Source of the DNA: a virus
Lineage: Duplodnaviria; Heunggongvirae; Uroviricota; Caudoviricetes
IMG/VR virus record: IMGVR_UViG_2778261161_000002
Reading direction: 5' to 3' (one strand)
Length of the DNA stretch: 64,000 nt
In this document: positions 1 to 64,000 of the stretch, one piece after another
Layout of the letters: each line of letters opens with the position of its first letter
How positions within the stretch are numbered: the stretch's first letter is position 1
Position numbers and translations under genes: made by a program
The notes under the pieces: model-generated
Database searches by the model: none
Told to the model about the DNA's origin: nothing
Seen by the model: only the letters and a program-made list of their open reading frames with translations

Positions 1-451
1 TTTGCTGCCATGTTTCTTCTTGGTATTTAGGCCGACGCCCACCTATACGACCTTCTGCGCGAGCTGCATCAAGTCCAGCGCGTGTACGTTCAACGATAAG
101 CTCACGTTCCATTTCTGCCAGCGCCCCCATTACGTGAAAGAAAAAGCGCCCCATTGGTGTACTGGTGTCGATGGAGTCAGTGAGACTCCGGAAGTTAATG
201 CCTCTGTCACGCAGCTCTTCCACCAGCACAACTAAGTGACGCATGCTGCGCCCAAGACGATCTAACTTCCATACGACTAGGGTGTCACCTCTGGAAAGCA
301 TACGGAGAACCTTTTTTAACCCTGGGCGTTCAGCCTTTTTGCCGCTCGCCTTATCCTCAAAAATTAGCTCACATCCTGCGCTTTCAAGGGCGTTTCGTTG
401 TAAAGCGGTGTTTTGGTCATTAGTTGATACGCGAATGTATCCAATAAGCAT
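1..451 (-). CDS. Serine DNA invertase (Cin/Gin/Pin/Hin family), 3' end beyond window
   Basis: Reverse-strand translation from ATG at 451..449 gives MLIGYIRVSTNDQNTALQRNALESAGCELIFEDKASGKKAERPGLKKVLRMLSRGDTLVVWKLDRLGRSMRHLVVLVEELRDRGINFRSLTDSIDTSTPMGRFFFHVMGALAEMERELIVERTRAG, near-identical in pattern to Pin/Gin. Confidence 0.9.
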   Translation of the reverse strand, partial: MLIGYIRVSTNDQNTALQRNALESAGCELIFEDKASGKKAERPGLKKVLRMLSRGDTLVVWKLDRLGRSMRHLVVLVEELRDRGINFRSLTDSIDTSTPMGRFFFHVMGALAEMERELIVERTRAGLDAARAEGRIGGRRPKYQEETWQQ

Positions 452-556
452 ATGTCCCCCCTTGTATGTTAAGGGGGGAGATTTTAGAAGATGTCCTGTA
501 AGGAAATAACAAACTGACTAAGTTAGTGGCGCATTAGATGTTATTTCTGGAGGGGT

Positions 557-883
557 ATGTTTGCAGATTATGAAAATCTGGCTGTAGTAGTCATAACATC
601 CCTACTAAGTGGAACCGGCGTATTCCTTCTCGGAGTTAGAGACGGGCGCATTTCTGCGTCCCTGCTCAATCTTGCGAGTGAATTGTTTACTGCGGTAACA
701 GCCGGGCTTGCGGGGTATGGGGTGGCGGTTAGCCAAGAATGGCCTGAAGGTATCATTTTCTGCGTTGTTCTGATTGCCAGTAACAACGGTAGTGAAATTT
801 TACAGGGCTTGAAGTCCAGAGCTAGTAACGTCTTGAATCTCTTAAGCGTAATAGCGAATGGGGGAAAAGGTGGAGAGAAATAA
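557..883 (+). CDS. Putative holin (LydA-like by size and position), 108 aa, three hydrophobic segments
   Basis: ORF track; hydrophobic segments VVVITSLLSGTGVFLLGV, LFTAVTAGLAGYGVAV, IIFCVVLIASN; first gene of operon divergent from invertase. Confidence 0.4.
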   Translation: MFADYENLAVVVITSLLSGTGVFLLGVRDGRISASLLNLASELFTAVTAGLAGYGVAVSQEWPEGIIFCVVLIASNNGSEILQGLKSRASNVLNLLSVIANGGKGGEK

Positions 884-1329
884 TGGGTAACTTTGGAAAT
901 TATTTCATTTTTATCATGGCATTTGTTGCCATCATTGACCGTTTCATTTTTCGTCGCAAGAGTGTTGAGATTTTGAGTATTGGTGACGCTGTAGTGAAAG
1001 AATCCGCTATAGCATTTCCTGTTTCGCTACGTGTTAAGCGAAGCTGGGTCAGCAATGCTCAAATCGAATATTGGTTGCAAGACCTGAAAAATCCATCTGT
1101 GGTTATTTCAGGGAAAACGCGACCAGTTGACGCCTCAAAACGCGGTGAGAGAGAAGAGTATTTGCTCATCGATACGAAATATCTTGAGCCAACGAAGTGG
1201 GATCTGAAAGTCACATTGACTAACGGTAACTGCCGACTGAATCCGCTTTATCGCATTTTCCCTATCAATGACTGCATAGAGCGCCAGTTTACGATCGAAA
1301 AGCGTGAAGGAGACTGGGATGTCAAATAA
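883..1329 (+). CDS. Hypothetical protein (LydB-like position), 148 aa
   Basis: ORF track; start overlaps stop of upstream ORF (ATGA coupling). Confidence 0.35.
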   Translation: MGNFGNYFIFIMAFVAIIDRFIFRRKSVEILSIGDAVVKESAIAFPVSLRVKRSWVSNAQIEYWLQDLKNPSVVISGKTRPVDASKRGEREEYLLIDTKYLEPTKWDLKVTLTNGNCRLNPLYRIFPINDCIERQFTIEKREGDWDVK

Positions 1330-1939
1330 GAATAATTATGTTCTTCTTAATTATGCTGAATTAAACGAAAAGGGGCTGGCAAAACTCGTCAAAGAAATCA
1401 GCAAAGGTGGTTACAAGATAGCGAGGGTGATCCCTGCAAGTAATGGCAGGAAGAAAGATGGGATCATGACGCGCACGTTTACCCTTATTGGTATTGATGA
1501 ACAGACAATGGAAGTTCAGGTTAACGATACCGGCGATATATCTGGGATCAAACTGAATGGTAAAACAGTACCGTTCAAGCCAGTAAAAACAATGTCGGCT
1601 TTGGGGCAATCTCTTGCGGCTTTATTTAATCGCGGAGCAACTTCTTTCCAGAAGTCATTAGCTCGAAAACTTGCTCGTGCAGCAAAAAATATTGATGACG
1701 GAAATAAGAAGCGGCAGGGAGTTAAATCTAACGCTCAGAAATTAGCTGAAGCGAAAGAATCACGTGATGCACTCCGTGAAGATATCGCTAATGCTAACGA
1801 CAAACTGTCTAAACTCCAGAGCAAGTCAGACAAAGTAATGCAAGATACGGGTAACGTTAAAGCTGCCTTGTCTCAGGAAGTAGCTAAGACACGTGCTCTT
1901 AAAGAAGAAATCGCGCGTCTGGAGGATGAGCATGATTAA
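1319..1939 (+). CDS. Hypothetical coiled-coil protein of dar-like operon
   Basis: ORF track; start moved to ATG at 1319 preceded by AAGGAG; K/A/E-rich coiled-coil C-terminus. Confidence 0.5.
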   Translation: MSNKNNYVLLNYAELNEKGLAKLVKEISKGGYKIARVIPASNGRKKDGIMTRTFTLIGIDEQTMEVQVNDTGDISGIKLNGKTVPFKPVKTMSALGQSLAALFNRGATSFQKSLARKLARAAKNIDDGNKKRQGVKSNAQKLAEAKESRDALREDIANANDKLSKLQSKSDKVMQDTGNVKAALSQEVAKTRALKEEIARLEDEHD

Positions 1940-3875
1940 CAATCCTTTACGAATTAATATTCAGTCTACTTTTGCTGATACGATCCCCGGCTATATGCCA
2001 AGTCGCTGGTCTTCAGAAGAATTAAGCGAAGATGACCTGATTTTTGAGGCGGCGACCTTAGAAGATATTGAGCTTGCCTATATGGGCAATGAAATTCTGG
2101 TTGTGTCTGACGAAGCTATGTTTGAGTCCATAACTACAACCAGAATTCGGTTAGCTCAAACAATGCGAGCTTTCGTCCGTGCGCTGAATCGTGGCCTGAA
2201 TGGTACGAATATTATGGCAGGGACTGATGAAGCTGGGACCGATGAAAATGGACGTAATTGTATTGGTGGTGCGATTATCGGTCGTGTACGTCGGGTAGCT
2301 AATATCCCTGTTTTGACCGCGCAGATACCGCTTACTGACGGGCAGAGTACAAGCATAATTTTCCACTCTCCAACAGCTGACGGGGCAAAAATAAAGAGTA
2401 ACGACGAGCTTGTTGCATTTCAGTTTTTACTTAATAAGCGTAACGTAACTCACGTTGTCGCCCCGATTGGTGGGAGAGATGTTTCTTTAAGCCAGGTATG
2501 CCAGGCGCTATCTAATTTGATTGAGCGTAACAGCGAAAAATTTAAGAAAGCAAAAGAGCGCCAGGACAAAATGAAGGCAGATATTGAGAGTTATCTCAAT
2601 GAAGCAGATAAACTGGCAGAAGAACGGTCAATAATGATTGATCAGGTGGACGTTGCGCAACGTGGGCTGACTGAAAAGCGTGCTGCTCTTACGGAGATGC
2701 AAAAAAAACTTGATGCCCAGAAAGCTATCAATGAGGAATTACAAGCAAAACGCGATAAATTGTTGTCTGCTAAAGGTGAAAAAACGAAAGAACGAGCGTT
2801 TAGTGACCAGCTGCGACATGTAAAACATAATCTTGCCATTGACGGAAAAACAGTGCTTGATAATGGCGCTGAAGTTAATTATGTCACGTCCGGCAGTGAC
2901 AATTTCGTTACGATAGTAGCACCTGAAGGTAAATTCAGTATTGATGCCAGTGCTGTCAAAGGAGGCAGTTTGGCAGATGCTGCAACCAAATTACTTAAAG
3001 CCTACCGAGAGCATAACGCAGATAAATATAAAGTTGATGTGTTACCAGGCCAGTTGGAAGACTCCGAACCACCACAGACAGACCCCGAAACGAACCCAGT
3101 ATTACAACCAGAGAGCCAAGATGTAGGTGAATACCACTATGCACTTCAATCTCGCCCGGCTGGTGTTGGTGCTGTTCCGGATGGAAATAAAGCCGTGCTT
3201 GATCGTCCTGACCAGGCTGATCAGTATTACGAATATGCTCGTCACGGTATCATTACGTATGACCGTAAACTGACAGATGAAGAAGTCAGCCAGTACGAGT
3301 TGCTTTATCTTCCTGATGAAGATGAGCTGAAAGATTTTGCAGGCCAATTGGTTGCGTCCAGCATGTCGAAACATATTGATGGCTATGTGGACCTGTTTGG
3401 CAGTGACCTGAAAACATTCAAGGCGCAAGTGAAAATTCTTTTCCGCAAAGCGTTTCCAAACGTGGCGTATCCACTTAGTGATGGGGAGAACCTTTTCATT
3501 ATGGACGTGTATAACGCCCTTCAAAATCATTCAAGCGAAGTAAAAACAGAGCATGTGGTTGAGCCAGAATCACAACCACAACCACAACCACAACCACAAC
3601 CAGCACCAGAACAGGAGTCGGAGCCAGAAGAAGCGGGTGAATCAGCAAGTGAAGCTGATCAGGAAGCAGATAAAGCGCTGGAGTACCTGAAATCCGTGCC
3701 GGAGCAGTTTACATCCCGCGATCTGACGGTCATCAGTGCTGAACTTGATCATGTGCAGGAAGCAGCAAACGCTCTAATCAGTGCAGGTCGATACGACGAG
3801 AACGAAGCCACTGTGGGTGCAGCAGTTGACTACCTGATCAATATTCTGGCTGAAATTCAGCAGGGAGGTGTTTAA
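1932..3875 (+). CDS. Large acidic protein with (QP)n linker, DarA-like by size and synteny
   Basis: ORF track; GGAGG upstream of ATG 1932; internal ESQPQPQPQPQPAPEQESEPEE linker; about 650 aa. Confidence 0.4.
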   Translation: MINNPLRINIQSTFADTIPGYMPSRWSSEELSEDDLIFEAATLEDIELAYMGNEILVVSDEAMFESITTTRIRLAQTMRAFVRALNRGLNGTNIMAGTDEAGTDENGRNCIGGAIIGRVRRVANIPVLTAQIPLTDGQSTSIIFHSPTADGAKIKSNDELVAFQFLLNKRNVTHVVAPIGGRDVSLSQVCQALSNLIERNSEKFKKAKERQDKMKADIESYLNEADKLAEERSIMIDQVDVAQRGLTEKRAALTEMQKKLDAQKAINEELQAKRDKLLSAKGEKTKERAFSDQLRHVKHNLAIDGKTVLDNGAEVNYVTSGSDNFVTIVAPEGKFSIDASAVKGGSLADAATKLLKAYREHNADKYKVDVLPGQLEDSEPPQTDPETNPVLQPESQDVGEYHYALQSRPAGVGAVPDGNKAVLDRPDQADQYYEYARHGIITYDRKLTDEEVSQYELLYLPDEDELKDFAGQLVASSMSKHIDGYVDLFGSDLKTFKAQVKILFRKAFPNVAYPLSDGENLFIMDVYNALQNHSSEVKTEHVVEPESQPQPQPQPQPAPEQESEPEEAGESASEADQEADKALEYLKSVPEQFTSRDLTVISAELDHVQEAANALISAGRYDENEATVGAAVDYLINILAEIQQGGV

Positions 3876-4243
3876 TGACCATCTCTGTTTTAGACCGCCT
3901 GAAATTAGGTAAAGAGCTATCAGATCTAATGCAGGCGCAGAAAACTGCGCCAGTATTGCAACGCGTCACCATTGGTAAGCAGATTGTTGATGTGATGCTG
4001 AAATTGGGCCTGGGGACTGCCGCGCAACCGGCAGCGGAACCGCAACAACAGGCTGATCCTGTTGTAGATGAAGTCCCTAAGATAGTGACTGACTTCCTGG
4101 GCGGTGTGTTCACAAAGTCCACACAAATGGAATTTATTGATGCGCTGCGTGGGATCTCAAACTATGTTGGCGAGTTCCTTACGTTGGAGCAGGCTAAAGA
4201 GCAGACCATAAGCTGGGTGAAAGCTAACGGTTATGCCGGGTAA
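3875..4243 (+). CDS. Hypothetical protein, 122 aa (DdrA-like position)
   Basis: ORF track; ATGA overlap with upstream gene. Confidence 0.4.
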   Translation: MTISVLDRLKLGKELSDLMQAQKTAPVLQRVTIGKQIVDVMLKLGLGTAAQPAAEPQQQADPVVDEVPKIVTDFLGGVFTKSTQMEFIDALRGISNYVGEFLTLEQAKEQTISWVKANGYAG

Positions 4244-4249
4244 TCAAAA

Positions 4250-4268
4250 GGGGCTGAAATGCCCCTTT
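4250..4268 (+). terminator. Hairpin AGGGGC-tgaaat-GCCCCT after operon segment
   Basis: Inverted repeat read directly; weak T-run. Confidence 0.4.
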
Positions 4269-4325
4269 CACTTATCTGTTCTCACATAAATCACACACTT
4301 TTTACACTCACAGCTTTCTCTATAG

Positions 4326-5723
4326 TTGGAGTGTATTTTGAACAAATCAGTTACTTCTGCGCTTTCCGAGGCCGCAGATATTAACAGCGTCATTGCTCTG
4401 GTTTCTTCATTAGAGAGGAAAGAAACACACCTGGGGCGAAGTAGCTACGTAGTCACCAGCAAAGGTGCAGAGGTAAAGACGGCTTTTAAGGTCGTTGATG
4501 CCAGCAGTCTGATCATTTCGAACAACCTTGACGGTACGATTAACCCGGCCTTCCCGGAAGAACTCCAACCACGAGATCGTACCCGGCTATCCAGCAAACT
4601 CCAGGTTAACCGTATTGCCTCCAATTTACGCCCGGCACAATTAACGGATTCCGGTATGAGCAGCCACGGAGCGCCTATAGTTGGTCCGGACAACGTTGTT
4701 GAATCCGGCAACGGAAGGAGTATGGGTATCTGGCGTGCCTATGAGCAAGGACAGGCGGATGAGTATCGCCAGTACCTGATCGACCATGCGAAAGAGTTTG
4801 GTCTGAATCCTGACGAAATTTCGCAAATGTCTATGCCCGTACTGGTGCGAGAAAGACTCACAGATGTAGACCGCGCTCAATTTGCCCGCGATTCAAACAT
4901 TAGCGATCTGCAAGAGATGGCAGCAAGTGAAAAAGCGTATGCGGATGCGCAATTTCTCACTGAGAGCGTCATGGCGCTATTTAATCCTTCAGATGATGGA
5001 AATCTGCTGGCGCGGTCCAATGATGCGTTTATTCGTGCGTTTTTGCGCGAAATTGGCGATACAGCGACGGCAGGCTTGCTTACTGCCGATGGGCGTCCCA
5101 CGAAACAGCTTATCGATCGCATCCAGAATGCAATTTTTGCCAAAGCGTACAAGGATGAAAGGCTTGTTCGGCTGGTGTCGGAAGAGCCAGATCCGGAAAT
5201 GCGTAATATCCTGACCGCATTAAATACGGCAGCCAGCGATTTTGCGCAAATGCAGTCGCTGTCTGGCGACGCTCACCATGACGCAGTAACAGGCTTAGTG
5301 GACGGTATAGAGCAGGTTAATGGCCTGGATACACAGGCGATAGCAGCACTCCAGGAAGCAATTAATCTTGTACGTGAAGCCAAAGACAACGGTCAGGCCG
5401 TTGAAGAAGTGATCGCCCAAAGGGGGTTATTCGGCGACAGTACACCGGAAGCTGAGGCATTGGCGCTATTCATCGTAGCAAATAATCGCAGTGCGAAGCG
5501 TATGGGGGCAGCATTCAAAAAAATGGCGCAAAAAATCAACGACGAGCTGACTCATAAACAACAGGCATTGGGCGATATGTTCGGCGGTGGCGATGTTGAT
5601 CTGCGTCGTATTTTGTCTGCTGTATCTGATGAAATTGAGGGTGAATTTGGCGAAGGGAAAGGTCTGAACTTTGCTATGTTTGAAAATTCTACGGATCTAA
5701 ATAATTGCCGTACGGAAAACTAA
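4326..5723 (+). CDS. ParB/sulfiredoxin-like nuclease-domain protein, 465 aa
   Basis: N-terminal region ELQPRDRTRLSSKLQVNRIASNLRPAQL ... VVESGNGRSMGIWRAY resembles ParB N-terminal domain; non-ATG (TTG) start implied by ORF track. Confidence 0.45.
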   Translation: MECILNKSVTSALSEAADINSVIALVSSLERKETHLGRSSYVVTSKGAEVKTAFKVVDASSLIISNNLDGTINPAFPEELQPRDRTRLSSKLQVNRIASNLRPAQLTDSGMSSHGAPIVGPDNVVESGNGRSMGIWRAYEQGQADEYRQYLIDHAKEFGLNPDEISQMSMPVLVRERLTDVDRAQFARDSNISDLQEMAASEKAYADAQFLTESVMALFNPSDDGNLLARSNDAFIRAFLREIGDTATAGLLTADGRPTKQLIDRIQNAIFAKAYKDERLVRLVSEEPDPEMRNILTALNTAASDFAQMQSLSGDAHHDAVTGLVDGIEQVNGLDTQAIAALQEAINLVREAKDNGQAVEEVIAQRGLFGDSTPEAEALALFIVANNRSAKRMGAAFKKMAQKINDELTHKQQALGDMFGGGDVDLRRILSAVSDEIEGEFGEGKGLNFAMFENSTDLNNCRTEN

Positions 5724-5787
5724 ACCAACCGCTGAAATCACATACTGATTATGCTGCCGCAAAACTGGAAACGATTTGCGGTGATTC

Positions 5788-7470
5788 ATGGCAACGAAAG
5801 ACAAAAACAAAGGCTTTCTGTCAGCATTGAAGAAAGCCTTCAACGGTGGTGATGTTACGCCCGCCGATCCGGTCGTTTTTACGAGCGGACATAGTGTCGT
5901 TGCTCGTTCCGGCCTGTCTGCTTTACGTCCAGGCATCCTGGGGAGCAATAGCGATGGCATGACGAGTGAGGCAGATTCAATTTCTTTATCCGCTGAACTG
6001 CCCGGCGAGCGCCTGCAAAAGTACAACATCCTGGAAACGATGGCTAAAAGCCCGACTATCTCGACGGCTTTAAACATTCACATTGCACATGCGCTTGCGC
6101 CTTCAAAAAAAACCGGACAGGCATTCATCCTTTCGCCAAAGGATGGTTCCGATGCCGAGGCAGTAAGTAGATGTGAAGAGTTAACCGCTGATTTGGGGGC
6201 GATGATTAATGACGGACTTCCTTCATGGGCCATGATCATGGCGATCTTTGGGGTGTCTTATGTCCGACCTTATGCTGAACAGGGCAGGGGGATAACAGGC
6301 ATTGAGTCCAGTTATTACACTCTGCCACATTTCGTCCAGGAATTTTATCGCGGTAGCCAGCTGGTTGGATTCAGTGGTGATTACATCCTGGATACGCATA
6401 GTTTGCGCAGAGTAATAACCGAACCGTGGAATCTGGTTTCCATGAAAAATCCCTATTGGACGCCACAGCATAAAGTTATTCCGGTTAGCTACGGCACAAA
6501 AGGGTACTCACTGTTAAGTGAGCAGGCTGATAAGCCGTTAATGGAGACGCAGAATTACGGAACTTCATTCCTGGAATACAGCTATGAACCTTACCTTAAT
6601 TTATGTGCTTCGCTCGCCGCGCTGAAATCAACGCGAAATAATGCAGCCAAAATTGACCGCCTGATTGCTCTTACGACGAACACACTGGACCCGGTTAATG
6701 CGGCGAACTATACGCGTGGCGTCAGCCAGGCATTGAAGCGTCATAGTGACCTGGTGGCGCAAAGGTCGATTAATGCCAACGCTATTCCGACTGTGCTTAA
6801 CCATCTGATACCTGTTATGGGAGACGGGAAGAACGGCATCACCATTGATACGCAATCCATACCCGCAGATATCAGTGGTATCGAAGACGTTATGTTTCAC
6901 CTCCGGCAGCTTGCTGCAAGCCTCGGCATTGACGCAACAATGCTTGGCTGGGCTGATCAGATGAGCGGAGGGCTTGGAGAAGGCGGCTGGCAGCAAACTG
7001 CTATCCAGGCTGCATTGCGTGCGAACTGGATCAGACAGGCCGCCCAGCGAACTATTTATCGGCTTCTGGACATTCACCTCGCTTATAAATACGGCAAGGT
7101 TTACACCGAAACAAACCGCCCTTATGACGTGCAATTCAACTCAATGAACACTGCTATCCAGGAAGAGGAAAACCGGGAACTGGATGCACGCGCCAACTTT
7201 GTTGCTGTCATCTCCCAAATTATGGACCAGATCCAGAACAACCCGAAACTGGCTGGTAGTGACGCGTTTATGCGTTATCTGTTCACTGAGCAGTTGCACA
7301 TCGACGATGACACTCTCAACACCATGATCAAAGAGTTTAAGGCGAATGAATCAGAGCAAAACAACGAGCATGGTATGTACGAATCCGCGCCGTTGTCGTC
7401 CGGTGACGATCCGGAAAACTGGACGCCAGAACAGTTAATAAACTTTGCAAAATTTGTGATGAGCAATTAA
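5788..7470 (+). CDS. Hypothetical large protein, 560 aa (possible virion/morphogenesis-associated)
   Basis: ORF track; no motif I can name with certainty. Confidence 0.45.
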   Translation: MATKDKNKGFLSALKKAFNGGDVTPADPVVFTSGHSVVARSGLSALRPGILGSNSDGMTSEADSISLSAELPGERLQKYNILETMAKSPTISTALNIHIAHALAPSKKTGQAFILSPKDGSDAEAVSRCEELTADLGAMINDGLPSWAMIMAIFGVSYVRPYAEQGRGITGIESSYYTLPHFVQEFYRGSQLVGFSGDYILDTHSLRRVITEPWNLVSMKNPYWTPQHKVIPVSYGTKGYSLLSEQADKPLMETQNYGTSFLEYSYEPYLNLCASLAALKSTRNNAAKIDRLIALTTNTLDPVNAANYTRGVSQALKRHSDLVAQRSINANAIPTVLNHLIPVMGDGKNGITIDTQSIPADISGIEDVMFHLRQLAASLGIDATMLGWADQMSGGLGEGGWQQTAIQAALRANWIRQAAQRTIYRLLDIHLAYKYGKVYTETNRPYDVQFNSMNTAIQEEENRELDARANFVAVISQIMDQIQNNPKLAGSDAFMRYLFTEQLHIDDDTLNTMIKEFKANESEQNNEHGMYESAPLSSGDDPENWTPEQLINFAKFVMSN

Positions 7471-7483
7471 CCGGAGGGAAATA

Positions 7484-8482
7484 ATGCAATCACTGAATAC
7501 TGTTACGGATCGCTTCTCCCTGGTAGAGAAAATCCGCAAACACACACCGCAGAACAACCGAAATTATGTCATTCAGTCGGTACGAGACACATTCAACTCG
7601 CCAGAAACAAAAGAGCGTATCGCGCTGGGTGAGATGTATGGTTATTACGGTCATGGTCGCCGGGCGATGCACTATAACAAAACGAAAAGCCTGAACTTGC
7701 CGGAAGTCTCTGTTGTGATGGTAGATGGGAAGCCTGTTGTATTGGAGAACGTGCCGTCAAACAGGACTATCGACATTTCGATTGACGACAACGGCATTGT
7801 TACGCATACGCAGGAAATACTGGATACAGACACCGGGCGTATTGTTCAGGGCATGATTAATTCTGGTGCTGGTGGTTGGTCGTGGGCTACATCTGGTCCA
7901 GATTCATCGGTATCCCTGGTAAAGTCTTTCCACGGCTTTGATTACGTAACTGTGCCTAACTATATCAGCCTCGACAAGAAAAGCCTGATGCTTGAATCAG
8001 CAGAAGAGCGCGATGCGGCTATTCATGCAGCACTTATCGAACAAGGTTTTACCGATAACGCTGCTACGGATCTGGTTCACCACTTTTCAGCAATGAAAAA
8101 TCAGCAAGCCATGCTCGAATCTGCACATCGTGAAGCCCTGGAATCAGAATTGATGCTCCTTGAAGTGGAAAACATACAGCTTCGAGATAAGCTGCGCGCT
8201 CAAACAGCGATGATGGAAAGCCAGGGGGAAAATGCAAAGCAATGCCGCCGGATTTTGCGTGACGCTATCCAGGAAATGCCTGTTTTTATCAGCGCAGAAC
8301 AGCGCCGGGCGCTCTGCCGTATGCAGTCTGAAGATGATGCCCGCATAGTGGCTGCGATGCTTGAATCTCTTGGGGCAAATGCTACTTATGGCTTACCGGT
8401 ATCAGGCAAGAAAGAACCAGAGTTATCACCGAAGGAGAACAAAAACACCACCCCGTTACTCTTCGTTTCTAGAAGGGGGTAA
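7484..8482 (+). CDS. Hypothetical protein, 332 aa
   Basis: ORF track; RBS GGAGGG upstream; coiled-coil C-terminal half. Confidence 0.45.
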   Translation: MQSLNTVTDRFSLVEKIRKHTPQNNRNYVIQSVRDTFNSPETKERIALGEMYGYYGHGRRAMHYNKTKSLNLPEVSVVMVDGKPVVLENVPSNRTIDISIDDNGIVTHTQEILDTDTGRIVQGMINSGAGGWSWATSGPDSSVSLVKSFHGFDYVTVPNYISLDKKSLMLESAEERDAAIHAALIEQGFTDNAATDLVHHFSAMKNQQAMLESAHREALESELMLLEVENIQLRDKLRAQTAMMESQGENAKQCRRILRDAIQEMPVFISAEQRRALCRMQSEDDARIVAAMLESLGANATYGLPVSGKKEPELSPKENKNTTPLLFVSRRG

Positions 8483-8500
8483 TCGCCTTGTTAAGTTAAA

Positions 8501-8509
8501 TTTCTAACA
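8501..8509 (+). promoter_or_regulatory. Operator-like motif TTTCTAACA (copy 1)
   Basis: aaaTTTCTAACAtagtg upstream of ORF 8683. Confidence 0.5.
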
Positions 8510-8599
8510 TAGTGTATTTATATACACTGTTGATCCTGGTGGATGGGATCGAGTAGGATCGCGGTCACTGCTCCGGTAGCGACTGCCAAAAAAGCAAAA

Positions 8600-8620
8600 G
8601 CCGCTGAGAAGCGGCTTTTT
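8600..8620 (+). terminator. Rho-independent terminator GCCGC-tgagaa-GCGGC + T5
   Basis: Hairpin plus T-run read directly. Confidence 0.7.
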
Positions 8621-8682
8621 GGGTGTATAAATCCACTGCCATAGATTTATACGGTAGATAGATTTTTTCACGGAACTATCTG

Positions 8683-9645
8683 GTGAGTATTTTAAATTCA
8701 GTTTCAGTAACTTTCAACACTTCTGAGTATAAAAACAACACTGAATACCACAAAAAAATCAAAGGTCATCAGTTGAGTTTTTTTGCTCGTCATAGCGGTC
8801 TTCTTTCCCCTTCACATAGCGCCATTATTGCCGAGTTCGCCAACCTGGCAGGGTCTACCGATGAATACATGATCCGTCGCTCATATGCTGATATGTCCGA
8901 GATTACAGGACGCAGCATTTCTACTGTGCGCCGGGCATTTGCTGAAGCGACGAAGTGCGGAATGCTTGTTAAGCAACATCAGGTAGCGAATAACAATGCC
9001 CAGGTGTGTAACGTATATCGGTTTACGACACAATTTCTCCACTTCATTCATGTAGCAATGGAGATAGGGGGTAAGCAGGGCATCAAATTTGCCAACGCCA
9101 CAAAGCTGGTTAAGCAATTGATTTCAAAGGTACGTTATTTTTTTGAAACTGGGAACCCCCTGTTCAAATTGAACAAGTCCCCCCATGTTCAAAATGAACA
9201 GCCAATAGAAAATAAGAGTCACTCTATAGCCAAAAGAAGAGAAAGATCATGCGCGGTTCAGCCAAAGGCTTCACCAGCAGATAGTACTCAAGCGGATAAT
9301 GGGGGACTGGATAAAAAAACAGTAATCAGGGAAGAACATACCAACCACTGCCTGGCGGCGGCAAAAGCGAGAGCTGCAAAGCGTCGTTCAGACGAGGGGC
9401 ACGCAAAACGGCAGGCTCTGTATCGTACCGCTGAAAAGCTGGCAAAAAAATTTGCATGGATACGTAGTGCCGCTACCGCAGTGAATAAGCCTAAACAATC
9501 CAGTGCCCTGGATTTCTCAATGGATTATTCTGGCTCCCAGGGGTGTGTAACCATTGGTGAAGCCTTTGACCTGATGAAACAACGTGGCTATCGGTCTGAA
9601 TTTGACCGGGAGGATTGGTCAATCCCTGCGGGATTTAGGGGATGA
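8683..9645 (+). CDS. HTH DNA-binding protein, possible replication initiator (RepL-like position)
   Basis: HTH-like segment MSEITGRSISTVRRAFAEATKCGMLVKQ; operator-like motif upstream; palindromic repeats inside ORF. Confidence 0.35.
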   Translation: MSILNSVSVTFNTSEYKNNTEYHKKIKGHQLSFFARHSGLLSPSHSAIIAEFANLAGSTDEYMIRRSYADMSEITGRSISTVRRAFAEATKCGMLVKQHQVANNNAQVCNVYRFTTQFLHFIHVAMEIGGKQGIKFANATKLVKQLISKVRYFFETGNPLFKLNKSPHVQNEQPIENKSHSIAKRRERSCAVQPKASPADSTQADNGGLDKKTVIREEHTNHCLAAAKARAAKRRSDEGHAKRQALYRTAEKLAKKFAWIRSAATAVNKPKQSSALDFSMDYSGSQGCVTIGEAFDLMKQRGYRSEFDREDWSIPAGFRG

Positions 9646-9699
9646 CCTGTGTGTCTACAAAGCATCCCAATGATCGGAAAATGCTCGCTCGATGATTTG

Positions 9700-9708
9700 T
9701 GTTAGAAA
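9700..9708 (-). promoter_or_regulatory. Operator-like motif (copy 2, reverse orientation)
   Basis: ttgTGTTAGAAAAtt upstream of first immI-like module. Confidence 0.5.
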
Positions 9709-9929
9709 ATTAATTTGCTGTTTCTAAATCGGAATGTATGATCTGCATCATCGACTGAAGTCATCCATTGCTGAAATTTTTAGTTGATCTTCCATGTTTT
9801 CAGGCTTATATTCATGCCGTCGTAGCAAATTCTGCGACCAGGTTTGACAGCCTGAATGTTAGTGCGGACAACCGCAGATTTCCGATATTGCGGTATTTTT
9901 GTGTCCGTAAACCGCGTTACGCCCGAATT

Positions 9930-10030
9930 ATGGTGGGGCGTGATGGGGAGGCTTCGGCCTGCTGGTCTCACTAACGCCAGTCTGTCAACCCTGTCACGTC
10001 CTGCCACCTGTTTGACAGCGGGTAGCAGGT
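9930..10030 (+). ncRNA. Candidate c4-like antisense RNA region of immI module 1
   Basis: Direct repeats GTTTGACAGC at 9842 and 10010 flank a complementary CTGTCAAC at 9982, upstream of icd-like ORF; architecture as in P1 c4. Confidence 0.3.
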
Positions 10031-10058
10031 TGTTAAACCTGTTAGTGAGGCCGTAACT

Positions 10059-10283
10059 ATGGTTAATGCCAATCCTTGCTCACGTCCAGAATTCATCTGG
10101 CGTTTCCACTCCCTGCAAAAACACTGCGATCACTTCGCAATTGCCGCAACCGAAAAAGAAGCCCGTTCTCTGATCCCTGATCAGCATGGTGTTCTTACTG
10201 GTCGTTTCTCTACTTCCCCACAACCAAACACTAATCCCTGGTATCGCAATATTACCAATCCCGGCATTGCGGAGGCACACTGA
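10059..10283 (+). CDS. icd: Icd-like cell-division inhibitor, 74 aa
   Basis: Small ORF with EFIWRFHSLQKHCDHFAIAATEKEARS immediately upstream of and overlapping ant-like gene; paralog at 50053. Confidence 0.55.
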   Translation: MVNANPCSRPEFIWRFHSLQKHCDHFAIAATEKEARSLIPDQHGVLTGRFSTSPQPNTNPWYRNITNPGIAEAH

Positions 10284-10990
10284 TGGATATCTGCATTCTT
10301 GAAAAGCCATCAATGACCAGCATTGAGATCGCGGAGCTGGTGGGAAAACGTCATGACAATGTGAAGCGTACCATTGAAACATTAGCCGAATCCGGCGTTA
10401 TTGTTCGTCCTCAAATTGAGGATGAACCAAAAATAGATGTAATGGGGCGTTCTCGATTAATTCAGGTGTTCCGATTTAGCGACGAGCAAGGCAAACGAGA
10501 CAGTATCATTGTAGTCGCACAGCTTTGTCCTGAGTTTACTGCCCGGCTGGTGGACCGCTGGCGCGAACTGGAAGAACAAGTACGCCAGCCGTTGACCGAA
10601 ATAGAGATGATCGCCGCAATGGCTGCAAATGCAGTTCAGCAGCAAAAGCGGCTTCATGCTGTTGAGTCAAAGGTTAGCCAGGTCGCTGAAACCGTCGAGC
10701 AAATCAAGAAGGGCAATATGCCAGATGGTTACATTGGCTACCGCCAGCTGGCGGCGAAATGCGGCCTGACTGAAGCCAAATGTCGCAACCTTGTCAACGC
10801 TTACCGGATTCCCACCGATACACATGAGTTTTTAACTCCAGAGGGGGTATTGTCGCGTCGTTCCATCGTGGCCTTATCTCCCTTCATGAATGCTTTTAAC
10901 CGGATGATGTCGGAGGCTGAACACCGAGGAAAACGCTGGTATCACCCCAAAATGGGGCAATTCCAGGTGATCGGTTGGGGAGGTGAGTGA
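10283..10990 (+). CDS. ant: Antirepressor-like protein (Ant-like), 235 aa
   Basis: ATGA-coupled to icd-like ORF; shares conserved blocks GKRDSIIVVAQL.PEFTARLVDRWRELE and MP.GYIGYRQLAAKCGLTEAKCRNLVNAYRIPTDTHEFLTP with ORF 50268. Confidence 0.55.
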   Translation: MDICILEKPSMTSIEIAELVGKRHDNVKRTIETLAESGVIVRPQIEDEPKIDVMGRSRLIQVFRFSDEQGKRDSIIVVAQLCPEFTARLVDRWRELEEQVRQPLTEIEMIAAMAANAVQQQKRLHAVESKVSQVAETVEQIKKGNMPDGYIGYRQLAAKCGLTEAKCRNLVNAYRIPTDTHEFLTPEGVLSRRSIVALSPFMNAFNRMMSEAEHRGKRWYHPKMGQFQVIGWGGE

Positions 10991-11187
10991 TGGACATCAT
11001 GCAGGCGGTAAAAAAAATCAGGGAAGGACAGGCTGAAGTGTGCCGCCGTAAAGCATGGAGTGTTGGTGTATGGGCCTGGCCTGATAATTACTCTACTACC
11101 GGATGGTTTTGTATTAATGGACTCCAGATCCGGGAAGTTGATTTATCGACGGCTGATATAGTCGGTAATGATTGGATCGTGACTTGA
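10987..11187 (+). CDS. Small hypothetical protein, 66 aa
   Basis: ORF track; ATGA overlap with ant-like. Confidence 0.3.
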   Translation: MMDIMQAVKKIREGQAEVCRRKAWSVGVWAWPDNYSTTGWFCINGLQIREVDLSTADIVGNDWIVT

Positions 11188-11196
11188 AGCGTGATG

Positions 11197-11220
11197 CCCC
11201 GGCCTGGCCGGGGCTTTTTT
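11197..11220. terminator. Bidirectional terminator CCCCGGCC-tg-GCCGGGG + T6
   Basis: Hairpin and T-run between convergent genes. Confidence 0.75.
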
Positions 11221-11705
11221 CATGCCTCATTAGTTGAGGTTGCTGCGTCTCCGACTGGTAACAGAGCGGTATTGTGTGGTTCGCCAGCAGGCCAGCGATA
11301 GCCAGACACTCTTGATGTTGGGAATGCGCGAATATTAACCGCATCCCCCTGGTTCCCACCCAAGACAAGCAGATCGCCATTGGCGCGGCGTCCGACAACG
11401 AAGCCTACGTGCCCACCGCCTACGCGGGTAAATACAACGATACATCCGTATGCCGGTGTATCTAATTTCTCGCCCCAATCCAGATAGGATTTTGCCGACT
11501 CAAATCTTGTTGAGCGGATGCCTACACGTTCCAGCATTGCACCGACAAATGCTGCGCACCACGGCGTTTCATCGTCTTTAATTCCGCCGCGCTTGATGTC
11601 GCGCCAGAACTGAACGATTTCAGGGTTGTGTTTAGCGCCTTTTATTTCAGTCAGGCCAATGTGCTTACGGGCTTCAATTAGCCAGCGAGGTTCAATGTTT
11701 GCCAT
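11220..11705 (-). CDS. CHAP/NlpC-P60-like peptidase (TIGR02594-type phage protein), 161 aa
   Basis: Motif PWCAAFVGAML and downstream HVGFVVG typical of Cys-His amidase. Confidence 0.55.
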   Translation of the reverse strand: MANIEPRWLIEARKHIGLTEIKGAKHNPEIVQFWRDIKRGGIKDDETPWCAAFVGAMLERVGIRSTRFESAKSYLDWGEKLDTPAYGCIVVFTRVGGGHVGFVVGRRANGDLLVLGGNQGDAVNIRAFPTSRVSGYRWPAGEPHNTALLPVGDAATSTNEA

Positions 11706-11856
11706 ATTTTTCTCCCGGTCATGGGTTAATAAGTAGGCAAACTATGGGGAGTATGTGATTTTGACGGTAGTATCGTCCCCCTGAAAATAACATTCTCCAT
11801 ACCCTCTCAACCGTACCGCATAGCGGAATTTTTTACGGTTTAGAGGGGGAAATCCT

Positions 11857-14800
11857 TTGGACAAACTACTTCATTCAATCAGTGAAGCCTCCAGCTTAGG
11901 CGAACTGATTGAAATTGTTAGTCGGTTGCATAAATTACGTGCTGTTGCGACCTTTGGCGTCAGGAAAGCCGATGGCGTCAGTATTCAGAAAACACGCCGG
12001 GCAGCAAACAATGCCGCAGTAAATCTTCTTAATTCCCTTCCGCCCGGCTTCGATGGGGCGAAATTAACTGACGAACAACGTCAGATTCTTGCTGGGTATA
12101 CCGGTGAAGGCGGCCTGACAGATGGTGAGGGCAGCCAATACGAATACTACACGCCACAGTTTATGGCTGAAGGTATATGGGATCTGTTTGCTGACTACGG
12201 TATTGATGGCGGGCACGTACTGGAACCATCAGCGGGCACAGGTATTTTCCAGGAGACAAAACGGCAGGGCATGATAATGACCAGCGCCGAACTGTCTCCG
12301 ATTTCTGGTCGAATAAACCAGCTTTTGCACCCGGAAGACGATGTGAATATCGGGGCGTTTGAGGCGCTGGCGGCGAAAGATGCAATGTATGACCACGCTG
12401 TTGGTAACGTACCGTTTGGTGAAGGGCGTTCCGGCGTTGCCGGGCTTGATCCGGCATATGCAAACGAGAAGAACGTTGGCAATTACTTTGTGCTGCGCAC
12501 GATCGACAAGGTTAAGCCTGGTGGGCTTATCGTATTGGTGGTGCCAAATGGCATGACCGATGGTACGAAATATAAAAAATTGCGCGATAAAGTCAGCCGT
12601 AAAGCGGAATTTTTGGGCGCGCATCGTATGCCTTCCGGTACGTTCAGTGAATCAGGTACAGATACCGTGGTGGACGTATGGGTATTGCGTAAACACCCGG
12701 AAGCCTTCCTGGAGATGATCCCCGATACGGATGATTCGACGCTCAAATCGGCAAACGTCCTTTGGGATACCTTCCTCAAAGGAAAATGGTTTACAACCGA
12801 AGGGAAGCGATTTGTTTACGGCGACATGGAACGTACCAGCTTCCGCAATACCCTGGTGGTGAAAAAAGACGGTCGTGTATCCAATGAGTCGATGAAAACC
12901 GCGCTATCTCGTCGCTTTGATAGTCGCATCAATTGGGATTTGCTCGGCGTAACTACTCAGGCATGGCAGGGCGCGAAAGTGGGCGATAAACGCCTTGTAG
13001 GCGGTATCTGGCATGAGTTTGATGGTCTGAAATGGGTTAAGGACACGACAACCAAATCCTCCGCGCTTGATGTAAGTCGATATGGTGTTTCGACGTTTGG
13101 CGATCTGCAGATCGCGTTCCAGTCAACAAACGGGATTCTGGCTTTGTCATGGGACCAGATATCGGCGATCGCGTCCGACTATCCATCGGTTGTCAGTGAT
13201 GAAGTGGCAGCAATGATTCGCTTTGCTGGCAAGCAGCGAGAAAAAGACAGGGAGCGCGTTATGCGCGGTGCACTGATAGGTCAGTTGATCAACAAGGCAC
13301 TTGATTTGCGTAACCTGGGGGTGAACGTTGATGACAAACTGGCAGATGCATCCCGCCTGGCGGCAGCAGAAGTTGCGAAGTATGGACCACCGCACGCGAT
13401 TAAGCTGAATGGGCTTGCTGAAGCTGGCGCTAAAAACTGGATGACGTTCACTGGCAATGTGAAACAGGATGGTTCCACTTCTGACCTTCTGGCAGGGCGA
13501 CTTGATGTAACGGATGGTGCTGCCGGTATTGACTTTACGCGTCCTGAACAAGTGATAGCACATCTTTTTAGTGATGTAGCCCTTAATCCTATAACGCTGG
13601 GCGACTTTCGTGAGGCGTTTGCTGGTGAACTGCCAGAGGACGACGACGCGGCCCTTGAATACCTGGCGAAATTTGATGATATCGCTATTGATGGGTATGG
13701 CTGTCTGCTGCCGATGGACCGCGCCACCAGCGGCGATGTTGCAACCAAAACAGCACTGCTGGTGGGTTGGCGTGATGCGTCAACAGGTGAGCAGAAAGCG
13801 AACTTTGAGCGTCAGTTGGCGAAAATCGAAGAGAAACGCATTTTCACGCCACTAAATAAAGTCACCGTTAATCTGAACGCCCGCTGGCTGGATCGCCGCT
13901 TGATAAAAGAGTTCCTGGCAGAGCAGGGCTATGACGAGTTTAAGTACACTGAACCTGATCTGAAGGTCGTCGATGGCATTCTGGTATCTCCGGACGATTA
14001 CGAAGGTAAGGACGGGGTATTTACCGGCTATCAGCTACGAACCGTAAACGGCAAAAACGGGAATGAGTTCAAGAAGGCCAACAATAAAGACGGCTTCCTG
14101 AACCAGTTAGAAAACTACCTGAACGGTGTTAAACCGCGTGGGCAGAACGCTAACGAGTACCTGGATAAAATTGCTCAACTGGAAGTTAGCTTTAACGACT
14201 GGTTACGCACTCACCCGCAGGCTGATCAGATAGCCCGCGAGTATAACGACGCATTCAATGGTTTCATTCCGTTCACGCATTCTGACGCACCGCTTGGCCT
14301 GGAAGGGATTAGTGGAAAGCGCATTCCTCTGACTTATCAGAATGAAGAAGTTCGGCGCTTGTCAGAAGATGGGCGCGGCATCATGGGATTTGGTACCGGG
14401 CTGGGTAAAACCACGACCGCGCTTGCGCTTGAGGCGTATAACTTCGAAACAGGTCGCACTAAACGCACGTGTATTGTTGTTCCGAAGGCGGTTTATCAGA
14501 ACTGGTATCACGAGGCACAGAGTTTCTACAGTGCTGATGCCTTCGCCAATATGATGTTTATCGGTTTGGATGAAGTTCGTGATGACAGCGGAAATATTCT
14601 GACCGCGCCGGTGCTTGATGAAAATGGCGAACCACGCCTCGACAGTAACGGGCAGCCTCTTACCAGAAATGTTGTGAAAGAGTCCGCCAGCGCCGTTATC
14701 GTTCAGCGCATGAACATGATCCCGTCGTCAAATTGGCGAACGGTCATCATGACAAAAGAACAATTCGCGTCTATCCCGCTACGAGAAAAAACCATCGAGG

Positions 14801-17800
14801 AGAACTCACAGCAAGCTGTCTTTAATGCTGTGGAAATGGGGCGTCTTGACCTGGCGTCTGGCAAACACCGTGATGCACAGAAGAAGAACAAGATTAAGGA
14901 TCAGGCCGCGAATACCGGTACAACGAAGAAGCAGAATATCCCGTACTTTGAGGATATGAACTTCGATAGCGTGATTGCCGACGAGGGGCATAACTACCGC
15001 AACTCCTTTAATGCCGGGCGTGAAGCGGGACAACTGGCATATTTGCCTAACCCGGCAGTATCCAAGATGGCCCGCGACATGGCTGTAAAAGCTGCGTACA
15101 TGATGAAACGCAACAACGGACGTGGTGTAGTCATGCTGACGGCAACTCCGCTGGTGAACAGTCCGATTGATGCCTTCAACATGCTGTCTACTGTCATTCC
15201 GCAGGAAGAGTGGATGCGCATGGGCATCATTACGCCTGATGATTTCGTTCGTGTGTTTGGCAAAACAGCCACAGTTCAGGTCCAGAAAATTTCCGGGGAA
15301 GTGGAAGAGAAGCAGGGGCTGGTGGGCTTCCAGAACCTTGATGGCCTGCGTGGTATTTTCCATCGTTGGACCACTCTGAAGACTGCCGCAGATGTCGGAG
15401 CGACGGTTAAAATTCCCGACATCATCGAGAACACCTTGCAGATCCCGATGACAGGGGAGCAGGAGTCTGCTTATGAAGAACTTCGTAAGCGTGCTCAGGA
15501 GTTAAGTCGCAATGATGAGCTGACAGTCGATGAAAACGGGCATATCACTAACGACAAACCGGATGATTTCATCTTCTCCATCATCCGTGACATGGACAAG
15601 GTTGCTATAGACCCGGATCTGTATGCCAGTGCGATTACATTCCAGTTCCCCGTTGAGCTTGCAGACCAGGTAAAAGCTATTGCTGATGCCTTGCCAAAAG
15701 TAGCTGGTGGTAAAGTGGCAGATGATGTTGATGAGGCCGAGGAAGACGGCGCTGGCGGGCTGGTCAGTACGCGTACCAGCAAGGTAGTGAAGACCGCTTT
15801 TAGTGAACATCCGACGCATGTTGAAATACGTGCCAGCATTGAACTGGAAGCTGAAATACTGAAGGCCATTGCGGCTGCCGGTATTGATATGCAGCAGGTA
15901 TCGCACCCCATCCCGCCGAAGTATGCCGCGCTGATCGAAAATCTTCGTGAAGGTCTGAAGAACGGTAAGCAGATCGTCTTTATTGATGAAAAAGCCCAGC
16001 ACCAGAAGCTGCGCCGTATTATCGCCAGTGCACTGCAAATGCCGGAGCAGGAGATTGGCATTATCAATGCGACGACAGTTAGCCAGGCTGGCGGCATCAA
16101 GCTGAAGAAGGTGAATAAGCCGACCGAACCTACTCCAAACAAAAACGGTGAATACAAAGAAGGGGCATGGGAAACCTACTACAGCAAACTTGCCCAATAT
16201 GAGGATTATCTCTCAGCTAAAAATGATGCTGGCCTTGAGGGCATGGAAGGTATTGCCGCCGACTATAACGAAGGTCGCACGCGCATCATAATCTGTAACA
16301 AGAAGGCTGAAGTAGGTATTAACCTGCACATCGGGACAACCGATATCCACCACCTGACACTACCCTGGACACCAGCCAGTATCGACCAACGAAATGGGCG
16401 CGGTGCGCGCATAGGTTCACCGCAAGAGAAGGTCAATGTTCACTACTATTGTGGCAAAGGCACATTCGACGACTTCCGTCTGGATACGCTGAAACGTAAG
16501 AAAGACTGGATCAAGATGGTGATGACCTCCGACATGTCAGAGATCGCCAATGGTGATGTGGATGATGCTGATGAACGCGCCATTATGCTGGCGGCAAACC
16601 CGGAAGAACGCCGCGCAATCATGGCTCGCCAGGCGCAAGAGCGTGAAGAACGTCTGAAACTGAAAGCACAGCGCGAGGCCAACAATGCTCTCGATATCTA
16701 CCTGAAAGCGGCAAACGCCGCCGGAAAAGATATCGGCATGATGGAGACAGAACTGAAAAGCGCGATGGAACAGATAGAGTATTACCAGCGCAATCTTGAC
16801 GACCTGATAAAAGCGGGTACGAACAGGAATGGGCAAAAATACGCGCTTGAGCAGTTGAGTAGCTACAGAAAACGTGCGCGGGTGCTGCGGTTTGCGATCA
16901 CCAGGGCAAAAGACGCGGATACCATAATGAAACGCTCTCGTGGTGATGTGGAGCGCGCTATTAAGTCTGGTGTGCTGGATATCAGTATCGATGTTATTCA
17001 GAACCCACAGGAATATATGCGCACTGACAAGAATATCCTGTTGCATAAAGGTAGTTATTACCGTGCAGTCATTGATGATCGCGAAACAACAGCGATTGTC
17101 CGGGTGGAAAAAATTGACGGTGAAAAAGCACAATACATCTGTCGTATCGCCTGGCTGGATAGAGCAAGTCGTTACGCTCGATCACCGGGGTCAATCGTTA
17201 CATTGCCGTTTGACTCTGTGATTGAAGCGGTAACTTTTGAAGAGGGGGTTGCTGAATCGCGCGCAACGGCTGCGCGTGGTGTTCAGTGCCACCAGCTATC
17301 AACAATACTTACTCGCGATCAGTTCTATGATGCTATTCGCAATGGGGTAATGAATGTTATTGCTGGTAAACCTGGTAATGCATGGGGCGGTGGATCAGCT
17401 ATTAAATACTGGGCATATCGCACAGAAGATGGTCAGATCGCGCTGTCATCGGCCTATGATGGCGTGATAGGCCAAAAAATCGGGCGAGCATCGGATATAG
17501 CACCTGAACGATGGATATATCCTGATGGCAACGACGAGGCGCTGAAGCGTGAAGTGGCAAAAATACAAGCCAGTGATAACCCGCTGAATATCGTGGACGG
17601 AGAGGGATTCCTCCAGGCATTGTATGGGTATGATTACATCCAGGGAATGCAGGCATGGGGCGCACAGGCAACGATGGATGATGTTGCCAAGGAGTTCGAA
17701 AACTGGATGGCTGGGCGTGGTCTGTCAGGTCGTTCGCTTAATAAAGTCACTTCTGAAGATATTCTTAGCTTGTTCCGTAAACCGTCCGGAGAAGGTCTGG

Positions 17801-18693
17801 AATCATTCTGGAGGACCGTGCTGGCATACCGTTTATTCCAGGGCAGGATGAAAGCCTTTAGCAATATCGATGATATTGAACGGATGTTTAATCAGGTCAA
17901 GATCGCGAAAATTAAGGCGAAGATCGAAAAAACACGTTCTGCGCTGGTGGCCTGGCGCGATGCATTGTTTGAGCAATATAAATCACTCAGTGATGCAGAT
18001 GGATGGGCGGCGCTGGAACAGTTGGCGAATAATGGGGTAGATGGGGCGAAACTCGCCATTGTCCAGGCTGATAACCCCCTGGAATCACCGGCAGCACAGT
18101 GGATTAAGGTGGGGGCTGTCATCAATGCATTTGATGAAAAACACATTAGTAAGGACGATTTTGCTGATGCTGTTTCTGTTAATCGCCTGGTAGAAATGGC
18201 TACCCGCCGCGCCCGTGAGTTGAAAGATGGCGACTATGTGAATGAGTTGCCGGATACGCTCAAATCGGCAACGTGGCAGGACTATGTATCGCTGAAAAAC
18301 GGCGGGGCCACTGAATCAGAGATCGCGGAAAGGCTTGAGCAGGCTGAAAGCAAAAGAGAAGAGCAGGCGGCAGTGGCTGAAGCCAGAGCTGATGAAGCGG
18401 CAAATGATGACTATATCATTGTGGTTAATGATAAGCCTATTCGCGCTAAGGCGCGTGTTCGCGGGCGCTGGTGGAGCGTCAGCGAGGACGTTGGCGCGGT
18501 TTATCTCATTGCCGACCAACCAGGTTCCTCGACAATACGGAACGCCAAAGACGCGATTAAGAAGATTGGCGGGCGTTTCTGGAATTTTGAAGTGAATCCG
18601 GTCGCGGATGTGGACTTTGACCGTCCGGCGTGGATGGTATCTACGCGTTACTCGGTAGATGAACTGCGTAAAATAATCGCCGATGCGGCTTAA
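11857..18693 (+). CDS. darB: Giant 2278-aa DarB-like protein: N-terminal N6-adenine MTase domain + SNF2/DExH helicase domain
   Basis: LEPSAGTGIF (motif I) and GNVPFGEG (motif IV-like); GFGTGLGKTTT Walker A; VIADEGHNYRN box II; DQRNGRGARIG motif VI; size matches P1 DarB. Confidence 0.7.
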   Translation: MDKLLHSISEASSLGELIEIVSRLHKLRAVATFGVRKADGVSIQKTRRAANNAAVNLLNSLPPGFDGAKLTDEQRQILAGYTGEGGLTDGEGSQYEYYTPQFMAEGIWDLFADYGIDGGHVLEPSAGTGIFQETKRQGMIMTSAELSPISGRINQLLHPEDDVNIGAFEALAAKDAMYDHAVGNVPFGEGRSGVAGLDPAYANEKNVGNYFVLRTIDKVKPGGLIVLVVPNGMTDGTKYKKLRDKVSRKAEFLGAHRMPSGTFSESGTDTVVDVWVLRKHPEAFLEMIPDTDDSTLKSANVLWDTFLKGKWFTTEGKRFVYGDMERTSFRNTLVVKKDGRVSNESMKTALSRRFDSRINWDLLGVTTQAWQGAKVGDKRLVGGIWHEFDGLKWVKDTTTKSSALDVSRYGVSTFGDLQIAFQSTNGILALSWDQISAIASDYPSVVSDEVAAMIRFAGKQREKDRERVMRGALIGQLINKALDLRNLGVNVDDKLADASRLAAAEVAKYGPPHAIKLNGLAEAGAKNWMTFTGNVKQDGSTSDLLAGRLDVTDGAAGIDFTRPEQVIAHLFSDVALNPITLGDFREAFAGELPEDDDAALEYLAKFDDIAIDGYGCLLPMDRATSGDVATKTALLVGWRDASTGEQKANFERQLAKIEEKRIFTPLNKVTVNLNARWLDRRLIKEFLAEQGYDEFKYTEPDLKVVDGILVSPDDYEGKDGVFTGYQLRTVNGKNGNEFKKANNKDGFLNQLENYLNGVKPRGQNANEYLDKIAQLEVSFNDWLRTHPQADQIAREYNDAFNGFIPFTHSDAPLGLEGISGKRIPLTYQNEEVRRLSEDGRGIMGFGTGLGKTTTALALEAYNFETGRTKRTCIVVPKAVYQNWYHEAQSFYSADAFANMMFIGLDEVRDDSGNILTAPVLDENGEPRLDSNGQPLTRNVVKESASAVIVQRMNMIPSSNWRTVIMTKEQFASIPLREKTIEENSQQAVFNAVEMGRLDLASGKHRDAQKKNKIKDQAANTGTTKKQNIPYFEDMNFDSVIADEGHNYRNSFNAGREAGQLAYLPNPAVSKMARDMAVKAAYMMKRNNGRGVVMLTATPLVNSPIDAFNMLSTVIPQEEWMRMGIITPDDFVRVFGKTATVQVQKISGEVEEKQGLVGFQNLDGLRGIFHRWTTLKTAADVGATVKIPDIIENTLQIPMTGEQESAYEELRKRAQELSRNDELTVDENGHITNDKPDDFIFSIIRDMDKVAIDPDLYASAITFQFPVELADQVKAIADALPKVAGGKVADDVDEAEEDGAGGLVSTRTSKVVKTAFSEHPTHVEIRASIELEAEILKAIAAAGIDMQQVSHPIPPKYAALIENLREGLKNGKQIVFIDEKAQHQKLRRIIASALQMPEQEIGIINATTVSQAGGIKLKKVNKPTEPTPNKNGEYKEGAWETYYSKLAQYEDYLSAKNDAGLEGMEGIAADYNEGRTRIIICNKKAEVGINLHIGTTDIHHLTLPWTPASIDQRNGRGARIGSPQEKVNVHYYCGKGTFDDFRLDTLKRKKDWIKMVMTSDMSEIANGDVDDADERAIMLAANPEERRAIMARQAQEREERLKLKAQREANNALDIYLKAANAAGKDIGMMETELKSAMEQIEYYQRNLDDLIKAGTNRNGQKYALEQLSSYRKRARVLRFAITRAKDADTIMKRSRGDVERAIKSGVLDISIDVIQNPQEYMRTDKNILLHKGSYYRAVIDDRETTAIVRVEKIDGEKAQYICRIAWLDRASRYARSPGSIVTLPFDSVIEAVTFEEGVAESRATAARGVQCHQLSTILTRDQFYDAIRNGVMNVIAGKPGNAWGGGSAIKYWAYRTEDGQIALSSAYDGVIGQKIGRASDIAPERWIYPDGNDEALKREVAKIQASDNPLNIVDGEGFLQALYGYDYIQGMQAWGAQATMDDVAKEFENWMAGRGLSGRSLNKVTSEDILSLFRKPSGEGLESFWRTVLAYRLFQGRMKAFSNIDDIERMFNQVKIAKIKAKIEKTRSALVAWRDALFEQYKSLSDADGWAALEQLANNGVDGAKLAIVQADNPLESPAAQWIKVGAVINAFDEKHISKDDFADAVSVNRLVEMATRRARELKDGDYVNELPDTLKSATWQDYVSLKNGGATESEIAERLEQAESKREEQAAVAEARADEAANDDYIIVVNDKPIRAKARVRGRWWSVSEDVGAVYLIADQPGSSTIRNAKDAIKKIGGRFWNFEVNPVADVDFDRPAWMVSTRYSVDELRKIIADAA

Positions 18694-18729
18694 CAGATAA
18701 GGAGCGGCCCCAACCGGGGCCGAATTTGA

Positions 18730-19164
18730 ATGACGACACTAATTGACACTGTAAAACCGACGGAATCCTACCTTGAGGACATTTTGCCGCAGGCGCTCAA
18801 TGGCAGGAGTGAAGAGGCGTTTCTGGATGCATATCTGAATGGCATGGTGGAAAGGCTGAAACGAGATCCACAGCTTTATCACCTTTATGGGCCGTGGTGG
18901 CCTGCGCTTAAAACGTTATTGCTGGAGCGCGGCGACATATCATTTGGACAAGTTGTAGATAGTGATGTGGCAGAGATCTACAAAATGAGTCGCCCGGCGC
19001 TTACGGTTTTGGCTGGGCATCTGTATTCGAGCGATCGCCTGGAAAATGACGCGGTATACAATCCTGTTCATGCTCTGGAAGTCGCACCTTATGCCGATGA
19101 TACAGAGCCATACGTGTACACAAGTTACGACGAGTCTATAGAGAAATATCGAATCATGGGGTAG
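18730..19164 (+). CDS. Hypothetical protein, 144 aa
   Basis: ORF track. Confidence 0.45.
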   Translation: MTTLIDTVKPTESYLEDILPQALNGRSEEAFLDAYLNGMVERLKRDPQLYHLYGPWWPALKTLLLERGDISFGQVVDSDVAEIYKMSRPALTVLAGHLYSSDRLENDAVYNPVHALEVAPYADDTEPYVYTSYDESIEKYRIMG

Positions 19165-19166
19165 CC

Positions 19167-19427
19167 ATGCGAAAGAATCGTAGGTTTACGGTCGAAGACC
19201 TAAAGGAATATTCCATATCGAAGGGGTATGTCCTTGAGTTCCACCGATACAAGAAGGTTTTTACGCTGCGAAAAGCAGAAAACCCCGCGAACTGGAGCTG
19301 GGTATACTTTCCTCACACCGATGATAAGTTGGTAGAACTTGTTGATGATTTAACCTATGAAGGTTGGTTGATCGCAATCGACAAGACAATCAAAGAATTA
19401 TCCGAACAGGATAAAATAACCCTTTAA
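19167..19427 (+). CDS. Hypothetical protein, 86 aa
   Basis: ORF track. Confidence 0.4.
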   Translation: MRKNRRFTVEDLKEYSISKGYVLEFHRYKKVFTLRKAENPANWSWVYFPHTDDKLVELVDDLTYEGWLIAIDKTIKELSEQDKITL

Positions 19428-19563
19428 AAATAACAGGTTGGGTAAATGCCATGCGATTTACCCTCCTTGTTGATTAAGGTCACTCTTTACTCTAAAAGCA
19501 AATCCGACCTGTTGCATATAGACCATCCTTGAGTAGTATCTCTCTTGTTTTATAAATCTAACG

Positions 19564-20058
19564 TTGTTGTTATTATTTCGCATATTTACTATCAATAGGT
19601 GTGTTAGAAAAATAGCGCGAAAGAGAAGGCGTCGCAGTGAATATTCTGAAACATCCCCACATGCCGCAGCTCTTAGAGAACTGGAGAAAAACCCAGATCT
19701 AATCAAAAGGAACCATGAGCATTACGAGCAGGTTCGCGTCCTGGACTGGTTGTATCGCAATATGCGTTATGTGTATGAGCATACTCACGCCACTCCAAAC
19801 GGTGGCCTGCGAGGCATAAGGACGGCAATAAAAATGGTGGCAGAGGGCCAAAAGAAGGGATATCCCGATCTTTCTATAGACCTTGCTTGTGGGGGATACC
19901 ACGGAATGCGCATTGAGATGAAACATGGGAGAAATCGCCTGACTCCCGAACAACTCGTCTGGATGACCCGCCTCACTGAAGCCGGTTACTACTGCTTTGA
20001 GGCGCGCAGTGCCGCTGAAGCCATAAAAGCTATCACGGAGTATGTTTGTCTTGATTAA
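19564..20058 (+). CDS. VRR-NUC domain nuclease-like protein (5' end uncertain)
   Basis: HATPNGG ... KGYPDLSIDL ... RIEMKHGRNRLTPEQ pattern of VRR-NUC. Confidence 0.55.
   Translation: MLLLFRIFTINRCVRKIARKRRRRSEYSETSPHAAALRELEKNPDLIKRNHEHYEQVRVLDWLYRNMRYVYEHTHATPNGGLRGIRTAIKMVAEGQKKGYPDLSIDLACGGYHGMRIEMKHGRNRLTPEQLVWMTRLTEAGYYCFEARSAAEAIKAITEYVCLD
19602..19610 (-). promoter_or_regulatory. Operator-like motif (copy 3)
   Basis: ggtgTGTTAGAAAAatag; lies inside 5' part of annotated ORF 19564, suggesting the true start is downstream. Confidence 0.5.
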
Positions 20059-20072
20059 ACGGAGAAATCGTT

Positions 20073-20273
20073 TTGCGTTTACTTAACGTGGCAGAACTTA
20101 TCCCTGCAGGAACTAATGCTATCGCTCGTCGTCGCTCATGGCAGCAGGCTCTATGTATTGAGATCTCGAAACGTATCAATGGAAGTTTTGAAGCTCGCAA
20201 TATTGTTACTGGCGATAAGGTTCACATAACCCCGGAAAGTGCAAGCGCTGATGATTGGGAGTTTGTGCATTGA
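20073..20273 (+). CDS. Small hypothetical protein
   Basis: ORF track. Confidence 0.35.
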   Translation: MRLLNVAELIPAGTNAIARRRSWQQALCIEISKRINGSFEARNIVTGDKVHITPESASADDWEFVH

Positions 20274-20569
20274 GCAAAAAATATCATGTGAGTCTGGCGT
20301 TCGCTGACGATGCGGGGAGGACGCGGAGTATCACGTTGAGCACGCCGGTTAAGGCTGTGACAGCGCCGTTAATCCGTGAAGCTCTCAGAGAGCTGGAATT
20401 GGGGGAAAACTCGGCACTGTTGTCGGTTAGTTGGTTAGGGAAAATGTCAGAGAAACAATACGTGGATGGAGTTACCCCAATAACAGTAATGAGGCTACTT
20501 TCATTGCTGCAATGGGCCATCGTACCTGTATTTATCGCGTATCTTATTTATCAGGCTGCAACACAGTAA
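20255..20569 (+). CDS. Small hypothetical protein with C-terminal TM helix
   Basis: ORF track; LLSLLQWAIVPVFIAYLIYQ. Confidence 0.4.
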   Translation: MGVCALSKKYHVSLAFADDAGRTRSITLSTPVKAVTAPLIREALRELELGENSALLSVSWLGKMSEKQYVDGVTPITVMRLLSLLQWAIVPVFIAYLIYQAATQ

Positions 20570-20575
20570 TTGCAT

Positions 20576-20603
20576 AAAAACCCGCCAATTAGCGGGTTTT
20601 TTG
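20576..20603 (+). terminator. Rho-independent terminator CCCGC-caatta-GCGGG + T6
   Basis: Read directly. Confidence 0.75.
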
Positions 20604-20644
20604 TTTATTGCATCTTCCGATACCGTCATCAAACTAATAAAATA

Positions 20645-20653
20645 TGTTAGAAA
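20645..20653 (-). promoter_or_regulatory. Operator-like motif (copy 4)
   Basis: atatGTTAGAAAAct upstream of ORF 20668. Confidence 0.5.
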
Positions 20654-20667
20654 ACTAATTTAACAAA

Positions 20668-21795
20668 GTGACGGGAACAGCAATGAGTCAACACACTGAT
20701 ACTTCTAATCTGGAAATTATCTCGACAGCAATTGAAACGCTGCGCACACAAATCGCTCTTATACAGAAACGGAATCCGGGTGATGACCTGTCAAAGCGAC
20801 TGCACGAGAGTGTCATTGCCACTACAGATAACCTGGTGGCGGAAATCAACAAGCTGCTTGATGATGGGGCAGTTGATTACAATAAGCTGGTGGATCAGTT
20901 TGAGGAATACCAACAAGCTGTTAATGATGGCTTGATCCGTTTTTCACAAGTCACAGGCGTATCAGCGACAGTTGAAAGCCTGGGTGATGCAGTTAATCAA
21001 TTTGCCGCGAATATGCGTAATGAGATCGGCAATCTGGAAGCGCGTCTTGAACAGGCAAATACACTGCGTAAATCTGCCGAAGCCGATTTGAACCGTTACA
21101 AAAAAGACTATCCGCCCAGCCTGACAAAGCGGCTGGATGTTGCGGAGAAGGATAACCGCGCGCTGAAAAGAGAGCGCCGGGAACTAAAAGAGCGTTTAAC
21201 CAAGCTCAATCAGCAATGCATTGATTATCAAGGCGAAGGCGTCACACTGCGTAAAAAGTTAGCTACAGCGCAGAGCATTATCGAAACATTAAAGCGAGAG
21301 TGCTCACAGCTTGGTCACGATCTGAACCGTGCTTGTGGCATGGGACAAAGACCAGAGACATTTCCACTCATGTATGATGGGCGGGATGCCATTGCCTACA
21401 TCCATGAGTATCCGCACGGCCTGGTTGCGGAAACTGGGCAGCGTGGCGAAGCACTGCTGACGGCTAATTACCATCAACAAATCAGAACCAATCGCCTGTT
21501 AACGATGGATGTGATCCCATCGGTATGGGGAACGCCGCTTTACTATCGCCTGCCGGGCTTCGAAAAGGACTGGAATACCGACATAGACGAATGTCTCGCA
21601 GATAAAATTATGGCGTACCTGGAGACGGATTTTCCGCGCTTATATCGCCGGATTATGGACTCTAAGGATGCGCCAATCGATGAATTAAAAATGCGTCCGG
21701 AGACGCTGGAGGCAATCAAGCAGACGGAGTTTGATACTGTATTCAGTGTGGCCTGCATTCCAAGCTGTTTCCATGAAAGCATCCCGTTCATGTAA
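20668..21795 (+). CDS. Hypothetical coiled-coil protein, 375 aa
   Basis: ORF track. Confidence 0.5.
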   Translation: MTGTAMSQHTDTSNLEIISTAIETLRTQIALIQKRNPGDDLSKRLHESVIATTDNLVAEINKLLDDGAVDYNKLVDQFEEYQQAVNDGLIRFSQVTGVSATVESLGDAVNQFAANMRNEIGNLEARLEQANTLRKSAEADLNRYKKDYPPSLTKRLDVAEKDNRALKRERRELKERLTKLNQQCIDYQGEGVTLRKKLATAQSIIETLKRECSQLGHDLNRACGMGQRPETFPLMYDGRDAIAYIHEYPHGLVAETGQRGEALLTANYHQQIRTNRLLTMDVIPSVWGTPLYYRLPGFEKDWNTDIDECLADKIMAYLETDFPRLYRRIMDSKDAPIDELKMRPETLEAIKQTEFDTVFSVACIPSCFHESIPFM

Positions 21796-21893
21796 GGAGA
21801 TCGTCGTCAGGAAATCATTGACGCTTGCCGGGTATGGGCGAACGAATGGGATAAGAAGAATGGGGGGGTAGAAGATCTTTATGGGAAATAATG

Positions 21894-21902
21894 TGTTAGA
21901 AA
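21894..21902 (-). promoter_or_regulatory. Operator-like motif (copy 5)
   Basis: aatgTGTTAGAAAtcta. Confidence 0.45.
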
Positions 21903-22049
21903 TCTAAAATCACAATTCGAATGTATTGATTGTGAAGATAACTTAACATAGAATTTTCCTTGCTGGTGGGCGGTACCCACGTTTCGCTTGCTGGGCTTGA
22001 TAGTCACTTATTGGTTATTGTTCTCCCACCAGCATTTAACAAATTAAAG

Positions 22050-22058
22050 TGTTAGAAA
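22050..22058 (-). promoter_or_regulatory. Operator-like motif (copy 6)
   Basis: aagTGTTAGAAAAata. Confidence 0.45.
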
Positions 22059-23125
22059 AATATGGTAATACAAGAGCACGCTTTGGCACCGTGCAGGCCA
22101 AAGTTCAGCAGGTTTAGTGCGGAAAGTGGTTTCAGAGAGAGCACTTTGCGGAGTAAACGACAATACATGTTGAGCCACGGAAGGTCTTTTTAAGGTGTTC
22201 ATTGATGATGGTCCGGCAGAGAGTAACGGTACATGCTGTATCTAATCATCAATGCACATCTTCAACATTAAGGAGGCATAGGGATTTTTGTGGCGGTTAC
22301 CTTTTGCCCTGAGTCTCCTTAATGTTGCGGTAATGCACCTATGCGGATGTGGCCTTGCATTGTGTCTTGAAAGAATGGGGTAAGGCCGGGGATATCCCCA
22401 GGGGGAGGCACCCCCGCTGCAACGAACAGCCACAGACGGCAGTCGAGTGATGGAAACGTGTAAAGACTTTAAACCTCGTTACGGCTGGCGTGGCAAACGC
22501 GACAACCGAGACAGAGCGGTGACGGGCGGAGAGAGTGCCGCATCAAGAAAGAAGCCGACTTGTGATCCCTTTCTGCGGGCATTTGAAAGTGAATCCAGCT
22601 CAGGCAGTCGGCTTCTTTCTTGTGTGAGATGTAGCGTATTTGCCCATCTTCGGGTGGGCTTTTTTAGGGTTTTCGTCATGGTTAGCGACTTTGCGGCGGT
22701 TTAGAAACCGACCATTAAAGTAAATGCAAACGATGATCTGATGATGGTAGCGGCCTAAGAAGCCTGACGCCACGGGGTATGAGTCGTCCCCCGTCAAAAA
22801 ATCGACCGCAGAGTGTCCCCGTCTGTGTATTAGGGAACGGGGAGGCATAACAGGCAAGGGCGCTGGTGTGATTAACCAGATGAATGAGAAGGGTCAGGTC
22901 TTTCTGGTCAGCGCCCTTACCTGTTACGTCCCTCCAGCGTAACAGCCATTGCTTGATGGCACCCTGGGAGAATTTCTTGTAACGGGTAAATCCCGTCATG
23001 CTGAAGGCGCTAATCACGCTGGAAGCCAGGGTTATGCATCCCCTGTTACCGAATTGCAGCCAGGGCGCGATGCGCCGAAAAGCATACGGAGGTGGAAGCC
23101 CTCGCCGGAGACGTACCCGGCAAGT

Positions 23126-23202
23126 GATGGTGTAGCTCAGTAGGATAGAGCAGCAGCCTTCTAAGCTGTCGGTCGGTGGTTCGAATCCATCCACCATCGC
23201 CA
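23126..23202 (+). tRNA. tRNA-Arg (anticodon TCT, reads AGA)
   Basis: Manual fold: acceptor GATGGTG/CACCATC, D-arm GCTC..GAGC, anticodon loop CTTCTAA, T-arm GGTGG-TTCGAAT-CCATC, CCA encoded. Confidence 0.8.
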
Positions 23203-23204
23203 AT

Positions 23205-23279
23205 GCCGGTTTAGCTCAGTTGGTAGAGCGCCTGCCTTGTAAGCAGGATGTCAGCGGTTCGAGTCCGTTAACCGGCACC
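23205..23279 (+). tRNA. tRNA-Thr (anticodon TGT)
   Basis: Acceptor GCCGGTT/AACCGGC, anticodon loop CTTGTAA, T-loop TTCGAGT. Confidence 0.8.
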
Positions 23280-23734
23280 GACACAACAGGTAAGGGTATT
23301 TTGCGACGTCGGAGATCGCCGTGCTTGGCAGAGGGTTCGAATCCCTACGAAGTACCCTTACCGTTGTGATGAAGTGCAGCTCTTTGAAGCAACCAGAAGA
23401 TAAGCATCTGGCTTCACAACATAAACCGCATGAACGACCAATAAACGGTAGTCCGTATGGAGAACACCCCGTTGAGGAAGAGGCCTGGCCGGAACCGTAA
23501 CCGGCACTACAACGTTGAGAACACTGGCGTAACGGGGTCATATCCCAATCTATGAATAAATGTTGCGTTGCAGCGTGACAACCAGTGTTCTCAACATTGT
23601 GGTGAATGCGCAGGCTGATGCGCGAAAGACATTGCAGCTATTGCGGAAAAGAGCTGTTCGGCGGGGCAATTAAACGCCCGTGAGAGTCTGAAATAACCGC
23701 AAGCCGGAGATCAGCACCGGTCGCCACAATCAGC

Positions 23735-23821
23735 GGAGAGTAGGGGGCATGGTGCTCAAGCGGTCTTGAAAACCGTCCCATTGCGCAAGCGATGATGGTT
23801 CGATTCCATTACTCTCCGCCA
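23735..23821 (+). tRNA. Probable class II tRNA, anticodon TGA (Ser-like), long variable arm
   Basis: Acceptor GGAGAGT/ACTCTCC, anticodon arm GCGGT-CTTGAAA-ACCGT identical in loop to E. coli tRNA-Ser(UGA), T-arm GATGG-TTCGATT-CCATT, CCA; D-arm atypical. Confidence 0.55.
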
Positions 23822-24442
23822 TCGCAACGTTAAGAGTATTTGGCTAATTAAGCGAATGCCGGAAGCAGAACCGGATCATCAAATGCGTACAGGCGTCATC
23901 GCCGCCCAGCCAGCCAAGTGCTCTTACCATTGCGGTGAATGCGGCTAAGCGCACGCGGAACAGTTAAAACAATCCTCCTTAGTGGTTAAGTCAAACATCC
24001 CGGCGTTAATTGTTAACTGGTTAACGTCACCTGGAGGCACCAGGCACCGCAATCTAATAAAGTTTCAAGCAATGGGGTTTTTGTTGTCAGACTTCAGATA
24101 TAGATGGTTGTGGAAGGAGAGCCTGTACATAGTGCAGTTATTTCTTCCGCTATTTGTCTGCTTTGTCATGCTTCCTGAGCTGAAATACGCAATTTCAGAC
24201 ACTTTAAGCACTATCGTTACTTTTGTGTTTTATCTTTACTTTGATTACTTATTGAGCACTAAAATCAATGAATTATCCGAGGAAATGCAAGGTGGCTGTA
24301 AGTGATGGATTTTTGGGCGTTTGCCGATAAGAACCCTGGTTGGACATTTTTATTTTTGCTGGTGGTTGCATATGGGGTCGAGCAAGCGGCTAAAGCCTTA
24401 CGCGGTTCTGGCAAAAAGCGTAAGCGGAATTAACAGTAATCT

Positions 24443-24518
24443 GGCCCTTTAGCTCAGTGGTTAGAGCAGGCGACTCATAATCGCACGGTCACCGGTTCAA
24501 ATCCGGTAGGGGCCACCA
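24443..24518 (+). tRNA. tRNA-Ile2-like (anticodon CAT, AUA decoder) or tRNA-Met
   Basis: GGCCCTTTAGCTCAGTGGTTAGAGCAGGCGACTCATAATCGC... near-identical to E. coli ileX from memory; T-arm ACCGG-TTCAAAT-CCGGT; CCA. Confidence 0.8.
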
Positions 24519-24972
24519 TATTTGGTTGTAACACGGCGTATGGCACATGCGTCGTTAGCGGTCTGGTGTAGCTGTTAGGTACCTTACTAACACTGCATGG
24601 GCACATCAGGTAGCCGGAATGTGCAAGTCACCGCTGGAGGGATAGCGGACTCAGGGACTCACCATCCTGGCGATTCGGTGTGACAGCCGGAATAGCACGG
24701 CGCACAACAGGAAAAGGCGTTTAATTAACGCGAGCGCCGTTTCCGTTGTGGTAATTGCGGCTATGCGCTCGTGACGAAGCCATTTTCATTCACTACGTTC
24801 TGATAAGTGACGTCGCCGGGAGTGGCTAACCTGGCAGGTGGAGGCACCACCGCCACAACTCCTCTCAATTCATCATATAGCCGCTCAGGCTGTACCTCTT
24901 AATTAATACGAAGTTACGACATCACTACCGGTACTTCCGGGGGATAGTCGCGCGTGTAAAAAAGGAGACGTT

Positions 24973-25548
24973 ATGTTAATGGCGAACGATAACGCATATG
25001 CAGAAGAAGATCTCATTTTGAGTGACTTCATAGGGAAGCGGGAACGCTGGACCCAAAAGCGAGAGGAACTTTACGCCTCATTAGTTCGCAAAGGCGTCAA
25101 TATCGAAACCGCACAGAGCGGCGATATGACAGTGGTAAGCGTTGGATTGCACGGTGTAAGCGTGTCAGCAATCAATCATGAGCCATACGTTGCGTTATCC
25201 GAGTCAATGGTAAGGTTAGTTAAGTTCCTGAAGTACACAGAAGCGAATAATGTAATCATTGGCAAAAAGAATATCCCTTTTTCCTCGGCTTTTTACTGGA
25301 TGATGAAAGGGCTTGATGCCCGGCGGACATCATGGCCTAAAGGGAGCTATATATCGATGTTCCGTGGCAGCATTGGCAGCAAAGAAAAGCTCTTCGAATT
25401 CTTGCCGGAAGAGGCATTCGATATTGTGGAAGGGTGCGATGTGATGGTGATGCCTCGCCTGGTAATGATGAATGGGGATTTACAGGCGCAGACAGACTGG
25501 TTTGCAACTGGTGTGGATATTATCGCGACTGACTGGGAGGCTTTCTGA
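24973..25548 (+). CDS. DUF2829 (Tad2-like) domain protein with N-terminal extension, 191 aa
   Basis: C-terminal half FYWMMKGLDARRTSWPKGSYIS ... WFATGVDIIATDWEAF matches DUF2829 pattern. Confidence 0.5.
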   Translation: MLMANDNAYAEEDLILSDFIGKRERWTQKREELYASLVRKGVNIETAQSGDMTVVSVGLHGVSVSAINHEPYVALSESMVRLVKFLKYTEANNVIIGKKNIPFSSAFYWMMKGLDARRTSWPKGSYISMFRGSIGSKEKLFEFLPEEAFDIVEGCDVMVMPRLVMMNGDLQAQTDWFATGVDIIATDWEAF

Positions 25549-25940
25549 TGTACGGGACTACCAAATTAAGCACTCAACAGGCCACCAATATGGAGTGGTC
25601 TATCGCTAACTGTAAGATCGTGTCATGCAATGTCACGCGTACTGATGTGGGCCATAAAAGCACTATAACAGGCTATCTAGTAATGACCACCAGGGGGATG
25701 AGGGTTAGATTTCGCTGGAAAGCAGAGCAAGTAACGCCATTCAGAGAGCCATCAATGCCGCTGCAGGTTGAGCAGGATTATCTATGTTTACCAGAAATAG
25801 ATGGAGGAATGCTGGTGGAGTCTGATGGTAGTAAGGCTGATTTTGAAGCCAATTTGAAGCTGGCACAGGCCGTAATCAATAGTTATCGCGGAAAGTGGAT
25901 CGCAAAAGTGAAACATGTTGTTCGTTTGTCTCGCTGGTAG
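25548..25940 (+). CDS. Hypothetical protein, 130 aa
   Basis: ORF track; ATGA coupling. Confidence 0.45.
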   Translation: MYGTTKLSTQQATNMEWSIANCKIVSCNVTRTDVGHKSTITGYLVMTTRGMRVRFRWKAEQVTPFREPSMPLQVEQDYLCLPEIDGGMLVESDGSKADFEANLKLAQAVINSYRGKWIAKVKHVVRLSRW

Positions 25941-25961
25941 CGTTAGATATTTAATATTAAT

Positions 25962-25970
25962 TTTCTAATA
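25962..25970 (+). promoter_or_regulatory. Operator-like motif variant TTTCTAATA (copy 7)
   Basis: aatTTTCTAATAtaatc with partial inverted partner cGTTAGATA at 25941. Confidence 0.4.
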
Positions 25971-26048
25971 TAATCATCTTTTTACCAGTCTATACAGTTT
26001 TAACATTCTCATTATCATCCCCTCGGTCATTTCCTGCCCGGGGGATTA

Positions 26049-26441
26049 ATGGAACAAATCAGCAGCGCAGAAATTGCGGATATCATGATCAGGGCTGACT
26101 GCTATCTGACAGTCACTGAAATTACCACTCTCGCCAAAGAAAAATACCCTCATCTCCATGTTTCACGAGTAAGTGTAACTAACATCATTCGTCATTTTGT
26201 TCGTTCAAGCAGGGCAATCTGTGAGCTGGATGATCGTGTGTATCCACGAAAATACTGGCTACATGGTCTGAACGGATATCAGTTCAAGGTGCGCGGGCGC
26301 ACGCCTGAATACGGTAGCTTACTGGTTAAAAACTGTAGCAGGAAATCAGTCGAACAGGCGCGAAAAGAGCAACGAGAGCTGGTGGACATGGCGAATAAGC
26401 TGTGGAATGCCGCCGTTAAAAAGCGTGGTGTTGCTTTATGA
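26049..26441 (+). CDS. Hypothetical protein upstream of pacA (Lpa-like position), 130 aa
   Basis: ORF track; position immediately upstream of terminase genes. Confidence 0.4.
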   Translation: MEQISSAEIADIMIRADCYLTVTEITTLAKEKYPHLHVSRVSVTNIIRHFVRSSRAICELDDRVYPRKYWLHGLNGYQFKVRGRTPEYGSLLVKNCSRKSVEQARKEQRELVDMANKLWNAAVKKRGVAL

Positions 26442-27802
26442 GTCTGGTTAATTGGGAGGAGCACCGCGCCCGCTTTATAGCGTTGCGTGAAGAAAAAGGG
26501 ATCACTGTAAAGGAATACTGTGAGGAGCATGGCCTTAGCTTCAATACAGCCAGAAAGCATCTCAATATGAAAAAAAATGAGGTGCGGTCGCAGGTAAAGA
26601 CAACAAAAAAAAGCACCAAATCACCTGAAAAAAAACGGGCGGGAAGAGCAACAAAAAAGCTGGAAGAGGGCGCAGAAAAAACAAAATTTACAGAAATTGA
26701 CAATTCGCAGGGTGCAGGTTCTTTCCGAAGTATGCCAAGAAAGAAAACTCCGGATCATGAAAGTAATACCAATAATAACAATGAGATAAAAGAATCTGTC
26801 AGGAGATCATTGCGCGAAAAAATGGCGAAAATGATCCCCGAAGAAGATAAAAGCGCCCCAAAAATTGAGGGATCTTCAGCAATGATCCCTGGCGGTGCTG
26901 TGCAACGTGCCACATTGCCCACTACGAATGTGGCTCGCGACATGATGAAGAACGGCGCAGAAGAACACCTGCGGTTAGCAATTCAAATGGCGCAAGAGCG
27001 CGCACTTCAGTATCAAAGCATTGTTGATCAGGAGGCCGAACGTCTACAGGCGGAAATAGACGCCTTGGGCGATAAAGAGCCAGAAGGAATGCACCCTGGG
27101 CAGCGCCTTCTCGGTCTAATCAGTGACGCGGCCTACTACATGAATGATTTTATCAGTAGGTTGGCAGCTATATATCAGTCCGAACAAAAGCTGCGACAGG
27201 GGGATGAAAAGCTTCGTCAGAGCGCTCGCCAGCAAGCATTCAAAGAGGCTGAGGCCAGAGAAAAACTCGAATTAGCACGCCTACAGGCCGAACAGCGTGG
27301 CAAAGAGATTGAATATCGCATTGGCGCTGACGCACGCGCAGCCAGAGTTATCGCCGCCGCTATACGTATGCGTGAGCGCGAGGAACTGGATGATATCGGT
27401 GTTGCTGAATACATCGAGCGCCAGGGGGTCAGCGTCCCGGCTATCCTCGCGGCGCGCGCGGCGAAAGCTATCACTCTTCTCGAACCACCTGTTTCTGACG
27501 TCAATGATGTTGATGATGAACAGCTGGACAAAGAGGCAAGGGAGTTTGCGACGCTTCAGGCTAACCATCCGCAATGGCTGGCAGAGCGCCGGGCGGATGT
27601 GGCAACCATTGTTGAAGAATTGGGGTGCGGAGATTACGACCGCAATGGCGAGCGTAAAGCTGGAGAATTCGAGGCCAACGACGAAGAGCTGGATATTGAC
27701 CCTTCGGCAACGGCTGAAATTTACGGTGATTATGATGCATCTGATGCAGGGTATGACGCCGGAGATGATGATATCGCGATAGAACCGCCGGAGGATGATT
27801 AA
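26438..27802 (+). CDS. pacA: Terminase small subunit PacA-like, 454 aa, acidic C-terminus
   Basis: Position upstream of and coupled to PacB-like ATPase; basic N-terminus, acidic tail DASDAGYDAGDDDIAIEPPEDD; contains GATC cluster. Confidence 0.55.
   Translation: MSLVNWEEHRARFIALREEKGITVKEYCEEHGLSFNTARKHLNMKKNEVRSQVKTTKKSTKSPEKKRAGRATKKLEEGAEKTKFTEIDNSQGAGSFRSMPRKKTPDHESNTNNNNEIKESVRRSLREKMAKMIPEEDKSAPKIEGSSAMIPGGAVQRATLPTTNVARDMMKNGAEEHLRLAIQMAQERALQYQSIVDQEAERLQAEIDALGDKEPEGMHPGQRLLGLISDAAYYMNDFISRLAAIYQSEQKLRQGDEKLRQSARQQAFKEAEAREKLELARLQAEQRGKEIEYRIGADARAARVIAAAIRMREREELDDIGVAEYIERQGVSVPAILAARAAKAITLLEPPVSDVNDVDDEQLDKEAREFATLQANHPQWLAERRADVATIVEELGCGDYDRNGERKAGEFEANDEELDIDPSATAEIYGDYDASDAGYDAGDDDIAIEPPEDD
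26750..26890. other. Candidate pac (packaging cleavage) site: 5 GATC sites in about 135 bp
   Basis: GATC at 26753, 26805, 26833, 26871, 26884 in contexts GGATCA, AGATCA, TGATCC, GGATCT, TGATCC. Confidence 0.45.
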
Positions 27803-29310
27803 TGGCTGGAGGGCGCAAGATTAAATGCGTCACCAGCGATCCACGCTGGCGCGATATGGTAATCAAATACCGCTACAACTTTACCCAGGCTGTTGTCGAT
27901 ATTTTTGGGATGTTCCCCTCCCACCAGCAGCAGCAGATCATTCAGTCCGTGCAGGAAACGGGGAGTAGGACGACCGTCACGTCCGGACACGGAACGGGGA
28001 AGTCGTCCCTTACCGCGATGTTGCTGTTGATTTTCATGATCCTGTTCCCCGATGCCCGTGTCATCATTGTTGCTAACAAGATAGGCCAGGTAAAAACAGG
28101 CGTATTCAAATACGTTAAACAGTATTGGGCGAATGCAGTTAAGCGTCATGGGTGGTTGCAGACCTATTTTGTCCTCTCTGACACCATGTTTTATGAGCGC
28201 TCCCGTAAGGGGATTTGGGAAGTTCTCTGCAAAGGTTATCGACTCGGCAACGAAGAAGCGCTGGCGGGGGAACACGCGGCACATTTGCTTCTAATTCTGG
28301 ATGAAGCATCTGGTATATCTGATAAGGCGATCGGCGTAATGACCGGTGCTCTTACTGAAGAAGATAACCGGATGTTGATGCTATCCCAGCCAACAAGGCC
28401 AAGTGGTTATTTTTACGATTCGCACCATTCTCAAGCAAAAACCCCAGACAACCCGAAAGGGATCTGGACAGCAATTGTTCTTAACTCGGAAGAATCACCG
28501 TTCGTCACACCACAATTCATCAAGCAGAAGCTTCTGGAATATGGGGGGCGCGATTCTATTGAGTACATGGTCAAGGTGCTTGGTCAGTTCCCACGAGAAA
28601 TTAACGGCTATTTGCTTGGTCGTGATGAATGCGATCGCGCTGCTCGCCGCAAGGTGCTGTTGGAGAAAAACTGGGGATGGGTGGCAACGGCTGACGTTGG
28701 TAATGGGCGAGATAAGTCGGTCCTCAACATCTGCAAGGTATCTGGTCACAGGGATAAGCGGCGCGTTGTTAACTTTAAGGTAATGGAGATGCCTGGCACT
28801 ATGGACCCATTGGCCTTTGCTGACTTCATATATAACGAATGTACGCCGGAAAAATACCCGAATATAACAATCGCGGTTGATGCTGATGGTTTTGGTTCTG
28901 ATACGTGTGCGCAGTTGGTGCGTCGTGGTGCGAACCCGGTACGTATTCGGTGGGGAAAACCCATGTTTGCGAACAAAGACAGGGAGCGATTTGTTAATCA
29001 GCGTGCCTACGCAAATATTATGGCGCGAGATGCCATAAAGTCAGGGCGTATGCGGATAGACAGTGACCCTAAAACGGCAGAGCAAGCGTCAAAAATCCCC
29101 TTTTTACTGAATGAAGAAGGGAAAATGGCGATGATGCGCAAAGAGCACATGCGGCAAAAGCTAAACATCAAATCGCCTGACCGATGGGATACCTACTGCT
29201 TCACTATGCTGGTGGACTATGTGCCTGCTAATGAAGATATTGGTGCCGAAATGGCAACTTTCCGAGATCAGGTTCTGGCGGATATCGAAATGCCGGATCT
29301 GGATATATAA
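27802..29310 (+). CDS. pacB: Terminase large subunit PacB-like, 502 aa
   Basis: Walker A TSGHGTGKSS, Walker B LLLILDEASGI, C-terminal acidic nuclease-like region. Confidence 0.75.
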   Translation: MAGGRKIKCVTSDPRWRDMVIKYRYNFTQAVVDIFGMFPSHQQQQIIQSVQETGSRTTVTSGHGTGKSSLTAMLLLIFMILFPDARVIIVANKIGQVKTGVFKYVKQYWANAVKRHGWLQTYFVLSDTMFYERSRKGIWEVLCKGYRLGNEEALAGEHAAHLLLILDEASGISDKAIGVMTGALTEEDNRMLMLSQPTRPSGYFYDSHHSQAKTPDNPKGIWTAIVLNSEESPFVTPQFIKQKLLEYGGRDSIEYMVKVLGQFPREINGYLLGRDECDRAARRKVLLEKNWGWVATADVGNGRDKSVLNICKVSGHRDKRRVVNFKVMEMPGTMDPLAFADFIYNECTPEKYPNITIAVDADGFGSDTCAQLVRRGANPVRIRWGKPMFANKDRERFVNQRAYANIMARDAIKSGRMRIDSDPKTAEQASKIPFLLNEEGKMAMMRKEHMRQKLNIKSPDRWDTYCFTMLVDYVPANEDIGAEMATFRDQVLADIEMPDLDI

Positions 29311-29311
29311 A

Positions 29312-29328
29312 GCCCCGCGATGCGGGGC
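29312..29328. terminator. Hairpin GCCCCGC-ga-TGCGGGGC between convergent pacB and repressor-like gene
   Basis: Read directly; weak U-run. Confidence 0.45.
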
Positions 29329-29337
29329 CGGTTGTGA

Positions 29338-30375
29338 TTACCAGAGCTTCGCGGCGTACTGCGTTTGGGGGAATGTGTATCCGTAACGTTCTTCGATTGC
29401 TTTGCCGTATTTTTTACGAGCTTCATTCAGTTTAATGCCGGTCAGGTCGTCTCCAGAGGCCATCATTACGTCTAACAATTCCAGATCCATTTTATCCAGC
29501 CTTGCCATTGCTTCACGTGATGTACGTATCTTACGTTCAATGATATGGCGAATAGCCGGATCGGCATCCTCCAGCATCTTAGCGGATTTCTGCTTAAGGC
29601 TTTCATTGCGAATATCGATGTTCCTTAAGATGTACGACTTCGCAACGTAGCTTGGCTGGTGTTTTTCCAGGTCACGAACACGATATAAGTTAAAATCGCC
29701 GAGAAGGCTGCAAGGTACCGATTCGACGCCAGAATAAATTGTAATGCTCCGGCGTTCACCAACATTATTGACAACGGGGATCGTTGTCTTCGGTAGTCTT
29801 GCGAAAACCAATGCGCCATGTGCGCCAACTCTAAAGCGAGAAAGGGCATTGCTGCCTTCGATGTTTGTTGTCAGCACAACATCTGTATATGCCTCTTTAC
29901 GCGCCCGGTAGATCTCGCCTTCAGGCTCAGCTTCAAAGAAGCGCTGTTCTTCTTCAAGAGCACCTACGATTTGAGAAAAAACCCTATTTTTCAGGCTTTT
30001 CTTTATGATTTTGTCGTATTTTTTTAGCAATTGTTCACGTGTAAATGTACGTGTTGTTGTAGCGCTTTGCACAACGACATGCGTGCTTTGATTGGTGTCC
30101 TCAATGATGAATGGGATCGGAGAATATACAGACTCAACAATGTTCGACGCTTTGCCGTCGGCATCGCGGCACATGTCAACGAAGGCTTTCCATTCAGCAA
30201 GACATTTTTCAGCTTCTTCTAATATGTTTTGGTCATGCGTTAATGCAACATGGCGGAATTCCTCGCCAGCATAACTGGTATCATGGAAAACAGAGTTTGC
30301 GACCACCAGCTCTTTCCACCGTTCAGCGGTTTGCAGGAACCGTTTGTACTCTTTCTCGATCGACTTCTTACTCAT
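29338..30375 (-). CDS. Putative C1-like immunity repressor, 345 aa
   Basis: Position between pacB and lox/cre as in P1; operator-like motif 20 bp upstream of its start; no family motif verified. Confidence 0.4.
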   Translation of the reverse strand: MSKKSIEKEYKRFLQTAERWKELVVANSVFHDTSYAGEEFRHVALTHDQNILEEAEKCLAEWKAFVDMCRDADGKASNIVESVYSPIPFIIEDTNQSTHVVVQSATTTRTFTREQLLKKYDKIIKKSLKNRVFSQIVGALEEEQRFFEAEPEGEIYRARKEAYTDVVLTTNIEGSNALSRFRVGAHGALVFARLPKTTIPVVNNVGERRSITIYSGVESVPCSLLGDFNLYRVRDLEKHQPSYVAKSYILRNIDIRNESLKQKSAKMLEDADPAIRHIIERKIRTSREAMARLDKMDLELLDVMMASGDDLTGIKLNEARKKYGKAIEERYGYTFPQTQYAAKLW

Positions 30376-30394
30376 TATTCCTACTCGATTTAGT

Positions 30395-30403
30395 TTTCTA
30401 ACA
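30395..30403 (+). promoter_or_regulatory. Operator-like motif (copy 8) at promoter of repressor-like gene
   Basis: agtTTTCTAACAtaaaatt; partial second copy TTTTAGAAAA at 30477..30488. Confidence 0.5.
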
Positions 30404-30584
30404 TAAAATTACTATGACAAATTTATGTCGAATAACAGAGTGAGTAAAGGATCGAACTGTGATTTTTTGTCATCAATTTTAGAAAACCAACCGTAGAAAC
30501 CACACTTCGCAAATTAAAGACCATGAAGGCAACGTGTTACTGGTCATCATCAATCTATGATGGATTTAAAAAAATCGGCATTTT

Positions 30585-30618
30585 ATAACTTTAAATAATT
30601 GGCATTATTTAAAGTTAG
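30585..30618 (+). other. lox-like recombination site: ATAACTTTAAATA-ATTGGCAT-TATTTAAAGTTAG
   Basis: 13-bp inverted arms (12 of 13 complementary) around an 8-bp asymmetric spacer; outer arm ATAACTT identical to loxP; about 150 bp upstream of Cre homolog. Confidence 0.7.
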
Positions 30619-30626
30619 GCTATAAT
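30599..30626 (+). promoter_or_regulatory. Sigma70-like promoter TTGGCA-N16-TATAAT overlapping the lox-like site
   Basis: -35 TTGGCA 30599..30604 lies in the lox spacer; -10 TATAAT 30621..30626; reads toward cre homolog. Confidence 0.45.
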
Positions 30627-30769
30627 CATGTGTAGATGAACAGTGTTGACATCACTGAAAATACGTGCCTCGAATCAAAGGCTTGTATTTTGAAAATTAA
30701 CTTATAGCTACCCTGTCATTTTTATATTTTTCGCGTAGCGTCATCTGTATATAGAGGTGTAATAGTTTC

Positions 30770-31798
30770 ATGAGTGAATTAATTATCTCTGGCAGTTCCG
30801 GTGGTTTTCTGCGCAACATTGGCAAAGAGTACCAGGAAGCCGCAGAAAACTTTATGCGGTTCATGAATGACCAGGGGGCTTATGCGCCGAATACTCTGCG
30901 CGACCTCCGGTTGGTGTTTCATTCCTGGGCGCGCTGGTGTCACGCTCGCCAGCTTGCCTGGTTTCCGATCTCACCAGAAATGGCCCGCGAGTATTTTCTT
31001 CAGCTGCATGATGCCGATCTGGCTTCGACCACCATTGATAAGCACTACGCCATGCTGAACATGCTGCTTTCGCATTGTGGCCTTCCGCCACTTTCGGATG
31101 ATAAAAGTGTTTCTCTGGCTATGCGGCGCATCCGGCGCGAAGCGGCAACTGAAAAAGGCGAACGAACAGGCCAGGCTATACCGCTTCGGTGGGACGATCT
31201 GAAACTGCTCGACGTCCTGTTGTCCAGGTCAGAACGGCTGGTGGACCTGCGCAACCTGGCTTTTCTCTTTGTTGCATACAATACGCTGATGCGTATGTCG
31301 GAAATATCGCGTATTCGTGTAGGTGATCTGGACCAAACAGGTGACACTGTCACGCTACATATTTCACACACGAAGACAATAACGACCGCCGCCGGGCTTG
31401 ATAAGGTGCTTTCCCGTCGCACTACCGCTGTGCTGAATGACTGGCTGGATGTTTCCGGGCTTCGCGAGCATCCTGACGCTGTGCTGTTCCCGCCGATACA
31501 CCGTAGCAATAAGGCCAGGATCACGATAACGCCCCTTACTGCACCTGCAATGGAGAAAATATTCAGCGACGCCTGGGTGTTGCTGAATAAAAGAGATGCT
31601 ACGCCAAACAAAGGAAGATACCGGACGTGGACCGGGCATAGTGCACGCGTCGGGGCCGCTATTGATATGGCTGAAAAGCAGGTGTCTATGGTGGAGATCA
31701 TGCAGGAAGGAACCTGGAAGAAACCGGAAACACTTATGCGGTATCTTCGCCGTGGCGGCGTGTCTGTGGGGGCTAATAGCCGCCTGATGGATTTGTAA
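30770..31798 (+). CDS. cre: Cre-like tyrosine recombinase, 342 aa
   Basis: Blocks WFPISPEMAREYFLQL, NMLLSHCGLPPLSDDKSVSLAMRRIRRE, IRNLAFLFVAYNTLMRMSEISRIRVGDL, WTGHSARVGAAIDMA, LMRYLRR align with P1 Cre including catalytic R, H, R, W, Y. Confidence 0.85.
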   Translation: MSELIISGSSGGFLRNIGKEYQEAAENFMRFMNDQGAYAPNTLRDLRLVFHSWARWCHARQLAWFPISPEMAREYFLQLHDADLASTTIDKHYAMLNMLLSHCGLPPLSDDKSVSLAMRRIRREAATEKGERTGQAIPLRWDDLKLLDVLLSRSERLVDLRNLAFLFVAYNTLMRMSEISRIRVGDLDQTGDTVTLHISHTKTITTAAGLDKVLSRRTTAVLNDWLDVSGLREHPDAVLFPPIHRSNKARITITPLTAPAMEKIFSDAWVLLNKRDATPNKGRYRTWTGHSARVGAAIDMAEKQVSMVEIMQEGTWKKPETLMRYLRRGGVSVGANSRLMDL

Positions 31799-31804
31799 AT
31801 TAAA

Positions 31805-31813
31805 TTTCTAACA
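31805..31813 (+). promoter_or_regulatory. Operator-like motif (copy 9)
   Basis: aaaTTTCTAACAcatct just after cre stop. Confidence 0.45.
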
Positions 31814-31871
31814 CATCTTTTTAGATTAACATCTTTGCTGTAAAGTACCCTCGCCTATTTAGGAGGGTGCT

Positions 31872-32216
31872 TTGCAGAGTCAAATCACGGAATCAAGACG
31901 CTTCAAGGTGGATGGTTACACCGTAACCTTCGCCGCTGGTGTTAAGAACAGTCATGCTGTCGTTGTGTTCGGCATCATGACCGGGCTTGAGGCCGTCCCT
32001 GTGTTTACCCTCGAAAAAAACTGGCGAAATCTGGAGGAAGCAGAAAGCTACGTCCGGAAAGTAACCATCATTGCCGCCGAAAAACTCCTGGCCCACTATC
32101 AGGAAAATTATCGCACTATGGTCGAGAAGATTAATCTCGCTTTCACTCGCCCCACTACCGGCTTTATTGCACCGGATACTAATGCAGGTCGATATCCTGC
32201 AAGGGGGCGTCGGTGA
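31872..32216 (+). CDS. Hypothetical protein, 114 aa (cra-like position)
   Basis: ORF track; RBS GGAGGG. Confidence 0.45.
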   Translation: MQSQITESRRFKVDGYTVTFAAGVKNSHAVVVFGIMTGLEAVPVFTLEKNWRNLEEAESYVRKVTIIAAEKLLAHYQENYRTMVEKINLAFTRPTTGFIAPDTNAGRYPARGRR

Positions 32217-32689
32217 AAACTTATTACCCATCTCTGAATTGTTACCCGTCTTCCTATCCAGAATTATCCGGGAAGCTGTTAGCTCTATTAGCTAAAGCAC
32301 CTACGGAATGGTTTAAGCCAGTCGTTATCAATCCACACTTCCTGGATTACGGAACTGTTCGCACTCGTAACGAACTCAAAAACCTACTGGCGCATGGATT
32401 CATTCGACACCGTGCCGGGAAAGGCTATCAGTTAGCGATTGCGCCAGAAGAGGCCGTGCGGCTATTCGCATATCGTGACAGCCAGACAAAAGCTCGGGTA
32501 ATAGCTCAAATACTTCATAACGGCAGCACCTATGCCCGCCAGTTTGGCGGCGACACGTCGCAGTTCTTGCGGGCGGTGCGATCGCTGGAGGAGCAAGGAG
32601 TTATTGAAAGTTCCTGTCTTCCTGTTCCTACCGTTCCACATATCAAACGTCGGGTTTACACCTTCACGCAGAGAGCTAAAAAACAATGA
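32213..32689 (+). CDS. Hypothetical protein, 158 aa
   Basis: ORF track. Confidence 0.45.
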   Translation: MKTYYPSLNCYPSSYPELSGKLLALLAKAPTEWFKPVVINPHFLDYGTVRTRNELKNLLAHGFIRHRAGKGYQLAIAPEEAVRLFAYRDSQTKARVIAQILHNGSTYARQFGGDTSQFLRAVRSLEEQGVIESSCLPVPTVPHIKRRVYTFTQRAKKQ

Positions 32690-33180
32690 TTTACGTAAAA
32701 GTGAAACGCCTACATCCGGCAGCAAAACTTCCAGCTTATGCCACCTCCGGATCGGCGGCGATGGATTTTGAGGCTGTTGAAATAAAACCATGCGTCGATA
32801 GCAATGGTGCAATTTCCTCAAGCTGGTGGGTGTACACCGGACTGGCTATGGAGATCCCGCCCGGCTGGTGTCTGAAACTCTATCCGCGCTCCGGATTGGG
32901 CTGCAAAAAACATACTCGCCTGGCTAACTGCGTAGGAATTATCGACTCCGATTATCGCGGTGAAATCATGGCAAAACTGATTACTGATCCCGGCGGGGAA
33001 GGCGTTTGTCTCAAGCCTGGAATGGCTGTCATGCAAGGCATTTTTGAGCGTGTTGAACAAGTCTCACTAGTCGAGGTTGAGGAACTCAACGAAACGGAAC
33101 GTGGTGCTGGTGGCTTTGGTAGCACATCGGAAGACCACTTTGAAATCAAGCGCACACCGCTTCAGTACGCAAAGTTTTAA
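32686..33180 (+). CDS. dut: dUTP diphosphatase (dUTPase)
   Basis: Motifs SGSAAMDF, PRSGLG, GIIDSDYRGEI, ERGAGGFGSTSE. Confidence 0.85.
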   Translation: MIYVKVKRLHPAAKLPAYATSGSAAMDFEAVEIKPCVDSNGAISSSWWVYTGLAMEIPPGWCLKLYPRSGLGCKKHTRLANCVGIIDSDYRGEIMAKLITDPGGEGVCLKPGMAVMQGIFERVEQVSLVEVEELNETERGAGGFGSTSEDHFEIKRTPLQYAKF

Positions 33181-33194
33181 GCAGAGGAAAGGCT

Positions 33195-33896
33195 ATGAAT
33201 TACATGACAACGAAAGAGCTTTTTAAGTTCCTTCCCAAATACAAAGCTCACAAAAACGTTAGTGCATCGAAAATCAAAAATGTTGTTATTTTCGGAGTAA
33301 CTGCTTCCCCACTTTGGGGCTGCATCGAACTCGTTGAACCAAAAGGGGCAACAGTTTGTGTTGACGCAATTTTTTTACAAAAACACCGACCAAAAACTGG
33401 CGGGTATCTGATCGTTTATGAAAACGGTTATCTGTTCTATGCCCCGGAGAAACCATTTGAGCAATGCTATGGCCTGGTTAACGACGCCTCCGAAAATGGG
33501 GTATCGCTCAGCATTGAAGGTCACAATGGGGTGACATTCATTACAGCCAGGGACGTAACTATTTCTGCTGGCGGTATCGCTACTCTACAAGAAGAAATCG
33601 ACCTTGAAGCAGCCGACTTTTCTGACGCGCTGATGTGGCTGAAGGATGGCAAGAAAGTTGCTCGACGCGGGTGGAACGGCGAAAACCAATTCTGCTGGCT
33701 GGTTCCTGACAAACAGGGTGCTTCAAGACTAACCCCTATAAAACATGCCGCAAACGGAGAGCTTGAAATCAATTTCGACTCTCCTCTTGCTCCTTATGGT
33801 GCGCATTTCGTTTTGAAAAATGCACAAGGTGTAGTTGTTCCATGGATGCCTTCTGTAGGTGACCTGCTGGCATGTGACTGGTTTGTAGTGGAGTGA
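33195..33896 (+). CDS. DUF2829 (Tad2-like) domain protein with N-terminal extension, 233 aa
   Basis: C-terminal LMWLKDGKKVARRGWNGENQFCWL ... VVVPWMPSVGDLLACDWFVVE matches DUF2829. Confidence 0.6.
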   Translation: MNYMTTKELFKFLPKYKAHKNVSASKIKNVVIFGVTASPLWGCIELVEPKGATVCVDAIFLQKHRPKTGGYLIVYENGYLFYAPEKPFEQCYGLVNDASENGVSLSIEGHNGVTFITARDVTISAGGIATLQEEIDLEAADFSDALMWLKDGKKVARRGWNGENQFCWLVPDKQGASRLTPIKHAANGELEINFDSPLAPYGAHFVLKNAQGVVVPWMPSVGDLLACDWFVVE

Positions 33897-33902
33897 TTTA
33901 AC

Positions 33903-34709
33903 GTGGAAAATACTAAAGCAATTCAATACCGCTTGCGTAATGGCCTGCTGGTGGCTGTTAACGCCGACATGTCACTGCCGTTTGACACGATTGAACGCAC
34001 CATAATGACGTATCTCGGCTTTAATGAAGAACTGAATGAAGAGCATGGCGTAGCTATATGGAGTGATGCAGACAGCGGCGTTCGTCGTTACATCACCGCC
34101 AGGGGCAAAGACTACTCTCTGGAAGAACTGTTTGCCCTTGCGCAGTCTTTCGAATGTGTAGCATTAGACCTGTTTAATGATCCTGCTATAGCGCAACGAC
34201 TTATACGCGAGCTTGGGCTATCCGTTACACCAATTATCTTTAAAAATGGCAGCCTGACTGGCACATGGCGCGTAGAACGCATATCAAACTACCTTCCATA
34301 TAACCGACAGTTAAATGGAGTAATCTCCGGCGTTAATCAGCCCGTAGCATGTGAAAATGTAAACCTGGTTGTCGCTGTTTTGGCAACCGCATGTCGTGTT
34401 ATCGGTTTGGCTAAACAGGCATTTATTCATTTCCCAAATGGTGCAGAAGGTAGCGCAGAGATTATCGCGTGTGATTTCGAATTTACCTGGATGCTACGCG
34501 AATATCTGGACCAAACAGTATTCCGTGCCGAAGAACTGGATATGTATATCACGTCAACGATTCCAGACGATGTGCGAGCTGAAGCAATCGCTACAGCCAG
34601 GGCGAAATGCCGTGCGGCGATTGCAGAACAGGCCAAAGAAGAACAGTCCGATGAAGTCGCGGCAGATGTGGAGGCAGAGGTAGCGGAGGATGCTGATGCT
34701 GACGCCTAA
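33903..34709 (+). CDS. Hypothetical protein with acidic C-terminal tail (PacA-like position in paralogous module)
   Basis: Ends EEQSDEVAADVEAEVAEDADADA; overlaps downstream ATPase-like ORF. Confidence 0.45.
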   Translation: MENTKAIQYRLRNGLLVAVNADMSLPFDTIERTIMTYLGFNEELNEEHGVAIWSDADSGVRRYITARGKDYSLEELFALAQSFECVALDLFNDPAIAQRLIRELGLSVTPIIFKNGSLTGTWRVERISNYLPYNRQLNGVISGVNQPVACENVNLVVAVLATACRVIGLAKQAFIHFPNGAEGSAEIIACDFEFTWMLREYLDQTVFRAEELDMYITSTIPDDVRAEAIATARAKCRAAIAEQAKEEQSDEVAADVEAEVAEDADADA

Positions 34710-35796
34710 AAACATCACCGAATTACCAGAGTGGAGAGAGCTGGTAAGCAAATATAGCCATGACTGGGCATTAGCAGCAGAAGAGTTGATGGGTGTTAAG
34801 TTAACCCACCAGCAAAAGCTAATTGTTGAGGCGATTCAACAAAAAGGTTCAGCAGTCAGCGTCACCACTCCTGAAGGGATAGGCCAAAAGACGGTTATCG
34901 CTATAATTAGTATTCTTTATACAATCCTGATGCCTGAGTCTAAAACGGTTATTGTTTCCCCAAAGTTCTATAATTGTCGCAGGCAAGTTATCCAATACAT
35001 AAGTACGTATTGGGATAGAGTCAGTAACAGAATCCCATTGCTGGGAGAATATTTTAAAGTCGATGGAAACGGCATCAATCATCGTTACCGGGAATATTGG
35101 GGCTGCGAAATTAAGCCATATCACCGAAATTATGAGGAAGGTTTCGGTGGATATTATGCTGAACATCTTTTAATCATTGTTACGGAGGCGGCTCTTGCTG
35201 GCGATCGGCTATTCAGCATGTTAAGAGCATCGTTAGTAAGTGACGATTCACGTATACTTTTAATGTCCGCTCCTTCAGAGGAGGAGCATGGACACTTTTA
35301 CGATTCCCATCATGGTCGTGCTAAATCAGAAGAAAATCCATGTGGTATTTATACAGCCATCAAGCTGAACGCAGAAGATACCCCCATTATTTCTCAAGGT
35401 TATCTTGATAACATTGCAGAAATATATGGTGGTAAAAACAGCGATTACTACCGTCGTATGATTCTTGGTGAGTTTCCTGGTATTAGGGAGGCTGTTCTTG
35501 AATCAGATATGCCGAAGACAATGCGCTTTTCGATGCCTGATGGTAGTGAATGGATAATGCCATTACGAGTGATAGCCCGGCATCATGCACAGCACCACGC
35601 CAAAAAACATGGCGTTACAACATTGGAGTGGTTGAAATCGCACACCATTCCACTCTTCACTGCAGATCACAATGCTATCGTTGAGTGGGCAAAAACAATT
35701 CCGTGGGAGAATGTTGCTGAATACGCCCACATGCTAAAACCGCCGAAAGACAGGCAAGAAATTAGCTGGCTGACAGCAGAAAAAATCATTGAGTGA
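34690..35796 (+). CDS. Terminase-ATPase-like paralog of PacB N-terminal domain, 368 aa, degenerate Walker A
   Basis: HQQKLIVEAIQQKGSAVSVTTPEGIGQKT vs PacB HQQQQIIQSVQETGSRTTVTSGHGTGKSS; GHFYDSHHGRAKS vs GYFYDSHHSQAKT; no C-terminal nuclease region. Confidence 0.55.
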   Translation: MLMLTPKNITELPEWRELVSKYSHDWALAAEELMGVKLTHQQKLIVEAIQQKGSAVSVTTPEGIGQKTVIAIISILYTILMPESKTVIVSPKFYNCRRQVIQYISTYWDRVSNRIPLLGEYFKVDGNGINHRYREYWGCEIKPYHRNYEEGFGGYYAEHLLIIVTEAALAGDRLFSMLRASLVSDDSRILLMSAPSEEEHGHFYDSHHGRAKSEENPCGIYTAIKLNAEDTPIISQGYLDNIAEIYGGKNSDYYRRMILGEFPGIREAVLESDMPKTMRFSMPDGSEWIMPLRVIARHHAQHHAKKHGVTTLEWLKSHTIPLFTADHNAIVEWAKTIPWENVAEYAHMLKPPKDRQEISWLTAEKIIE

Positions 35797-35803
35797 TAGT
35801 AGG

Positions 35804-35829
35804 AAGCCCGCCTGGTTGAGCGGGCTTCT
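35804..35829. terminator. Bidirectional terminator GAAGCCCGC-ctggttga-GCGGGCTTC
   Basis: Hairpin with T-run; between convergent genes. Confidence 0.7.
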
Positions 35830-35831
35830 TT

Positions 35832-36212
35832 TCAAATATTGGAACCATATAGTTCACGTAGTTTTTCCGCTACTGAAGATACGGGGATTTCACCAGTTGC
35901 AGCCCCCACCGCAAGTTCCACCAGCACGGGAGAATCATATACCTGTATACCGTTACGGCGTAGAAATAGCAGCGCACTGTTTAGCGCGGTACGCTTATTG
36001 GCATCATTGAATATATGCCCTCTCGCAGTAGCCACCAGGTAGGTTGCGGAGACTTCGAAAAGGTCGGTGATCTCTTCGTAGGCAACTCTGGCCTGAACTC
36101 TCCCGATAATGGCCTCTGCCCTACCCGGATCTGACATTCCCGGCAGGCCGCCGTAGCGGCTTATATTCGCATCATGAAGCGCAATAAGTTCTTCCGGTGA
36201 TATATGCCTCAT
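35832..36212 (-). CDS. doc: Doc toxin (death on curing, Fic/Doc family)
   Basis: [88 protein letters not shown], near-identical to P1 Doc from memory. Confidence 0.9.
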
Positions 36213-36433
36213 TATCGGTTAACCAGTTCCTTGTTGGTGGAGTCCAGGGTGTCAAACAGGGATGCAAATTCAGCATCCAGCGCCGCCTTTTTGTAGGCTT
36301 CGAAAGTAGCCTTGCTGACAATTACTGCTGGTTCACGGCCTCTGCGGGTGATTTCAACCTCTTCCCCGGCTTCAACATTGTTGAGCAATTCAGAAAGGTT
36401 GCCGCGCGCGGTACGGAAGTTAATGGACTGCAT
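36212..36433 (-). CDS. phd: Phd antitoxin (prevents host death)
   Basis: [73 protein letters not shown]; start taken at second Met; overlaps doc start. Confidence 0.9.
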
Positions 36434-36505
36434 AAACACCTCGTGTACTCGTTATGTGTACACAATCATAAACTTCACAGGCATAAAGCACCAGCACTTT
36501 GCAGC

Positions 36506-36895
36506 TTAAATGACCGGACAATCATCAAACTCCCCACTTCGGGCATCATTGATGACATGAGTGATCACACCAAAAACAGCATTACTACCCGTGTAACCAT
36601 CGTCATCTACTGGTAACGCCTCTTTCTTCCCGGTGCTTAAATCCTCCAGGTGCTGGCGCGGATACTTTCGGTATCTCTTTATGCGATATTCACCCTCCAT
36701 AGCGCACACAAGCAGCGAACCATCAACTGGAGTAAGCGAAGAATCAACCACCAGCAAAGCACCCTGCAATATTCCCTCACGGTGATGGCTGTCTGCCGCC
36801 CGCATGAAGTATGTCGCTGATGGATGCCTGATTAGTTGCTGATCAAGAGAAATTCTGCTTTCAACATAGTCCGCCGCAGGAGAAGGGAAGCCCAT
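36506..36895 (-). CDS. humD: UmuD'-like S24 peptidase (HumD)
   Basis: [29 protein letters not shown] aligns with UmuD [30 protein letters not shown]; lacks UmuD N-terminal arm. Confidence 0.85.
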   Translation of the reverse strand: [129 protein letters not shown]

Positions 36896-37250
36896 AGCGT
36901 TTTCACCTCAATAATACTGTTCATTTATACAGTATACATTAAAGAGACACCTTTGGTGCAAACGCGTTATCGCCGGTCATCATTAACTCCTACATTCAGG
37001 GCAAGAGTTCCCTTCCGCAAAATAGGGGAAACTGCTATCAAGCTCATCACACCATCTGCGATGGTCGTAGCACCAAAACGCCTCCCACGGTGCACGGAAA
37101 TACTTCATCCACCAGGACACTCGATCAGGTATATCTGCTGGTGGCAGCTCTTCTGGCAATAATTTGCCTGATAATTCCCTTTCCGCCCGCGCCAGCATTC
37201 CTTTTAGACTCGCATTCTCTTTTTCAAGAATCTCTATGCGCGCCTGTAAC

Positions 37251-38000
37251 TCAGCTTTCGTTGGCATGGTCCGCCTCATGTTTATCAGCCACCAGCGGCA
37301 ATAAAGCCTTCGCCATTTCATGAACCAACATGGCATCAATGACGCCTAGCGTATGGCCCGGCTTAATCTTTAATGCGGCCTCAAGATAGCCTCTTTCCAG
37401 AGTGGTTTTTACGCTTTTCCTGGGCGCTTGTTGGGAACTATCCGGAAAATCCGGATGGTTCCCAGCCTCATAAGCTACCCGCAACCAGTGCATGAATGTT
37501 TCCGCAGACACACAACCGCAGTCCACATCGATTTTCCCGCGTTGCTGTTCCAGCCATTGCTCAAAATCTAACTTGTAAGCCTTACTTTCAGACTTAACTT
37601 TCTGAGACGCTATGCGAGCTGCTTCATACTGTTCACGAGTGACAACCGATGTAAACGCACTGCGATCAAGGTCACTGATATCGCAAATAATGCCATCAAT
37701 GGAATAATTCTTTGATGATTGGTAATTTTTATGGCGCGTACCAAAAAGAACCGTAGCGCGACTACTACCTGGCATCGTAATGGATAGATGGCAAAAATCT
37801 TTTCCATCAGGCCATCCACGCCCCTTAGATAATTCCTTCACTAACAAGTCAATCAGTGTCATAGCTTTACCATCCTTGCAAGGCGCTAAAGCTATTTTGG
37901 CAAGCTCCAATACTTCATCTGCTGTGTATCCAGCACCGTGACCATACATTTCGATACGGGAAATAATATCTGAAATACGCTCTTTAGTGATTCTTGTCAT
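37251..38000 (-). CDS. Hypothetical protein; N-terminus paralogous to ORF 39067..39987
   Basis: MTRITKERISDIISRIEMYGHGAGYTADEVLELAKIALA vs MTTITKERLLTIKQWRETYGPGSNVVLPAEEAEELARIALA. Confidence 0.5.
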   Translation of the reverse strand: MTRITKERISDIISRIEMYGHGAGYTADEVLELAKIALAPCKDGKAMTLIDLLVKELSKGRGWPDGKDFCHLSITMPGSSRATVLFGTRHKNYQSSKNYSIDGIICDISDLDRSAFTSVVTREQYEAARIASQKVKSESKAYKLDFEQWLEQQRGKIDVDCGCVSAETFMHWLRVAYEAGNHPDFPDSSQQAPRKSVKTTLERGYLEAALKIKPGHTLGVIDAMLVHEMAKALLPLVADKHEADHANES

Positions 38001-38206
38001 AGTTTTATTTCCTTGCATGGTTCGCCTTTACGGCAAACAGCTACACGGTCATTTCTTACATTAACCACAGTCACCGTTCCGTCATCGCATTGAATAACGA
38101 TGAAAGGGTGTTCATTCTCTTTTGTGCAATGTTGCTGTTCCCCTGCTGTAACAGTGAGGGGAATTAATAAAATAATAATTACTGCGAATTTACTAAATGT
38201 TGCCAT
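37997..38206 (-). CDS. Small secreted protein with signal peptide, 69 aa
   Basis: MATFSKFAVIIILLIPLTVTAGEQ; four Cys in mature part. Confidence 0.45.
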   Translation of the reverse strand: MATFSKFAVIIILLIPLTVTAGEQQHCTKENEHPFIVIQCDDGTVTVVNVRNDRVAVCRKGEPCKEIKL

Positions 38207-38230
38207 AGCAATCTTTCTTTCTGTTTTTCA

Positions 38231-38524
38231 TTATGGTTGAATCCAGTTATCTTCAATAGCAATGCTCAATCTTTGTAACCATTCTGCTAATTTCAGCATT
38301 GCTTCTCTTTCGCTTAAACCACGAGGAAAATCATCAAGCGATATTGTTGGCTTGAAGTTTCCCAAATTATCCATTTCAACGGTCAGATTTTGCTCCAGCA
38401 CGGTATTCCTTACGCGGCTATTGTGCCGAAGCAAATATACTGAACGTGATTTATTGGTTTTGTGGTCGAACGTATATTCGGTAAGTATCATCTGGCTTCC
38501 GCCATGATTATTACCGCGCCACAT
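38231..38524 (-). CDS. Hypothetical protein, 97 aa
   Basis: ORF track. Confidence 0.4.
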   Translation of the reverse strand: MWRGNNHGGSQMILTEYTFDHKTNKSRSVYLLRHNSRVRNTVLEQNLTVEMDNLGNFKPTISLDDFPRGLSEREAMLKLAEWLQRLSIAIEDNWIQP

Positions 38525-38831
38525 AATTACTCCGTGTTAATTTTACCTTTATCGCGAACACCTTTACCGGTTTATCGCCGAAGTGCGGGTGTGTGATTAT
38601 CTTGATTTCATAGCCGTCATACGGAACATCAATTCTGCGGCTGGAATCGTCGCGCTTCGGATATCCCTTTGTGATAATCAGGCGGTCATACTTACGGTTA
38701 ACGAGGCGCTTATTCCAGTAGTCATTACACAGGCGATACTCTTCCGTTTTCTCCCCGCGAATCATGGCATCGAAGTATTCACCTTTAACGGCAAGTTGCA
38801 GGTTAGCCATTACCTCACCTCCAGTCTCCAT
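38511..38831 (-). CDS. ASCH/PUA-like domain protein
   Basis: ANLQLAVKGEYFDAMIRGEKTEEYR pattern. Confidence 0.4.
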   Translation of the reverse strand: METGGEVMANLQLAVKGEYFDAMIRGEKTEEYRLCNDYWNKRLVNRKYDRLIITKGYPKRDDSSRRIDVPYDGYEIKIITHPHFGDKPVKVFAIKVKLTRSNYVAR

Positions 38832-39070
38832 ACCGCCTGACCAATCCGGCTGGCATGGGTATCTTTGGATACTGTTCCGTCTTTAGCCAGCTCCATAAGA
38901 ATTTTGCGCAAATCTGCCGAACGCCATTCTTCATCAGGAAATTCCTTCTCCATTGCCAACCGCAGATTCCAGGTTGCCATCCTGAATGGATATTCCCCGC
39001 CGAGAGCTTTATCTTGCAGGGCAGCCCGGGAACGCATCACCTGCAAAACCTTCTCTTTTACATCCATCAT
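38810..39070 (-). CDS. Hypothetical protein, 86 aa
   Basis: ORF track. Confidence 0.4.
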   Translation of the reverse strand: MMDVKEKVLQVMRSRAALQDKALGGEYPFRMATWNLRLAMEKEFPDEEWRSADLRKILMELAKDGTVSKDTHASRIGQAVWRLEVR

Positions 39071-39987
39071 TCCGCCTCCTGCGGCGGTTCTGGTAGCGGC
39101 ATCCAGTGAGTTACTTTCGATGCCGGTTCTTCCCCATCGTCAGTAACTGCCCACCATTTGTTTCTCGACCAATCGTAATACCCTTCGAAGGTATTGCACT
39201 CAGTCCAGCCGTAAGACTTACCCCAACACCAAACATACTGTTTATCGTTCGGCATTCGCTCACTACAGCTTATCCAACTATCCGGAGTTCCCGGAGAGTT
39301 GCCATTTACATCGAAGTTTGGCTCTGCGTCCTGAACCAGGAGGATGTAACCATTCTTGGCCGTATCAAGTTCTAACGCCTCGGTGACGGTGCCGAAATAG
39401 CGATTACCTAAATCAGCATCACAAGTGCTTACATCAATGGAAACTTCCATGCCTTCGATTAATTCTGGCAAGTTGTAAGTTTGGCTTACAGGTTGGCTAC
39501 CCTGAAGCATGGCAGCGTGGCAGGCTTCATCAACCATAGCTTCTACGTTTTCGAGAAGTACGTAACTGTACTGCTGCCCACTAACCCATTCTTTTCTGCG
39601 AGGTAATGCGCGTGGGTCCGCTACAATGGTTCGCAAACGTTCCAGAACAGCAGGCACTACCGGCTCTACTGCCAACTGACTGGCATATTTGTTAATGGTA
39701 ACGATAAGCTCTTGCTCGGCCTCATCCAGACAATCACCGATACCTCGCCTGTCACCGTCAAAATCATCGAAATCGGCACGAATCCTGGCAACCTCCCGGA
39801 TTGCGGACAACACTTCACCAGGAATAAGCGGAGAGTTGCCCGATAGTACATTCTGCTCCAGTGATGCCAGAGCAATTCGTGCCAGTTCTTCCGCTTCTTC
39901 TGCTGGCAGTACAACGTTGCTACCAGGTCCGTATGTTTCGCGCCACTGCTTGATTGTCAGCAGTCGCTCTTTGGTAATAGTGGTCAT
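39067..39987 (-). CDS. Hypothetical protein, 306 aa
   Basis: ORF track; N-terminal paralogy with 37251..38000. Confidence 0.5.
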   Translation of the reverse strand: MTTITKERLLTIKQWRETYGPGSNVVLPAEEAEELARIALASLEQNVLSGNSPLIPGEVLSAIREVARIRADFDDFDGDRRGIGDCLDEAEQELIVTINKYASQLAVEPVVPAVLERLRTIVADPRALPRRKEWVSGQQYSYVLLENVEAMVDEACHAAMLQGSQPVSQTYNLPELIEGMEVSIDVSTCDADLGNRYFGTVTEALELDTAKNGYILLVQDAEPNFDVNGNSPGTPDSWISCSERMPNDKQYVWCWGKSYGWTECNTFEGYYDWSRNKWWAVTDDGEEPASKVTHWMPLPEPPQEAE

Positions 39988-40428
39988 AGTTAGTTACTCT
40001 CCATAGTCTAATTTAACAAGTCGGCATTTGAGATATCCAAAATTCTCTGGCTTGGCATCTCTTAAATAAAATTCTTCAGGGAGTTTCCCCCTTATTTTTA
40101 ATCTGCATAATTCTGTAAAAAACAACCCCCTATGATTTACAGGCTCACAACGCGGCATTATCACAAACAACCCAATCCTGCTACCTGATATCACAGGACA
40201 TAACGCGGCATCGTTAATTGTCGACATTTGGCGCTCCTGCAAGTTAGCCAGCAAACCATGTAAAAATAGTTTCCATGATTTAAATGTTGGAATTTTTATC
40301 ACGTAATGTCGCAAAACTATTACTACACGCGTTGCACCACGCCGGTTAATATAAGCTCGCCTGAAGTTTGTCACGGTCTAATCTCCACCCTCTGAATCTG
40401 ACAGAGTTCGCGGTGTGTTAACGCCATA

Positions 40429-40926
40429 TCACTCTCCTTTGATGCGAATGCCAGTGGTACTCATTCTCCTGATTTCCCAGAGCACACGAGGAACACCACC
40501 GTTTCCGACCGGATCGCGTTTACTCCGCAGGGCGACGCTTGATTCCGCCCAGCTTTTTCTTGGAGGAAGCTCTTTCACACGAACAAAACCAGCTGCGCGA
40601 AGAGATGCTCCTGATTCATCTGCCTGGGTGTACGTAATACAACGTTGATAACCCATAGCTTTTGCTGCCCGCCAGATAGCACCATAAAGCGCGCTGTTAG
40701 CGTTGCGTTCTCCTGTGGTACATGTGCGATTTACTTCAAGCGTTAATCCATCGTCCAAATGTCGTGCAACAGGTCTACCGGCTGTCGCCACACCTATCAA
40801 TTCTCCGGCATCATTTCTCAGACCAATGCTGAATTTATGCCCCACCGGGGGTTTATTGTGTCGGTGATGTCTGGATATAAACGCCTTCGCAACACGAAGA
40901 GTAACCGGTGAAATCTGCACTCTCAC
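40429..40926 (-). CDS. Hypothetical protein, 165 aa, ends GIRIKGE
   Basis: ORF track; 3' end shares 25-bp direct repeat with next gene. Confidence 0.45.
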   Translation of the reverse strand: MRVQISPVTLRVAKAFISRHHRHNKPPVGHKFSIGLRNDAGELIGVATAGRPVARHLDDGLTLEVNRTCTTGERNANSALYGAIWRAAKAMGYQRCITYTQADESGASLRAAGFVRVKELPPRKSWAESSVALRSKRDPVGNGGVPRVLWEIRRMSTTGIRIKGE

Positions 40927-41399
40927 TCTCCTTTGATGCGAATGCCAGCGGCGCGTGGCACATTAACTTCCACGATGCGCACTGTTGGTTTGTACATCTC
41001 AATTGCTGTCAGCCAGTCAGTTCCTGTCATGCGCTTTTCTGCATCGCCATTAGTCCACTGAACTGGTACACCAATAGCCTTCATCGCGATTTCTATTTCC
41101 CCGGCAATGGCGCTTTTTCCGCAACCAGTAAAACCAGATACAACGACAAGAACTTCGCCTTTTGCTGGTTTTATTTCCCGCGCCTCCACCTCTGCAATTC
41201 GGCACATAGCATCGATATTTGTGTCTTCCTGGCGTTTAACTTCATCCAATAATGCCAACGCGATATCTGGCGAAAAGTGCTTCATAAAATCGTTAAGCGC
41301 ATTAATTCGCTGATCGAAAGGCATTACAGGCGCTTCACCAGCAATTTTTGTTTTTTCAGCAATTTCACGAAGCTTTTGATAGTCAATTTTGTTTGTCAT
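40923..41399 (-). CDS. Hypothetical P-loop-like protein, 158 aa, ends GIRIKGE
   Basis: GFTGCGKS; ORF track. Confidence 0.45.
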   Translation of the reverse strand: MTNKIDYQKLREIAEKTKIAGEAPVMPFDQRINALNDFMKHFSPDIALALLDEVKRQEDTNIDAMCRIAEVEAREIKPAKGEVLVVVSGFTGCGKSAIAGEIEIAMKAIGVPVQWTNGDAEKRMTGTDWLTAIEMYKPTVRIVEVNVPRAAGIRIKGE

Positions 41400-42274
41400 G
41401 CCACTACCTCTTCGAATTTCAACTCCAATTGGTCACCCCAGATTTCACATGATTCGGAACACGAACCAGTATCAAACCGCTTGGCCTGCACCATCGCCTG
41501 ATACAAATTTCTGTAGTCGCTGTCGGCATACATTCTGGCAATCCCGTCAAGCGTCAGGTGACCACGGTACATAACGTCTTTACCTGTTCTGCGATGACCA
41601 TCCCTGACGTGTTTGCCTGTAACCAGTTCATTAAAAACCCGCATCAGACCTGGTTCGTCTTTACATGCAAGCCCCAGCTTTTGCGTTGACTTTTTGATGC
41701 AAAAAACACAGTTCCCGAGGTGCTCCGGGATTTGCAAATCAAAAGGTTGTTTTCGCCACCACCGGATAACATCCGACTTATCAAAATCTGACAGCTCGGC
41801 AAGATACCGGACGCCCGGTTTCGGTTTCAGCCTACGGGGTTCGTCCGCACGAATACCCAGCCATGTGATGTAATTCCCTCGCCCAAAATGGTCATCGCAA
41901 TATTTCGTGAAAGGGGTGAGTTTTAGCCTGTCAGTACAGAACGCGCCGCCGATGTATGGCGTACCGTACTTTTTAACCATGTCCATAAACGGTTTAAGCA
42001 CCGGCATTCGCGTCTGAATATCCTTTGGTTCCCATTCCGTATAACCATTTGGCTGCCCAAGTTCTGGATTTATATCGACCTGCAACACCGTTAGCGGTAC
42101 ATTCCAGAACTTCACAACCTCACGAATAAAGCGATACGTCAGAGGATGTTCACAGCCGGTATCCATAAAAATGAAATGGACGCTAGCGCCAGCTTTTCGC
42201 TGTGCTTCCATCAGATGAACGAGATAAGCCGATGTTCGTCCACCTGAAAAGCTGACGACTTGATGCATACTCAC
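41396..42274 (-). CDS. PAPS reductase-like (PP-loop ATP pyrophosphatase family) protein
   Basis: PP-loop SFSGGRTS near N-terminus; Cys-rich C-terminus. Confidence 0.6.
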   Translation of the reverse strand: MSMHQVVSFSGGRTSAYLVHLMEAQRKAGASVHFIFMDTGCEHPLTYRFIREVVKFWNVPLTVLQVDINPELGQPNGYTEWEPKDIQTRMPVLKPFMDMVKKYGTPYIGGAFCTDRLKLTPFTKYCDDHFGRGNYITWLGIRADEPRRLKPKPGVRYLAELSDFDKSDVIRWWRKQPFDLQIPEHLGNCVFCIKKSTQKLGLACKDEPGLMRVFNELVTGKHVRDGHRRTGKDVMYRGHLTLDGIARMYADSDYRNLYQAMVQAKRFDTGSCSESCEIWGDQLELKFEEVVA

Positions 42275-42277
42275 GGT

Positions 42278-42970
42278 TTATTCCTGAACGCGCTTAAACT
42301 CGATTACCCATACCCACGGGTTAGATAGCCAGTTATCCTGCCCGTAAATACTGCGCCAGATATCACCAAAACCAACGCGATAAACAGCTTCCGGCGGCGT
42401 AATTTTGTACATCGCCGGAGATGCGCCTTCTGCTTTAGCATCTGCCTCGCTCATATCACGCAGCCGTTCCACACGCACGTCGGTAATTTCCAGCAAAATG
42501 CGCGATGCCCAGCGCGGCATGTGAATTGATGGACGCCACCCGCCATCAAATTTTTCATTCACAGTGTGAGGTTTCCAGTCGGCATCATCGGGTATCGACC
42601 ACAAGCCGTAATCACCCGGCTTTTGCTCACAACTGGCCCGATAAATCCTTGCTGCGTTCTTCTCATCGCCACGACAAAGGTTGTCGTTCCAGTCCACACT
42701 GCAACCATCCTCATTGCCTAATATCGCCCACGCCTCACGGACCCATATGCGATCACCAACGTTACCGAACGGGCATAAACCATGTTCAGGTGCATCCATA
42801 ACGTGGGTATAGACACCATTGCGTTTCTTGGTCGGTTTACGGATAACCAGGCAGTTATCGGCCCTGACATTTTTTACAGGTCGGCGAGTCTGCGTCTTCC
42901 TTCCTTCGAGGATGGCCCTGACCATCTCATCGTTAAAAATCATCCCGCGTTCTTTCATTTTTTGATCCAC
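42278..42970 (-). CDS. ASCH-like domain protein, 230 aa
   Basis: MIFNDEMVRAILEGRKTQTRRP. Confidence 0.4.
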   Translation of the reverse strand: MDQKMKERGMIFNDEMVRAILEGRKTQTRRPVKNVRADNCLVIRKPTKKRNGVYTHVMDAPEHGLCPFGNVGDRIWVREAWAILGNEDGCSVDWNDNLCRGDEKNAARIYRASCEQKPGDYGLWSIPDDADWKPHTVNEKFDGGWRPSIHMPRWASRILLEITDVRVERLRDMSEADAKAEGASPAMYKITPPEAVYRVGFGDIWRSIYGQDNWLSNPWVWVIEFKRVQE

Positions 42971-42974
42971 CTCA

Positions 42975-43970
42975 TCAGTTATTGAACGTGATCACTCCGC
43001 GCTCGATGGCGAAGTCGAAAAGCTGGTTAGCTGCTACGTAAAGGCGTATGCCATGTGCTTTTTCCCATGCCCGGACATCGTTTTCTGCGCTTCTGGCGCA
43101 GTCATCGCAAAGAGGAACAGCCCAGCGGTCGTGTTCGTTTAACGAGCGGGCGCGGTACATGAATGGGTGATTAACCTTGCCGCCGCAGCCTACACACGGG
43201 CGAGACACCACAAACCGGAGATAAGCCGGGCTTTTTCCGAGTAAGGTTTTTGGACGGCGCATATATAGGAGGCCAGAATCTTCATCGACGGACAGATTGA
43301 CGATCTGCTCTGCGGAAATATCCACCAGCTCGCGGGTACTATGCTCCCAGGTAATATCCGACTCTTTCAGAGTGCCGGTAGGGATTTCAGTTTTTGGCTG
43401 ACAAAATGCAATGCGACCAGCTTCATCAGGCAGTTCGTCTTTAAGATTCCGGCGAATGGCCCAAAAGGTGAGTTCAACCATGCTCAGATCGCGATCTGGC
43501 GGAAGTTTTAACTCGCTGGCAGCCCAGTTCATAATCCAGTTGGCGCGATTCAGTGACAGTTGGTCTTCCAGCTTGCCGTATCCCTTCATCATGTATTCCG
43601 CATCATGCTTCCAGCACAGGCGAACGGCAGAACCGTTATAGAAATGGGTGGTTAACTGGTGGCTGCAATCGCGCTTATCATGCGCCTGGCAATCGTGAAT
43701 GTTGGTGCTAACCCAGTGAACGAGAGAATCCTCACCACCTAACGCGTTAAATACGCGCTCACTTTGAAAAAAGGGTGCCAGTGACTGGTTGGTAACCAGT
43801 GAATAATTCAGGTCAACGACACCATCAGGGGTGTTTTCAGCCTGTTCACGCGGCAATGGGGATATAAGAAAACGACGTCCTGCGCCGATGTAATTGCTGG
43901 TGGGCTTATCTACAGGAAAGACAGCCACACCAGTTTCATTTACGACATATGGGGTGATTATTGCACTCAT
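42975..43970 (-). CDS. Hypothetical protein with C-terminal Cys cluster, 331 aa
   Basis: CVGCGGKVNHP ... CDDCARS. Confidence 0.45.
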   Translation of the reverse strand: MSAIITPYVVNETGVAVFPVDKPTSNYIGAGRRFLISPLPREQAENTPDGVVDLNYSLVTNQSLAPFFQSERVFNALGGEDSLVHWVSTNIHDCQAHDKRDCSHQLTTHFYNGSAVRLCWKHDAEYMMKGYGKLEDQLSLNRANWIMNWAASELKLPPDRDLSMVELTFWAIRRNLKDELPDEAGRIAFCQPKTEIPTGTLKESDITWEHSTRELVDISAEQIVNLSVDEDSGLLYMRRPKTLLGKSPAYLRFVVSRPCVGCGGKVNHPFMYRARSLNEHDRWAVPLCDDCARSAENDVRAWEKAHGIRLYVAANQLFDFAIERGVITFNN

Positions 43971-44012
43971 AATGCATACCGACTCTGTTTTGTTCCGAGC
44001 GGTAAAATAATA

Positions 44013-44021
44013 TGTTAGAAA
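44013..44021 (-). promoter_or_regulatory. Operator-like motif (copy 10) with inverted partner TTCTAAC at 44034..44041
   Basis: atatGTTAGAAAActaaaatcaatGTTCTAACg. Confidence 0.5.
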
Positions 44022-44068
44022 ACTAAAATCAATGTTCTAACGCATTTTTGAGTGCGTAAGTGATTTGA

Positions 44069-44761
44069 TCAGACTTTAAGCTGCCCTCCCTTCACCTGCA
44101 TTAGCGTCAGATTTCCGCAAAAAACCGCGCCCGTGTCTATGTAGTGCTGATTCCAGTATGCTTTTGGTCTTCGTACCGGTGTGTGCCCAAAGATAAAGCG
44201 ATCTGCGCCTGTAATTTCTCCACCAATGCCATCTATCGAATCACCGACGCGACTGCGCGACCAGACAACATCAAAAAGCGACACATCCTTACCGAACTGG
44301 TACTCTCCACCTGGATAGTCGGCATGGGCTATAACGATAGTTTCATGCCCGGTGTTCAACTCAATGATATATGGCAGACGCTTTACCAGCTCCACCAGCG
44401 CCCTGGCTAATATTTCCTGATCAGCGTCCAGCATGAAGAACCATTGTCCGCCATTCATTAGCCAGTTATTCACGTTGCCATCAGGACTTAACGCATCGAT
44501 CATTAATCGCTCGTGGTTTCCCATAACCGACCGAAACCAGGGCATCTGCAATAGCTCCAGGCATTCAACATTTTCGGTGCCGCGATCGATAAGGTCGCCA
44601 ACCGATATCAGTAAATCCTGCGCCGGGTCAAAATCCACACGATGGAGTTCGGACATCAGTCTGGTGTAGCAACCATGCAGATCACCAACAACCCATATGT
44701 TTCTGTAGCCAGAACCATCAATACGGCTATATAAATTCACTTCATGCATAGCCTGTGTCAT
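44069..44761 (-). CDS. Ser/Thr protein phosphatase (lambda PPase-like metallophosphatase)
   Basis: GDLHGC, GDLIDRG, GNHE motifs. Confidence 0.8.
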
Positions 44762-45069
44762 GCGGCAACCTTCTCACGCAGCCAGATACAAACCGGACCA
44801 TCTTCAGTGTCATGAATAGAGCCAACAAACCAGCCTTCACCCTCTGGTCGCTCCGGTTCCCAGGCGGCAATATCGGGACCAGCTGCGTCCAGATCAAAAT
44901 CATCTTCATCCATACTGCGAATAGTCCACTGAAGATTATTTCCCTTCATCCAGGCGTCAAATTCCTCAGTGGAAATATATTCACGGCCTGCGCAAAACTT
45001 TTCATACTCCGGATGTGTCCAGCAGCCATATTCATCACGTTCTACCGGCATTTCTTTAATTGTGCTCAC
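44758..45069 (-). CDS. Hypothetical protein, 103 aa
   Basis: ORF track; overlapping stops and starts in operon. Confidence 0.4.
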
Positions 45070-45290
45070 TCTTCATCCTCCAAATCGGCAACGGCCTCCA
45101 TCACATCAGAACCGCGAATAAACTCAAAAGCACGGCAAGCCATTTCAAACACCTGTTGTTCTTGCGGATGCGGTGACTCCCAATACTTAAAACCAGGTCG
45201 ATGCTCGTAACCCATCATGGAATAAAAATCGCCAGCAAGTTCAATCGCGGCATCAACAAGTTCGCGATTTGTCATCGTCTGTTCTGTCAT
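45066..45290 (-). CDS. Hypothetical protein, 74 aa
   Basis: ORF track. Confidence 0.4.
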   Translation of the reverse strand: MTEQTMTNRELVDAAIELAGDFYSMMGYEHRPGFKYWESPHPQEQQVFEMACRAFEFIRGSDVMEAVADLEDEE

Positions 45291-45562
45291 TTTGTTTTCT
45301 CCTGTCTGAACATCACTATCATCAGGTCGCCTTTTGTCGCTATCCTGGCTGTTGTGCCTGGTTCTATGCGGCTAAGTTCAAATGCGTCATAGAACGCTTC
45401 TAATGCCTTCTGGCGTAGTTCCTGTTTGCGCCGTTTTTTCCACTGTTTTAGGAAAATGGAACCCAGCCATCGCCATGTACTGGACATGATGTAAAGCCAA
45501 CCGAGAAGTGCCAGTCCGGTATTTAGGGCCGTATCGATCGTTATCGTGGTGTCGATATTCAC
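45287..45562 (-). CDS. Small membrane protein, 91 aa
   Basis: LALLGWLYIMSSTWRWLGSIF. Confidence 0.4.
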   Translation of the reverse strand: MNIDTTITIDTALNTGLALLGWLYIMSSTWRWLGSIFLKQWKKRRKQELRQKALEAFYDAFELSRIEPGTTARIATKGDLMIVMFRQEKTK

Positions 45563-45807
45563 TGTGGAGGCTCCTGCTTTTCTGCCTTCAATACCATGCG
45601 AGAACCATCATCCAGCTCCCAATTAATTTCACCGCCTTCAGCCATGACTAGATGCCAAACGAGTTGTGCGGCCTCGTTGGTTACATCGCGACCGCGATCA
45701 TTGCCGACACGACGTTTTGTTCCATCCCCTAAGTCACGCATTTTTGCCAACACGATTGTTTTTGATAGCGGTGAAAAACCAAGCTGTAGTCGTGCTGAAT
45801 TGCTCAC
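45559..45807 (-). CDS. Hypothetical protein, 82 aa
   Basis: ORF track. Confidence 0.4.
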   Translation of the reverse strand: MSNSARLQLGFSPLSKTIVLAKMRDLGDGTKRRVGNDRGRDVTNEAAQLVWHLVMAEGGEINWELDDGSRMVLKAEKQEPPQ

Positions 45808-46568
45808 TGTTTGCCTCCTTTTCCAAGCTGGGCGGCGATATCTTCGAGAACGCCATCAGAGAATGAGCGGTCAAAATCACCTTCCGGCGCATTAGCCATA
45901 AACTCAGTAGAGGTAAGAATCATCCGGGCAATATCCGCGGCGTTCTTCGCAGTATCATCAATAAAACCAGCTTCCCAGGCAGCCAGCATTCTGTTCGCCA
46001 CAAAGTAAGCGCCCTCCTTGCGTGCTTCAGTCTTCACTTCAGCCAGAAAAGCATCGGTGGCTGGTGTTTGCGGCATCCCTCCATCTGTTGCGCAGATATA
46101 CGCATCAGATATTTCATCCTGCTCGCCATCAAACACGTAGCAACTCTGTGCGATAAATTTATTCAGCCCTGCATTCTCCGCCGCCAGCGCCGCGCGATTA
46201 CCCTCCAGCTCTGCAATGCGCTGTTTTGCGGCATCAAGTTCAATCGATAATTTTTCCAACTGCTCTTTATGCTTCTTGTATTCCTGATATGCGTGCCAGG
46301 ACTGACCTTTGCGCACACTATCAGTAATATCAGTAATCTGTTCTGGTGTTAGCGTGGTCAGTGGCTGTGCTGGGAAAATCAGCACTTTCCCGGAATCCCA
46401 ATCAAAACCAGCGTGAATTGACTGAACCTCAACTGAGGGTGTTGAACCAATGCTGCCAGGCGAATGAACAACGATCGTTACATCCATATCGCGACGATGG
46501 CTGTGGTTATTGGACAAAATACGATTCACCAACTCAGAAAATTTGGAGAATTTCATGCGGAGCCTCAA
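45804..46568 (-). CDS. Ead/Ea22-like protein, 254 aa
   Basis: C-terminal TDAFLAEVKTEARKEGAYFVANRMLAAWEAGFID paralogous to ORF 46972. Confidence 0.5.
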   Translation of the reverse strand: MRLRMKFSKFSELVNRILSNNHSHRRDMDVTIVVHSPGSIGSTPSVEVQSIHAGFDWDSGKVLIFPAQPLTTLTPEQITDITDSVRKGQSWHAYQEYKKHKEQLEKLSIELDAAKQRIAELEGNRAALAAENAGLNKFIAQSCYVFDGEQDEISDAYICATDGGMPQTPATDAFLAEVKTEARKEGAYFVANRMLAAWEAGFIDDTAKNAADIARMILTSTEFMANAPEGDFDRSFSDGVLEDIAAQLGKGGKQ

Positions 46569-46975
46569 TATGCAAAATAGACAGTTGCCACACCGTTATA
46601 GTGATCAAACGATACGGCGTTTACTTCATAGCTGGCAGGAAGCTTCGAGCCGAGAACGTATCCGGGCCACGTTTTCCATGGAATTTCTCTACTCTCACTA
46701 TCCCCATATACCGTACATCCAAGTGAACCTACAGCCTCGTCATAACGTTTGCCGCATGTTATGAAACCTATATTTTTCTTGCCGGTCTTAATGGCGATTG
46801 GGTGAACACTAGCTGATGCATTGGCAGCACGCTGTGACTGTTGGTTTGCGATATTCGCAGAGTTCGCAGCAGCTACAGCAGCCGTGGTCGCGGCGGTAGA
46901 TGCCACAATAACTGCTGAAGCCTGCGCCTGTTGGGTAATGGTCAGCAATGCCGCCACAAAAATCATCCTCTTCAC
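46565..46975 (-). CDS. Secreted protein with signal peptide, 136 aa
   Basis: MKRMIFVAALLTITQQAQA. Confidence 0.45.
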   Translation of the reverse strand: MKRMIFVAALLTITQQAQASAVIVASTAATTAAVAAANSANIANQQSQRAANASASVHPIAIKTGKKNIGFITCGKRYDEAVGSLGCTVYGDSESREIPWKTWPGYVLGSKLPASYEVNAVSFDHYNGVATVYFAY

Positions 46976-47475
46976 TTGTCAGCTCCTTTGCGAATCTGTT
47001 CCGCCCATTCTTCAAGGGATTTCTCCGCATATTCACCGGACAGGCCATCAATCGGGTGCGGTTCATTAGCCAACTCTTCTTTCGCTGACAGAATCATGCG
47101 CGTAACGTCGAAAACTTCACGTAAAGACTTATTGATAAATCCGTGGTTGAAAGCAGCAGCAAGACGGCTTGCGGTATAGTTAATCCCCTCGTTGCGAGCC
47201 TCCGCACGAATTTCAGCCAGGAAAGCATCGGTGACTGGCATATTTCCTGTTGCCTTCATGGCCTCCAAAATAACCAGAACGCCATCTCTCCCTGCCACCT
47301 CGCAGATAACCTCGGTGTTGTCGCCAACAACATCGCAGAATGCCTGAACTGCTTTACGAGCAAGTGCATTCTCCGCCGCCAGCGCAGCACACGCTTTCTC
47401 AAGTCGGGAAATTTCCGTTACATACTCAGCGTTACGCTCTGCCAGTTGTGCGGGCGTTAAACCTTCAGACTTCAT
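46972..47475 (-). CDS. Ead/Ea22-like protein, 167 aa
   Basis: TDAFLAEIRAEARNEGINYTASRLAAAFNHGFIN. Confidence 0.5.
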   Translation of the reverse strand: MKSEGLTPAQLAERNAEYVTEISRLEKACAALAAENALARKAVQAFCDVVGDNTEVICEVAGRDGVLVILEAMKATGNMPVTDAFLAEIRAEARNEGINYTASRLAAAFNHGFINKSLREVFDVTRMILSAKEELANEPHPIDGLSGEYAEKSLEEWAEQIRKGADK

Positions 47476-47782
47476 ACACTCTCCTTTCGAAATAAACGTA
47501 CTGATTAATCATGCCCAGGGGCATTTCGAGTTTTTCCGCGATCTCACGGCGGGGAACACCACACTGATGAAGCTGCCGTGCCAGTTCTATATCGCTCTGC
47601 CGGTATTTGGCTGACGGATGAAAGTCTCCTTTCAGAATCATGCTGATCCCCAACTCCCGCGCTTTAGTCCTGACGGCATCACCGGTACGACCGATCAGCT
47701 TCCCAATACTCTCGACCGTCATAGTTCCGGCGCACTGGCGGAGTATCATGATTTCTGCCCTTCCCCATCCCCGCCAGCTCAC
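47465..47782 (-). CDS. Putative HTH DNA-binding protein, 105 aa
   Basis: ORF track; two helix-rich basic segments. Confidence 0.4.
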   Translation of the reverse strand: MSWRGWGRAEIMILRQCAGTMTVESIGKLIGRTGDAVRTKARELGISMILKGDFHPSAKYRQSDIELARQLHQCGVPRREIAEKLEMPLGMINQYVYFERRVYEV

Positions 47783-48417
47783 GCAGAACTCCTTCTAACC
47801 AAAAGAACGCCATCTTCAGAAACAACGTTGCAGGACTTCAGGTAATTCATTGCCTCTTTCGGTAATGGATTCTTTGGATCGGCGTTTGCCAGGGATTTCG
47901 ATAACCTCATGATAAATTTGATCATTACCTTCTGGCGGAGCTTGTGCTCATGAGATAAAGAAAGGTAATAGGAAATGGTATGGGCTAAACGCTCACGAAG
48001 CTGTTCTGTGCCGTGATATACAGCAGCGATATCACGCAGTGCATTGACCAGTTCCCGGTAAATATGCGGAGCAACCTGGCATTCAATGTTGGTTGGTGAC
48101 TCATAAATTACAGTCAGCCCCAGCTTTTCAGCCAGCGCGTGCTCTGCACGAGCACCAACCGATTCTTCCCATCGATTGAGCAAATAAATCGCATCAGCAG
48201 AACGCACCATTGCCAGGCAAATATCCATGTATTCACTCTGGCAAAGGCCACCAGGTAACACCGCTGGATTCAGAACGATATGCCCTTCAGCCATCAGCTC
48301 GCTCGCTTTCGCATTAAACGCCGCACGGTTGTAATCTGGATAACCAGTCATCGGCCCCGCGATGTAAATTTTCAAAACACGTTTCACCATCAAAATTTCC
48401 CCAAAATCGTGACGCAA
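47779..48417 (-). CDS. DUF4406-like (nucleoside 2-deoxyribosyltransferase-like) domain protein
   Basis: KIYIAGPMTGYPDYN ... HIVLNP. Confidence 0.45.
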   Translation of the reverse strand: MRHDFGEILMVKRVLKIYIAGPMTGYPDYNRAAFNAKASELMAEGHIVLNPAVLPGGLCQSEYMDICLAMVRSADAIYLLNRWEESVGARAEHALAEKLGLTVIYESPTNIECQVAPHIYRELVNALRDIAAVYHGTEQLRERLAHTISYYLSLSHEHKLRQKVMIKFIMRLSKSLANADPKNPLPKEAMNYLKSCNVVSEDGVLLVRRSSA

Positions 48418-48584
48418 AACATAAGCACTGCGAAAAGCTCAATACCAAGTTCAAGTAGCGCCAACGCCCCGAAAAACAACACATAGAACAGGCCAATCTC
48501 ATTCACAGATGGCTGGTGGATCGCACTTAAAGCTATAAGCATCATGTCCTCCAAACAGTTATCAGGAATGATATTAATGTTTTG

Positions 48585-48593
48585 TGTTAGAAA
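48585..48593 (-). promoter_or_regulatory. Operator-like motif (copy 11), promoter region of leftward operon
   Basis: tttgTGTTAGAAAAtcaa. Confidence 0.5.
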
Positions 48594-48662
48594 ATCAATT
48601 TTGAATATCTAACTGTTTTGATCAATCATAGAAAAATAGCTGAAAAGTAAGAGGCAGCCATC

Positions 48663-49241
48663 ATGCAGAAACAGAGCTATTGGGAGAAACAGAGACAAAA
48701 AGCCATGCAAAAATTGGCTGACCCAGCCTGGCGAGAGGAACAAAGGGCAAAGCGCCTTCAACAAGCTCAACGCCAGCAGCAGCGAGCGAGAGAAAAAGCC
48801 GCATCGCCTGAATATCGGCAAAAGAAAATTGAAAAAGCAAAGCAATATGAACAGCGGAGAAAAGATAAAGCTGTATCCGCTCCGCCCAAAAAAACACGCA
48901 CGTCACGCGGCCTGAAGGGCAGATCACTCACAGCCGATGAACGCCGGATACAGACCGCTATCGGTACTCTCCCCTGCATTGCCTGCCATATTCACGGGCA
49001 ACATAGCCCAGTGGTATCCCTGCACCATATCTTCGGGAGAACGGCAGAGAACGCACATAAATATGTCCTCCCTTTGTGTAAATGGCACCACCAGTACGCA
49101 GCGCCAGCCGAGGTCCGAGAACAATATCCCTGGCTGGTCCCTGTTCATGCTGATGGAAAAATAGGCGGAAAAGCAGATTTCATACGGCACAATGCCGATG
49201 AAATGGCGTTGTATCAGATGGCGATTGAATTAATAAATTAG
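48663..49241 (+). CDS. Ref-like HNH endonuclease with basic disordered N-terminus
   Basis: K/R/Q-rich N-terminal 90 aa then CIACHIHG ... HHIFG ... CKWHH metal-binding pattern. Confidence 0.5.
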   Translation: MQKQSYWEKQRQKAMQKLADPAWREEQRAKRLQQAQRQQQRAREKAASPEYRQKKIEKAKQYEQRRKDKAVSAPPKKTRTSRGLKGRSLTADERRIQTAIGTLPCIACHIHGQHSPVVSLHHIFGRTAENAHKYVLPLCKWHHQYAAPAEVREQYPWLVPVHADGKIGGKADFIRHNADEMALYQMAIELIN

Positions 49242-49242
49242 T

Positions 49243-49251
49243 TTTCTAACA
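49243..49251 (+). promoter_or_regulatory. Operator-like motif (copy 12)
   Basis: agtTTTCTAACAtttta. Confidence 0.45.
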
Positions 49252-49879
49252 TTTTAAGTTGAATTGTAAATTTCTCCGATGTACATTCACTACCGATTGG
49301 CACACCGGTCAACTTTTTGAGACAAACTGTTTAGTTTTTCGTATTATTGCCCCCGCCATACCTATGGCGGTGCAATATAGGTGGCTGAAAAGCCCCCGTT
49401 GACTCACGGTGTTCCAGCCTTTATTGCGCCGCCACCAGACCGTGGAACAGTCGATGGCGGCTCCGAAAGCAAGGAGTCACTACACTATGAACAACTACAG
49501 TCTTTTCCCATCACTCGTCGTCCACCACTCACGCGATAATCTGCATTCTTTATTCGCGCTGGGGGAGTCAAAATGACTGTTCGCTACCTCAACTTTCAAA
49601 TCAAGAACATTACTGGCGGTTGCTATGACTGGTTTGTCACTCTCGGAAAAGAAGTGATTACCGGGAAGCTGGATGAAGTGAAAGCTAAAGCAATGGCCTA
49701 CGCCTGCAAGCAAGCCCGGAAGAAATCCGCCAAAGCATAAAATACTGACTGTTGCGCCCTGGCATTATCGTGGGGTATATTTCTACGGCACCTTAGAAAA
49801 ACGGGTGCCGGGATTGGAACCCCGGATAATGCAAAAGGCGACACAGACGCCGAAAGCGTCTTTTCTTGTGTCATGCCAT

Positions 49880-50030
49880 CGCACAGCCATACGTAGCGTT
49901 TAGCTCAGAGATCAATGGTAGTGCTGGCTGGGCTGCCGAAAGGCAGGCCGGTTCCCTTTTGCGCCGGTAGTTCCAACCCAGTCAGTGCTACCGCCATTGA
50001 GATTGGAACCTCACGCGGTAGCTCCTTAAA
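49880..50030 (+). ncRNA. Candidate c4-like antisense RNA region of immI module 2
   Basis: GATTGGAACC at 49812 and 50001 with partially complementary GTTCCAACC at 49970; tRNA-like TAGCTCAG segment. Confidence 0.3.
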
Positions 50031-50052
50031 TTAGCAAAAGGAGGCTGCCAAT

Positions 50053-50268
50053 ATGGCTACTATCCCTACCCCAACTCATTCTGAATTTATCTGGCGTTTC
50101 TATTCCTGCCAAAAACACCTGTATATCTGCGTCATGGCTGCAACCGAAGCAGAAGCTCGTTCATACCTTCCTGAAGAACCCTGCATTTTTGCCGCACGCT
50201 TCACTCTTGATGCGATGGAGATCCTCAATTACTGGAATCTGCCAATGAACTGCGTGGAGGTGCACTGA
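50053..50268 (+). CDS. icd: Icd-like protein, 71 aa (second copy)
   Basis: EFIWRFYSCQKHLYICVMAATEAEARS; paralog of 10059. Confidence 0.55.
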   Translation: MATIPTPTHSEFIWRFYSCQKHLYICVMAATEAEARSYLPEEPCIFAARFTLDAMEILNYWNLPMNCVEVH

Positions 50269-51209
50269 TGAATCTGTCCATCTCTCAAAAAGCGACAATG
50301 ACCAGCATTGAGATCGCGGAACTGGTAGGAAGTCGCCAAGATAGTGTGAAGAGAACTATCGAAACACTGGCTAAAAAGAGTGTGATCCAATTTCCACAAT
50401 CTGTGGAAATTGAAAATAAACAATCAGTTGGCCCTCGTCGATTTTCCAAGGCTTACATCTTTGAAGGCGAACAAGGCAAGCGCGATAGTATCATTGTCGT
50501 CGCACAGCTCTCTCCGGAATTCACCGCCCGGCTGGTGGACCGCTGGCGCGAACTGGAGAATGCCAGGGGACCGTTAAAATCAAAAGCCGAAATCCTGGCT
50601 GAAATGGCGCAAATGCATCTTGAGCATGAACGCCGGATCAACGCCGTAAATGCCCAGGTAGCCGAGGTATCAGCACAAGTATCGATGGTCGCTGAAACAC
50701 TCGAGCAAATAAAGAAAGGCAATATGCCGGAAGGCTACATTGGCTACCGCCAGCTGGCGGCGAAATGCGGCCTGACTGAAGCCAAATGTCGCAACCTGGT
50801 TAACGCTTACCGGATACCCACTGATACGCATGAGTTTTTGACTCCCGACGGTTTGCTTGCGCGACGCTCAATTGTGGCCCTGGCCCCCTTCCGGAAAGCC
50901 TTTAAGCAGGTTATGTCGGAGGCAGAACCACGCAACAAACGCTGGTATCATCCAAAGATGGGGATGTTTCAGGCAATCCACCATCCTGTGCCTGAAAGTC
51001 CAAAGGCAAACCTGTCGTTGCATACCGCCAGAGAGAGGATTAAAACAGGGTATGCAATCGTATGCCGTCGAGCATCTTGGCCTGAAGGTGTATGGGTATG
51101 GCCCGAAGGTGGATCACGAAAGCACTGGCGCACTATCCGGGATGGGAAAATCCATGCGATTGATTTAGCTCCAGAGGATGTTGTTGCTACGGACTGGATT
51201 GTTAGTTAA
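50268..51209 (+). CDS. ant: Antirepressor-like protein (second copy), 313 aa
   Basis: Shares conserved blocks with ORF 10283 including a 56-bp identical DNA stretch. Confidence 0.55.
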   Translation: MNLSISQKATMTSIEIAELVGSRQDSVKRTIETLAKKSVIQFPQSVEIENKQSVGPRRFSKAYIFEGEQGKRDSIIVVAQLSPEFTARLVDRWRELENARGPLKSKAEILAEMAQMHLEHERRINAVNAQVAEVSAQVSMVAETLEQIKKGNMPEGYIGYRQLAAKCGLTEAKCRNLVNAYRIPTDTHEFLTPDGLLARRSIVALAPFRKAFKQVMSEAEPRNKRWYHPKMGMFQAIHHPVPESPKANLSLHTARERIKTGYAIVCRRASWPEGVWVWPEGGSRKHWRTIRDGKIHAIDLAPEDVVATDWIVS

Positions 51210-51217
51210 TTACTGTT

Positions 51218-51236
51218 GCCCCGGCCTGTCCGGGGC
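51218..51236 (+). terminator. Hairpin GCCCCGG-cctgt-CCGGGGC
   Basis: Read directly; short T-run. Confidence 0.5.
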
Positions 51237-51268
51237 TTTAACTACTAAATAACCGGATTCTCCGCACG

Positions 51269-51553
51269 ATGAAGAAAATAGATTTCACTTACTCTGCTGC
51301 CACAATCCAGCGACGTTTCAGTCTCATAAGGGAAGTGGAACTATCAAAAAACTGGTATCAAATTCTACTGGATGAAGAGTTTTCACTGATGGTTATAGCA
51401 GAAAAATTGGCTATGCCGAATGACCGGCACAAGGTCATAGCCAGCCTGGATCTGGTGACAAACAGATACTGGGAATCCGAGGAACTACTTGAAGTTGGCT
51501 TGATACGCGAGATGATAGAACAGGCTGTTCCCCTCCACTTACAGCAACCATAA
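51269..51553 (+). CDS. Hypothetical protein, 94 aa
   Basis: ORF track. Confidence 0.4.
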   Translation: MKKIDFTYSAATIQRRFSLIREVELSKNWYQILLDEEFSLMVIAEKLAMPNDRHKVIASLDLVTNRYWESEELLEVGLIREMIEQAVPLHLQQP

Positions 51554-51689
51554 TTGAAAGGTCTTAACGATAGTCTGCCACGAATAGTTACTTTCACTGC
51601 CTAAAGTTATTTAATTGCATTACAAAGTGTAAATTAGTAACATTAGAATCTCACACAGCACTATAACTATATGTTTTTTATGTAAAAGG

Positions 51690-52049
51690 ATGATAATCGT
51701 GGCTACTAAAATTAAACTTGAAAACCCTCAAACTGGCGAATCAATCACCGGTTTTTATGGTTTTTCCTGGACTACATTCTTGTTTGGTGCTTTTCCAGCT
51801 TTGTTCAGGAAAGACTTTATAACTTTTATTGGGGTATTCGTAGTGATGCTGATACTGGCATTCCTCACAGCCGGAATTGGCCCGTGGATTGCCTCATTTA
51901 TCTGGGCGTTCATGTATAATAAATATTTCACCGTAAATAAGATAAAACAAGGCTTCATTTTTGCTGGTTCTCACACAGAAAATGAGTTGGCTGCTAGCAA
52001 GCTAGGATTGTCATTAAATCAAAACAACTGCAAAACTATTACCGAGTAA
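51690..52049 (+). CDS. Small membrane protein, 119 aa
   Basis: Two TM segments WTTFLFGAFPALF and FIGVFVVMLILAFLTAGIGPWIASFIWAF; AT-rich. Confidence 0.5.
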   Translation: MIIVATKIKLENPQTGESITGFYGFSWTTFLFGAFPALFRKDFITFIGVFVVMLILAFLTAGIGPWIASFIWAFMYNKYFTVNKIKQGFIFAGSHTENELAASKLGLSLNQNNCKTITE

Positions 52050-52089
52050 TAGCCAAAAAGCAGGCTTAATAGTAAGCCTGCTATGTCAA

Positions 52090-52974
52090 TCACGAATCTC
52101 TCTGACAATTCAGAAACATAAACGCCCGCTTGTCTGTTAAATCCGTAACATAATACTCTCTCATGCCTGTAGGTTTTATTCTACGAGCATATACAAACTT
52201 ATGAACTGGTTGTTTTTCCCCATAACTTACATCAGTCCTAAATTCATCAACCACGCTACCATCTTTTTCGACTTCCTTCCTCACCAGCTTATTTTCTAAT
52301 GCTGGCTTTAATTCGTCCATGCCACTAAAAGCATCCTGGCCTGTACTATTGCCTCGATTTCCGCGCGGCAAATCCCAGGAGAAATAAGTGCCATAGTCAG
52401 TAATCACACGATCCCAGACTCCGGTATCCCCCATATAGTTAGAGCGCTTTCCATTGTAGGTTACAGCCACTTTACAGGAGTACGTTTCTTCATTCCCTCC
52501 AGCCTTACTCGCTGTGGTTGCAGGGATATTTTGGATAGATGCGCTTACGTCATCTTGCGTTAATTCCTCAACTGGAGCAAATTCATATATGGGTGTGCCG
52601 AGGCTATTTAAATATAACTTATATCTAACCCTAAGCGCACTTCCATCTGAGAATTCATACGTTCCCAGGCATTGGAGCTTATTTTTTTCTCTTATCTCAT
52701 TGATCTGATTATAAGCATCAATTACAGAGATTGCTTCCTGATCGTCCTTCAGCAGTTCATTATAATCATCAATTAACATCTGTCTGGTTTTAGGGGCATT
52801 GCAGTCAATTTTGCTAAAATCATAAGCAAAGGCAAATGTGGGAACAGAGAGAGCAACAACAGTAGCAAGTATTGTTGAGGAACATCTTTTTCCATTTTTT
52901 ATAAAAAACATTTCATTAACTCCATACTTTACCATCTTAGCCGCGAGCGCGGTCCCTAAAACCATTAACTTCAC
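52090..52974 (-). CDS. Secreted protein of unknown function
   Basis: Signal peptide ILATVVALSVPTFAFA after internal Met; AT-rich. Confidence 0.5.
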   Translation of the reverse strand: MKLMVLGTALAAKMVKYGVNEMFFIKNGKRCSSTILATVVALSVPTFAFAYDFSKIDCNAPKTRQMLIDDYNELLKDDQEAISVIDAYNQINEIREKNKLQCLGTYEFSDGSALRVRYKLYLNSLGTPIYEFAPVEELTQDDVSASIQNIPATTASKAGGNEETYSCKVAVTYNGKRSNYMGDTGVWDRVITDYGTYFSWDLPRGNRGNSTGQDAFSGMDELKPALENKLVRKEVEKDGSVVDEFRTDVSYGEKQPVHKFVYARRIKPTGMREYYVTDLTDKRAFMFLNCQRDS

Positions 52975-53206
52975 TGCACCGTTCCTTCATGCAATCAAAA
53001 TGACTTTTATGTTATAAAAATAATCAGCCAAATCAACATGATTTAGGCCAAATTTCTGTCAAAAAATAAAATCCACAAAAAGTGGTTGACACTATTTTGG
53101 AAATCACAAACTGCACATAATCCATCGCGCTAACGGCTCCCGTTGAAGGTTCTTTTGACGATTAACTTTCAGCCGAAGCGCGGTAGGGAGTCATAACGCC
53201 AAAGCA

Positions 53207-53230
53207 GGCCGCCATGTGCGGCCTTTTTTT
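53207..53230 (+). terminator. Rho-independent terminator GGCCGC-catgt-GCGGCC + T7
   Basis: Read directly; no obvious + strand gene upstream. Confidence 0.6.
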
Positions 53231-53257
53231 GTATCCGTCATCCGTGGAGGAAGGACA

Positions 53258-53911
53258 ATGGAAAAGATCGCAATATTCAGCCTGACCACCAGCAAGCCTC
53301 AAATGCTCACTGCAATACTGAAAGACGGTGCTCTCATTATTAACGAAGTAAAACCCCTTCCCGCGTCAGCATTGGAGCAAAAGCAAAAAATTCCTCCAGC
53401 TATAGCAGCCCTGCGGAAAAGCAAATTTAAGGTACTGGTAGACGAAATTACGCCAACGATCTCCGCTGGCACCGGAGCAAGCCAGGTGACTCTCAAGACC
53501 CGTCATGCCGATGGCAGAGCAGCAATCATCGTCGGGATGGAGAGATACAGAGAGTTAAAACTCCAGAAGCTATTATCCCTGCCGCAAAATAACAAAGGTG
53601 CTTTCGAAATCCCCGACTCCATCGTTGACACCGAATACAACGGTAACGGAGAAGAAGTCTACCGGGTGAACTGGCAGGATATCAGGCCGGAACATATTCT
53701 GATGATCCTGTGTTGCTACGCGACCGTATACCACAACGTTGCCAGTGCAGATTACGTAGAGCAGATGACCGGTACAGTCGAGAAAGAGCAAAAAACAGGC
53801 ATACTCGCTTCGTTCCTTTCCATTATTGGGCATGAAAAAGTTAAAGCAGGCACCTCCCAGCCAAAGTCACTGGCCGGGAAAGAAGTTGATGAAGATACCG
53901 TGATACTTTGA
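53258..53911 (+). CDS. Hypothetical protein, 217 aa
   Basis: Start at MEKIAIF preceded by GGAGGAAGG. Confidence 0.5.
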   Translation: MEKIAIFSLTTSKPQMLTAILKDGALIINEVKPLPASALEQKQKIPPAIAALRKSKFKVLVDEITPTISAGTGASQVTLKTRHADGRAAIIVGMERYRELKLQKLLSLPQNNKGAFEIPDSIVDTEYNGNGEEVYRVNWQDIRPEHILMILCCYATVYHNVASADYVEQMTGTVEKEQKTGILASFLSIIGHEKVKAGTSQPKSLAGKEVDEDTVIL

Positions 53912-54224
53912 TCACATTAGTAGCTTTGTTAACTCCCTCAATACCAGGTAGAAGAGTAACAAAAATATTGACGCAAGTATTTGCGTGGTCAATGAGGCGT
54001 TCATAAACAGATCAATAAGCTTTAACAATTCTAGAATAACATCCATGTCATTCACTCCGTTTAATTTTTAATCTAATGCCAGCAAATGAAGCTGGCCCCC
54101 GCATAAAGATTAATGAAAGTCACTTGTCACCAGTGAGGGGATCCCTGAACTGGTGGCCTGTCTGTTTCTCGCATTTCACACCCTGCATACAGTTTCCCCC
54201 AGGTTATGACTGAGAGGCTTTGTT

Positions 54225-54554
54225 ATGGGCTATAGCAGACTCGACGATAGGTACATTGAAGACGATATTTTTCGTGCGCTGTTTCACCAGGAAATGATTA
54301 AGCGGGTATCGGAGTATCACTCTGATAATTTCCAGTACACGATAAAGATTGATGAAGTATATCGTTCAGACCTTGCAGCCTACAGGGCGTATGGCAATGC
54401 AGATTTGCGCTGGGTATTCCGGGTGCTGGTGGGCCATGAGTCAGAAATGGAAGAAATGCCCGCAGGGACCACGTTAACTCTTCCTGATGTGGCATGGCTG
54501 AGGAACAAGATCCGTGATTACGCAAGCGCGGAACCGGAGATAGAAAATGCCTGA
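54225..54554 (+). CDS. Tail protein X-like (LysM-like) protein
   Basis: YTIKIDEVYRSDLAAYRAYGN ... MPAGTTLTLPDV resembles P2 gpX. Confidence 0.4.
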   Translation: MGYSRLDDRYIEDDIFRALFHQEMIKRVSEYHSDNFQYTIKIDEVYRSDLAAYRAYGNADLRWVFRVLVGHESEMEEMPAGTTLTLPDVAWLRNKIRDYASAEPEIENA

Positions 54555-55740
54555 TTTCCTGAAAAACCAGGACGGGCGCTATATCACTGACGGCCTGTCC
54601 TCTAAGGACTTCACGCGTTTATTCGACCTTATCAGGAAAGAACAAACCCGTAAGCGCCGACAAGCTCACCGGACGCTGACGCCAGGTAGACTGAGGAACA
54701 AATCCGCCGAAGATATTCTCAAGTTAGGGAAGAAAAAAGGCGGCACGTTCTTCACGCGAGACGACCTGAAAGGTTTCGAAAAGCTACGGAGTAAAACGCG
54801 CGAAAAATATGACAGCAAGACGGCTGGCATCACATACGCCCAGCTGGTGGCATCCAGCCAGGCAATCGATATTAAGCGTGCAAATAACGCCGTGGATGAC
54901 GGATCTGGTATCAAAAGAGCTACACCCGTATCTCTTCGCCACAATGTGATTAATATCCGCGTAGAAGCATCGGATATATCCGTCCACCAGCACCATATCG
55001 TCCGGATACGCTTTGAAGAATGGGAGCAGATGGTTGATGACATCGCAGAAGACGATAAATCAGCTCTCAAAATCACTAAATCACTGTGCGCCGGGCGAGT
55101 GTCTTTCGATTGTGACTGTGGTCGTCATCAATACTGGTATCGTTACATCGCCACTGCGGGTAACTTTGCCCTGGCACCGCCAAAAGAATACGCCTATCCA
55201 AAAGTTCGCAACCCGAAGCTGCAAGGCGTCGCCTGTAAACACGTGATCCACTCAATGACGCGGTTACAGTCCGCCAGTTGGCAAATGAGTATTGCTCGTG
55301 CGCTACAAAAGGCTGCAACGCAAATTGCATTTGGTGACGATCGCCGCCGTACAACCAAACACTTCTCAAAAGAAGACGAGAAGGAGTTTAATCGCAATCG
55401 TAGCAGTAAAACGAACGTTGAAGCCGCCAAACGCGAATGGAGGCTCTATCAGAAGCGCCAGGCAGCTTTAAGTACAAAACTGGCAAAGGACAACGGCAAG
55501 ATCGACAAACTACGTGACCAATTGACCAAGGCCAGAAAGTTGTCAGATGCACAGAAAAAACGGGCGGCAGCAAAAGAAGCGGCCTTGCAACGTGAGAAAC
55601 AGAAAAACAAGGAGCTTCAGCAACGCCTTGCCGATCAGTTCGCACTGAAGAAGCAGGCGTTCATTGATGCGCTTGTCATGGCTGGAACACCACCAGCACA
55701 AGCTGAAAAAATGTTCATGGAGTATGTAAAAAAAGCATAA
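54547..55740 (+). CDS. Hypothetical protein with SWIM-type zinc-finger-like motif and K-rich coiled-coil tail
   Basis: FDCDCGRHQYWYRYIATAGNFALAPPKEYAYPKVRNPKLQGVACKHVIH. Confidence 0.45.
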   Translation: MPDFLKNQDGRYITDGLSSKDFTRLFDLIRKEQTRKRRQAHRTLTPGRLRNKSAEDILKLGKKKGGTFFTRDDLKGFEKLRSKTREKYDSKTAGITYAQLVASSQAIDIKRANNAVDDGSGIKRATPVSLRHNVINIRVEASDISVHQHHIVRIRFEEWEQMVDDIAEDDKSALKITKSLCAGRVSFDCDCGRHQYWYRYIATAGNFALAPPKEYAYPKVRNPKLQGVACKHVIHSMTRLQSASWQMSIARALQKAATQIAFGDDRRRTTKHFSKEDEKEFNRNRSSKTNVEAAKREWRLYQKRQAALSTKLAKDNGKIDKLRDQLTKARKLSDAQKKRAAAKEAALQREKQKNKELQQRLADQFALKKQAFIDALVMAGTPPAQAEKMFMEYVKKA

Positions 55741-55773
55741 ACCACACATAGCCTAGCTGCCTAGGCTAGGCTT

Positions 55774-56502
55774 TCATCTTTTTGAAAAATCAATTTCCGT
55801 TTTATCAAATAAATTTGAAATATCAGCAACCAATTTATTAAAATCATGATCGCCATTATAAAGCGAAGTCTTCTTTATTGCCATTACAAAATCATATAAC
55901 TTTTCTGGGGAGTCAATACCAACCCCTCTACTTTTAAAAAGCTCAATGATAACTCCAACATCATCATATAATAACTTTATTGCCGCCATAATCTCTTTTT
56001 GCTGCCTAAGCAATCTCTCAAGTTCATTTTTATTTTCATCCATAATTCTTTTGTTGAATTGTGTATCATTAATACTTTTTATTATTTCAGTCTCTTTTAT
56101 TTGCAACGCCTTTCTTTTATTTTGATCCATGTCGGCATCCAAATACCTTATCTCTGTATATATTTTACTTGTTAGCTTTGATACGCAAAGAGTGACAATC
56201 GGAGCTGCAATTGATGCAATAATTCCAAAAATAAATGGCAAGCAAAAATGATAAAGCCAAGGAGACAAAACGCCTTCATAAACTAGAGGAATCTTACCTC
56301 CAACAAATGTTACAGATAAAGTATATAGGATATCATCCTTTGACTTCATCAATATTAGTATATCTTTCCAATTAATAATTAGAAAAGAAATTAATATATA
56401 TGCAAACACTTTATTAAAAAGCTTGTCTTTTATGGCATCTCCAAAAGATACTTTTATTAGATCATTTTCAGTCAATTTTTCTGTTGATGAATCTGTATTC
56501 AT
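55774..56502 (-). CDS. AT-rich membrane protein (candidate abortive-infection/exclusion effector), 242 aa
   Basis: TM segments then coiled-coil; low GC relative to flanks. Confidence 0.5.
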   Translation of the reverse strand: MNTDSSTEKLTENDLIKVSFGDAIKDKLFNKVFAYILISFLIINWKDILILMKSKDDILYTLSVTFVGGKIPLVYEGVLSPWLYHFCLPFIFGIIASIAAPIVTLCVSKLTSKIYTEIRYLDADMDQNKRKALQIKETEIIKSINDTQFNKRIMDENKNELERLLRQQKEIMAAIKLLYDDVGVIIELFKSRGVGIDSPEKLYDFVMAIKKTSLYNGDHDFNKLVADISNLFDKTEIDFSKR

Positions 56503-56564
56503 ATAAACTACCGTGATTTCTAATATCTATTTTATGAAAATAGCGGTCATCCAGACCGCCAAAC

Positions 56565-56924
56565 TCAAATACCAACCAAGCTTTCAAGAGGAATGCCAAA
56601 CTGGGAATGTAAACGGCGAATCATAGGTAACGTCAAATTTCGTGTCCCATTTAGCACTTCGTAAACACGATTTGACTTACCAATCGCCGGTTCCAGATCC
56701 TTCACGGTCAGCCCTTGCTGTTCCATACGGAATTTAATGGCCTCAATAGGTGATGGTGGCTCAATTGGGTAATGTTTTTTCTCGTACTCCTCAATGAGAA
56801 GACTCATAACCTCAAAGAAATCACCTTCCGGAGTATTCATTTCCGGTTCGTTATCGAACATCGGTTCGACCGCACGCAGTGCGGCCTCATAATCTTGTTC
56901 TGTACGGATAGGTTTAATGTTCAT
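56565..56924 (-). CDS. HigA-like HTH antitoxin/regulator (E. coli YgjM type)
   Basis: C-terminal GLTVKDLEPAIGKSNRVYEVLNGTRNLTLPMIRRLHSQFGIP resembles HigA HTH. Confidence 0.6.
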   Translation of the reverse strand: MNIKPIRTEQDYEAALRAVEPMFDNEPEMNTPEGDFFEVMSLLIEEYEKKHYPIEPPSPIEAIKFRMEQQGLTVKDLEPAIGKSNRVYEVLNGTRNLTLPMIRRLHSQFGIPLESLVGI

Positions 56925-56936
56925 TAATTACAAAGG

Positions 56937-56962
56937 AAAGCCCACTTGCTAAGTGGGCTTTT
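56937..56962. terminator. Hairpin AAGCCCAC-ttgctaa-GTGGGCTT + T-run
   Basis: Between higA and HigA-like gene. Confidence 0.55.
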
Positions 56963-56980
56963 TGTATGTGTTTTACTATA

Positions 56981-57319
56981 TCAGGCTGCTTTTTTATTCA
57001 GGTTCCGCTGAGAAATAAATTTTTCAGCAGTATTGATACGACTTAACTCTTCCTGAACGCGCATATCATTTTCGACTTCCCACAGATCTACTGCGGTCTG
57101 AAGATTAATCCAAAAATCTACAGAAGTATCGAATGCTTTTGCCAGGCGATATGCCATATCCATCGTTAGCTTACGATTATTATTAACAAGAGCACTTACG
57201 GTGTTACGATGAACATGAAGTATTTCTGCTAACTCGTTGATCTTCAGCTCTAACGGCTCCAGGTATTCGTACAGCAGGATATCACCTACGGTCGTCGGTT
57301 TTCTGGTTGCCTGTTTCAT
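56981..57319 (-). CDS. higA: HigA antitoxin (XRE-type HTH)
   Basis: TVGDILLYEYLEPLELKINELAEILHVHRNTVSALVNNNRKLTMDMAYRLAKAFDTSVDFWINLQ. Confidence 0.8.
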   Translation of the reverse strand: MKQATRKPTTVGDILLYEYLEPLELKINELAEILHVHRNTVSALVNNNRKLTMDMAYRLAKAFDTSVDFWINLQTAVDLWEVENDMRVQEELSRINTAEKFISQRNLNKKAA

Positions 57320-57389
57320 TTTTTGCCCTTACTAGCGTGCGTATTAAGTGGACTCTGGTCAGAACCCGGTCCGTAACCGGGTATCTGTT

Positions 57390-57692
57390 TTAGTATTTGT
57401 GAGGGTCGAGATACAAGTCCTCGGCCTTTCCGTTAACCCACTTAAAAATTAACCTATATTGCTTATTCACCCTTACTGATGAATAGCCATTTAGCTTCCC
57501 TGACAGTTCCTCATACCGATTACCTGGTGGTGATCTTAAATCCTTACAGGTAGTTGCGGCATTGATAATGTCCAACTTCCGTGACAATGTCATATGAATA
57601 TCAGGAGGTATCTTTCTATGTGGTGTTGAAAATTCAAAAAAATCATCAAGCCACGCATCCCTGAAATCCTTTATGTTAATTTTTTTGGTCAT
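57390..57692 (-). CDS. higB: HigB toxin (RelE/ParE superfamily)
   Basis: YRLIFKWVNGKAEDLYLDPHKY C-terminus; upstream of higA. Confidence 0.75.
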   Translation of the reverse strand: MTKKINIKDFRDAWLDDFFEFSTPHRKIPPDIHMTLSRKLDIINAATTCKDLRSPPGNRYEELSGKLNGYSSVRVNKQYRLIFKWVNGKAEDLYLDPHKY

Positions 57693-57842
57693 TAGTCATT
57701 TGATCCTCCGTGATGATTACCGAATGCCATAACTATAGCGCACCGTTGCACTGTGCGCAAGTGCATTTTATGAATTCCCCCTCCTTCATCCAAAATCACA
57801 ATCTCCCGAAAATCTTCCTTTCGATACCTGACAGATCGACCT

Positions 57843-58646
57843 TTGAGGATGCTTATGGGCCGTTTTGACGAATGGTTTGCTGACGATGTAAACCTGGCAA
57901 GTAAGGAGTCAGAACATGACTGCACGCAGAGAGAAACGCCAGCGCCGATTGAAGCGAATGCAGGAGGCGCGCCGGAACATGGCAATACCAGTTCGGATTC
58001 ATTCAGCATTCTGGAAGAGCAACCCGCCGCCAAAGCTGATAGCCATGATAATTTTGCTGATAGCAACGGTGGCCTTACTCCGGACGCTGGCGAATCAAAT
58101 ATAGCCACACTTCCACCTTCCCTGGCTGGCAGAGAACCGACTCCACAGCTAAAAGCACGCTATAACGGGCATAAAGCCTTTAACGACCAAATCCGCGCAG
58201 ACTGGATGCTGATTATTGAATCCAGCCCAGACGCGTTTCAGGCTCTCTTATATCGACCAGATGTTGGCACATATGGGGTAGTCAGCGACGAAACAGGAGA
58301 AGAGTCATTCACTGAACTGGATAACAACCAGCGCGAACTGACTTACCAGGAACCTGAAATCGTTTATGTGCTGGATAACCCGGACGGGCGTGACTCTCTC
58401 CATGCGATTGACGCAGACGGTGAGCAGGATGGCTTAACCGATGATGTTCTGATTCTGCGTATTGCAGCAAATAACGTCCCCGTCGGATCAATTCTTGAAT
58501 GGAATGAAGAGATGGTAAACGGCGTAGCCCGCCGCTGGTGGTACGTGCACCGTATTTTTAGCTACGGCACACAGCATGTTGGTTCGCTTTACTACTGCAT
58601 ACCGGCCAGGAATTTTGATACGACTCAAAACGGAGTGATCGAATGA
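57843..58646 (+). CDS. Hypothetical acidic protein (start uncertain)
   Basis: ORF track; N-terminal low-complexity region. Confidence 0.35.
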   Translation: MRMLMGRFDEWFADDVNLASKESEHDCTQRETPAPIEANAGGAPEHGNTSSDSFSILEEQPAAKADSHDNFADSNGGLTPDAGESNIATLPPSLAGREPTPQLKARYNGHKAFNDQIRADWMLIIESSPDAFQALLYRPDVGTYGVVSDETGEESFTELDNNQRELTYQEPEIVYVLDNPDGRDSLHAIDADGEQDGLTDDVLILRIAANNVPVGSILEWNEEMVNGVARRWWYVHRIFSYGTQHVGSLYYCIPARNFDTTQNGVIE

Positions 58647-59410
58647 CTTCAAATAAAACCCTCCTGGCGCGAACAGGTGAATGGCAAACCTCACGCACAG
58701 GAAAATTCCAGACCACGGGCTTTGAAAGCGTGGATAACGCGTTTGCTACGCTAATCAGCAATATCTTTTCTGATATCTTACTGGTGGCCCCCGCGCCGGA
58801 AGAAAAACGCTTTGCGTCATTCCTGAATCGTCCACCAGCAGAGCGTGTCTATGTGGCCCGTTTCGACAATGCGATCGAGTTTCTTAAAGCAGTTCGTCGC
58901 GCAAATGCCGGGCAAGGGAGAAAACCTGAAAACCAGAACATTAACCGGGATGCTCTCCCCCTGGTCAATATCTCACGCACTATGGATATCAATTATATCA
59001 ACGATGATCAGCAGATTGACCGCAAAAAAGTAGCCAGTTTTTGCGAACCGGATACCGGAATGCCTTTAGCAGAACTGGAATACACCCAGGCCATTCTGAC
59101 GTATGACGTTACGTTAATGGCAACTGATAAAGCGACCATGAGTCTGATGTGTAATTCGCTGGGCGCACGGCTTCGCCTGATGACAGGTACACAATTTGAA
59201 GCAACCACTCACCTTGTTCGTGTCCCGGTCCCGCTGATTTGCTCGATACAGGATGCCAAAGAAGTCGGATTTACGGATGTTTCGGCACCAATTGGAGAAG
59301 AGCGTATTTATGCCACACAAGCGCCGATAAGTGTGATTGCAGACGTGATCACAGCATGGGAGTTGGACGCAAAACGTATTATTACCGAAACCTCGATATC
59401 TATGGGGTGA
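58643..59410 (+). CDS. Hypothetical protein (possible virion structural), 255 aa
   Basis: ORF track; ATGA coupling. Confidence 0.45.
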   Translation: MTSNKTLLARTGEWQTSRTGKFQTTGFESVDNAFATLISNIFSDILLVAPAPEEKRFASFLNRPPAERVYVARFDNAIEFLKAVRRANAGQGRKPENQNINRDALPLVNISRTMDINYINDDQQIDRKKVASFCEPDTGMPLAELEYTQAILTYDVTLMATDKATMSLMCNSLGARLRLMTGTQFEATTHLVRVPVPLICSIQDAKEVGFTDVSAPIGEERIYATQAPISVIADVITAWELDAKRIITETSISMG

Positions 59411-59413
59411 TAA

Positions 59414-60394
59414 GTGGCCCAGGAGTTACAACAATATTTTCTACAGTCAGTGCTCATTAACGATAACAAAGTGCCACGAGACTGGATTTTTACCGCAGTA
59501 TATGTAGAAAAAACCAGCCTCAAAGCCCCTTTGCTAAAACTGGAAATTCATGACGCTACCGGCACCGTAATTGATGACTGGAAAGCCAAATACGGTGCAT
59601 CGCTGGTGGCTGAAATGGGCGATCCAAACGGTAATGTAGGCACTTTTAAAACAGATTTCTTTGTTACGTCTGCAATGCTGGCTGGTGATGTTGTTACCGT
59701 TATTGCTGTCAGTGAAGACGTGCGCAGGTTTAAGATCCCCTCCCCGCGCACAAATTTACATACCAACAAAACACCAGACGCTATATTCAAGGCATATTCC
59801 GGCAAGCTTAAAATTACCAGCAGCGTGCTAAAACGCGCAGTTACATATCATCTGAATGCTGGTGACAAACCGTCAAAAATGCTTTCGGAGATAGCGCGAG
59901 ACAAAGGTGCATTGTGTTGGGTATGTCGGGGGGAATTTAACTTTTACACCCTGGCTGATCTGATGAAGCAAACGCCATCATTTACCTACGAGGGGAATAA
60001 CCCTAAAGCAGAATACACTTTGTCAAAAATGCGCCTACTCCAACAGGAACATGCGTCAACAGCAAAGAATCAATATCGTTTTGTTGGGTATTCCATGACC
60101 GATGGCTACGTCGAATATGGCGATAGCTCACTCCCAGTGCGTTATATATCCGACTCTGATATGGAAACTCTTCGCAATATGCAGCTGTCTCTCGTCCCCA
60201 AAATGGATATAGAAGTCGCAGGCAATCCTGATATAAAACCGGGGATGGTAATAGAGATTATCGTATACCGCTATGACCAGGAAAACCGCATTGATGAATC
60301 AATGCCCCGTAAGCTGATAGTAAAAAATGTTGCGCACTTTGAGGACCGCGTAGGCTACACAACACGAATGATATTGGGAGTGCCGAACAAATGA
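59414..60394 (+). CDS. Hypothetical protein (possible baseplate component), 326 aa
   Basis: ORF track; coupled to spike-like gene. Confidence 0.45.
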   Translation: MAQELQQYFLQSVLINDNKVPRDWIFTAVYVEKTSLKAPLLKLEIHDATGTVIDDWKAKYGASLVAEMGDPNGNVGTFKTDFFVTSAMLAGDVVTVIAVSEDVRRFKIPSPRTNLHTNKTPDAIFKAYSGKLKITSSVLKRAVTYHLNAGDKPSKMLSEIARDKGALCWVCRGEFNFYTLADLMKQTPSFTYEGNNPKAEYTLSKMRLLQQEHASTAKNQYRFVGYSMTDGYVEYGDSSLPVRYISDSDMETLRNMQLSLVPKMDIEVAGNPDIKPGMVIEIIVYRYDQENRIDESMPRKLIVKNVAHFEDRVGYTTRMILGVPNK

Positions 60395-61044
60395 AGCGTA
60401 GAGCGCAAATTGTTGGAACTGTGCACCCGGCAGGGCTTATGCGTGCTCAAGTCCGTGTTTTACCTGACTGGAATGGCGTTCCTGATGACGATCTACCCTG
60501 GGCGGAATACCAGTTACCCATCGGGAACGCTTTTGTACCTACAGTCAAAGGTGACCTGGTCTGGGTAGAGTTTCCTTATTTAGATGTTAACGGTCGAATA
60601 GACACCAGACGCCCAATGATAGTTGGTGCCGCTCAGGATGCACCGGGAGGAATTCCAAACGTTGCACCAGAAGCATCTGGCAAAGGCAACGGCTGGACGC
60701 CGCCGGAAGTAGATGGAGCACCTCCCCGCCCCCAAATCTCAGCAACGAAAGACTTCGTTATTCACCGCAACAATATTCTTGAAGTACGAACTGCTGGTGG
60801 CGGCTATGAAATTGCCAATACGGCAGCTGGCTCAAGGATTGGCATGAATGAGTCCGGGCAGATATATATCATTGGTCCGGCTGATGTAATCGTGAATGCA
60901 GGAGGGAGTGTTAACGTCAAATCAGCCAACAACATCAATGTTAATGGGGAAAATATAGCTGTCACCGCTAACGGGGACATAGCTTTCAAGGCAGGAGGAA
61001 CCTTTCAGGCCACTGCTGGCAACTTCGATTTCAAGAAAGGATAG
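60391..61044 (+). CDS. Baseplate spike/gpV-like protein
   Basis: N-terminal OB-like GDLVWVEFPYLDVNGRIDTRRPMIVG and C-terminal beta-helix-like repeats VNAGGSVNVKSANNINVNGENIAVTANG. Confidence 0.55.
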   Translation: MKRRAQIVGTVHPAGLMRAQVRVLPDWNGVPDDDLPWAEYQLPIGNAFVPTVKGDLVWVEFPYLDVNGRIDTRRPMIVGAAQDAPGGIPNVAPEASGKGNGWTPPEVDGAPPRPQISATKDFVIHRNNILEVRTAGGGYEIANTAAGSRIGMNESGQIYIIGPADVIVNAGGSVNVKSANNINVNGENIAVTANGDIAFKAGGTFQATAGNFDFKKG

Positions 61045-61081
61045 AAAATGCACCCATTTATGTTAGATAATTAACATGCAT

Positions 61082-61090
61082 TTTCTAACA
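61082..61090 (+). promoter_or_regulatory. Operator-like motif (copy 13) with inverted partner TGTTAGATA at 61061..61069
   Basis: tttaTGTTAGATAattaacatgcaTTTTCTAACAtaaat immediately upstream of rdgC. Confidence 0.5.
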
Positions 61091-61103
61091 TAAATGGTGA
61101 GAC

Positions 61104-62009
61104 ATGAGATCAGTCGCTTTCAAAAATATCTTCATCTATCGTCTTTCACGCGAAGTTAACTGGGATACCGCAGAAGTAAATGCTGCCCTTAGCAAGTTTG
61201 TGTTTACCCCATGCGGTTCTCAGGATATTGCTAAAGCTGGTTGGACCCCCGTCCTTGGCGACAACCTCACCCATGAATACAAGGGTTTTCTTCTGATACA
61301 GCATAAACGAGAGGAAAAAATCCTACCTTCTCAAGTGCTCAAAGAAGAGCTACAGAAAAAAATCCTGAAACTTGAAGAAGAACAAGACAGAAAGCTGAAG
61401 AAGACCGAAAAAGATTCGCTGAAGGATGAAGTGCTTCACTCTCTTCTTCCTCGTGCTTTCACGAGAAAATCAGTCGCTAAAATCCTGATAGACCGAAGCA
61501 ATCATCTGGTTTTTGTCGAGGCGAGCAGTGCTAAAAAAGCAGAGGATCAGCTGGCTTTGTTACGGAAATCTCTTGGCAGCTTGCCCGTTGTCCCCTTCTC
61601 TCCGAAAGACCCATTAGAACTGACCATCACTGGCTGGATTAAAAATGGCTTCCCGAACGGTTTCCGTGCCGGTGAGGAAGCGACCTTAAAAGCATTGCTT
61701 GATGATGGCGGCGCGGTCCGCTGCAAAAAAGTGGACCTGCTATCCGACGAGATCATGAGTCATATAGAAGCTGGTAAGGTTGCAACCACAGTTGCGGTTA
61801 ACTGGCAAGACCGTGCATTTTTCAGACTGAATGACGATATGAGTATCAAGGCTTTGTCGTTCAGCGACGAATTGTACGACCAGAACGACGATATTGATCG
61901 AGGGGATGTTGCTCAACGATTTGACGCTGACTTTATCCTGTTTACTGCTGAATTATCAGCGATGTTCACTTCGCTGGTGGAGGCCGTTGGTGGTGAAGCA
62001 GAACGTTAA
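61104..62009 (+). CDS. rdgC: Recombination-associated protein RdgC
   Basis: [69 protein letters not shown] blocks match E. coli RdgC. Confidence 0.9.
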
Positions 62010-62022
62010 CAATAGACCTCTT

Positions 62023-62673
62023 ATGGTGAGTCTTTGTGATTTCACGGGGAAAATGGTCGCCCCCTGGCTGGAGCATGGTATAGATGCTGTTATCGTCGAT
62101 CCACAACACGCAAAGACCACAGATGAGCTGATGCAATCAGGCGCAGTTCTGACACGTATCAGTGCGATTATCGATAGTGATGAAGTTTATGCTTTTCTCC
62201 GAAATAATTTACAACGTATTGTGTTTTTAGCTGGTTTTCCGCCGTGCACGGACCTTGCTGTTTCCGGTGCGCGCTGGTTTGCACATAAGGCTGACAAAGA
62301 TCCGGTTTTCCAGTTCAAAGCGATGCAAGTCGTCTGGCAGTGTTACGACATTGCAAAGATGATTGGTTTCCCGTACATGATTGAAAACCCGGTCAGCCAA
62401 ATATCGACATTCTGGCGTAAACCTGATCACATCTTCCATCCTTACCACTTCACTGCATATTGCAAGGAAGACAATTACACCAAAAAAACATGCCTCTGGA
62501 GCGGGCAGGGCTTTGTCATGCCTGATGCCCTAATGGACGAATCATTAGGCAAGCCAGATAACAGAATCCATACCGCGCCACCTGGGCCTGAAAGGGCTAA
62601 TTTTCGAAGTGCTACTCCGAATGGATTCGCAAAAGCAGTTTTCGAAGCAAATAAGGGGGTGCTCTATGAGTAA
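62023..62673 (+). CDS. Short C5-cytosine-methyltransferase-like protein (atypical, about 216 aa)
   Basis: GFPPCTDLAVSG (PC motif IV-like) and MIENPV (ENV-like) in correct order and spacing; no TRD; stop overlaps dam start. Confidence 0.4.
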   Translation: MVSLCDFTGKMVAPWLEHGIDAVIVDPQHAKTTDELMQSGAVLTRISAIIDSDEVYAFLRNNLQRIVFLAGFPPCTDLAVSGARWFAHKADKDPVFQFKAMQVVWQCYDIAKMIGFPYMIENPVSQISTFWRKPDHIFHPYHFTAYCKEDNYTKKTCLWSGQGFVMPDALMDESLGKPDNRIHTAPPGPERANFRSATPNGFAKAVFEANKGVLYE

Positions 62674-63571
62674 ATCTCTAGTAAGCACAGCCATAGAAAG
62701 ACATGATTCGATGGCGGAAATTAGCTATATGCGCACCATTCGGACTCCGGATGAATACGAGCGTCCGATCTTCAAATGGGTAGGCGGTAAATTTTCAGAG
62801 TTGCCTATAGTGCTTGAGCATCTACCACACGGTAAGCGGTTAATAGAACCATTCGTTGGTGGCGGTTCCGTATTTACGAATGCAGGATTTCGCCACAACC
62901 TGCTTAATGATATTAACGGTGACTTGATTAACTTCTATCAGACATTGCAGCGAGAAAGACATTCTCTAGTCACGCTGTCATATAGTTTTTTCCAAAATTA
63001 CAACAACGCTGACGCTTACCTCGAAGTGCGTGAGGCATTTAACAGAGGAAAGTATGACCAACTACATCATGCTGCTGCCTTTTTGTACCTTAATCGGCAC
63101 TGTTTTAATGGCGTAACACGGTACAACCAAAATGGCGAGTTCAACGTAGGGTATGGTAAATACAAAGCGCCCTACTTCCCACATGCAGAGATGGAGGCAT
63201 TTTTGGCTGATGACGTACTCAAAAACACTTCCTTTGTATCAGGTGACTTTGCTGGCGTCATCGAGGCGGCTGGTGAAGGCGATGTGATTTTTTGCGATCC
63301 GCCGTATGAACCGCTGCCGGATACAGAAGGGTTTACCAGTTATTCAGGAAATAGCTTCCGTTTCGACGAACAGAAACGGCTGGTATCTCTATTGGTGGAA
63401 GCCCACCAGCGCGGCGCTAAGGTAGTGATTACAAATAGTGGTGCGCCAAACATCCGTGAACTATATGAAGGAAACGGGTTTAAAGTACATCATATGGCAG
63501 CCAGACGGTCGGTTTCCTGCAAGGCGTCAACACGTGTAGTTGCTAACGATATAATTGCAATAATGAAGTAA
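62666..63571 (+). CDS. dam: Dam-family N6-adenine DNA methyltransferase (GATC)
   Basis: FKWVGGK, EPFVGGGSVF, FLYLNRHCFNGVTRYN, GEFNV, CDPPY align with E. coli Dam. Confidence 0.85.
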   Translation: MSKSLVSTAIERHDSMAEISYMRTIRTPDEYERPIFKWVGGKFSELPIVLEHLPHGKRLIEPFVGGGSVFTNAGFRHNLLNDINGDLINFYQTLQRERHSLVTLSYSFFQNYNNADAYLEVREAFNRGKYDQLHHAAAFLYLNRHCFNGVTRYNQNGEFNVGYGKYKAPYFPHAEMEAFLADDVLKNTSFVSGDFAGVIEAAGEGDVIFCDPPYEPLPDTEGFTSYSGNSFRFDEQKRLVSLLVEAHQRGAKVVITNSGAPNIRELYEGNGFKVHHMAARRSVSCKASTRVVANDIIAIMK

Positions 63572-63573
63572 AA

Positions 63574-63600
63574 AACGCCGCAGTAGCGGCGTTTACTTTT
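63574..63600. terminator. Bidirectional terminator AACGCCGC-agta-GCGGCGTT; strong T-run on minus strand (glnS terminator)
   Basis: Read directly. Confidence 0.7.
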
Positions 63601-63619
63601 TCATGTGGCGAAATACCTA

Positions 63620-64000
63620 TTAACCTAACTTCGCCCAGGTATCACGCAGCCCAACGGTGCGGTTAAATACCGGTTTTTCCGCCGTAGAATGGCGGCTGTC
63701 GAGGCAGAAATAACCTTCACGCTCAAACTGGAATGCTTTACCCGCTACCGCTTCTTTCAGCGACGGTTCAGCAAAGCCTTGTTTGATCACCAGCGATTCC
63801 GGGTTAATCACCGACAGGAAATCATCCGCAGCACCTGGGTTCGGCACGTTGAACAGACGATCGTACAGGCGGATTTCAACCGGCAGCGCATGTTCCGCGC
63901 TCACCCAGTGAATAACGCCTTTCACTTTACGACCATCTGCCGGATCTTTGCTTAAGGTGTCGGCGTCATAAGTACAGAAGATGGTGGTGATATTGCCTTC
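63620..64000 (-). CDS. glnS: Glutaminyl-tRNA synthetase, 3' end (host gene, 5' part beyond window)
   Basis: [100 protein letters not shown] matches E. coli GlnRS C-terminus. Confidence 0.9.

Follow-up and report, generated by a model that had tools for sequence, protein, structure and literature searches.

A catalytically degenerate paralogue of the PacB ATPase domain, joined to a small phage domain, as a candidate terminase mimic in phage-plasmids of the P1 family

The two genes described in this study, ORF-A and ORF-B, are located in the window, i.e., the whole 64,000-nucleotide stretch of viral DNA that was analysed. The window region is 100% identical to E. coli plasmids, including CP057047, and matches Escherichia phage D6 with 94.6% identity at 58% coverage; judged by these matches, the window belongs to the P1 family of phage-plasmids and is of the D6 type. 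ORF-B closes a co-oriented, tightly packed gene string that runs from a cre-like gene and is headed by a strong predicted promoter-like site (30599-30626), and convergent doc/phd and humD lie beyond it. The features to which the text refers are as follows.

26438-27802, plus strand: PacA, the resident small terminase-type subunit, with an acidic tail and unrelated to ORF-A
27802-29310, plus strand: PacB, the resident large terminase and parent paralogue of ORF-B
29338-30375, minus strand: c1-type repressor
30599-30626, plus strand: promoter-like site with 11/12 matches, upstream of the cre-like gene (consensus scan only)
30770-31798: cre-like recombinase, followed by two small ORFs
32686-33180: dUTPase
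33195-33896, plus strand: Tad2-like/DUF2829 protein, the upstream neighbour (Pfam PF11195, E 2.7e-21)
33903-34709, plus strand: ORF-A, IsaA homologue of 268 aa with an acidic C-terminal tail
34696-35796, plus strand: ORF-B, putative pseudo-terminase of 366 aa (phrog_5902; PacB homology)
34696-35481, plus strand: N-terminal domain of ORF-B, with a predicted TerL-type ATPase fold, catalytically degenerate (AF2 model, Foldseek)
34807-34824: HQQ block of ORF-B, shared with PacB
34867-34893, plus strand: Walker A remnant of ORF-B, TPEGIGQKT, opposite SGHGTGKSS of PacB (GHGTGKS of PacB at 27985-28005)
35167-35190, plus strand: Walker B remnant of ORF-B, LLIIVTEA, opposite LLLILDEA of PacB
35296-35313, plus strand: FYDSHH block (PacB 28411-28428), invariant in ORF-B homologues and PacB
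35482-35793, plus strand: C-terminal small phage domain of ORF-B, ~100 aa, in place of the nuclease (C-terminal module of phrog_17928)
35810-35825, plus strand: terminator-like hairpin directly after the ORF-B stop codon (consensus scan only)

ORF-B lies ~5.4 kb downstream of pacB, past the c1-like and cre-like genes and in a separate gene string; pacA is not adjacent to it, and the gene is thus placed outside the packaging operon. A search of 33903-35796 for the TGATCR hexamers of a second pac site returned zero, a weak test given that the resident pacA region itself has just one. ORF-B was listed at 34690-35796 from an alternative ATG at 34690; its true start is probably the ATG at 34696, which has GGAGG 6 nt upstream, and the RefSeq homologues are annotated at 366 aa. 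With this start, the first 14 nt of ORF-B are shared with the end of isaA.

ORF-A matches the profile phrog_2326 along residues 1 to 257 (E 8.8e-137) and shares ~48% identity with the P1-type IsaA protein, and orf113 of D6 carries the annotation "similar to P1 gene isaA". On these matches, ORF-A is a homologue of P1 IsaA, a family limited to P1-type plasmids of Enterobacterales, whose gene was non-essential in a CRISPRi screen of P1 (PMC10695390). The initial annotation rightly described the first protein as acidic-tailed; ORF-A ends in DEVAADVEAEVAEDADADA, and an acidic tail is present on both ORF-A and PacA of the window. The tail is, however, absent from many ORF-A homologues and is not conserved. 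The further proposal that the two genes form a pacA/pacB-type pair does not stand, since ORF-A is IsaA and has no PacA similarity, and since the two genes are separable and their alleles reassort. Comparison of ORF-A with PacA gave nothing by BLASTP (E 19) or hhalign (probability 0.1%), neither an N-terminal HTH nor sequence or profile similarity to PacA was found when looked for, and the predicted fold had no TerS-like match; a relationship or equivalence of ORF-A to PacA was ruled out on the BLASTP, hhalign, and fold comparisons. P0005, a candidate IsaA fusion, was also rejected, its 74-aa N-terminal extension being an out-of-frame overcall across the 3' end of isaA. In the literature, no paper was found that gives a function of IsaA or of the ORF-B pseudo-terminase.

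The second protein had been proposed to be paralogous to the ATPase domain of PacB, and this is borne out by both alignment and structure prediction. The 264 N-terminal residues of the window PacB align significantly with ORF-B (34% identity over 258 aa, 2 gaps, BLASTP E 3e-52), and ORF-B is equidistant from the PacB proteins of P1, P7, D6, SJ46, and RCS47 (34-36% identity, E ~1e-47 to 1e-52). Residues 7 to 367 of ORF-B match the 359-position profile phrog_5902 with E 1.7e-133. In the AlphaFold model (AF2, pLDDT 78.8), the N-terminal domain takes a TerL fold, for which the best Foldseek matches in the PDB are the TerL ATPase domains of P74-26, T4 gp17, D6E, Sf6, and HK97 (E ~1e-8), and the matches in the viral structure library (BFVD) are large terminases only. 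ORF-B is thus a genuine paralogue of PacB, corresponding to its ATPase half. The shared blocks that were first quoted for the pair, HQQ and FYDSHH, are both real. In contrast to these terminase matches, the general searches were negative: Pfam and NCBIfam gave no above-threshold match for ORF-A or ORF-B, PADLOC-DB v2 gave no match at E<=1 for either protein or for the Tad2-like neighbour, a sequence search of the PDB returned nothing for ORF-A, ORF-B, or the profile of the small domain described below, and no enzymatic domain was detected in ORF-A or ORF-B.

As had been claimed from the sequence, the P-loop of ORF-B is degenerate; TPEGIGQKT stands opposite GHGTGKS of PacB. In an alignment of six ORF-B family members (37-88% identity) with PacB, the column of the Walker A Lys reads Q/Q/H/R/T/E and that of the Walker B Asp-Glu pair reads TE/AE/MD/VD/LN/IN, whereas the Q-motif Gln, the G-x-G of the P-loop, the S-x-P of motif III, FYDSHH, NP.G, and GG are unchanged across the family. 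Because the catalytic residues are lost or variable in all six aligned proteins, and the loss of the Lys is family-wide, the degeneracy is a family trait and not a quirk of the window copy. The window allele keeps a K-T pair one residue out of register together with the Walker B Glu, and these residues, along with the invariant Q-motif Gln, leave room for residual nucleotide binding, which ORF-B may retain. That ORF-B could still be an active ATPase, with a non-canonical P-loop that uses the K-T shifted by one residue, is very improbable: the GIGQKT and Walker B Glu of the window allele and the invariant Q-motif Gln and motif III S-x-P would fit such an enzyme, but the position of the shifted K varies (K/K/P/T/T), half of the family (LN, IN) has no Walker B acidic residues, and in the model the P-loop helix begins at Q66 rather than at K67.

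The initial annotation also stated that the C-terminal nuclease region is missing. This holds in that the RNase-H-like nuclease half of PacB (aa ~265 to 502) has no counterpart in ORF-B, but the protein is not a simple truncation; by profile and model, its C-terminus is a distinct and widespread domain and not a truncation stump. In the model it forms a β-hairpin and three helices and belongs to a different family from the nuclease. A profile built from the last ~105 residues was searched against 1.84 billion representatives and matched 922 protein clusters at E<=1e-3 (283 at E<=1e-10), mostly stand-alone proteins of ~100 aa from early regions of temperate phages, and Pfam has no family for the domain. 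It has also been joined to DUF1351/coiled-coil proteins at their C-terminus (P0047, P0120, and P0128), and in P0025 it lies at the N-terminus of a like pseudo-terminase whose Walker A reads GSGTGTTT; this swapped arrangement means that the pseudo-terminase and the small domain are linked in both orders. The stand-alone gene is found in early or accessory regions of 96 viral contigs from 63 lineages. It is flanked by different genes from case to case (integrase, RecT, exonuclease, DnaB, and cytosine methylase), and no neighbour is conserved across the 63 lineages. Among D6-type plasmids, the C-domain of ORF-B has 94-100% nucleotide identity; the window copy is without the family motifs NNMNW and DDGW.NG.

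IsaA and ORF-B are at most a loose module. In IS1-free P1-type phages, isaA and an ORF-B of 49% identity occur as a pair between ssb and the hxr-ddrB-ddrA-darA antirestriction genes, and the stop-start overlap of the two genes is kept in both D6-type and P1-type loci. In P1 itself, the similarity to this arrangement ends exactly at the end of isaA, and IS1 and isaB follow; this suggests that the textbook isaA-IS1-isaB locus of P1 is a derived state after loss of ORF-B. D6 has isaA and is without ORF-B, and in RCS47 another gene occupies the ORF-B slot. In a third lineage (L007), an ORF-B homologue of 38% identity directly follows a DnaB/Ban-type helicase, without isaA, and in the Cronobacter phage JK004 a stand-alone small domain takes the same slot after a Ban-type helicase. 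IsaA homologues were found in 474 PLSDB plasmids as compared with 166 for the ORF-B C-domain. Moreover, isaA and ORF-B alleles reassort independently among D6-type plasmids: at one locus (L010), ORF-B is identical to that of the window and isaA has 62-70% nucleotide identity, and at another (L008), isaA is near-identical and the ORF-B N-domain has 50-70% nucleotide identity. IsaA is therefore a frequent, translationally coupled upstream partner of ORF-B that is neither obligatory nor an equivalent of PacA.

Intact ORF-B reading frames with 38-100% identity are present in 166 PLSDB plasmids and 45 complete E. coli genomes. The D6-type allele accounts for the latter (45 of 5,426 complete genomes), always on a plasmid, in single copy, and never on the chromosome, and a further 47 plasmids retain just the last ~40 nt of the gene. 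ORF-B is restricted to plasmids and to part of the P1 family, being absent from P1, D6, RCS47, and SJ46, and its locus coincides with a hot spot of variation in P1-like plasmids that has been published as RD-2, or "region 2" (PMC6906374, PMC9603915). ORF-B is under purifying selection. Relative to the window, dN/dS is 0.27-0.48 for its N-domain and 0.08-0.25 for its C-domain, with 0.12-0.15 for IsaA; values below 1 throughout indicate that ORF-B is functional, with an N-domain that is either fast-evolving or relaxed.

These values bear on the possibility that ORF-B is a decaying, functionless duplicate of pacB, i.e., a pseudogene in progress. The catalytic motifs are indeed lost and variable, the N-domain dN/dS exceeds that of IsaA and the C-domain, and the gene is frequently lost; however, a full-length reading frame is kept at 38-100% identity in at least three genomic contexts, dN/dS remains far under 1, the invariant blocks outside the catalytic motifs persist, the fusion partner is conserved (also in the swapped order), and so is the translational coupling to isaA, so that decay is a scarcely credible account of the gene.

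No co-variation of ORF-B with the resident PacA and PacB was found. One plasmid has a PacA 99.8% and a PacB 100% identical to those of the window together with an ORF-B N-domain of just 76% identity, and another has a PacB of 99% and an N-domain of 52%; N-domain identities of 52-76% despite near-identical PacB indicate that ORF-B is not co-evolving with the resident terminase. ORF-B is an optional accessory gene and not a second packaging machine. A core role in packaging is improbable, given that both P1 and D6 do without ORF-B and that isaA is non-essential in P1 (PMC10695390). The functions first suggested for the pair (packaging regulator, decoy, or anti-phage or anti-satellite factor) are each no more than possible.

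On balance, the evidence tips slightly towards ORF-B being an exapted pseudo-enzyme, i.e., a mimic of the terminase ATPase domain with an accessory role. Its origin would be a copy of the ATPase half of a large terminase of PacB type; this copy would have lost the P-loop Lys, the Walker B acidic pair, and the nuclease, and would have been joined to the ~100-aa domain that temperate phages often carry in their early regions. The product would be unable to hydrolyse ATP or cut DNA and so would act through binding, presumably by imitating the PacB ATPase domain and competing for a partner that normally contacts it. This reading is favoured because PacB is the closest relative and the shared blocks lie outside the active site. 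The absence of an enzymatic domain and of a PADLOC match is also more in keeping with a binder than with a defence effector. The genes around ORF-B are of early, DNA-metabolism, or anti-defence type: the Tad2-like gene upstream in the window, ssb and the antirestriction genes in P1-type phages, and the DnaB/Ban-type helicase in the third lineage.

The partner that we tentatively favour, as a possibility rather than an expectation, is host immunity that senses the terminase ATPase domain (Avs1-3 and Upx). The TerL ATPase domain by itself suffices for recognition by EcAvs2 and Upx, and for this reason an immune-decoy role is conceivable, in which ORF-B, produced early or in the lysogenic state, would titrate the immune sensor or dampen it. 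A more specific version, in which ORF-B would neutralise Avs1-3 or Upx by filling the sensor pocket but making none of the ATP-dependent contacts, with the small domain preventing oligomerisation, is doubtful; if it were true, ORF-B would be the first anti-defence protein born by duplicating the very protein that the host senses. If ORF-B were a decoy, the allelic diversity of its N-domain would mirror an arms race with the sensors.

Two observations concern the immune reading as such. A mimic that binds Avs proteins is expected to trigger these sensors, as vs.8 of T4 does, and not to block them, which speaks against a decoy. Furthermore, recombination and replication genes are found in association with the small domain and with its DUF1351 fusions, which points to DNA metabolism at least as strongly as to immunity.

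A different partner is assumed if ORF-B is a dominant-negative inhibitor of packaging. It would dock on PacA, PacB, or the portal via the surfaces that it shares with PacB, and the resulting dead complexes would block pac cleavage or assembly of the motor. The aim would be to hold the resident terminase in check, during lysogeny or early induction, or else to harm P1-family phages or satellites in the same cell. Among its relatives, the N-domain stands nearest to PacB, and the stretches that do not vary between PacB and ORF-B (the N-terminal helices and FYDSHH...NP.G...LN.E.SP) lie outside the catalytic motifs and may therefore be interaction surfaces; without a nuclease or an active ATPase, any complex containing ORF-B would be inert. 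On the other hand, alleles of the N-domain fall to 52-76% identity next to resident PacA and PacB proteins of 99-100%, the equal distance (34-36%) to the PacB of five phages makes no target specificity visible, and ORF-B is outside the packaging operon, with P1 and D6 managing without it. Inhibition of packaging is a possible role, somewhat less favoured than the immune decoy but of similar probability.

The small domain leads to another alternative, in which ORF-B is an accessory protein of early DNA metabolism (recombination, replication, or the handling of DNA ends) with the small domain as its core and the dead ATPase fold as a binder of DNA or protein. The domain usually stands alone, with RecT, exonuclease, DnaB, methylase, and integrase genes as neighbours, and it is fused to DUF1351 proteins, whose genes accompany phage single-strand-annealing recombinases in a Gam-like position (PMC8093625); ORF-B itself follows ssb in P1-type phages and the Ban-type helicase in L007, the slot that the stand-alone domain occupies in JK004. 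However, no neighbour is conserved across the 63 lineages, the same early regions hold anti-defence genes, so that the context does not discriminate, and the window copy has lost the NNMNW and DDGW.NG motifs. We rate this role about as probable as inhibition of packaging.

The preferred reading of ORF-B as an exapted, binding-only mimic of the terminase ATPase domain is of interest for several reasons. Bacterial immunity (Avs1-3 and Upx) senses terminase ATPase domains as one of its major molecular patterns, and stand-alone phage paralogues of these domains, such as T4 vs.8, have been noticed only recently. A conserved, dead PacB paralogue with diversifying alleles provides a tractable E. coli system for the roles of such paralogues, and it lies in an accessory hot spot of widespread phage-plasmids that spread resistance genes as well. 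In addition, a small phage domain that was unannotated, with 922 clusters and no Pfam family, is now delimited.

Terminase-derived pseudo-enzymes are already known as a kind, and ORF-B is a new form of them. With PacB of P1 and D6 it shares a homologous N-terminal region of ~260 aa with the ASCE ATPase fold of TerL, the Q-motif Gln, the motif III S-x-P, and FYDSHH; it differs in that it is without the Walker A Lys, the Walker B Asp/Glu, and the RNase-H-like nuclease, carries an unrelated C-terminal domain of ~100 aa, and is an optional gene at an early or accessory site. T4 vs.8 is, by description, likewise a phage-encoded, nuclease-less second copy of a terminase ATPase outside the packaging genes. 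It keeps intact Walker A and B motifs (bioRxiv 10.64898/2026.04.30.721860), whereas those of ORF-B are degenerate; ORF-B has the extra C-terminal domain, and the lineages differ, vs.8 belonging with T4 gp17 and ORF-B with PacB. ORF-A is homologous to IsaA of P1 and has the same arrangement with ORF-B as in IS1-free P1-type phages; it differs in its ~48% identity, its slot in the cre-dut-tad2 string, and its variable acidic tail. The last ~100 aa of ORF-B match the profile of the small phage domain (C-terminal module of phrog_17928), whose members are mostly stand-alone, whereas the ORF-B copy is fused and has diverged from NNMNW and DDGW.NG. Ppi of SaPIs and Rpp of PICIs are satellite-encoded packaging-interference proteins that target TerS. 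ORF-B would resemble them in concept, as a non-catalytic binder of a terminase component that redirects or blocks packaging, although the folds are unrelated and ORF-B is encoded by the phage and not by a satellite.

The C-terminal ~100 amino acids of ORF-B, the pseudo-terminase encoded next to the isaA homologue ORF-A, form a small phage domain, which is listed here with the other features of the window considered below.

35482-35793: small phage domain of ORF-B (related proteins P0023 to P0171)
33195-33896: Tad2-like (DUF2829) protein with an N-terminal extension of ~140 amino acids
11857-18693, + strand: very large ORF of 2278 amino acids

The small domain is widespread in phages (922 clusters), and its family is characterized by two conserved motifs, MPDGS.W.VP..VIA..RA and DWA.NNMNW.DV...GW.NG. 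Pfam holds no model for this family, which looks like an undescribed domain family. In the protein P0025 (246 amino acids; possibly truncated), the domain order is reversed relative to that of ORF-B: the small domain lies at the N-terminus, ahead of a pseudo-terminase N-domain, the Walker A sequence of which is GSGTGTTT.

A different phage-plasmid lineage, represented by L007 and also by L018, carries an ORF-B homologue as well. The features of L007 are as follows.

1869-2261: crAss001_48-related domain protein of 130 amino acids (PF21825, tabulated as "Sequestin"), upstream of the helicase gene
6001-7098: ORF-B homologue

In this lineage, a DnaB/Ban-type helicase gene is directly followed by the ORF-B homologue and then by baseplate genes on the opposite strand. 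In Cronobacter phage JK004, the position of the ORF-B homologue of L007 is occupied by the stand-alone small domain only (gene_35; L116, 4501-4797). In 47 D6-type plasmids, only the last ~37 to 43 nt of ORF-B are left, adjoining doc (matches H237 to H241 in E. coli genomes), and this short remnant resembles the scar of a deletion or the edge of a recombined segment.

The N-terminal extension of the Tad2-like protein is mosaic among related plasmids; the gene of D6 and of the D6-type plasmid L008 lacks it and codes for only 146 amino acids. The 2278-amino-acid ORF may encode a DarB-type protein of P1-family phages. PacA (26438-27802), the small terminase subunit, has a long acidic tail at its C-terminal end, …DASDAGYDAGDDDIAIEPPEDD, which probably prompted the pairing of PacA with ORF-A in the initial annotation; this pairing was rejected, as no homology underlies the likeness.

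Two public annotations of ORF-B homologues are problematic: the P1-type homologue in MH422554 (L003, 4971-6065) is labeled "terminase large subunit," and P0005 carries an out-of-frame N-terminal extension of 74 amino acids that reads through the 3' end of isaA.

IsaB of P1 gave no match to ORF-B. When the P1 locus (L005; NC_005856, 21569-24132) is compared with that of IS1-free P1-type phages (L003, 4184-6065), the similarity stops exactly at the isaA stop/ORF-B start, ~94 bp ahead of IS1, which indicates that the ORF-B homologue has been replaced in P1. The isaA-IS1-isaB locus of P1 thus appears to be the derived state.

Follow-up and report, generated by a model that had tools for sequence, protein, structure and literature searches.

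The 26-nucleotide direct repeat found at the 3' ends of two adjacent genes in the window, by which we mean the whole 64,000-nucleotide stretch of DNA analysed here, is best explained, with a probability of roughly two in three, as a gene-boundary joint of the ea22 family, that is, a gene end bearing a putative ribosome-binding site (RBS), two copies of which bracket an exchangeable cassette. The anatomy of the joint, the family assignments of the genes around it, the presence/absence polymorphism of the cassette, the reassortment of sequences at the joint and the matching of gene tails lineage by lineage were all observed directly. The joint is an ordinary kind of feature and an unusually clean example of it, and what it adds is modest: an explanation for the '+GE' end of the Ea22 proteins and the repeated capture of that end by a Mom-like gene.

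Position and anatomy of the repeat

The window belongs to a D6-like phage-plasmid (61% coverage and 95.6% identity against Escherichia phage D6), and the locus is an extended minus-strand operon in which accessory genes are closely packed in the order DUF968, ASCH-like, PAPS-reductase family, Ea22-like, XF1762, phrog_4301 gene and DUF551 gene. The features considered here are the following:

40923-41399, minus strand: gene B, 158 aa, Ead/Ea22-like (PF13935, phrog_250, RefSeq names)
40923-40948, minus strand: joint copy 1, the 26 nt that close the Ea22-like gene B, encoding G-I-R-I-K-G-E and a TGA stop
40429-40920, minus strand: gene A, 163 aa, XF1762-family Mom-like protein with a predicted GNAT fold (NF045478, phrog_1384, fold match)
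40429-40454, minus strand: joint copy 2, the last 26 nt of the XF1762/Mom-like gene A, with the same codons and stop
40395-40454, minus strand: 60-nt block formed by joint copy 2 and the first 11 codons (MALTHRELCQI) of the downstream frame
40371-40427, minus strand: 18-codon ORF encoding MALTHRELCQIQRVEIRP, then a stop
39994-40374, minus strand: 126-aa downstream gene (phrog_4301), overlapping the 18-codon ORF at its stop/start

On the plus strand the repeat reads TCACTCTCCTTTGATGCGAATGCCAG and has exactly two copies in the window, at 40429-40454 and 40923-40948, spaced by 494 nt; the identity is exact over 26 nt and reaches 29 nt if one mismatch is allowed (to 40457 and 40951, respectively). 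Each copy constitutes the last 26 nt, including the stop codon, of one of two adjacent minus-strand ORFs, whose products end in TTGIRIKGE (gene A) and AAGIRIKGE (gene B), and the copies are alike at all synonymous sites. A previous sequence-only reading of this DNA had recognized the repeat, although it placed it one base too low and counted 25 bp instead of 26 nt; its statement that both proteins end in GIRIKGE is borne out by the ORF translations. That reading had also named an assembly artefact as the finding that would overturn it. An artefact or a chance repeat has, in our judgement, a practically negligible probability, and no evidence in favor of either was found: none of 100 dinucleotide-preserving shuffles contained a match to the 26-mer, even at up to three mismatches, while the tandem of an Ea22-like gene followed by XF1762, with both copies, is present in at least 15 independently assembled and finished complete Escherichia coli genomes (counted at a coverage of at least 80% of window positions 40330-41100), and comparable tandems that differ in their tail sequence are found in five further genera. 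Among the matches listed, the alignment extended into or past the upstream copy in 30 of 30 rows (query_to 615-771).

In the coding sense the motif is CTGGCATTCGCATCAAAGGAGAGTGA (CT GGC ATT CGC ATC AAA GGA GAG TGA), which encodes GIRIKGE followed by a stop and holds a Shine-Dalgarno (SD)-like AAGGAG inside the K-G-E codons. At joint copy 1 this SD-like element lies at 40933-40928 and the stop at 40925-40923, and the GTG start of gene A (40920-40918) follows 2 nt past the gene B stop and 7 nt past the SD; at joint copy 2 the SD-like element lies at 40439-40434, the stop at 40431-40429, and an ATG (40427-40425) follows 1 nt past the gene A stop and 6 nt past the SD. Both sites have the layout of a translationally coupled pair, with an SD-like sequence 5-9 nt before the start and a stop within a few nucleotides of it, and in 115 of 121 exact motif instances an ATG or GTG stands exactly 1 nt after the TGA. 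Read from the sequence, the other two frames of the motif hold no stop codon, so in-frame reading alone terminates beside the following start codon. The energy of the anti-SD duplex is strong in every tail variant (-8.8 to -10.9 kcal/mol) and modestly better than that of shuffles of the same purine-rich 32-mer, 13% of which reach -9 kcal/mol. Neither a promoter nor a terminator was found at the motif, nor was a stable RNA structure, its folding being weaker than that of shuffles (z = +1.05), and the repeats are not accompanied by inverted repeats or transposon-like ends. A Chi site was also considered and discarded, as the motif contains GCTGGCAT and not GCTGGTGG.

A sample chosen blind to the motif, consisting of 76 loci anchored on the downstream gene beginning MALTHRELCQI, helps to separate the parts of this sequence. 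The exact motif precedes the gene at 28 of these loci, a version with one mismatch at four and a version with five mismatches at two, whereas at the remaining 42 loci the upstream gene is a different, non-Ea22 one (ending NHLRTKGE), which has nothing but the last 12 nt of the motif, AAAGGAGAGTGA, in common. The 3' half of the motif is common even to a non-Ea22 upstream gene, and we interpret it as a putative termination-reinitiation unit, in which the SD-like element would be used by the next gene and the two genes would be translationally coupled. The idea that the whole 26-mer is a mere RBS of the downstream gene was rejected, since just the last 12 nt accompany the non-Ea22 gene. The motif appears instead to have two layers, a 3' half that goes with the start of the downstream gene as an RBS-plus-stop unit and a 5' half (AGIRI) that is Ea22-specific, and the strong conservation of this 5' half is not accounted for by SD function.

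The ea22 gene end and the reassortment of its flanks

The assignment of gene B to the Ead/Ea22 family is based on Pfam PF13935 (28.8 bits against a cut-off of 27, E = 2e-6), on phrog_250 (E = 5e-33) and on the ead/Ea22-like label of its homologues in RefSeq; the Ead_Ea22 domain (Pfam PF13935) was not found in gene A. Gene B combines an N-terminal conserved Ea22 segment with a C-terminal module that contains a Walker-A-like GFTGCGKS and ends in VNVPRAAGIRIKGE. The products of genes A and B both end in KGE, in line with the K/R-G-E C-terminus that marks the Ea22 family.

Scanning viral contigs for the exact 26-mer returned at least 120 contigs carrying it, and among the matches listed nearly all ORFs that it ends belong to the Ea22 family, XF1762 being the only non-Ea22 gene. 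The Ea22-family ORFs share an N-terminus of the form I[DN]YQALREAAEKA and continue into at least 11 unrelated C-terminal modules, each of which ends in AGIRIKGE. The Ea22 protein of lambda also ends in MMSDAGIRIKGE with the exact 26-mer (longer C-terminal stretch, HRYYGVGGQWVQDAGEYLHMMSDAGIRIKGE); the viral-contig ORF was taken to be lambda Ea22 because it agrees with the published loop 152-HRYYGVGG-159 and the length of 182 residues (PMC10834534). These comparisons identify the motif as the 3' terminus conserved among ea22-family genes, including the ea22 of lambda. In lambda the motif is retained without any gene starting directly after it, which implies that it can persist without a coupled downstream gene.

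It has been described that ea22 genes are mosaic and that K/R-G-E stands at the end of all Ea22 proteins, with 'significance unknown' (PMC7093339, PMC10834534). The same three terminal residues are seen here, although the '+GE' of Dydecka et al. (2020, PMC7093339) is a protein motif corresponding to 9 nt, whereas the conserved block in our data spans 26 nt, its codons are common to non-Ea22 genes, and AAA GGA GAG TGA can be read as the SD and stop for the next gene. This '+GE' end, unexplained in the literature, thereby gains a possible explanation at the nucleotide level, in which the codons would be the RBS and stop of a coupling unit.

The flanks of the motif were compared using 60 nt on each side of 121 exact instances from at least 120 viral contigs. 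The sequences around the invariant motif fall into 13 upstream and 23 downstream classes, which are paired in 56 different ways, and 67 four-gamete quartets show all four combinations. In the P1-like JL22, one motif copy links the same Ea22 3' module directly to the same downstream sequence, gene A being absent, and gene A plus one motif copy is therefore a clean insertion/deletion difference. The XF1762 cassette itself is approximately 98-99% identical in P2-like (PhiR44_2), P22-like (Kapi1), lambdoid and D6-like backgrounds, and its homology in PhiR44_2 and Kapi1 stops no more than a few bases from the joints. D6-like plasmids with 98-99.9% upstream identity to the window diverge from it exactly at the joint, where variant plasmids have the ends GIRIKEGE, GIRIKGEEHANKTRR (stop lost) or the lambda-type MMSDAGIRIKGE, and phage D6 has AGICIKGDAGEQNDEKP.

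A boundary sequence is expected to be conserved between unrelated flanks and to coincide with the break-points of homology, and both properties are seen at this motif. The sequence-only reading had left two interpretations side by side, a module-exchange junction and a shared cis element, and had suggested looking in related phages for alternative cassettes. Both are supported by these data: sequence similarity to related phages and phage-plasmids breaks off at the motif edges, JL22 has a single copy and no gene A, the flanks are found in 56 combinations, and the 3' half AAAGGAGAGTGA places an SD and a stop 1-2 nt before the next start.

Capture of the tail by the XF1762 gene

Gene A matches NCBIfam NF045478 over residues 3-136 (204 bits against a cut-off of 50, E = 7e-61) and phrog_1384, 'Mom-like DNA modification protein' (E = 1e-41), while its score against Pfam Mom (22.2) is below the cut-off of 27.1. 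Its AlphaFold (AF2) model has a GNAT fold at a mean pLDDT of 85, and the top PDB match in a Foldseek search is phage Mu Mom (8bv8, TM 0.70); sequence searches of the PDB with genes A and B gave no significant matches, so that the fold search alone was informative, and a literature search for 'XF1762' found no papers. By family and predicted fold, gene A is a candidate DNA-modification protein of the Mom-like type. The ORF list starts gene A at 40926, but its true start is the second GTG (40920), as indicated by the ATG at that position in the P2-like PhiR44_2 and by the family alignment, which opens with MxIxPITL. In the model the last strand comprises residues 145-151 (RVLWEIR), and residues 152-163 (RMSTTGIRIKGE) are an appended tail of low pLDDT and no secondary structure.

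Among the best 120 of 5,653 homologues, most XF1762 proteins are 153-154 aa long and have a core that ends in GNGGVxRVLWEIR(R) plus 0-3 residues, and the tail RRMSTTGIRIKGE (STTGIRIKGE) is restricted to the E. coli type. Since XF1762 proteins normally end in WEIRR and 0-3 residues, the tail is an add-on captured by a normally tail-less Mom-like gene. The 3' end of the gene next upstream recurs in the XF1762 tail in six enterobacterial lineages, over 26 nt in the window and as follows in the other five:

Klebsiella: upstream gene ends AAGIKVEAE, XF1762 ends AAGIKVEVK, 23 nt exact shared
Salmonella: upstream gene ends VGIQVIEGEGQ, XF1762 ends AAGIQVIEGEDGE, 26 nt exact shared
Enterobacter: upstream gene ends DGIKLQIEGE, XF1762 ends TTAGIKLQIEGE, 31 nt exact shared
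Cronobacter: upstream gene ends AGINLETGGE, XF1762 ends KSIETGGEA, 16 nt exact shared
Entomohabitans: upstream gene ends AAGIKWEAE, XF1762 ends TAGIKWEAE, 27 nt exact shared

Tail-less or non-enterobacterial loci provide a background, with shared strings mostly of 6-10 nt and one 15-nt match; the scan took one genome per species and gave 21 XF1762 loci, and the cross-lineage statistics are accordingly small. Over TGG GAA ATC AGG AGA ATG A the window allele is identical to a tail-less Klebsiella allele (ending WEIRRMK), after which it switches to the tail. The core is joined to the tail behind RRM in E. coli and behind RR or RS in three lineages, and the junction lies in mid-tail in Cronobacter; no fewer than three independent captures are needed to account for these positions. 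In each of the six lineages the fusion preserves the reading frame. Tail-less XF1762 alleles are present where another gene separates Ea22 from XF1762, and one is found in Intestinirhabdus L222 directly behind an Ea22-like gene, which excludes a rule by which XF1762 directly behind Ea22 always shares its tail and shows that adjacency does not force tail sharing. Further genes of such operons in other genera have GEAE, GKE or VKGE as their C-termini; their final codons are purine-rich and SD-like, and the starts overlap.

The in-frame fusions bear on a different explanation, in which the shared tail would be a functional C-terminal peptide for both proteins (an interaction, oligomerization or degradation tag) and the DNA identity would be secondary. 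The alternating hydrophobic and charged, strand-like character of the tails (GIRIKGE, GIKLQIEGE, GIQVIEGE) points the same way, as do the +GE end kept by all Ea22 proteins (PMC7093339) and the conservation of the 5' half of the motif beyond the needs of an SD. Nevertheless, fusion in frame is equally explained by termination at the TGA beside the start codon, most XF1762 homologues have no tail at all, and the tail is of low confidence and unstructured in the AF2 model. Moreover, the two copies do not differ at any synonymous site, the tails vary widely among lineages yet agree in nucleotide sequence with the neighbouring gene in every case, and unrelated genes of the same operons ending in KGE, GEAE or GKE have the SD part alone in common. 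Considering these observations, we judge a functional peptide to be a distinctly unlikely origin of the repeat.

The occurrence of a single gene between direct repeats, present or absent among related genomes and found as the same cassette in four phage types, could also suggest a dedicated mobile element (a transposon, an integron-like cassette or a homing element) carrying XF1762, the repeat being either a target-site duplication or the site at which the element recombines. This origin is considered very improbable, because a 163-codon gene of GNAT fold stands alone between the repeats, with transposase, integrase and nuclease all absent, because terminal inverted repeats and a hairpin-forming site are lacking, and because the 'repeat' is the normal ea22 gene end in at least 120 contigs without the cassette. 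The fusion points also vary by lineage, and the 16-31 nt shared at the joints exceed typical target-site duplications, which are far shorter. A transposon target-site duplication and an integron attC cassette were each rejected on the same grounds, neither a recombinase nor inverted repeats nor a hairpin being present.

Proposed exchange at the joint and comparison with known systems

According to the proposed mechanism, each gene of the operon would have its translation-initiation region inside the last codons of the preceding gene. A new gene inserted before a downstream gene would preserve the expression of that gene only if the last 12-30 nt of the preceding gene came along, and the new gene would also have to continue through those nucleotides in frame as far as the stop adjoining the start codon. 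The tight packing and this in-frame need would explain why the normally tail-less XF1762 gene ends in GIRIKGE. Rare illegitimate joins that happened to satisfy both conditions would be retained, and several fusion points would be expected from such retained joins. Once a gene carried the local joint, it would become exchangeable by homologous recombination with any phage having the same joint; with XF1762 between two joints, a single exchange would delete it precisely, giving the JL22 arrangement, and the reverse exchange would insert it. Insertion, deletion or swapping of the cassette would leave the expression of the neighbours undisturbed.

Minimal pairing segments (MEPS) of 23-27 bp have been reported for Red-beta and of 31-34 bp for RecA (PMC3945230), and the 26-nt joint is within the former range and below the latter. 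The four-gamete patterns, together with a length within the Red-beta MEPS, indirectly suggest that recombination may occur inside the joint. Homologous recombination in the joint reassorts the flanks and cannot create joints, so illegitimate events are invoked as well.

One could argue that the repeat is simply the scar of a single past junction, produced by illegitimate recombination and selection only and having no continuing role in recombination. The three or more points at which the tail is fused to the XF1762 core are compatible with such an origin, the variant joints GIRIKEGE, GICIKGD and GIRIKGEEHANKTRR show that non-homologous events do occur at this place, and the general argument that most phage mosaic boundaries have no conserved sequences (PMC3029335) can be invoked in its favor. 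On the other hand, 13 upstream and 23 downstream classes reassort around an invariant 26-mer, a cassette of approximately 98-99% identity is found in unrelated backbones with break-points inside the joints, and the length of the repeat falls within the reported Red-beta MEPS, and for these reasons we consider the scar unlikely to be the whole explanation. The scar overlaps with the gene-boundary joint as an explanation, given that the latter needs illegitimate founding events too.

Modular evolution (Susskind and Botstein) and boundary sequences (Clark et al.) have been proposed for lambdoid phages, as summarised in PMC3029335. The joint resembles these boundary or linker sequences in being a short conserved piece at a gene boundary where break-points coincide and flanks reassort, but it is located within the coding sequence, in the last 8 codons, where it doubles as a putative RBS, and it has been captured by an unrelated gene, which yields a cassette with direct-repeat flanks. 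A second comparison is offered by the PeSL cassettes of T4-type phages, in which exchange between neighbouring copies accounts for insertions, deletions and replacements and was shown to give rise to mini-circles (Arbiol et al. 2010, PMC2839356). In both cases repeated short expression signals flank accessory ORFs in hypervariable regions; however, the PeSL is an intergenic promoter plus stem-loop terminator acting at the level of transcription, while the joint is coding and would act in translation. A PeSL-type regulatory cassette was rejected for this locus, as the motif has no sigma-70 promoter with a stem-loop terminator.

The cassette is also similar to morons and other accessory insertions, being a single accessory gene that is present or absent and has a candidate function in host interaction or DNA modification. 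Morons carry their own promoter and terminator, whereas the cassette described here has neither and would rely on operon transcription and on the translational coupling proposed above.

The locus provides a clean natural test case for the question of whether mosaic junctions arise by homologous exchange at boundary sequences or by illegitimate recombination followed by selection, since both signatures are found at one site: an invariant 26-nt island around which sequences reassort, and at least three independent captures by an unrelated gene. The position of 26 nt relative to the Red-beta and RecA minima makes the pathway testable by simple crosses. Besides, the cassette documents the spread of a candidate DNA-modification gene among Stx, P22-like, P2-like and P1/D6-like phages. 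A broader and speculative extension, which we hold to be possible but doubtful, is that the ea22 3' joint serves as the attachment point of a cassette-exchange system across lambdoid, P22-like, P2-like and P1/D6-like temperate phages, in which joint-bearing accessory genes would be moved as precise, expression-ready units by single-strand-annealing recombinases, possibly via small circles as in the T4 PeSLs, and of which the Mom-like XF1762 would be the first identified passenger, its tail fitted to the joint found locally in each of at least six enterobacterial lineages.

The sequence downstream of joint copy 2 is itself composite. The 60-nt block is 100% identical in many Stx and lambdoid phages and also in JL22, and a 171-aa gene of JL22 and Stx phages begins with the 11 codons that open the 18-codon ORF. 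The stop of this ORF shares bases with the GTG that starts the next gene (GTGA). The 18-codon ORF is a second mosaic joint, and an identical 18-codon ORF is found in plasmid L220 behind a different upstream gene.

A second mosaic joint and joints that have lost the stop codon

The repeat joint, which comprises the last codons and TGA of the ea22-family gene and the Shine-Dalgarno sequence of the next gene, is followed about 30 nt downstream by a second mosaic joint, an 18-codon ORF:

Window 40371-40427, minus strand: 18-codon ORF, MALTHRELCQIQRVEIRP, then stop

The first 11 codons of this ORF are identical to the N-terminus of a 171-aa gene in JL22 (a P1-like phage) and in Stx phages. At its other end, the stop of the ORF overlaps the GTG with which the following gene starts. 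Besides, the D6-like plasmid pZ1323HEC0010-2 has an identical mini-ORF, but a different gene upstream.

The joint TGA has been lost from the Ea22-like gene of phage D6 and of one D6-like plasmid, and the frame extends by 8-9 codons, overlapping the next gene:

Phage D6 (L138) 2970-3617: Ea22-like gene without the joint TGA
D6-like plasmid (L220) 3125-3625: Ea22-like gene without the joint TGA

Genes and domains around the joint

Window 40923-41399, minus strand: gene B (Ead/Ea22-like), with a Walker-A-like motif, GFTGCGKS, in its C-terminal half, the variable module of this Ea22-like protein
Window 41396-42274, minus strand: gene of the PAPS-reductase family, whose DndC-like and PAPS-reductase matches are weak
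Window 39067-39987, minus strand: protein of 306 aa that carries DUF551 at its C-terminus
Window 48663-49241, plus strand: ORF with a RecA-dependent nuclease domain (PF16786, E = 1e-34)

The only matches to the variable module of gene B are weak ones, to P-loop proteins that include adenylyl-sulfate kinase. Immediately upstream of gene B lies the PAPS-reductase family gene, which may constitute a DNA-modification cluster together with the Mom-like gene A. PF16786 is the family to which the P1 recombination-enhancement function, Ref, belongs; the ORF is separated from the joint by 7.7 kb and might be relevant to recombination at short homologies. In the Ea22 variant V2, DUF551 is reported to form the C-terminal domain (PMC10834534), so in the window this portable domain sits on a gene of its own, two genes downstream.

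XF1762 genes in other genera

The XF1762 gene of Intestinirhabdus alba is an exception to the pattern of adjacency plus an added tail matching the upstream gene:

L222 1501-1965: XF1762 with the native, tail-less end WEIRRVV; the immediate upstream gene is Ea22-like and ends in AAAGIGKGE

In the Klebsiella prophage (L124-L126), the Ea22-XF1762 pair is adjoined by KwaA and KwaB, both families of the Kiwa defence system, on the opposite strand and approximately 300 nt downstream of XF1762.

Follow-up and report, generated by a model that had tools for sequence, protein, structure and literature searches.

A lambda-type NinC protein in the accessory gene array of a D6/P1-like phage-plasmid and its possible link to escape from phosphorothioate-based defence

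Phage-encoded "PAPS reductases" are routinely taken as auxiliary genes of sulfur metabolism, and the lambda gene for NinC has remained an orphan ever since the genome was sequenced. A locus in the IMG/VR virus record IMGVR_UViG_2778261161_000002 (Caudoviricetes) raises the question of what such a protein does and whether it works together with its neighbours. Within the 64,000-nucleotide stretch that was analysed, here referred to as the window, a first-pass annotation had described a PP-loop ATP pyrophosphatase, an ASCH-like protein and a Cys-rich protein, and had proposed this trio as a candidate nucleic-acid modification module with possible links to anti-defence.

Genomic setting and the two upstream proteins of the trio

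The window as a whole represents a D6/P1-like Escherichia coli phage-plasmid with 95.6% identity to phage D6. The E. coli plasmid CP057047 is 99.7% identical to the window, and the proteins of the trio recur at 99–100% identity in many E. coli plasmids. The three minus-strand ORFs that had been reported between positions 41396 and 43970 are present there (Table 1). The genes are real, because each of the encoded proteins has hundreds to thousands of homologues; they are already known and catalogued, and finding them is in itself ordinary. They are tightly packed, with gaps of 3–16 nt, and are part of a long co-directional array on the minus strand, which extends from ~47.5 kb to ~37 kb. The gene directly upstream of the trio is a backbone gene encoding a Ppp/NinI-type phosphatase, while the two genes next downstream of NinC, which encode an Ead/Ea22-like protein and a Mom-like GNAT, follow with 4-nt overlaps. 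The start Met of lambda NinC is equivalent to the ATG at 42268. For the ASCH gene, the ATG at 42958 is a likelier start than the GTG; it is located 8 nt downstream of a GAGGTGG ribosome-binding site and agrees with the annotation of CP057047.

Promoter-like sites were fewer in the scanned region from 36 to 50 kb than in shuffled sequence (9 vs. 20.3 expected). Minus-strand terminator-like hairpins turned up in the same scan. A kinase-like motif in the ORF at 39994–40374 was set aside, as it found no sequence support in Pfam or the PDB.

Table 1 Features of the array around the trio, listed by window position.
Feature	Coordinates	Strand	Remarks
XF1762-family Mom-like GNAT	40429..40926	-	NCBIfam NF045478 E 8e-61; phrog_1384 E 1e-41
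Ead/Ea22-like protein	40923..41399	-	Pfam PF13935 E 2e-6; 4-nt overlap with NinC stop codon
NinC-family PP-loop / PAPS-reductase-superfamily protein	41396..42274	-	292 aa from GTG, or 290 aa from ATG 42268
P1 PmgT-family ASCH-fold protein	42278..42970	-	230 aa from GTG; 226 aa from ATG 42958
DUF968 protein, homologue of P1 PdcB / E. coli YdfU	42975..43970	-	331 aa
Ppp / NinI-type Ser/Thr phosphatase	44069..44761	-	Pfam Metallophos E 1e-15; 64% identity to lambda NinI

The Cys-cluster protein of the first-pass annotation proved to be a genuine DUF968 protein with CxxC motifs at residues 259–262 and 288–291. It matches Pfam PF06147 (DUF968) over profile positions 1–171 of 171 (153.3 bits vs. 27.8, E 8e-45) as well as phrog_96 (E 8e-104). 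It is 94.9% identical to D6 orf98, and its homology extends over the full length of P1 PdcB (38.7% identity) and members of the YdfU family (about 26%), YdfU being a protein of the E. coli Qin prophage. In lambdoid phages the DUF968 gene is located just upstream of Q, whereas it follows ppp in the window. The protein contains the N-terminal motifs C94-Q and L118-C-W..D123, and a C-terminal Cys/His motif (C259-x2-C262, H268, H280-D281, C288-x2-C291) that resembles an HNH-like zinc ribbon in partly degenerate form. The annotation in RefSeq and PHROGs is HNH endonuclease; none of the Pfam HNH models matched the window protein even at E 10. The YdfU clade keeps the histidines HH…H..LH, several of which are missing in the P1/D6 clade; in the window protein, which has the arrangement CxxC…H…HD…CxxC, the distal histidines of the YdfU clade are replaced. 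The protein is predicted to bind or nick nucleic acids, probably as one of these two functions.

The second protein is a homologue of P1 PmgT, and its initial description as ASCH-like was borne out by fold comparison, which recovered the ASCH beta-barrel. Only this comparison was informative: the Pfam ASCH model scored 18.2 bits, below its threshold of 21.2 (E 0.004), and PDB sequence searches with the single sequence, with a profile, and with a version from which the insertion had been deleted returned nothing usable. The mean pLDDT of the structural model is low, at 58, and the ASCH core is split by a poorly modelled insertion of ~75 residues (about 80–155). The protein carries the YqfB-type motif G23-R-K25-T-Q-T28-R-R30 together with E181. 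Residues K25, T28, R30 and E181 align with Lys21, Thr24, Arg26 and Glu74, whose catalytic roles were described for the ac4C amidohydrolase YqfB (PMC6972931); homologues of the window protein show no variation at K25, T28 and E181 and at least 90% conservation of R30. YqfB differs in being about half the size of the window protein, which adds the insertion and a C-terminal helix, and in having H70 where the window protein has an invariant Asp (D177). Because the Lys-Thr-Arg-Glu catalytic set is kept, the PmgT homologue is likely an amidohydrolase, most likely one whose substrates are N4-acyl-cytidine-type bases of nucleosides or RNA, and it would act independently of NinC.

Proposed function of NinC

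The PP-loop that had been noted as SFSGGRTS is intact in the product of 41396–42274 (V6-V-S-F-S-G-G-R-T-S15), and profile searches and fold comparison confirmed the proposed membership in the PAPS reductase family. Pfam PAPS_reduct (PF01507) matched residues 6–72 only, with a score above the cut-off (37.7 vs. 22.5 bits, E 2.8e-9), phrog_424 covered residues 2–291 (E 5e-93), and the predicted fold resembles solved PP-loop adenylating and sulfur-transfer enzymes. The best solved matches by Foldseek and by sequence were CysH and APS reductases, with TM scores of about 0.39–0.49. Across 43 homologues with 51–93% identity, there is no variation in the PP-loop residues S8, S10, G11, G12, R13 and S15, in the DTG nucleotide-binding motif at residues 38–40, or in the cysteines C113, C126, C189, C192 and C276; a sixth cysteine, C272, shows at least 90% conservation. 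The cysteines include the pairs C189-x-x-C192 and C272-x3-C276, the latter within the low-confidence C-terminal tail. This strict conservation of PP-loop, DTG and cysteines suggests that NinC is catalytically active and no mere decoy, and that catalysis is under selection.

The link to anti-defence turned out to be stronger than the first-pass annotation had it. Over its full length (283 residues, E 1e-110), NinC shares 55% identity with the PAPS domain of p0018, a PAPS–Dam fusion protein of Vibrio phage 44E38.1 that is implicated in escape from Dnd restriction. Both proteins contain the PP-loop and the motifs GAFCTDR, GNCVFC and GSCSESCE. C41 of the window NinC is not conserved in p0018, and the window protein, whose last residue is 292, lacks the C-terminal Dam domain found in the Vibrio protein. 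A phage into which p0018 and p0019 had been swapped was able to plate on a Dnd+ host (10.1101/2021.05.05.442762; Piel et al. 2022); since two genes were exchanged together and one of them encodes the PAPS domain as a fusion with Dam, this result does not prove that the PAPS domain suffices by itself. JSS1_004, considered as a further "phage PAPS reductase anti-Dnd" protein, was discarded as it is actually an unrelated kinase and shut-off protein. For a link of the trio to BREX or tRNA modification, no evidence was obtained.

With about even confidence, we propose that the region is a nin-region-like hypervariable array of independent accessory cassettes, in which NinC counters phosphorothioate-based defence while the PmgT and PdcB homologues have separate roles. 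NinC itself would probably be an active, Cys-rich PP-loop enzyme, perhaps with an Fe-S cluster, that is directed against such defence by a mechanism which we infer as follows. The enzyme would spend ATP to adenylate a target, and sulfur might then be relayed via a Cys-bound Fe-S cluster and the flexible C-terminal Cys pair, as is thought for DndC and SspD; cluster and relay are suggested here by cysteine conservation alone. The target may be DNA, because some relatives of NinC are joined in one protein with a phage Dam DNA methyltransferase (family PF05869, in 4 of the 120 closest NinC clusters). DndFGH-type restriction attacks DNA without phosphorothioate, and incoming or replicating phage DNA would be marked or shielded from it. 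Data for lambda are ambiguous with regard to NinC: three Dnd systems still restrict this phage with an EOP of 0.3 to 0.016, but the stock used could be a nin deletion (PMC10470545). Lambda is comparatively mildly hit, because lytic phages face a protection by Dnd of up to 10^5-fold in the same work. Unless the stock was indeed a nin deletion, ninC-encoding lambda remains restricted by Dnd, and NinC would thus be at best a partial counter-measure.

Several other readings have to be weighed against this proposal. NinC could be a PP-loop enzyme whose substrate is RNA or a small molecule, as in tRNA thiolation (TtuA, NcsA, TtcA), lysidine-type modification (TilS) or cofactor sulfuration (LarE), and that has no part in anti-phosphorothioate defence. 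We regard this as unlikely: although its conserved Cys pattern fits a [4Fe-4S] thiolase and lambda keeps ninC despite being propagated in K-12, which lacks Dnd, NinC is a single domain of 290 aa without an RNA-binding accessory domain, the fusion partner seen in its relatives is a DNA methyltransferase and not an RNA-binding module, SspD gives the closest sequence match among defence-system and family models, and escape from Dnd is the sole phenotype known within the family.

It also appears rather unlikely that NinC counters Dnd or Ssp without any DNA modification, as a mimic of DndC or SspD that titrates IscS/DndA, DndD/E or DndFGH, or that drains persulfide. The strict invariance of PP-loop, DTG and cysteines suggests selection for catalysis, and less phosphorothioation of the host would leave unmodified phage DNA open to DndFGH. 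A mimic would nevertheless be consistent with the homology of the N-terminal half of NinC to SspD and DndC, with its stand-alone occurrence without specificity partners, and with the intermediate EOP of lambda on Dnd hosts, which would fit partial protection.

Site-specific phosphorothioation by DndC needs DndD and DndE. Neither these partners nor DndA/IscS or SspA, SspB and SspC were found near NinC, the neighbours being phage accessory genes, and no conserved partner gene was detected among 60 species-level NinC loci. We see only a small chance that the NinC family, including the lambda protein, consists of stand-alone, DNA-directed PP-loop/Fe-S sulfurtransferases, which would mark phage DNA without DndD/E-type partners; the mark could be phosphorothioate or a different modification of the backbone or a base. 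In P1-like phage-plasmids, the neighbouring YqfB-like PmgT amidohydrolase could then be coupled in function as an eraser or processing enzyme, which would explain why NinC directly follows four divergent PmgT alleles. If true, stand-alone NinC would equip temperate coliphages with a "self" mark that is portable and counters the Dnd, Ssp and BREX-4 systems.

Distribution of the three genes

That the trio constitutes one modification module, as initially proposed, was not borne out by the distribution of its genes. All sub-combinations exist in nature, and only some of the E. coli P1/D6-like elements carry all three genes together. Phage D6 carries the DUF968 gene, which belongs to the D6/P1 backbone, without the ASCH and NinC genes; lambda and Stx phages contain NinC without the other two; and further relatives have only DUF968–NinC, only DUF968–ASCH or only ASCH–NinC, with mosaic joints located exactly at gene ends. 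At the species level, an ASCH gene was present within 4 kb of NinC in 2 and a DUF968 gene in 3 of 60 loci. The diversity of NinC loci was derived from a scan of genome contigs, and a scan of viral contigs with the NinC alignment gave the same close relatives. The gene upstream of NinC in 80 close loci was HD-domain-like in 54 cases and an ASCH gene in 12. Viewed from the ASCH gene, about 70 of 79 loci were without NinC, which was found downstream in 7.

The Mom-like GNAT is likewise not co-conserved with the trio, as its gene is missing from plasmid CP057047 and from all 79 ASCH loci. A writer/eraser pair formed by this protein and the ASCH protein was rejected on the latter ground.

These gene distributions largely refute a module in which a base or the backbone is activated or thiolated by the PP-loop enzyme, the resulting modification is read or trimmed by the ASCH protein, and the Cys-rich protein serves to target or nick the nucleic acid. 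We consider such a module very unlikely, even though the trio is tightly packed with a shared direction, all three proteins have nucleic-acid-related folds or motifs, NinC starts 6–7 nt after four ASCH alleles (57–100% amino-acid identity) in P1-like elements, and DNA methyltransferases adjoin some ASCH homologues. Since each gene is exchanged independently, the trio is not a functional unit; its genes are predicted co-transcribed neighbours, each of them an independently exchanged cassette.

NinC compared with named systems

An auxiliary metabolic function of NinC as a CysH-type PAPS/APS reductase, which would enhance sulfate assimilation by the infected or lysogenic host and which is suggested by database names, by PF01507, by CysH and APS reductases being the best-scoring solved structures by sequence, and by the usual reading of phage "PAPS reductases" in the literature (10.64898/2026.02.18.706556), is most improbable, because the NCBIfam CysH models reach 13–22 bits against cut-offs of 154–254, alignment is confined to the N-terminal part, the PP-loop is canonical and SCSESCE stands in place of the missing ECGLH, E. 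coli already possesses cysH, and the relatives of NinC include fusions with a DNA methyltransferase as well as a 55%-identical protein tied to an anti-Dnd phenotype. The individual scores and cut-offs were 21.9 and 154 bits for PRK02090, 14.8 and 165 for TIGR00434, and 13 and 254 for TIGR02057, and matches to CysH-type and APS reductases were limited to the N-terminal ~70–100 residues. The canonical SFSGG of NinC corresponds to a degenerate loop (SSSFG) in CysH, whose tail carries the catalytic ECGLH motif, whereas NinC has GSCSESCEIWG at the C-terminus.

The earlier label "DndC-like" holds with respect to the superfamily and the intact PP-loop, but is otherwise loose, as the DndC equivalog model TIGR03183 scored 17.8 bits against a cut-off of 290.4. 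Among the PADLOC defence models, SspD matched best (E 1.8e-13), followed by BrxP (2e-4) and DndC (5e-4), and the SspD match comprises the N-terminal half only (NinC residues 5–148 on profile positions 2–121 of 277). NinC shares with DndC, SspD and BrxP the superfamily, the intact PP-loop and the richness in cysteines, but has a length of ~290 aa compared to ~450–480 for the DndC profile. DndC contains a [4Fe-4S] cluster held by three cysteines and a Cys dyad (literature summarised in PMC10853773).

Lambda NinC (lambdap64) is identical to the window protein at 228 of 285 residues (80%) without gaps and has the same length and motifs, and the ninC of Stx phages is ~93% identical to the window gene at the DNA level. 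The lambda nin region resembles the window array in consisting of small dispensable genes that include the NinI/Ppp phosphatase. The direct neighbours differ: ninC is flanked by ninB and ninD in lambda, and by the PmgT-like and Ead/Ea22-like genes in the P1/D6-type phage-plasmid. Essentiality data are all that we found on NinC in the literature; lambda ninC, P1 pmgT and P1 pdcB are dispensable under laboratory conditions (PMC10695390), as expected of accessory or anti-defence genes. The useful outcome of this comparison is that lambda-type NinC is a close homologue, at 55% identity over the full length, of the sole PAPS-domain protein that has been tied to anti-defence, in this case to escape from Dnd. 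Together with the intact ATP-binding PP-loop and the six conserved cysteines, this link makes the proposed role of NinC concrete and testable.

The accessory gene array around the three genes

The three minus-strand genes at 41396–43970, which the first-pass annotation had proposed as a nucleic-acid modification module, were present as described. Gaps of only a few bases separate them, and they form part of a long array of small co-directional genes extending from ~47.5 kb down to ~37 kb. The surrounding 24 kb shared 95.6% identity across 61% of its length with Escherichia phage D6, a P1-like phage-plasmid, and also had P1/P7 backbone genes in common. The 8 kb around the trio were 99.7% identical to ~93-kb non-mobilizable E. 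coli plasmids such as CP057047. The start of the ASCH gene is probably the ATG at 42958 (226-aa product), because a GAGGTGG ribosome-binding site precedes this codon at 8 nt; the annotation of CP057047 uses the same start. For NinC, the ATG at 42268 aligned with the start Met of the lambda protein. A simple promoter scan around the locus returned fewer promoter-like sites than shuffled sequence, and also gave predicted terminator-like hairpins.

Genes of the trio and their neighbours in the array
Product	Coordinates	Strand	Length (aa)	Basis
DUF968 (PdcB/YdfU) protein	42975-43970	-	331	ORF call
ASCH-like (PmgT) protein	42278-42970	-	230	ORF call
PP-loop (NinC) protein	41396-42274	-	292	ORF call
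XF1762-family Mom-like GNAT	40429-40926	-	165	NCBIfam E 8e-61; phrog_1384 E 1e-41
ORF	39994-40374	-	126	phrog_4301
Small ASCH-type protein	38511-38831	-	106	phrog_625; canonical GxKxxExR motif (GEKTEEYR)
NinI/Ppp phosphatase	same array			64% identity to lambda NinI
Ead/Ea22-like protein	same array			profile match
DUF551, DUF4752 and DUF7446 proteins	same array			profile matches

The array resembles a lambda nin/ea-type accessory region moved into a phage-plasmid, and anti-defence genes are expected in variable regions of this kind. The small ASCH-type protein is canonical, and the array thus contains two different ASCH proteins. The Mom-like GNAT is encoded two genes downstream of NinC. Its PHROG family is named 'Mom-like DNA modification protein', and the Pfam Mom model matched it only at E 1e-4. 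Because only positions 21–159 of the 245-position PHROG profile were covered, an HTH-like insertion, essential in Mu Mom (PMC13219725), may be missing from it. Neither the closest plasmid nor any of the ASCH loci contained the GNAT gene. The 126-aa ORF at 39994–40374 contains protein-kinase-like strings (DAKPENFG … KLDYGE), a resemblance that may be due to chance or may reflect a truncated or mini kinase-like protein; searches of Pfam and of PDB sequences did not support it.

Family assignment of the three proteins

All three proteins are already known and are ubiquitous in E. coli mobile elements. Judged by sequence, the PP-loop protein is lambda NinC, with which it shared 80% identity without gaps. 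Its gene was ~93% identical at the DNA level to a Stx-phage gene annotated as NinC, the protein matched PHROG 424 end to end (E 5e-93), and a 1130-member cluster named 'phosphoadenosine phosphosulfate reductase family protein [E. coli]' matched it at 100% identity. The proposed membership in the PAPS-reductase family was confirmed by the Pfam PAPS_reduct match at residues 6–72 (37.7 bits, cut-off 22.5) and a canonical PP-loop (S8-F-S-G-G-R-T-S15). Across 43 homologues of 51–93% identity, S8, S10, G11, G12, R13 and S15 of this loop, D38-T-G40 and C113, C126, C189, C192 and C276 were invariant, and C272 was at least 90% conserved. Confidence in the AlphaFold2 model was high (pLDDT 86.7), apart from the C-terminal tail bearing C272 and C276. 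NinC is not a CysH: curated CysH/PAPS-reductase models scored only 13–22 bits against cut-offs of 154–254, its loop reads SFSGG where CysH has SSSFG, and the ECGLH tail is missing. The label 'DndC-like' likewise failed in the strict sense (TIGR03183, 17.8 against a cut-off of 290); the best defence-system model was SspD (E 1.8e-13), which matched the N-terminal half only. Matches at 80% identity also occurred on low-coverage contigs, several of ~48.4 kb, in assemblies of unrelated taxa (e.g. Pseudomonas, Oceanobacillus, Neobacillus, Shewanella and a Chromatiales MAG). These look like phage lambda contamination, because lambda NinC itself is 80% identical to the query.

The ASCH-like protein can be identified as PmgT of phage P1. 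The P1 homologue shared 68% identity and its gene lies directly after pap, which in the published gene order is the position of the non-essential pmgT (PMC10695390). Homologues were found by tblastn in 348 phage records, including P1-like, Pseudomonas, Vibrio and Salinibacter phages; the homologue is annotated as PmgT in one Pseudomonas phage and as 'ASCH domain-containing N4-acetylcytidine amidohydrolase' in another. The Pfam ASCH match was below threshold and the matching PHROG 874 has no assigned function. In the alignment with E. coli K-12 YqfB, G23-R-K25-T-Q-T28-R-R30 aligned with G19-R-K21-T-I-T24-I-R26, E181 with E74, and the final VIEFK strand was identical. In YqfB, K21, T24 and R26 are essential, and E74A lowers turnover 100–1000-fold (PMC6972931). 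Among 36 homologues K25, T28 and E181 were invariant and R30 was at least 90% conserved. Since the catalytic residues are thus matched and conserved, the PmgT-like protein is plausibly an active YqfB-type amidohydrolase. It has a ~75-residue insertion. According to a 2026 preprint, diverse ASCH proteins strip ac4C from tRNA. In 4 of 79 loci the neighbour of the ASCH gene looked DNA-methyltransferase-like by eye (Dam-like, D12-class or C5-like sequences).

The Cys-rich protein corresponds by homology to PdcB/YdfU. It matched DUF968 with 153 bits and shared 94.9% identity with D6 orf98, 38.7% with P1 PdcB and ~26% with YdfU-type proteins, whose genes immediately precede Q in the lambdoid phages examined (L319, L322). 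In a six-sequence alignment C259, H268, H280-D281 and P286-L287 were invariant and C262 and C288 mostly conserved. DUF968 proteins (the window protein and those of L318–L322) formed two clades, of which the YdfU clade has the full HH…H..LH histidine set, whereas several of these residues have been lost from the P1/D6 PdcB clade. Separate invariant motifs, C-Q and L-C-W..D, lie in the N-terminal half. No Pfam HNH model matched, and the label 'HNH endonuclease' is therefore tentative. P1 pdcB is non-essential (PMC10695390).

Modular mosaicism of the trio

Of the original interpretation, the family assignments and the general anti-defence theme stood; the single three-gene module did not. Phage D6 has the DUF968 gene and lacks the other two. 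Within 4 kb of a NinC-family gene, ASCH was found in 2 and DUF968 in 3 of 60 species-level genome loci, and no other NinC partner was conserved in these loci beyond lineage-specific synteny. In 80 close loci the gene upstream of NinC was HD-domain-like (54), ASCH (12), DUF968 (1) or another (13). The protein encoded at this position in most Stx-phage-type loci (L108 and 53 others) has 182 aa and looks HD-phosphohydrolase-like (…FAGHL…H…HD…). Conversely, NinC, intact or truncated, followed the ASCH gene in 7 of 79 viral loci and was left as a 23-codon stub in one more; the neighbours of the ASCH gene were otherwise extremely varied.

Breaks in nucleotide homology between relatives and the window coincided with gene ends. 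In one relative (L093) the NinC start is joined to the DUF968 stop and the ASCH gene is missing; in two others (L007 and L057) homology ends directly after the NinC start codon, and in all NinC-bearing relatives it ends at 41393, 3 nt beyond the NinC stop. NinC is frameshifted in a near-identical relative (L003:4697-5416; 239-aa ORF with a divergent tail) and a 23-codon stub in another (L013:4733-4801), so the cassette is being lost or is decaying in some lineages. Nothing hinted at a link between NinC and PmgT except that 98–99%-identical NinC occurred at constant spacing behind four PmgT alleles (57–100% identity), a pattern for which recombination in the conserved pmgT 3' end is the simplest explanation. 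The arrangement is a textbook case of modular mosaicism among accessory genes, and we consider it very probable that the trio represents three independent cassettes, one of them lambda NinC.

NinC and phosphorothioate-based restriction

The suggested anti-defence link gained substance from a homologue among the best 120 clusters, the 479-aa 'Dam methyltransferase with PAPS reductase domain [Vibrio phage 44E38.1]', which was 55% identical to NinC over 283 residues and is gene p0018 of Piel et al. Moving p0018 and its neighbour p0019 into a sister phage allowed plating on a host in which Dnd was the last barrier (10.1101/2021.05.05.442762), and a later paper cites this work for a phage PAPS reductase promoting Dnd evasion. 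Dam (PF05869) fusions were present in three more of the 120 closest clusters and point to DNA as the arena of the family. Work summarised by Rakesh et al. (PMC10853773) describes DndC as an ATP pyrophosphatase of the PP-loop type that has a three-Cys [4Fe-4S] centre and a Cys dyad proposed as sulfur carrier; by analogy, the six conserved NinC cysteines may form a comparable Fe-S centre and sulfur-carrying dyad. No DndD/E- or SspB/C-like partner was encoded beside NinC in the loci examined. That NinC is an active enzyme countering phosphorothioate-based restriction appears to us an even call or slightly less; the mechanism outlined here is putative.

Lambda can do without ninC in the laboratory (PMC10695390). 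Three cloned Dnd systems still restrict lambda (EOP 0.016–0.3), the nin genotype of the stock not being given; since protection against lytic coliphages reaches 10^5-fold with the strongest of these systems, the effect on lambda is comparatively mild (PMC10470545). The p0018 protein shares the PP-loop and the GAFCTDR, GNCVFC and GSCSESCE motifs with NinC and differs in its Dam domain, which NinC here lacks, and the Vibrio Dnd-escape swap comprised two genes, one of them encoding this fusion.

Follow-up and report, generated by a model that had tools for sequence, protein, structure and literature searches.

A Ref-family nuclease gene in a D6-like phage-plasmid lies between two putative C1 operators that probably serve different transcription units

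We found that a rightward gene in a D6-like phage-plasmid encodes a clear homolog of the P1 nuclease Ref and is bracketed by two copies of a 17-bp motif that recurs through the genome and very probably is the operator of a D6-type C1 repressor. In the reading we favour, to which we assign a probability of about 0.8, this is the ref cassette of a D6-like phage-plasmid, in which C1 would act on ref at the 5' operator and the 3' operator would belong to the transcription unit downstream. The window is the whole stretch of viral DNA that was analysed (64,000 nucleotides, one strand, 5' to 3', from IMG/VR record IMGVR_UViG_2778261161_000002), and all coordinates refer to it unless another record is named. 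The ref-plus-motif arrangement first noticed by a sequence-only reading was confirmed as real and its interpretation as Ref and operators was supported, with one refinement, namely that each operator probably serves a transcription unit of its own. Both the ref gene and the two-operator architecture are already known, from the annotation of phage D6 and from Oref and Omat of P1.

The gene, its parts and its left-hand neighbours are as follows:

48663-49241, + strand: ref open reading frame, 192 aa, ATG start and TAG stop
48663-48917, + strand: N-terminal basic segment, ref codons 1-85, delimited by composition; the predicted counterpart of the unstructured N-terminus of P1 Ref
48918-49241, + strand: HNH (His-Me finger) nuclease core, codons 86-192 plus TAG, delimited by PF16786 and the P1 alignment
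48390-48542, - strand: first small open reading frame of the leftward operon, hydrophobic product
47465-47782: helix-turn-helix protein gene of the leftward operon

A Shine-Dalgarno sequence, AAGAGG, lies at 48649-48654, 8 nt 5' of the ref ATG. The gene had been described as isolated, which is true on its left, where the neighbour is a divergent leftward operon whose first gene is the small open reading frame starting at an ATG near 48542 (the D6 counterpart of this operon is orf88-orf101), and untrue on its right, where co-directional genes follow after a gap of 212 bp.

Profile searches identified the product as a Ref-like nuclease, as had been proposed from its residues, with positive matches to Pfam PF16786 RecA_dep_nuc (118.9 bits against a cut-off of 26.9, E = 1.3e-34, residues 90-191 on profile positions 2-102 of 103), to PHROG 2321, 'Ref-like RecA filament endonuclease' (3.4e-82, residues 2-192), and to the P1 Ref crystal-structure chain PDB 3PLW (E = 7.8e-51, with the core aligned without gaps). 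Direct alignment to P1 Ref, the check that the earlier reading had suggested, gave 64% identity over the nuclease core and 36% over the N-terminal part, which is about 9 residues longer in the window through an insertion. The predicted HNH-like core is confirmed: C105 and C108 (CxxC), H121, H122, C139, H142, H143 and H162 are invariant in comparison with P1 Ref and D6 Ref, and H143 and H162 align with H134 and H153 of P1 Ref, which coordinate zinc in the active site and whose double replacement by alanine inactivates the nuclease (PMC4713147). The long basic N-terminus is likewise borne out by composition, residues 1-85 containing 27 K/R, 9 D/E, 15 Q and only 9 strongly hydrophobic residues; the 76-residue N-terminus of P1 Ref, which is unstructured and binds DNA (PMC4330346), contains 25 K/R. 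Homology with P1 Ref suggests that the N-terminus of the window protein would be disordered in the same way and that its nuclease activity would depend on RecA.

The low identity of the N-terminal part, together with a search of the curated NCBIfam models that returned no family for the Ref protein at E <= 0.01, might instead point to a generic HNH or homing endonuclease that does not depend on RecA. However, the Pfam match is to the specific RecA_dep_nuc family rather than to a general HNH family, the core keeps 64% identity and every Cys and His ligand, and the two-part architecture and genomic setting are those of P1, so we regard a generic nuclease as having a negligible chance of being correct. 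Since NCBIfam gave no match, the PGAP name 'Ref family recombination enhancement nuclease', found on plasmids, must stem from another rule.

DNA identity shows the window to be a D6-like phage-plasmid of E. coli that belongs to the P1 family. The ref region, both operators included, is 98.5% identical in DNA to phage D6 (NC_050154 / MF356679), and the Ref protein is 97% identical to the product of D6 orf87, which the D6 record labels 'similar to P1 gene ref'. Four E. coli plasmids (CP057047, CP057052, CP057059 and NZ_OY754373) are 100% identical over 3 kb, and the full ref cassette occurs in at least 118 plasmid records, in most of which the product bears the 'Ref family' name. Phage D6 and the D6-like plasmids thus carry essentially the same ref gene, nothing of substance being different, and the D6 label and the plasmid records together mean that the gene was already known. 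No operator features are annotated in the D6 records examined.

Two diverged loci were used for comparison, plasmid CP058654, which is 86% identical overall, and the distant Enterobacter hormaechei plasmid NZ_CP085744. In the latter, ref probably starts upstream of the annotated position 1176; with an in-frame ATG at 1125 (Ref, 1125-1748), the N-terminus reads MAEQTQWEKQREK, parallel to MQKQSYWEKQRQK in the window. To the left of ref in this plasmid, a small unannotated hydrophobic open reading frame seems by eye to resemble the window gene at 48390-48542.

The motifs noticed on either side of ref proved to be real and far beyond chance. They form an inverted pair, with exact coordinates 48585-48601 on the + strand (TGTTAGAAAATCAATTT) and 49235-49251 on the - strand (TGTTAGAAAACTAATTT). 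With up to three mismatches allowed, the consensus TGTTAGAAAAYYAATTT matches the window 14 times where 0.93 matches are expected, a count that none of 100 shuffles attains, and a weight matrix made from the sites scores 14 of them at 15 bits or more, the expectation from Markov shuffles being 0.6. D6 carries the same sites, all of them intergenic according to its annotation, with two overlapping a gene end by 2-7 nt. Their placement, and the gene of the presumed repressor, are as follows:

30387-30403: motif site 12 nt before the c1 ATG
Before lpa and before repL: motif sites (genes from the D6 annotation)
Before each of the two C4-RNA/icd/ant modules: motif sites
Before hrdC-dmt and before pdcB: motif sites (genes from the D6 annotation)
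Before pmgS and just after pmgS: motif sites (genes from the D6 annotation)
At the end of the Cre-like recombinase gene: motif site
On both sides of ref: motif sites
29338-30375, - strand: c1, the presumed trans-acting repressor, 100% identical to D6 C1

At four loci two sites stand as an inverted pair with a 13-bp offset and form a 30-bp palindrome, at 25941-25970 (starts 25941/25954), 44013-44042 (44013/44026), 48585-48614 (48585/48598) and 61061-61090 (61061/61074). The geometry differs slightly from that of Oc1ab, the one P1 bivalent operator compared, in which the offset is 11 bp and the palindrome 28 bp.

Two good sites of this set stand where an operator is less expected. The site at 21894-21910 lies 3 nt past the end of the pmgS homolog and faces a gene-free stretch ahead of tRNA genes; Rfam places three tRNA genes in the window, at 23126-23277 and 24443-24515, and the corresponding region of the D6 record has tRNA-Ser, tRNA-Thr and tRNA-Asn. 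The site at 31797-31813 precedes the orf117-dut operon and overlaps the stop codon with which the Cre-like (Dre) recombinase gene ends; it is another operator on a stop codon, as at ref.

The P1 record annotates experimentally derived C1 operators at matching places, namely Oc1 at c1, Olpa at lpa, and Oref and Omat at ref, and P1 ref is a C1-repressed lytic gene, with dmt and kilA also under C1 control (PMC4713147). Because the motif sites head the set of genes that C1 controls in P1, the motif very probably serves as operator for the D6-type C1, which is remotely homologous to P1 C1; position and homology are what point to C1 as the protein that would bind it. The window C1 and P1 C1 both fall in PHROG 1678 (2.8e-170 and 2.6e-140, respectively) and share 21% identity by BLASTP (E = 2e-8), and the D6-type protein scores 25 bits against the NCBI phage_rep_C1 equivalog model NF041318, for which the cut-off is 500. 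The motif consensus agrees with the P1 C1 consensus ATTGCTCTAATAAATTT at 9 of 17 positions, mostly in the 3' half, indicating that these are not P1-immunity operators and have a different specificity. A diverged repressor paired with a diverged operator fits a different immunity specificity. PHROG 1678 is labelled 'unknown function' even though P1 C1 is a well-studied repressor.

The remoteness of the two C1 proteins, and the presence in the window of other DNA-binding proteins such as the helix-turn-helix protein encoded at 47465-47782, could be taken to mean that a regulator other than C1 binds the motif, or that the motif is a late-promoter element. We consider this highly improbable. The sites stand where C1 operators have been defined by experiment in P1 (at c1, lpa, ref and the 3' end of ref), and they precede early and immunity genes, among them lpa, the gene of the late-promoter activator, rather than structural genes. 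They also occur in both orientations and as palindromic pairs, unlike a directional promoter element. Full-text literature searches with the motif string and for D6-like operators returned unrelated papers only, some likely P1 and D6 sources lying outside their reach, and the D6-type operator consensus is the only item presented here that may be undocumented.

With the motif read as a C1 operator, the features upstream of ref are as follows:

48585-48601, + strand: putative operator half-site a, a perfect consensus match (25.1 bits), starting 78 nt 5' of the ref ATG
48598-48614, - strand: putative half-site b, AGTTAGATATTCAAAAT, the weaker inverted partner (13.6 bits)
48601-48629, + strand: predicted ref promoter TTGAAT-17-AATCAT, an 8/12 hexamer match, with its -35 box (48601-48606) inside the bivalent operator
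48571-48598, - strand: predicted promoter of the leftward operon, TTGATT-16-TAATAT, with its -35 box (48598-48593) inside half-site a

Half-sites a and b together make up the 30-bp palindromic, or 'bivalent', operator at 48585-48614. Half-site a is invariant in D6 and CP058654 and nearly so in the Enterobacter plasmid, its flanks diverging, and in CP058654 the partner half-site is nearly perfect, with 2 mismatches. A second block, TGATC.A.CATA, which holds the predicted -10 box of ref, does not vary among four diverged loci, unlike the sequence that follows it. In alignments with CP058654 and the Enterobacter plasmid, the operator block and TGATC.A.CATA stand out as invariant between diverged sequence on both sides. 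A promoter scan of the single sequence found none at ref, and a relaxed scan at 8/12 yields about 0.93 chance matches per 157 bp in AT-rich DNA; the promoter calls therefore rely only on hexamers conserved in the diverged loci. The hexamers, weak by themselves, would put back-to-back -35 boxes of the ref promoter and the leftward promoter at the centre of the palindrome, so that one operator would silence both. Repression of ref would then rest mainly on this upstream site, held in common with the divergent leftward operon.

The second operator and the unit that follows it are composed of these features:

49235-49251, - strand: putative monovalent operator, a perfect consensus match (27.4 bits), over the last codon and stop of ref
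49259-49287, + strand: predicted promoter of the downstream unit, TTGAAT-17-TACATT, 7 nt past the operator
49360-49439, + strand: C4-like antisense RNA candidate, first element of the downstream unit (RF01695, 40.2 bits, below the gathering score of 45; E = 4.8e-6 in a local search)
49788-49866, + strand: isrK-like RNA (Rfam, gathering-level, 59.4 bits)
49911-49998, + strand: canonical C4 RNA (Rfam, gathering-level)
50053-50268, + strand: icd (open reading frame; D6 annotation)
50268-51209, + strand: antirepressor gene, ant (open reading frame; D6 annotation)

Both CP058654 and the Enterobacter plasmid conserve the 3' operator; in the latter it lies within the last ref codons and is followed, after 7 nt, by TTGACC-17-TACATT. 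The predicted promoter hexamers of the downstream unit thus keep the same 7-nt spacing from the operator in the window and in the Enterobacter plasmid, and the spacer sequence is unrelated. The C4-like RNA candidate begins about 70 nt past the predicted promoter and is followed by two small open reading frames. The window contains two such immunity-I-like modules, at 9700-10990 and 49235-51209, each with a C1-type operator, a C4-family RNA, icd and an antirepressor gene; the two share about 72% DNA identity in their protein-coding parts and have unrelated leaders. By this arrangement, the second immunity-I-like unit most likely begins with the 3' operator, just as mat follows Omat in P1.

Two other candidates in this region were discarded: an alternative promoter TTGAAT-16-TAACAT (49225-49252), overlapped by the 3' operator, was set aside as it is not conserved in the Enterobacter locus, and a terminator-like hairpin at 49295-49310 folds no better than shuffled sequence. 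The candidate at 49360-49439 would be a second C4-like RNA, upstream of the canonical C4 of module 2, and it overlaps the 40-aa 'orf86' of D6, which therefore may not be a real gene. The isrK match (isrK being a Salmonella Hfq-binding sRNA) falls at the place that the c4-a1b1 target element has in module 1, and at 49788-49866 it is overlapped by a c4-a1b1 match, though a weak one (22.4 bits); the isrK and c4-a1b1 families may be two names for one kind of C4-target leader.

The same bracket is found at other Ref loci. In the P1 record, Oref (formerly Op2a) occupies 1962-1978, 115 nt before the ref ATG, and Omat (formerly Op2b) occupies 2628-2645, overlaps the ref stop codon at 2635-2637 and is assigned to mat, the next gene. 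The record puts Omat on the minus strand; read on the plus strand, its sequence agrees with the C1 consensus at 13 of 17 positions (2628-2644), in the orientation that Oref also has. In Cronobacter phage JK004, one P1-type site lies at -114 from the ref ATG and another starts 7 nt before the stop, as in P1, and an S. arizonae plasmid combines a P1-type site at -112 with a degenerate one over the ref stop codon. The D6-type loci carry their own operator type at -78 or -75, and again on or just inside the ref stop. JK004 and the S. arizonae plasmid had been considered as a third immunity type, which was rejected when both turned out to carry P1-type operators, so the comparison covers only two specificities. 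These two specificities occupy the same two places around ref, and the bracket, by this comparison, is ancestral and is the one known from P1.

This constancy gives some weight to the idea that both operators act on ref, with C1 bound at the 5' and 3' sites forming a loop over about 650 bp and the 3' site being part of the ref module. C1-mediated looping between operators occurs in P1. An operator of the matching immunity type sits at the ref stop in P1, JK004, the S. arizonae plasmid and all D6-type loci, although the gene downstream of ref varies, from Mat in P1 through an unrelated PHROG 27888 protein in JK004 to the immunity-I-like unit in the window. Moreover, neither in the window nor in P1 does the 3' site cover the -35 box of the neighbour, lying upstream of it instead. 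The same two points weigh against assigning the 3' operator to the downstream unit: an operator ending about 7 nt before a -35 box is unusual for simple occlusion, and its retention on the ref stop where downstream genes differ could mean that it serves ref. However, the P1 record gives Omat to mat; the D6-type loci keep both the hexamers that follow the 3' operator and their distance from it, as would be expected of a site serving that promoter; and the 3' site, direct in P1, is inverted in the window. The distance between the two sites, furthermore, ranges from 644 to 679 bp and follows the length of the gene, so that helical phasing is not kept. We judge it unlikely that C1-C1 contact across ref contributes to its repression; what speaks for it is the persistence of the 3' site on the ref stop, upstream of the -35 box and next to varied genes. 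The proposal of repressor control that was drawn from the bracketing is supported with one refinement: both motifs belong to the genome-wide operator set and P1 ref is flanked likewise, but the bracket probably does not mean double control of ref, since the 3' site most likely serves the downstream unit.

These data are consistent with a scheme in which the 5' operator governs ref and the 3' operator governs its neighbour. In the lysogen, as a plasmid prophage, the D6-type C1 encoded at 29338-30375 would bind the 30-bp operator at 48585-48614 and, through this one operator over the predicted back-to-back -35 boxes, would shut off both ref and the leftward early operon. Inactivation of C1 at induction would allow ref to be transcribed as a lytic-cycle gene, and the Ref nuclease, by homology with P1 Ref, would bind DNA through its basic tail and cut with its core only DNA that is bound by a RecA filament. 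The 3' operator would be a separate, single C1 site governing the promoter 7 nt downstream, which would drive the second immunity-I-like unit.

As an enzyme, Ref has been characterised, and it attracts interest both for use as a programmable nuclease guided by RecA and for its part in phage-antibiotic synergy. Both E. coli and Salmonella commonly carry D6-like phage-plasmids, more than 100 plasmid records holding the ref cassette, and a defined D6-type C1 operator consensus would let the whole repressor-controlled gene set be annotated, which is absent from the public records examined. The two-operator layout around ref is conserved between P1-family branches of different repressor specificity. 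A bolder proposal would be that the TGTTAGAAAAYYAATTT operator, in its single form and as 30-bp palindromes, is undescribed and that the stop-codon operator is a conserved part of ref control by which C1 encloses a toxic nuclease gene in a loop. We think this doubtful; if it were true, each of two heteroimmune branches of the P1 family would be retaining an operator of its own specificity on either side of ref, regardless of the gene that comes next. Beyond tidy annotation, the import of the present finding is small.

The closest characterised counterpart of the cassette is that of P1. Both Ref proteins combine a basic N-terminal tail with an HNH core bearing identical Cys and His ligands, and both genes have one operator upstream and one on the stop codon in a plasmid prophage of the P1 family with a C1-type repressor. 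The arrangements differ in detail. The upstream site is palindromic and bivalent at -78 in the window and monovalent at -115 in P1. In the window the 3' site faces the opposite way from the 5' site, whereas both point in the same direction in P1. Ref is flanked by the divergent early operon and the immunity-I-like unit in the window and by cre-c8 and mat in P1. A terminator-like leader hairpin with a U-run precedes the ref ATG in P1 and JK004 (z = -2.3 and -2.7, respectively) and is absent from the window, where a search of the ref leader for a P1-like attenuator found none, the best fold having -5 kcal/mol and z = +1.2.

The downstream unit is comparable to the immunity-I region of P1, in which a C1 operator is followed in order by a promoter, c4 RNA, icd and ant. 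Like that region, it has C4-family RNAs, icd and an antirepressor gene behind a C1-type operator, but this second copy in the window is longer, having the sub-threshold C4-like RNA, two small open reading frames and the isrK-like RNA before its canonical C4, and its operator ends short of the -35 box, on the upstream side, instead of covering it. Outside the P1 family, Gp16 of Staphylococcus phage PhiNM1 is a phage nuclease reported to be RecA-dependent (PMC12817073); it belongs to another host and phage group and would be a functional analogue of Ref.
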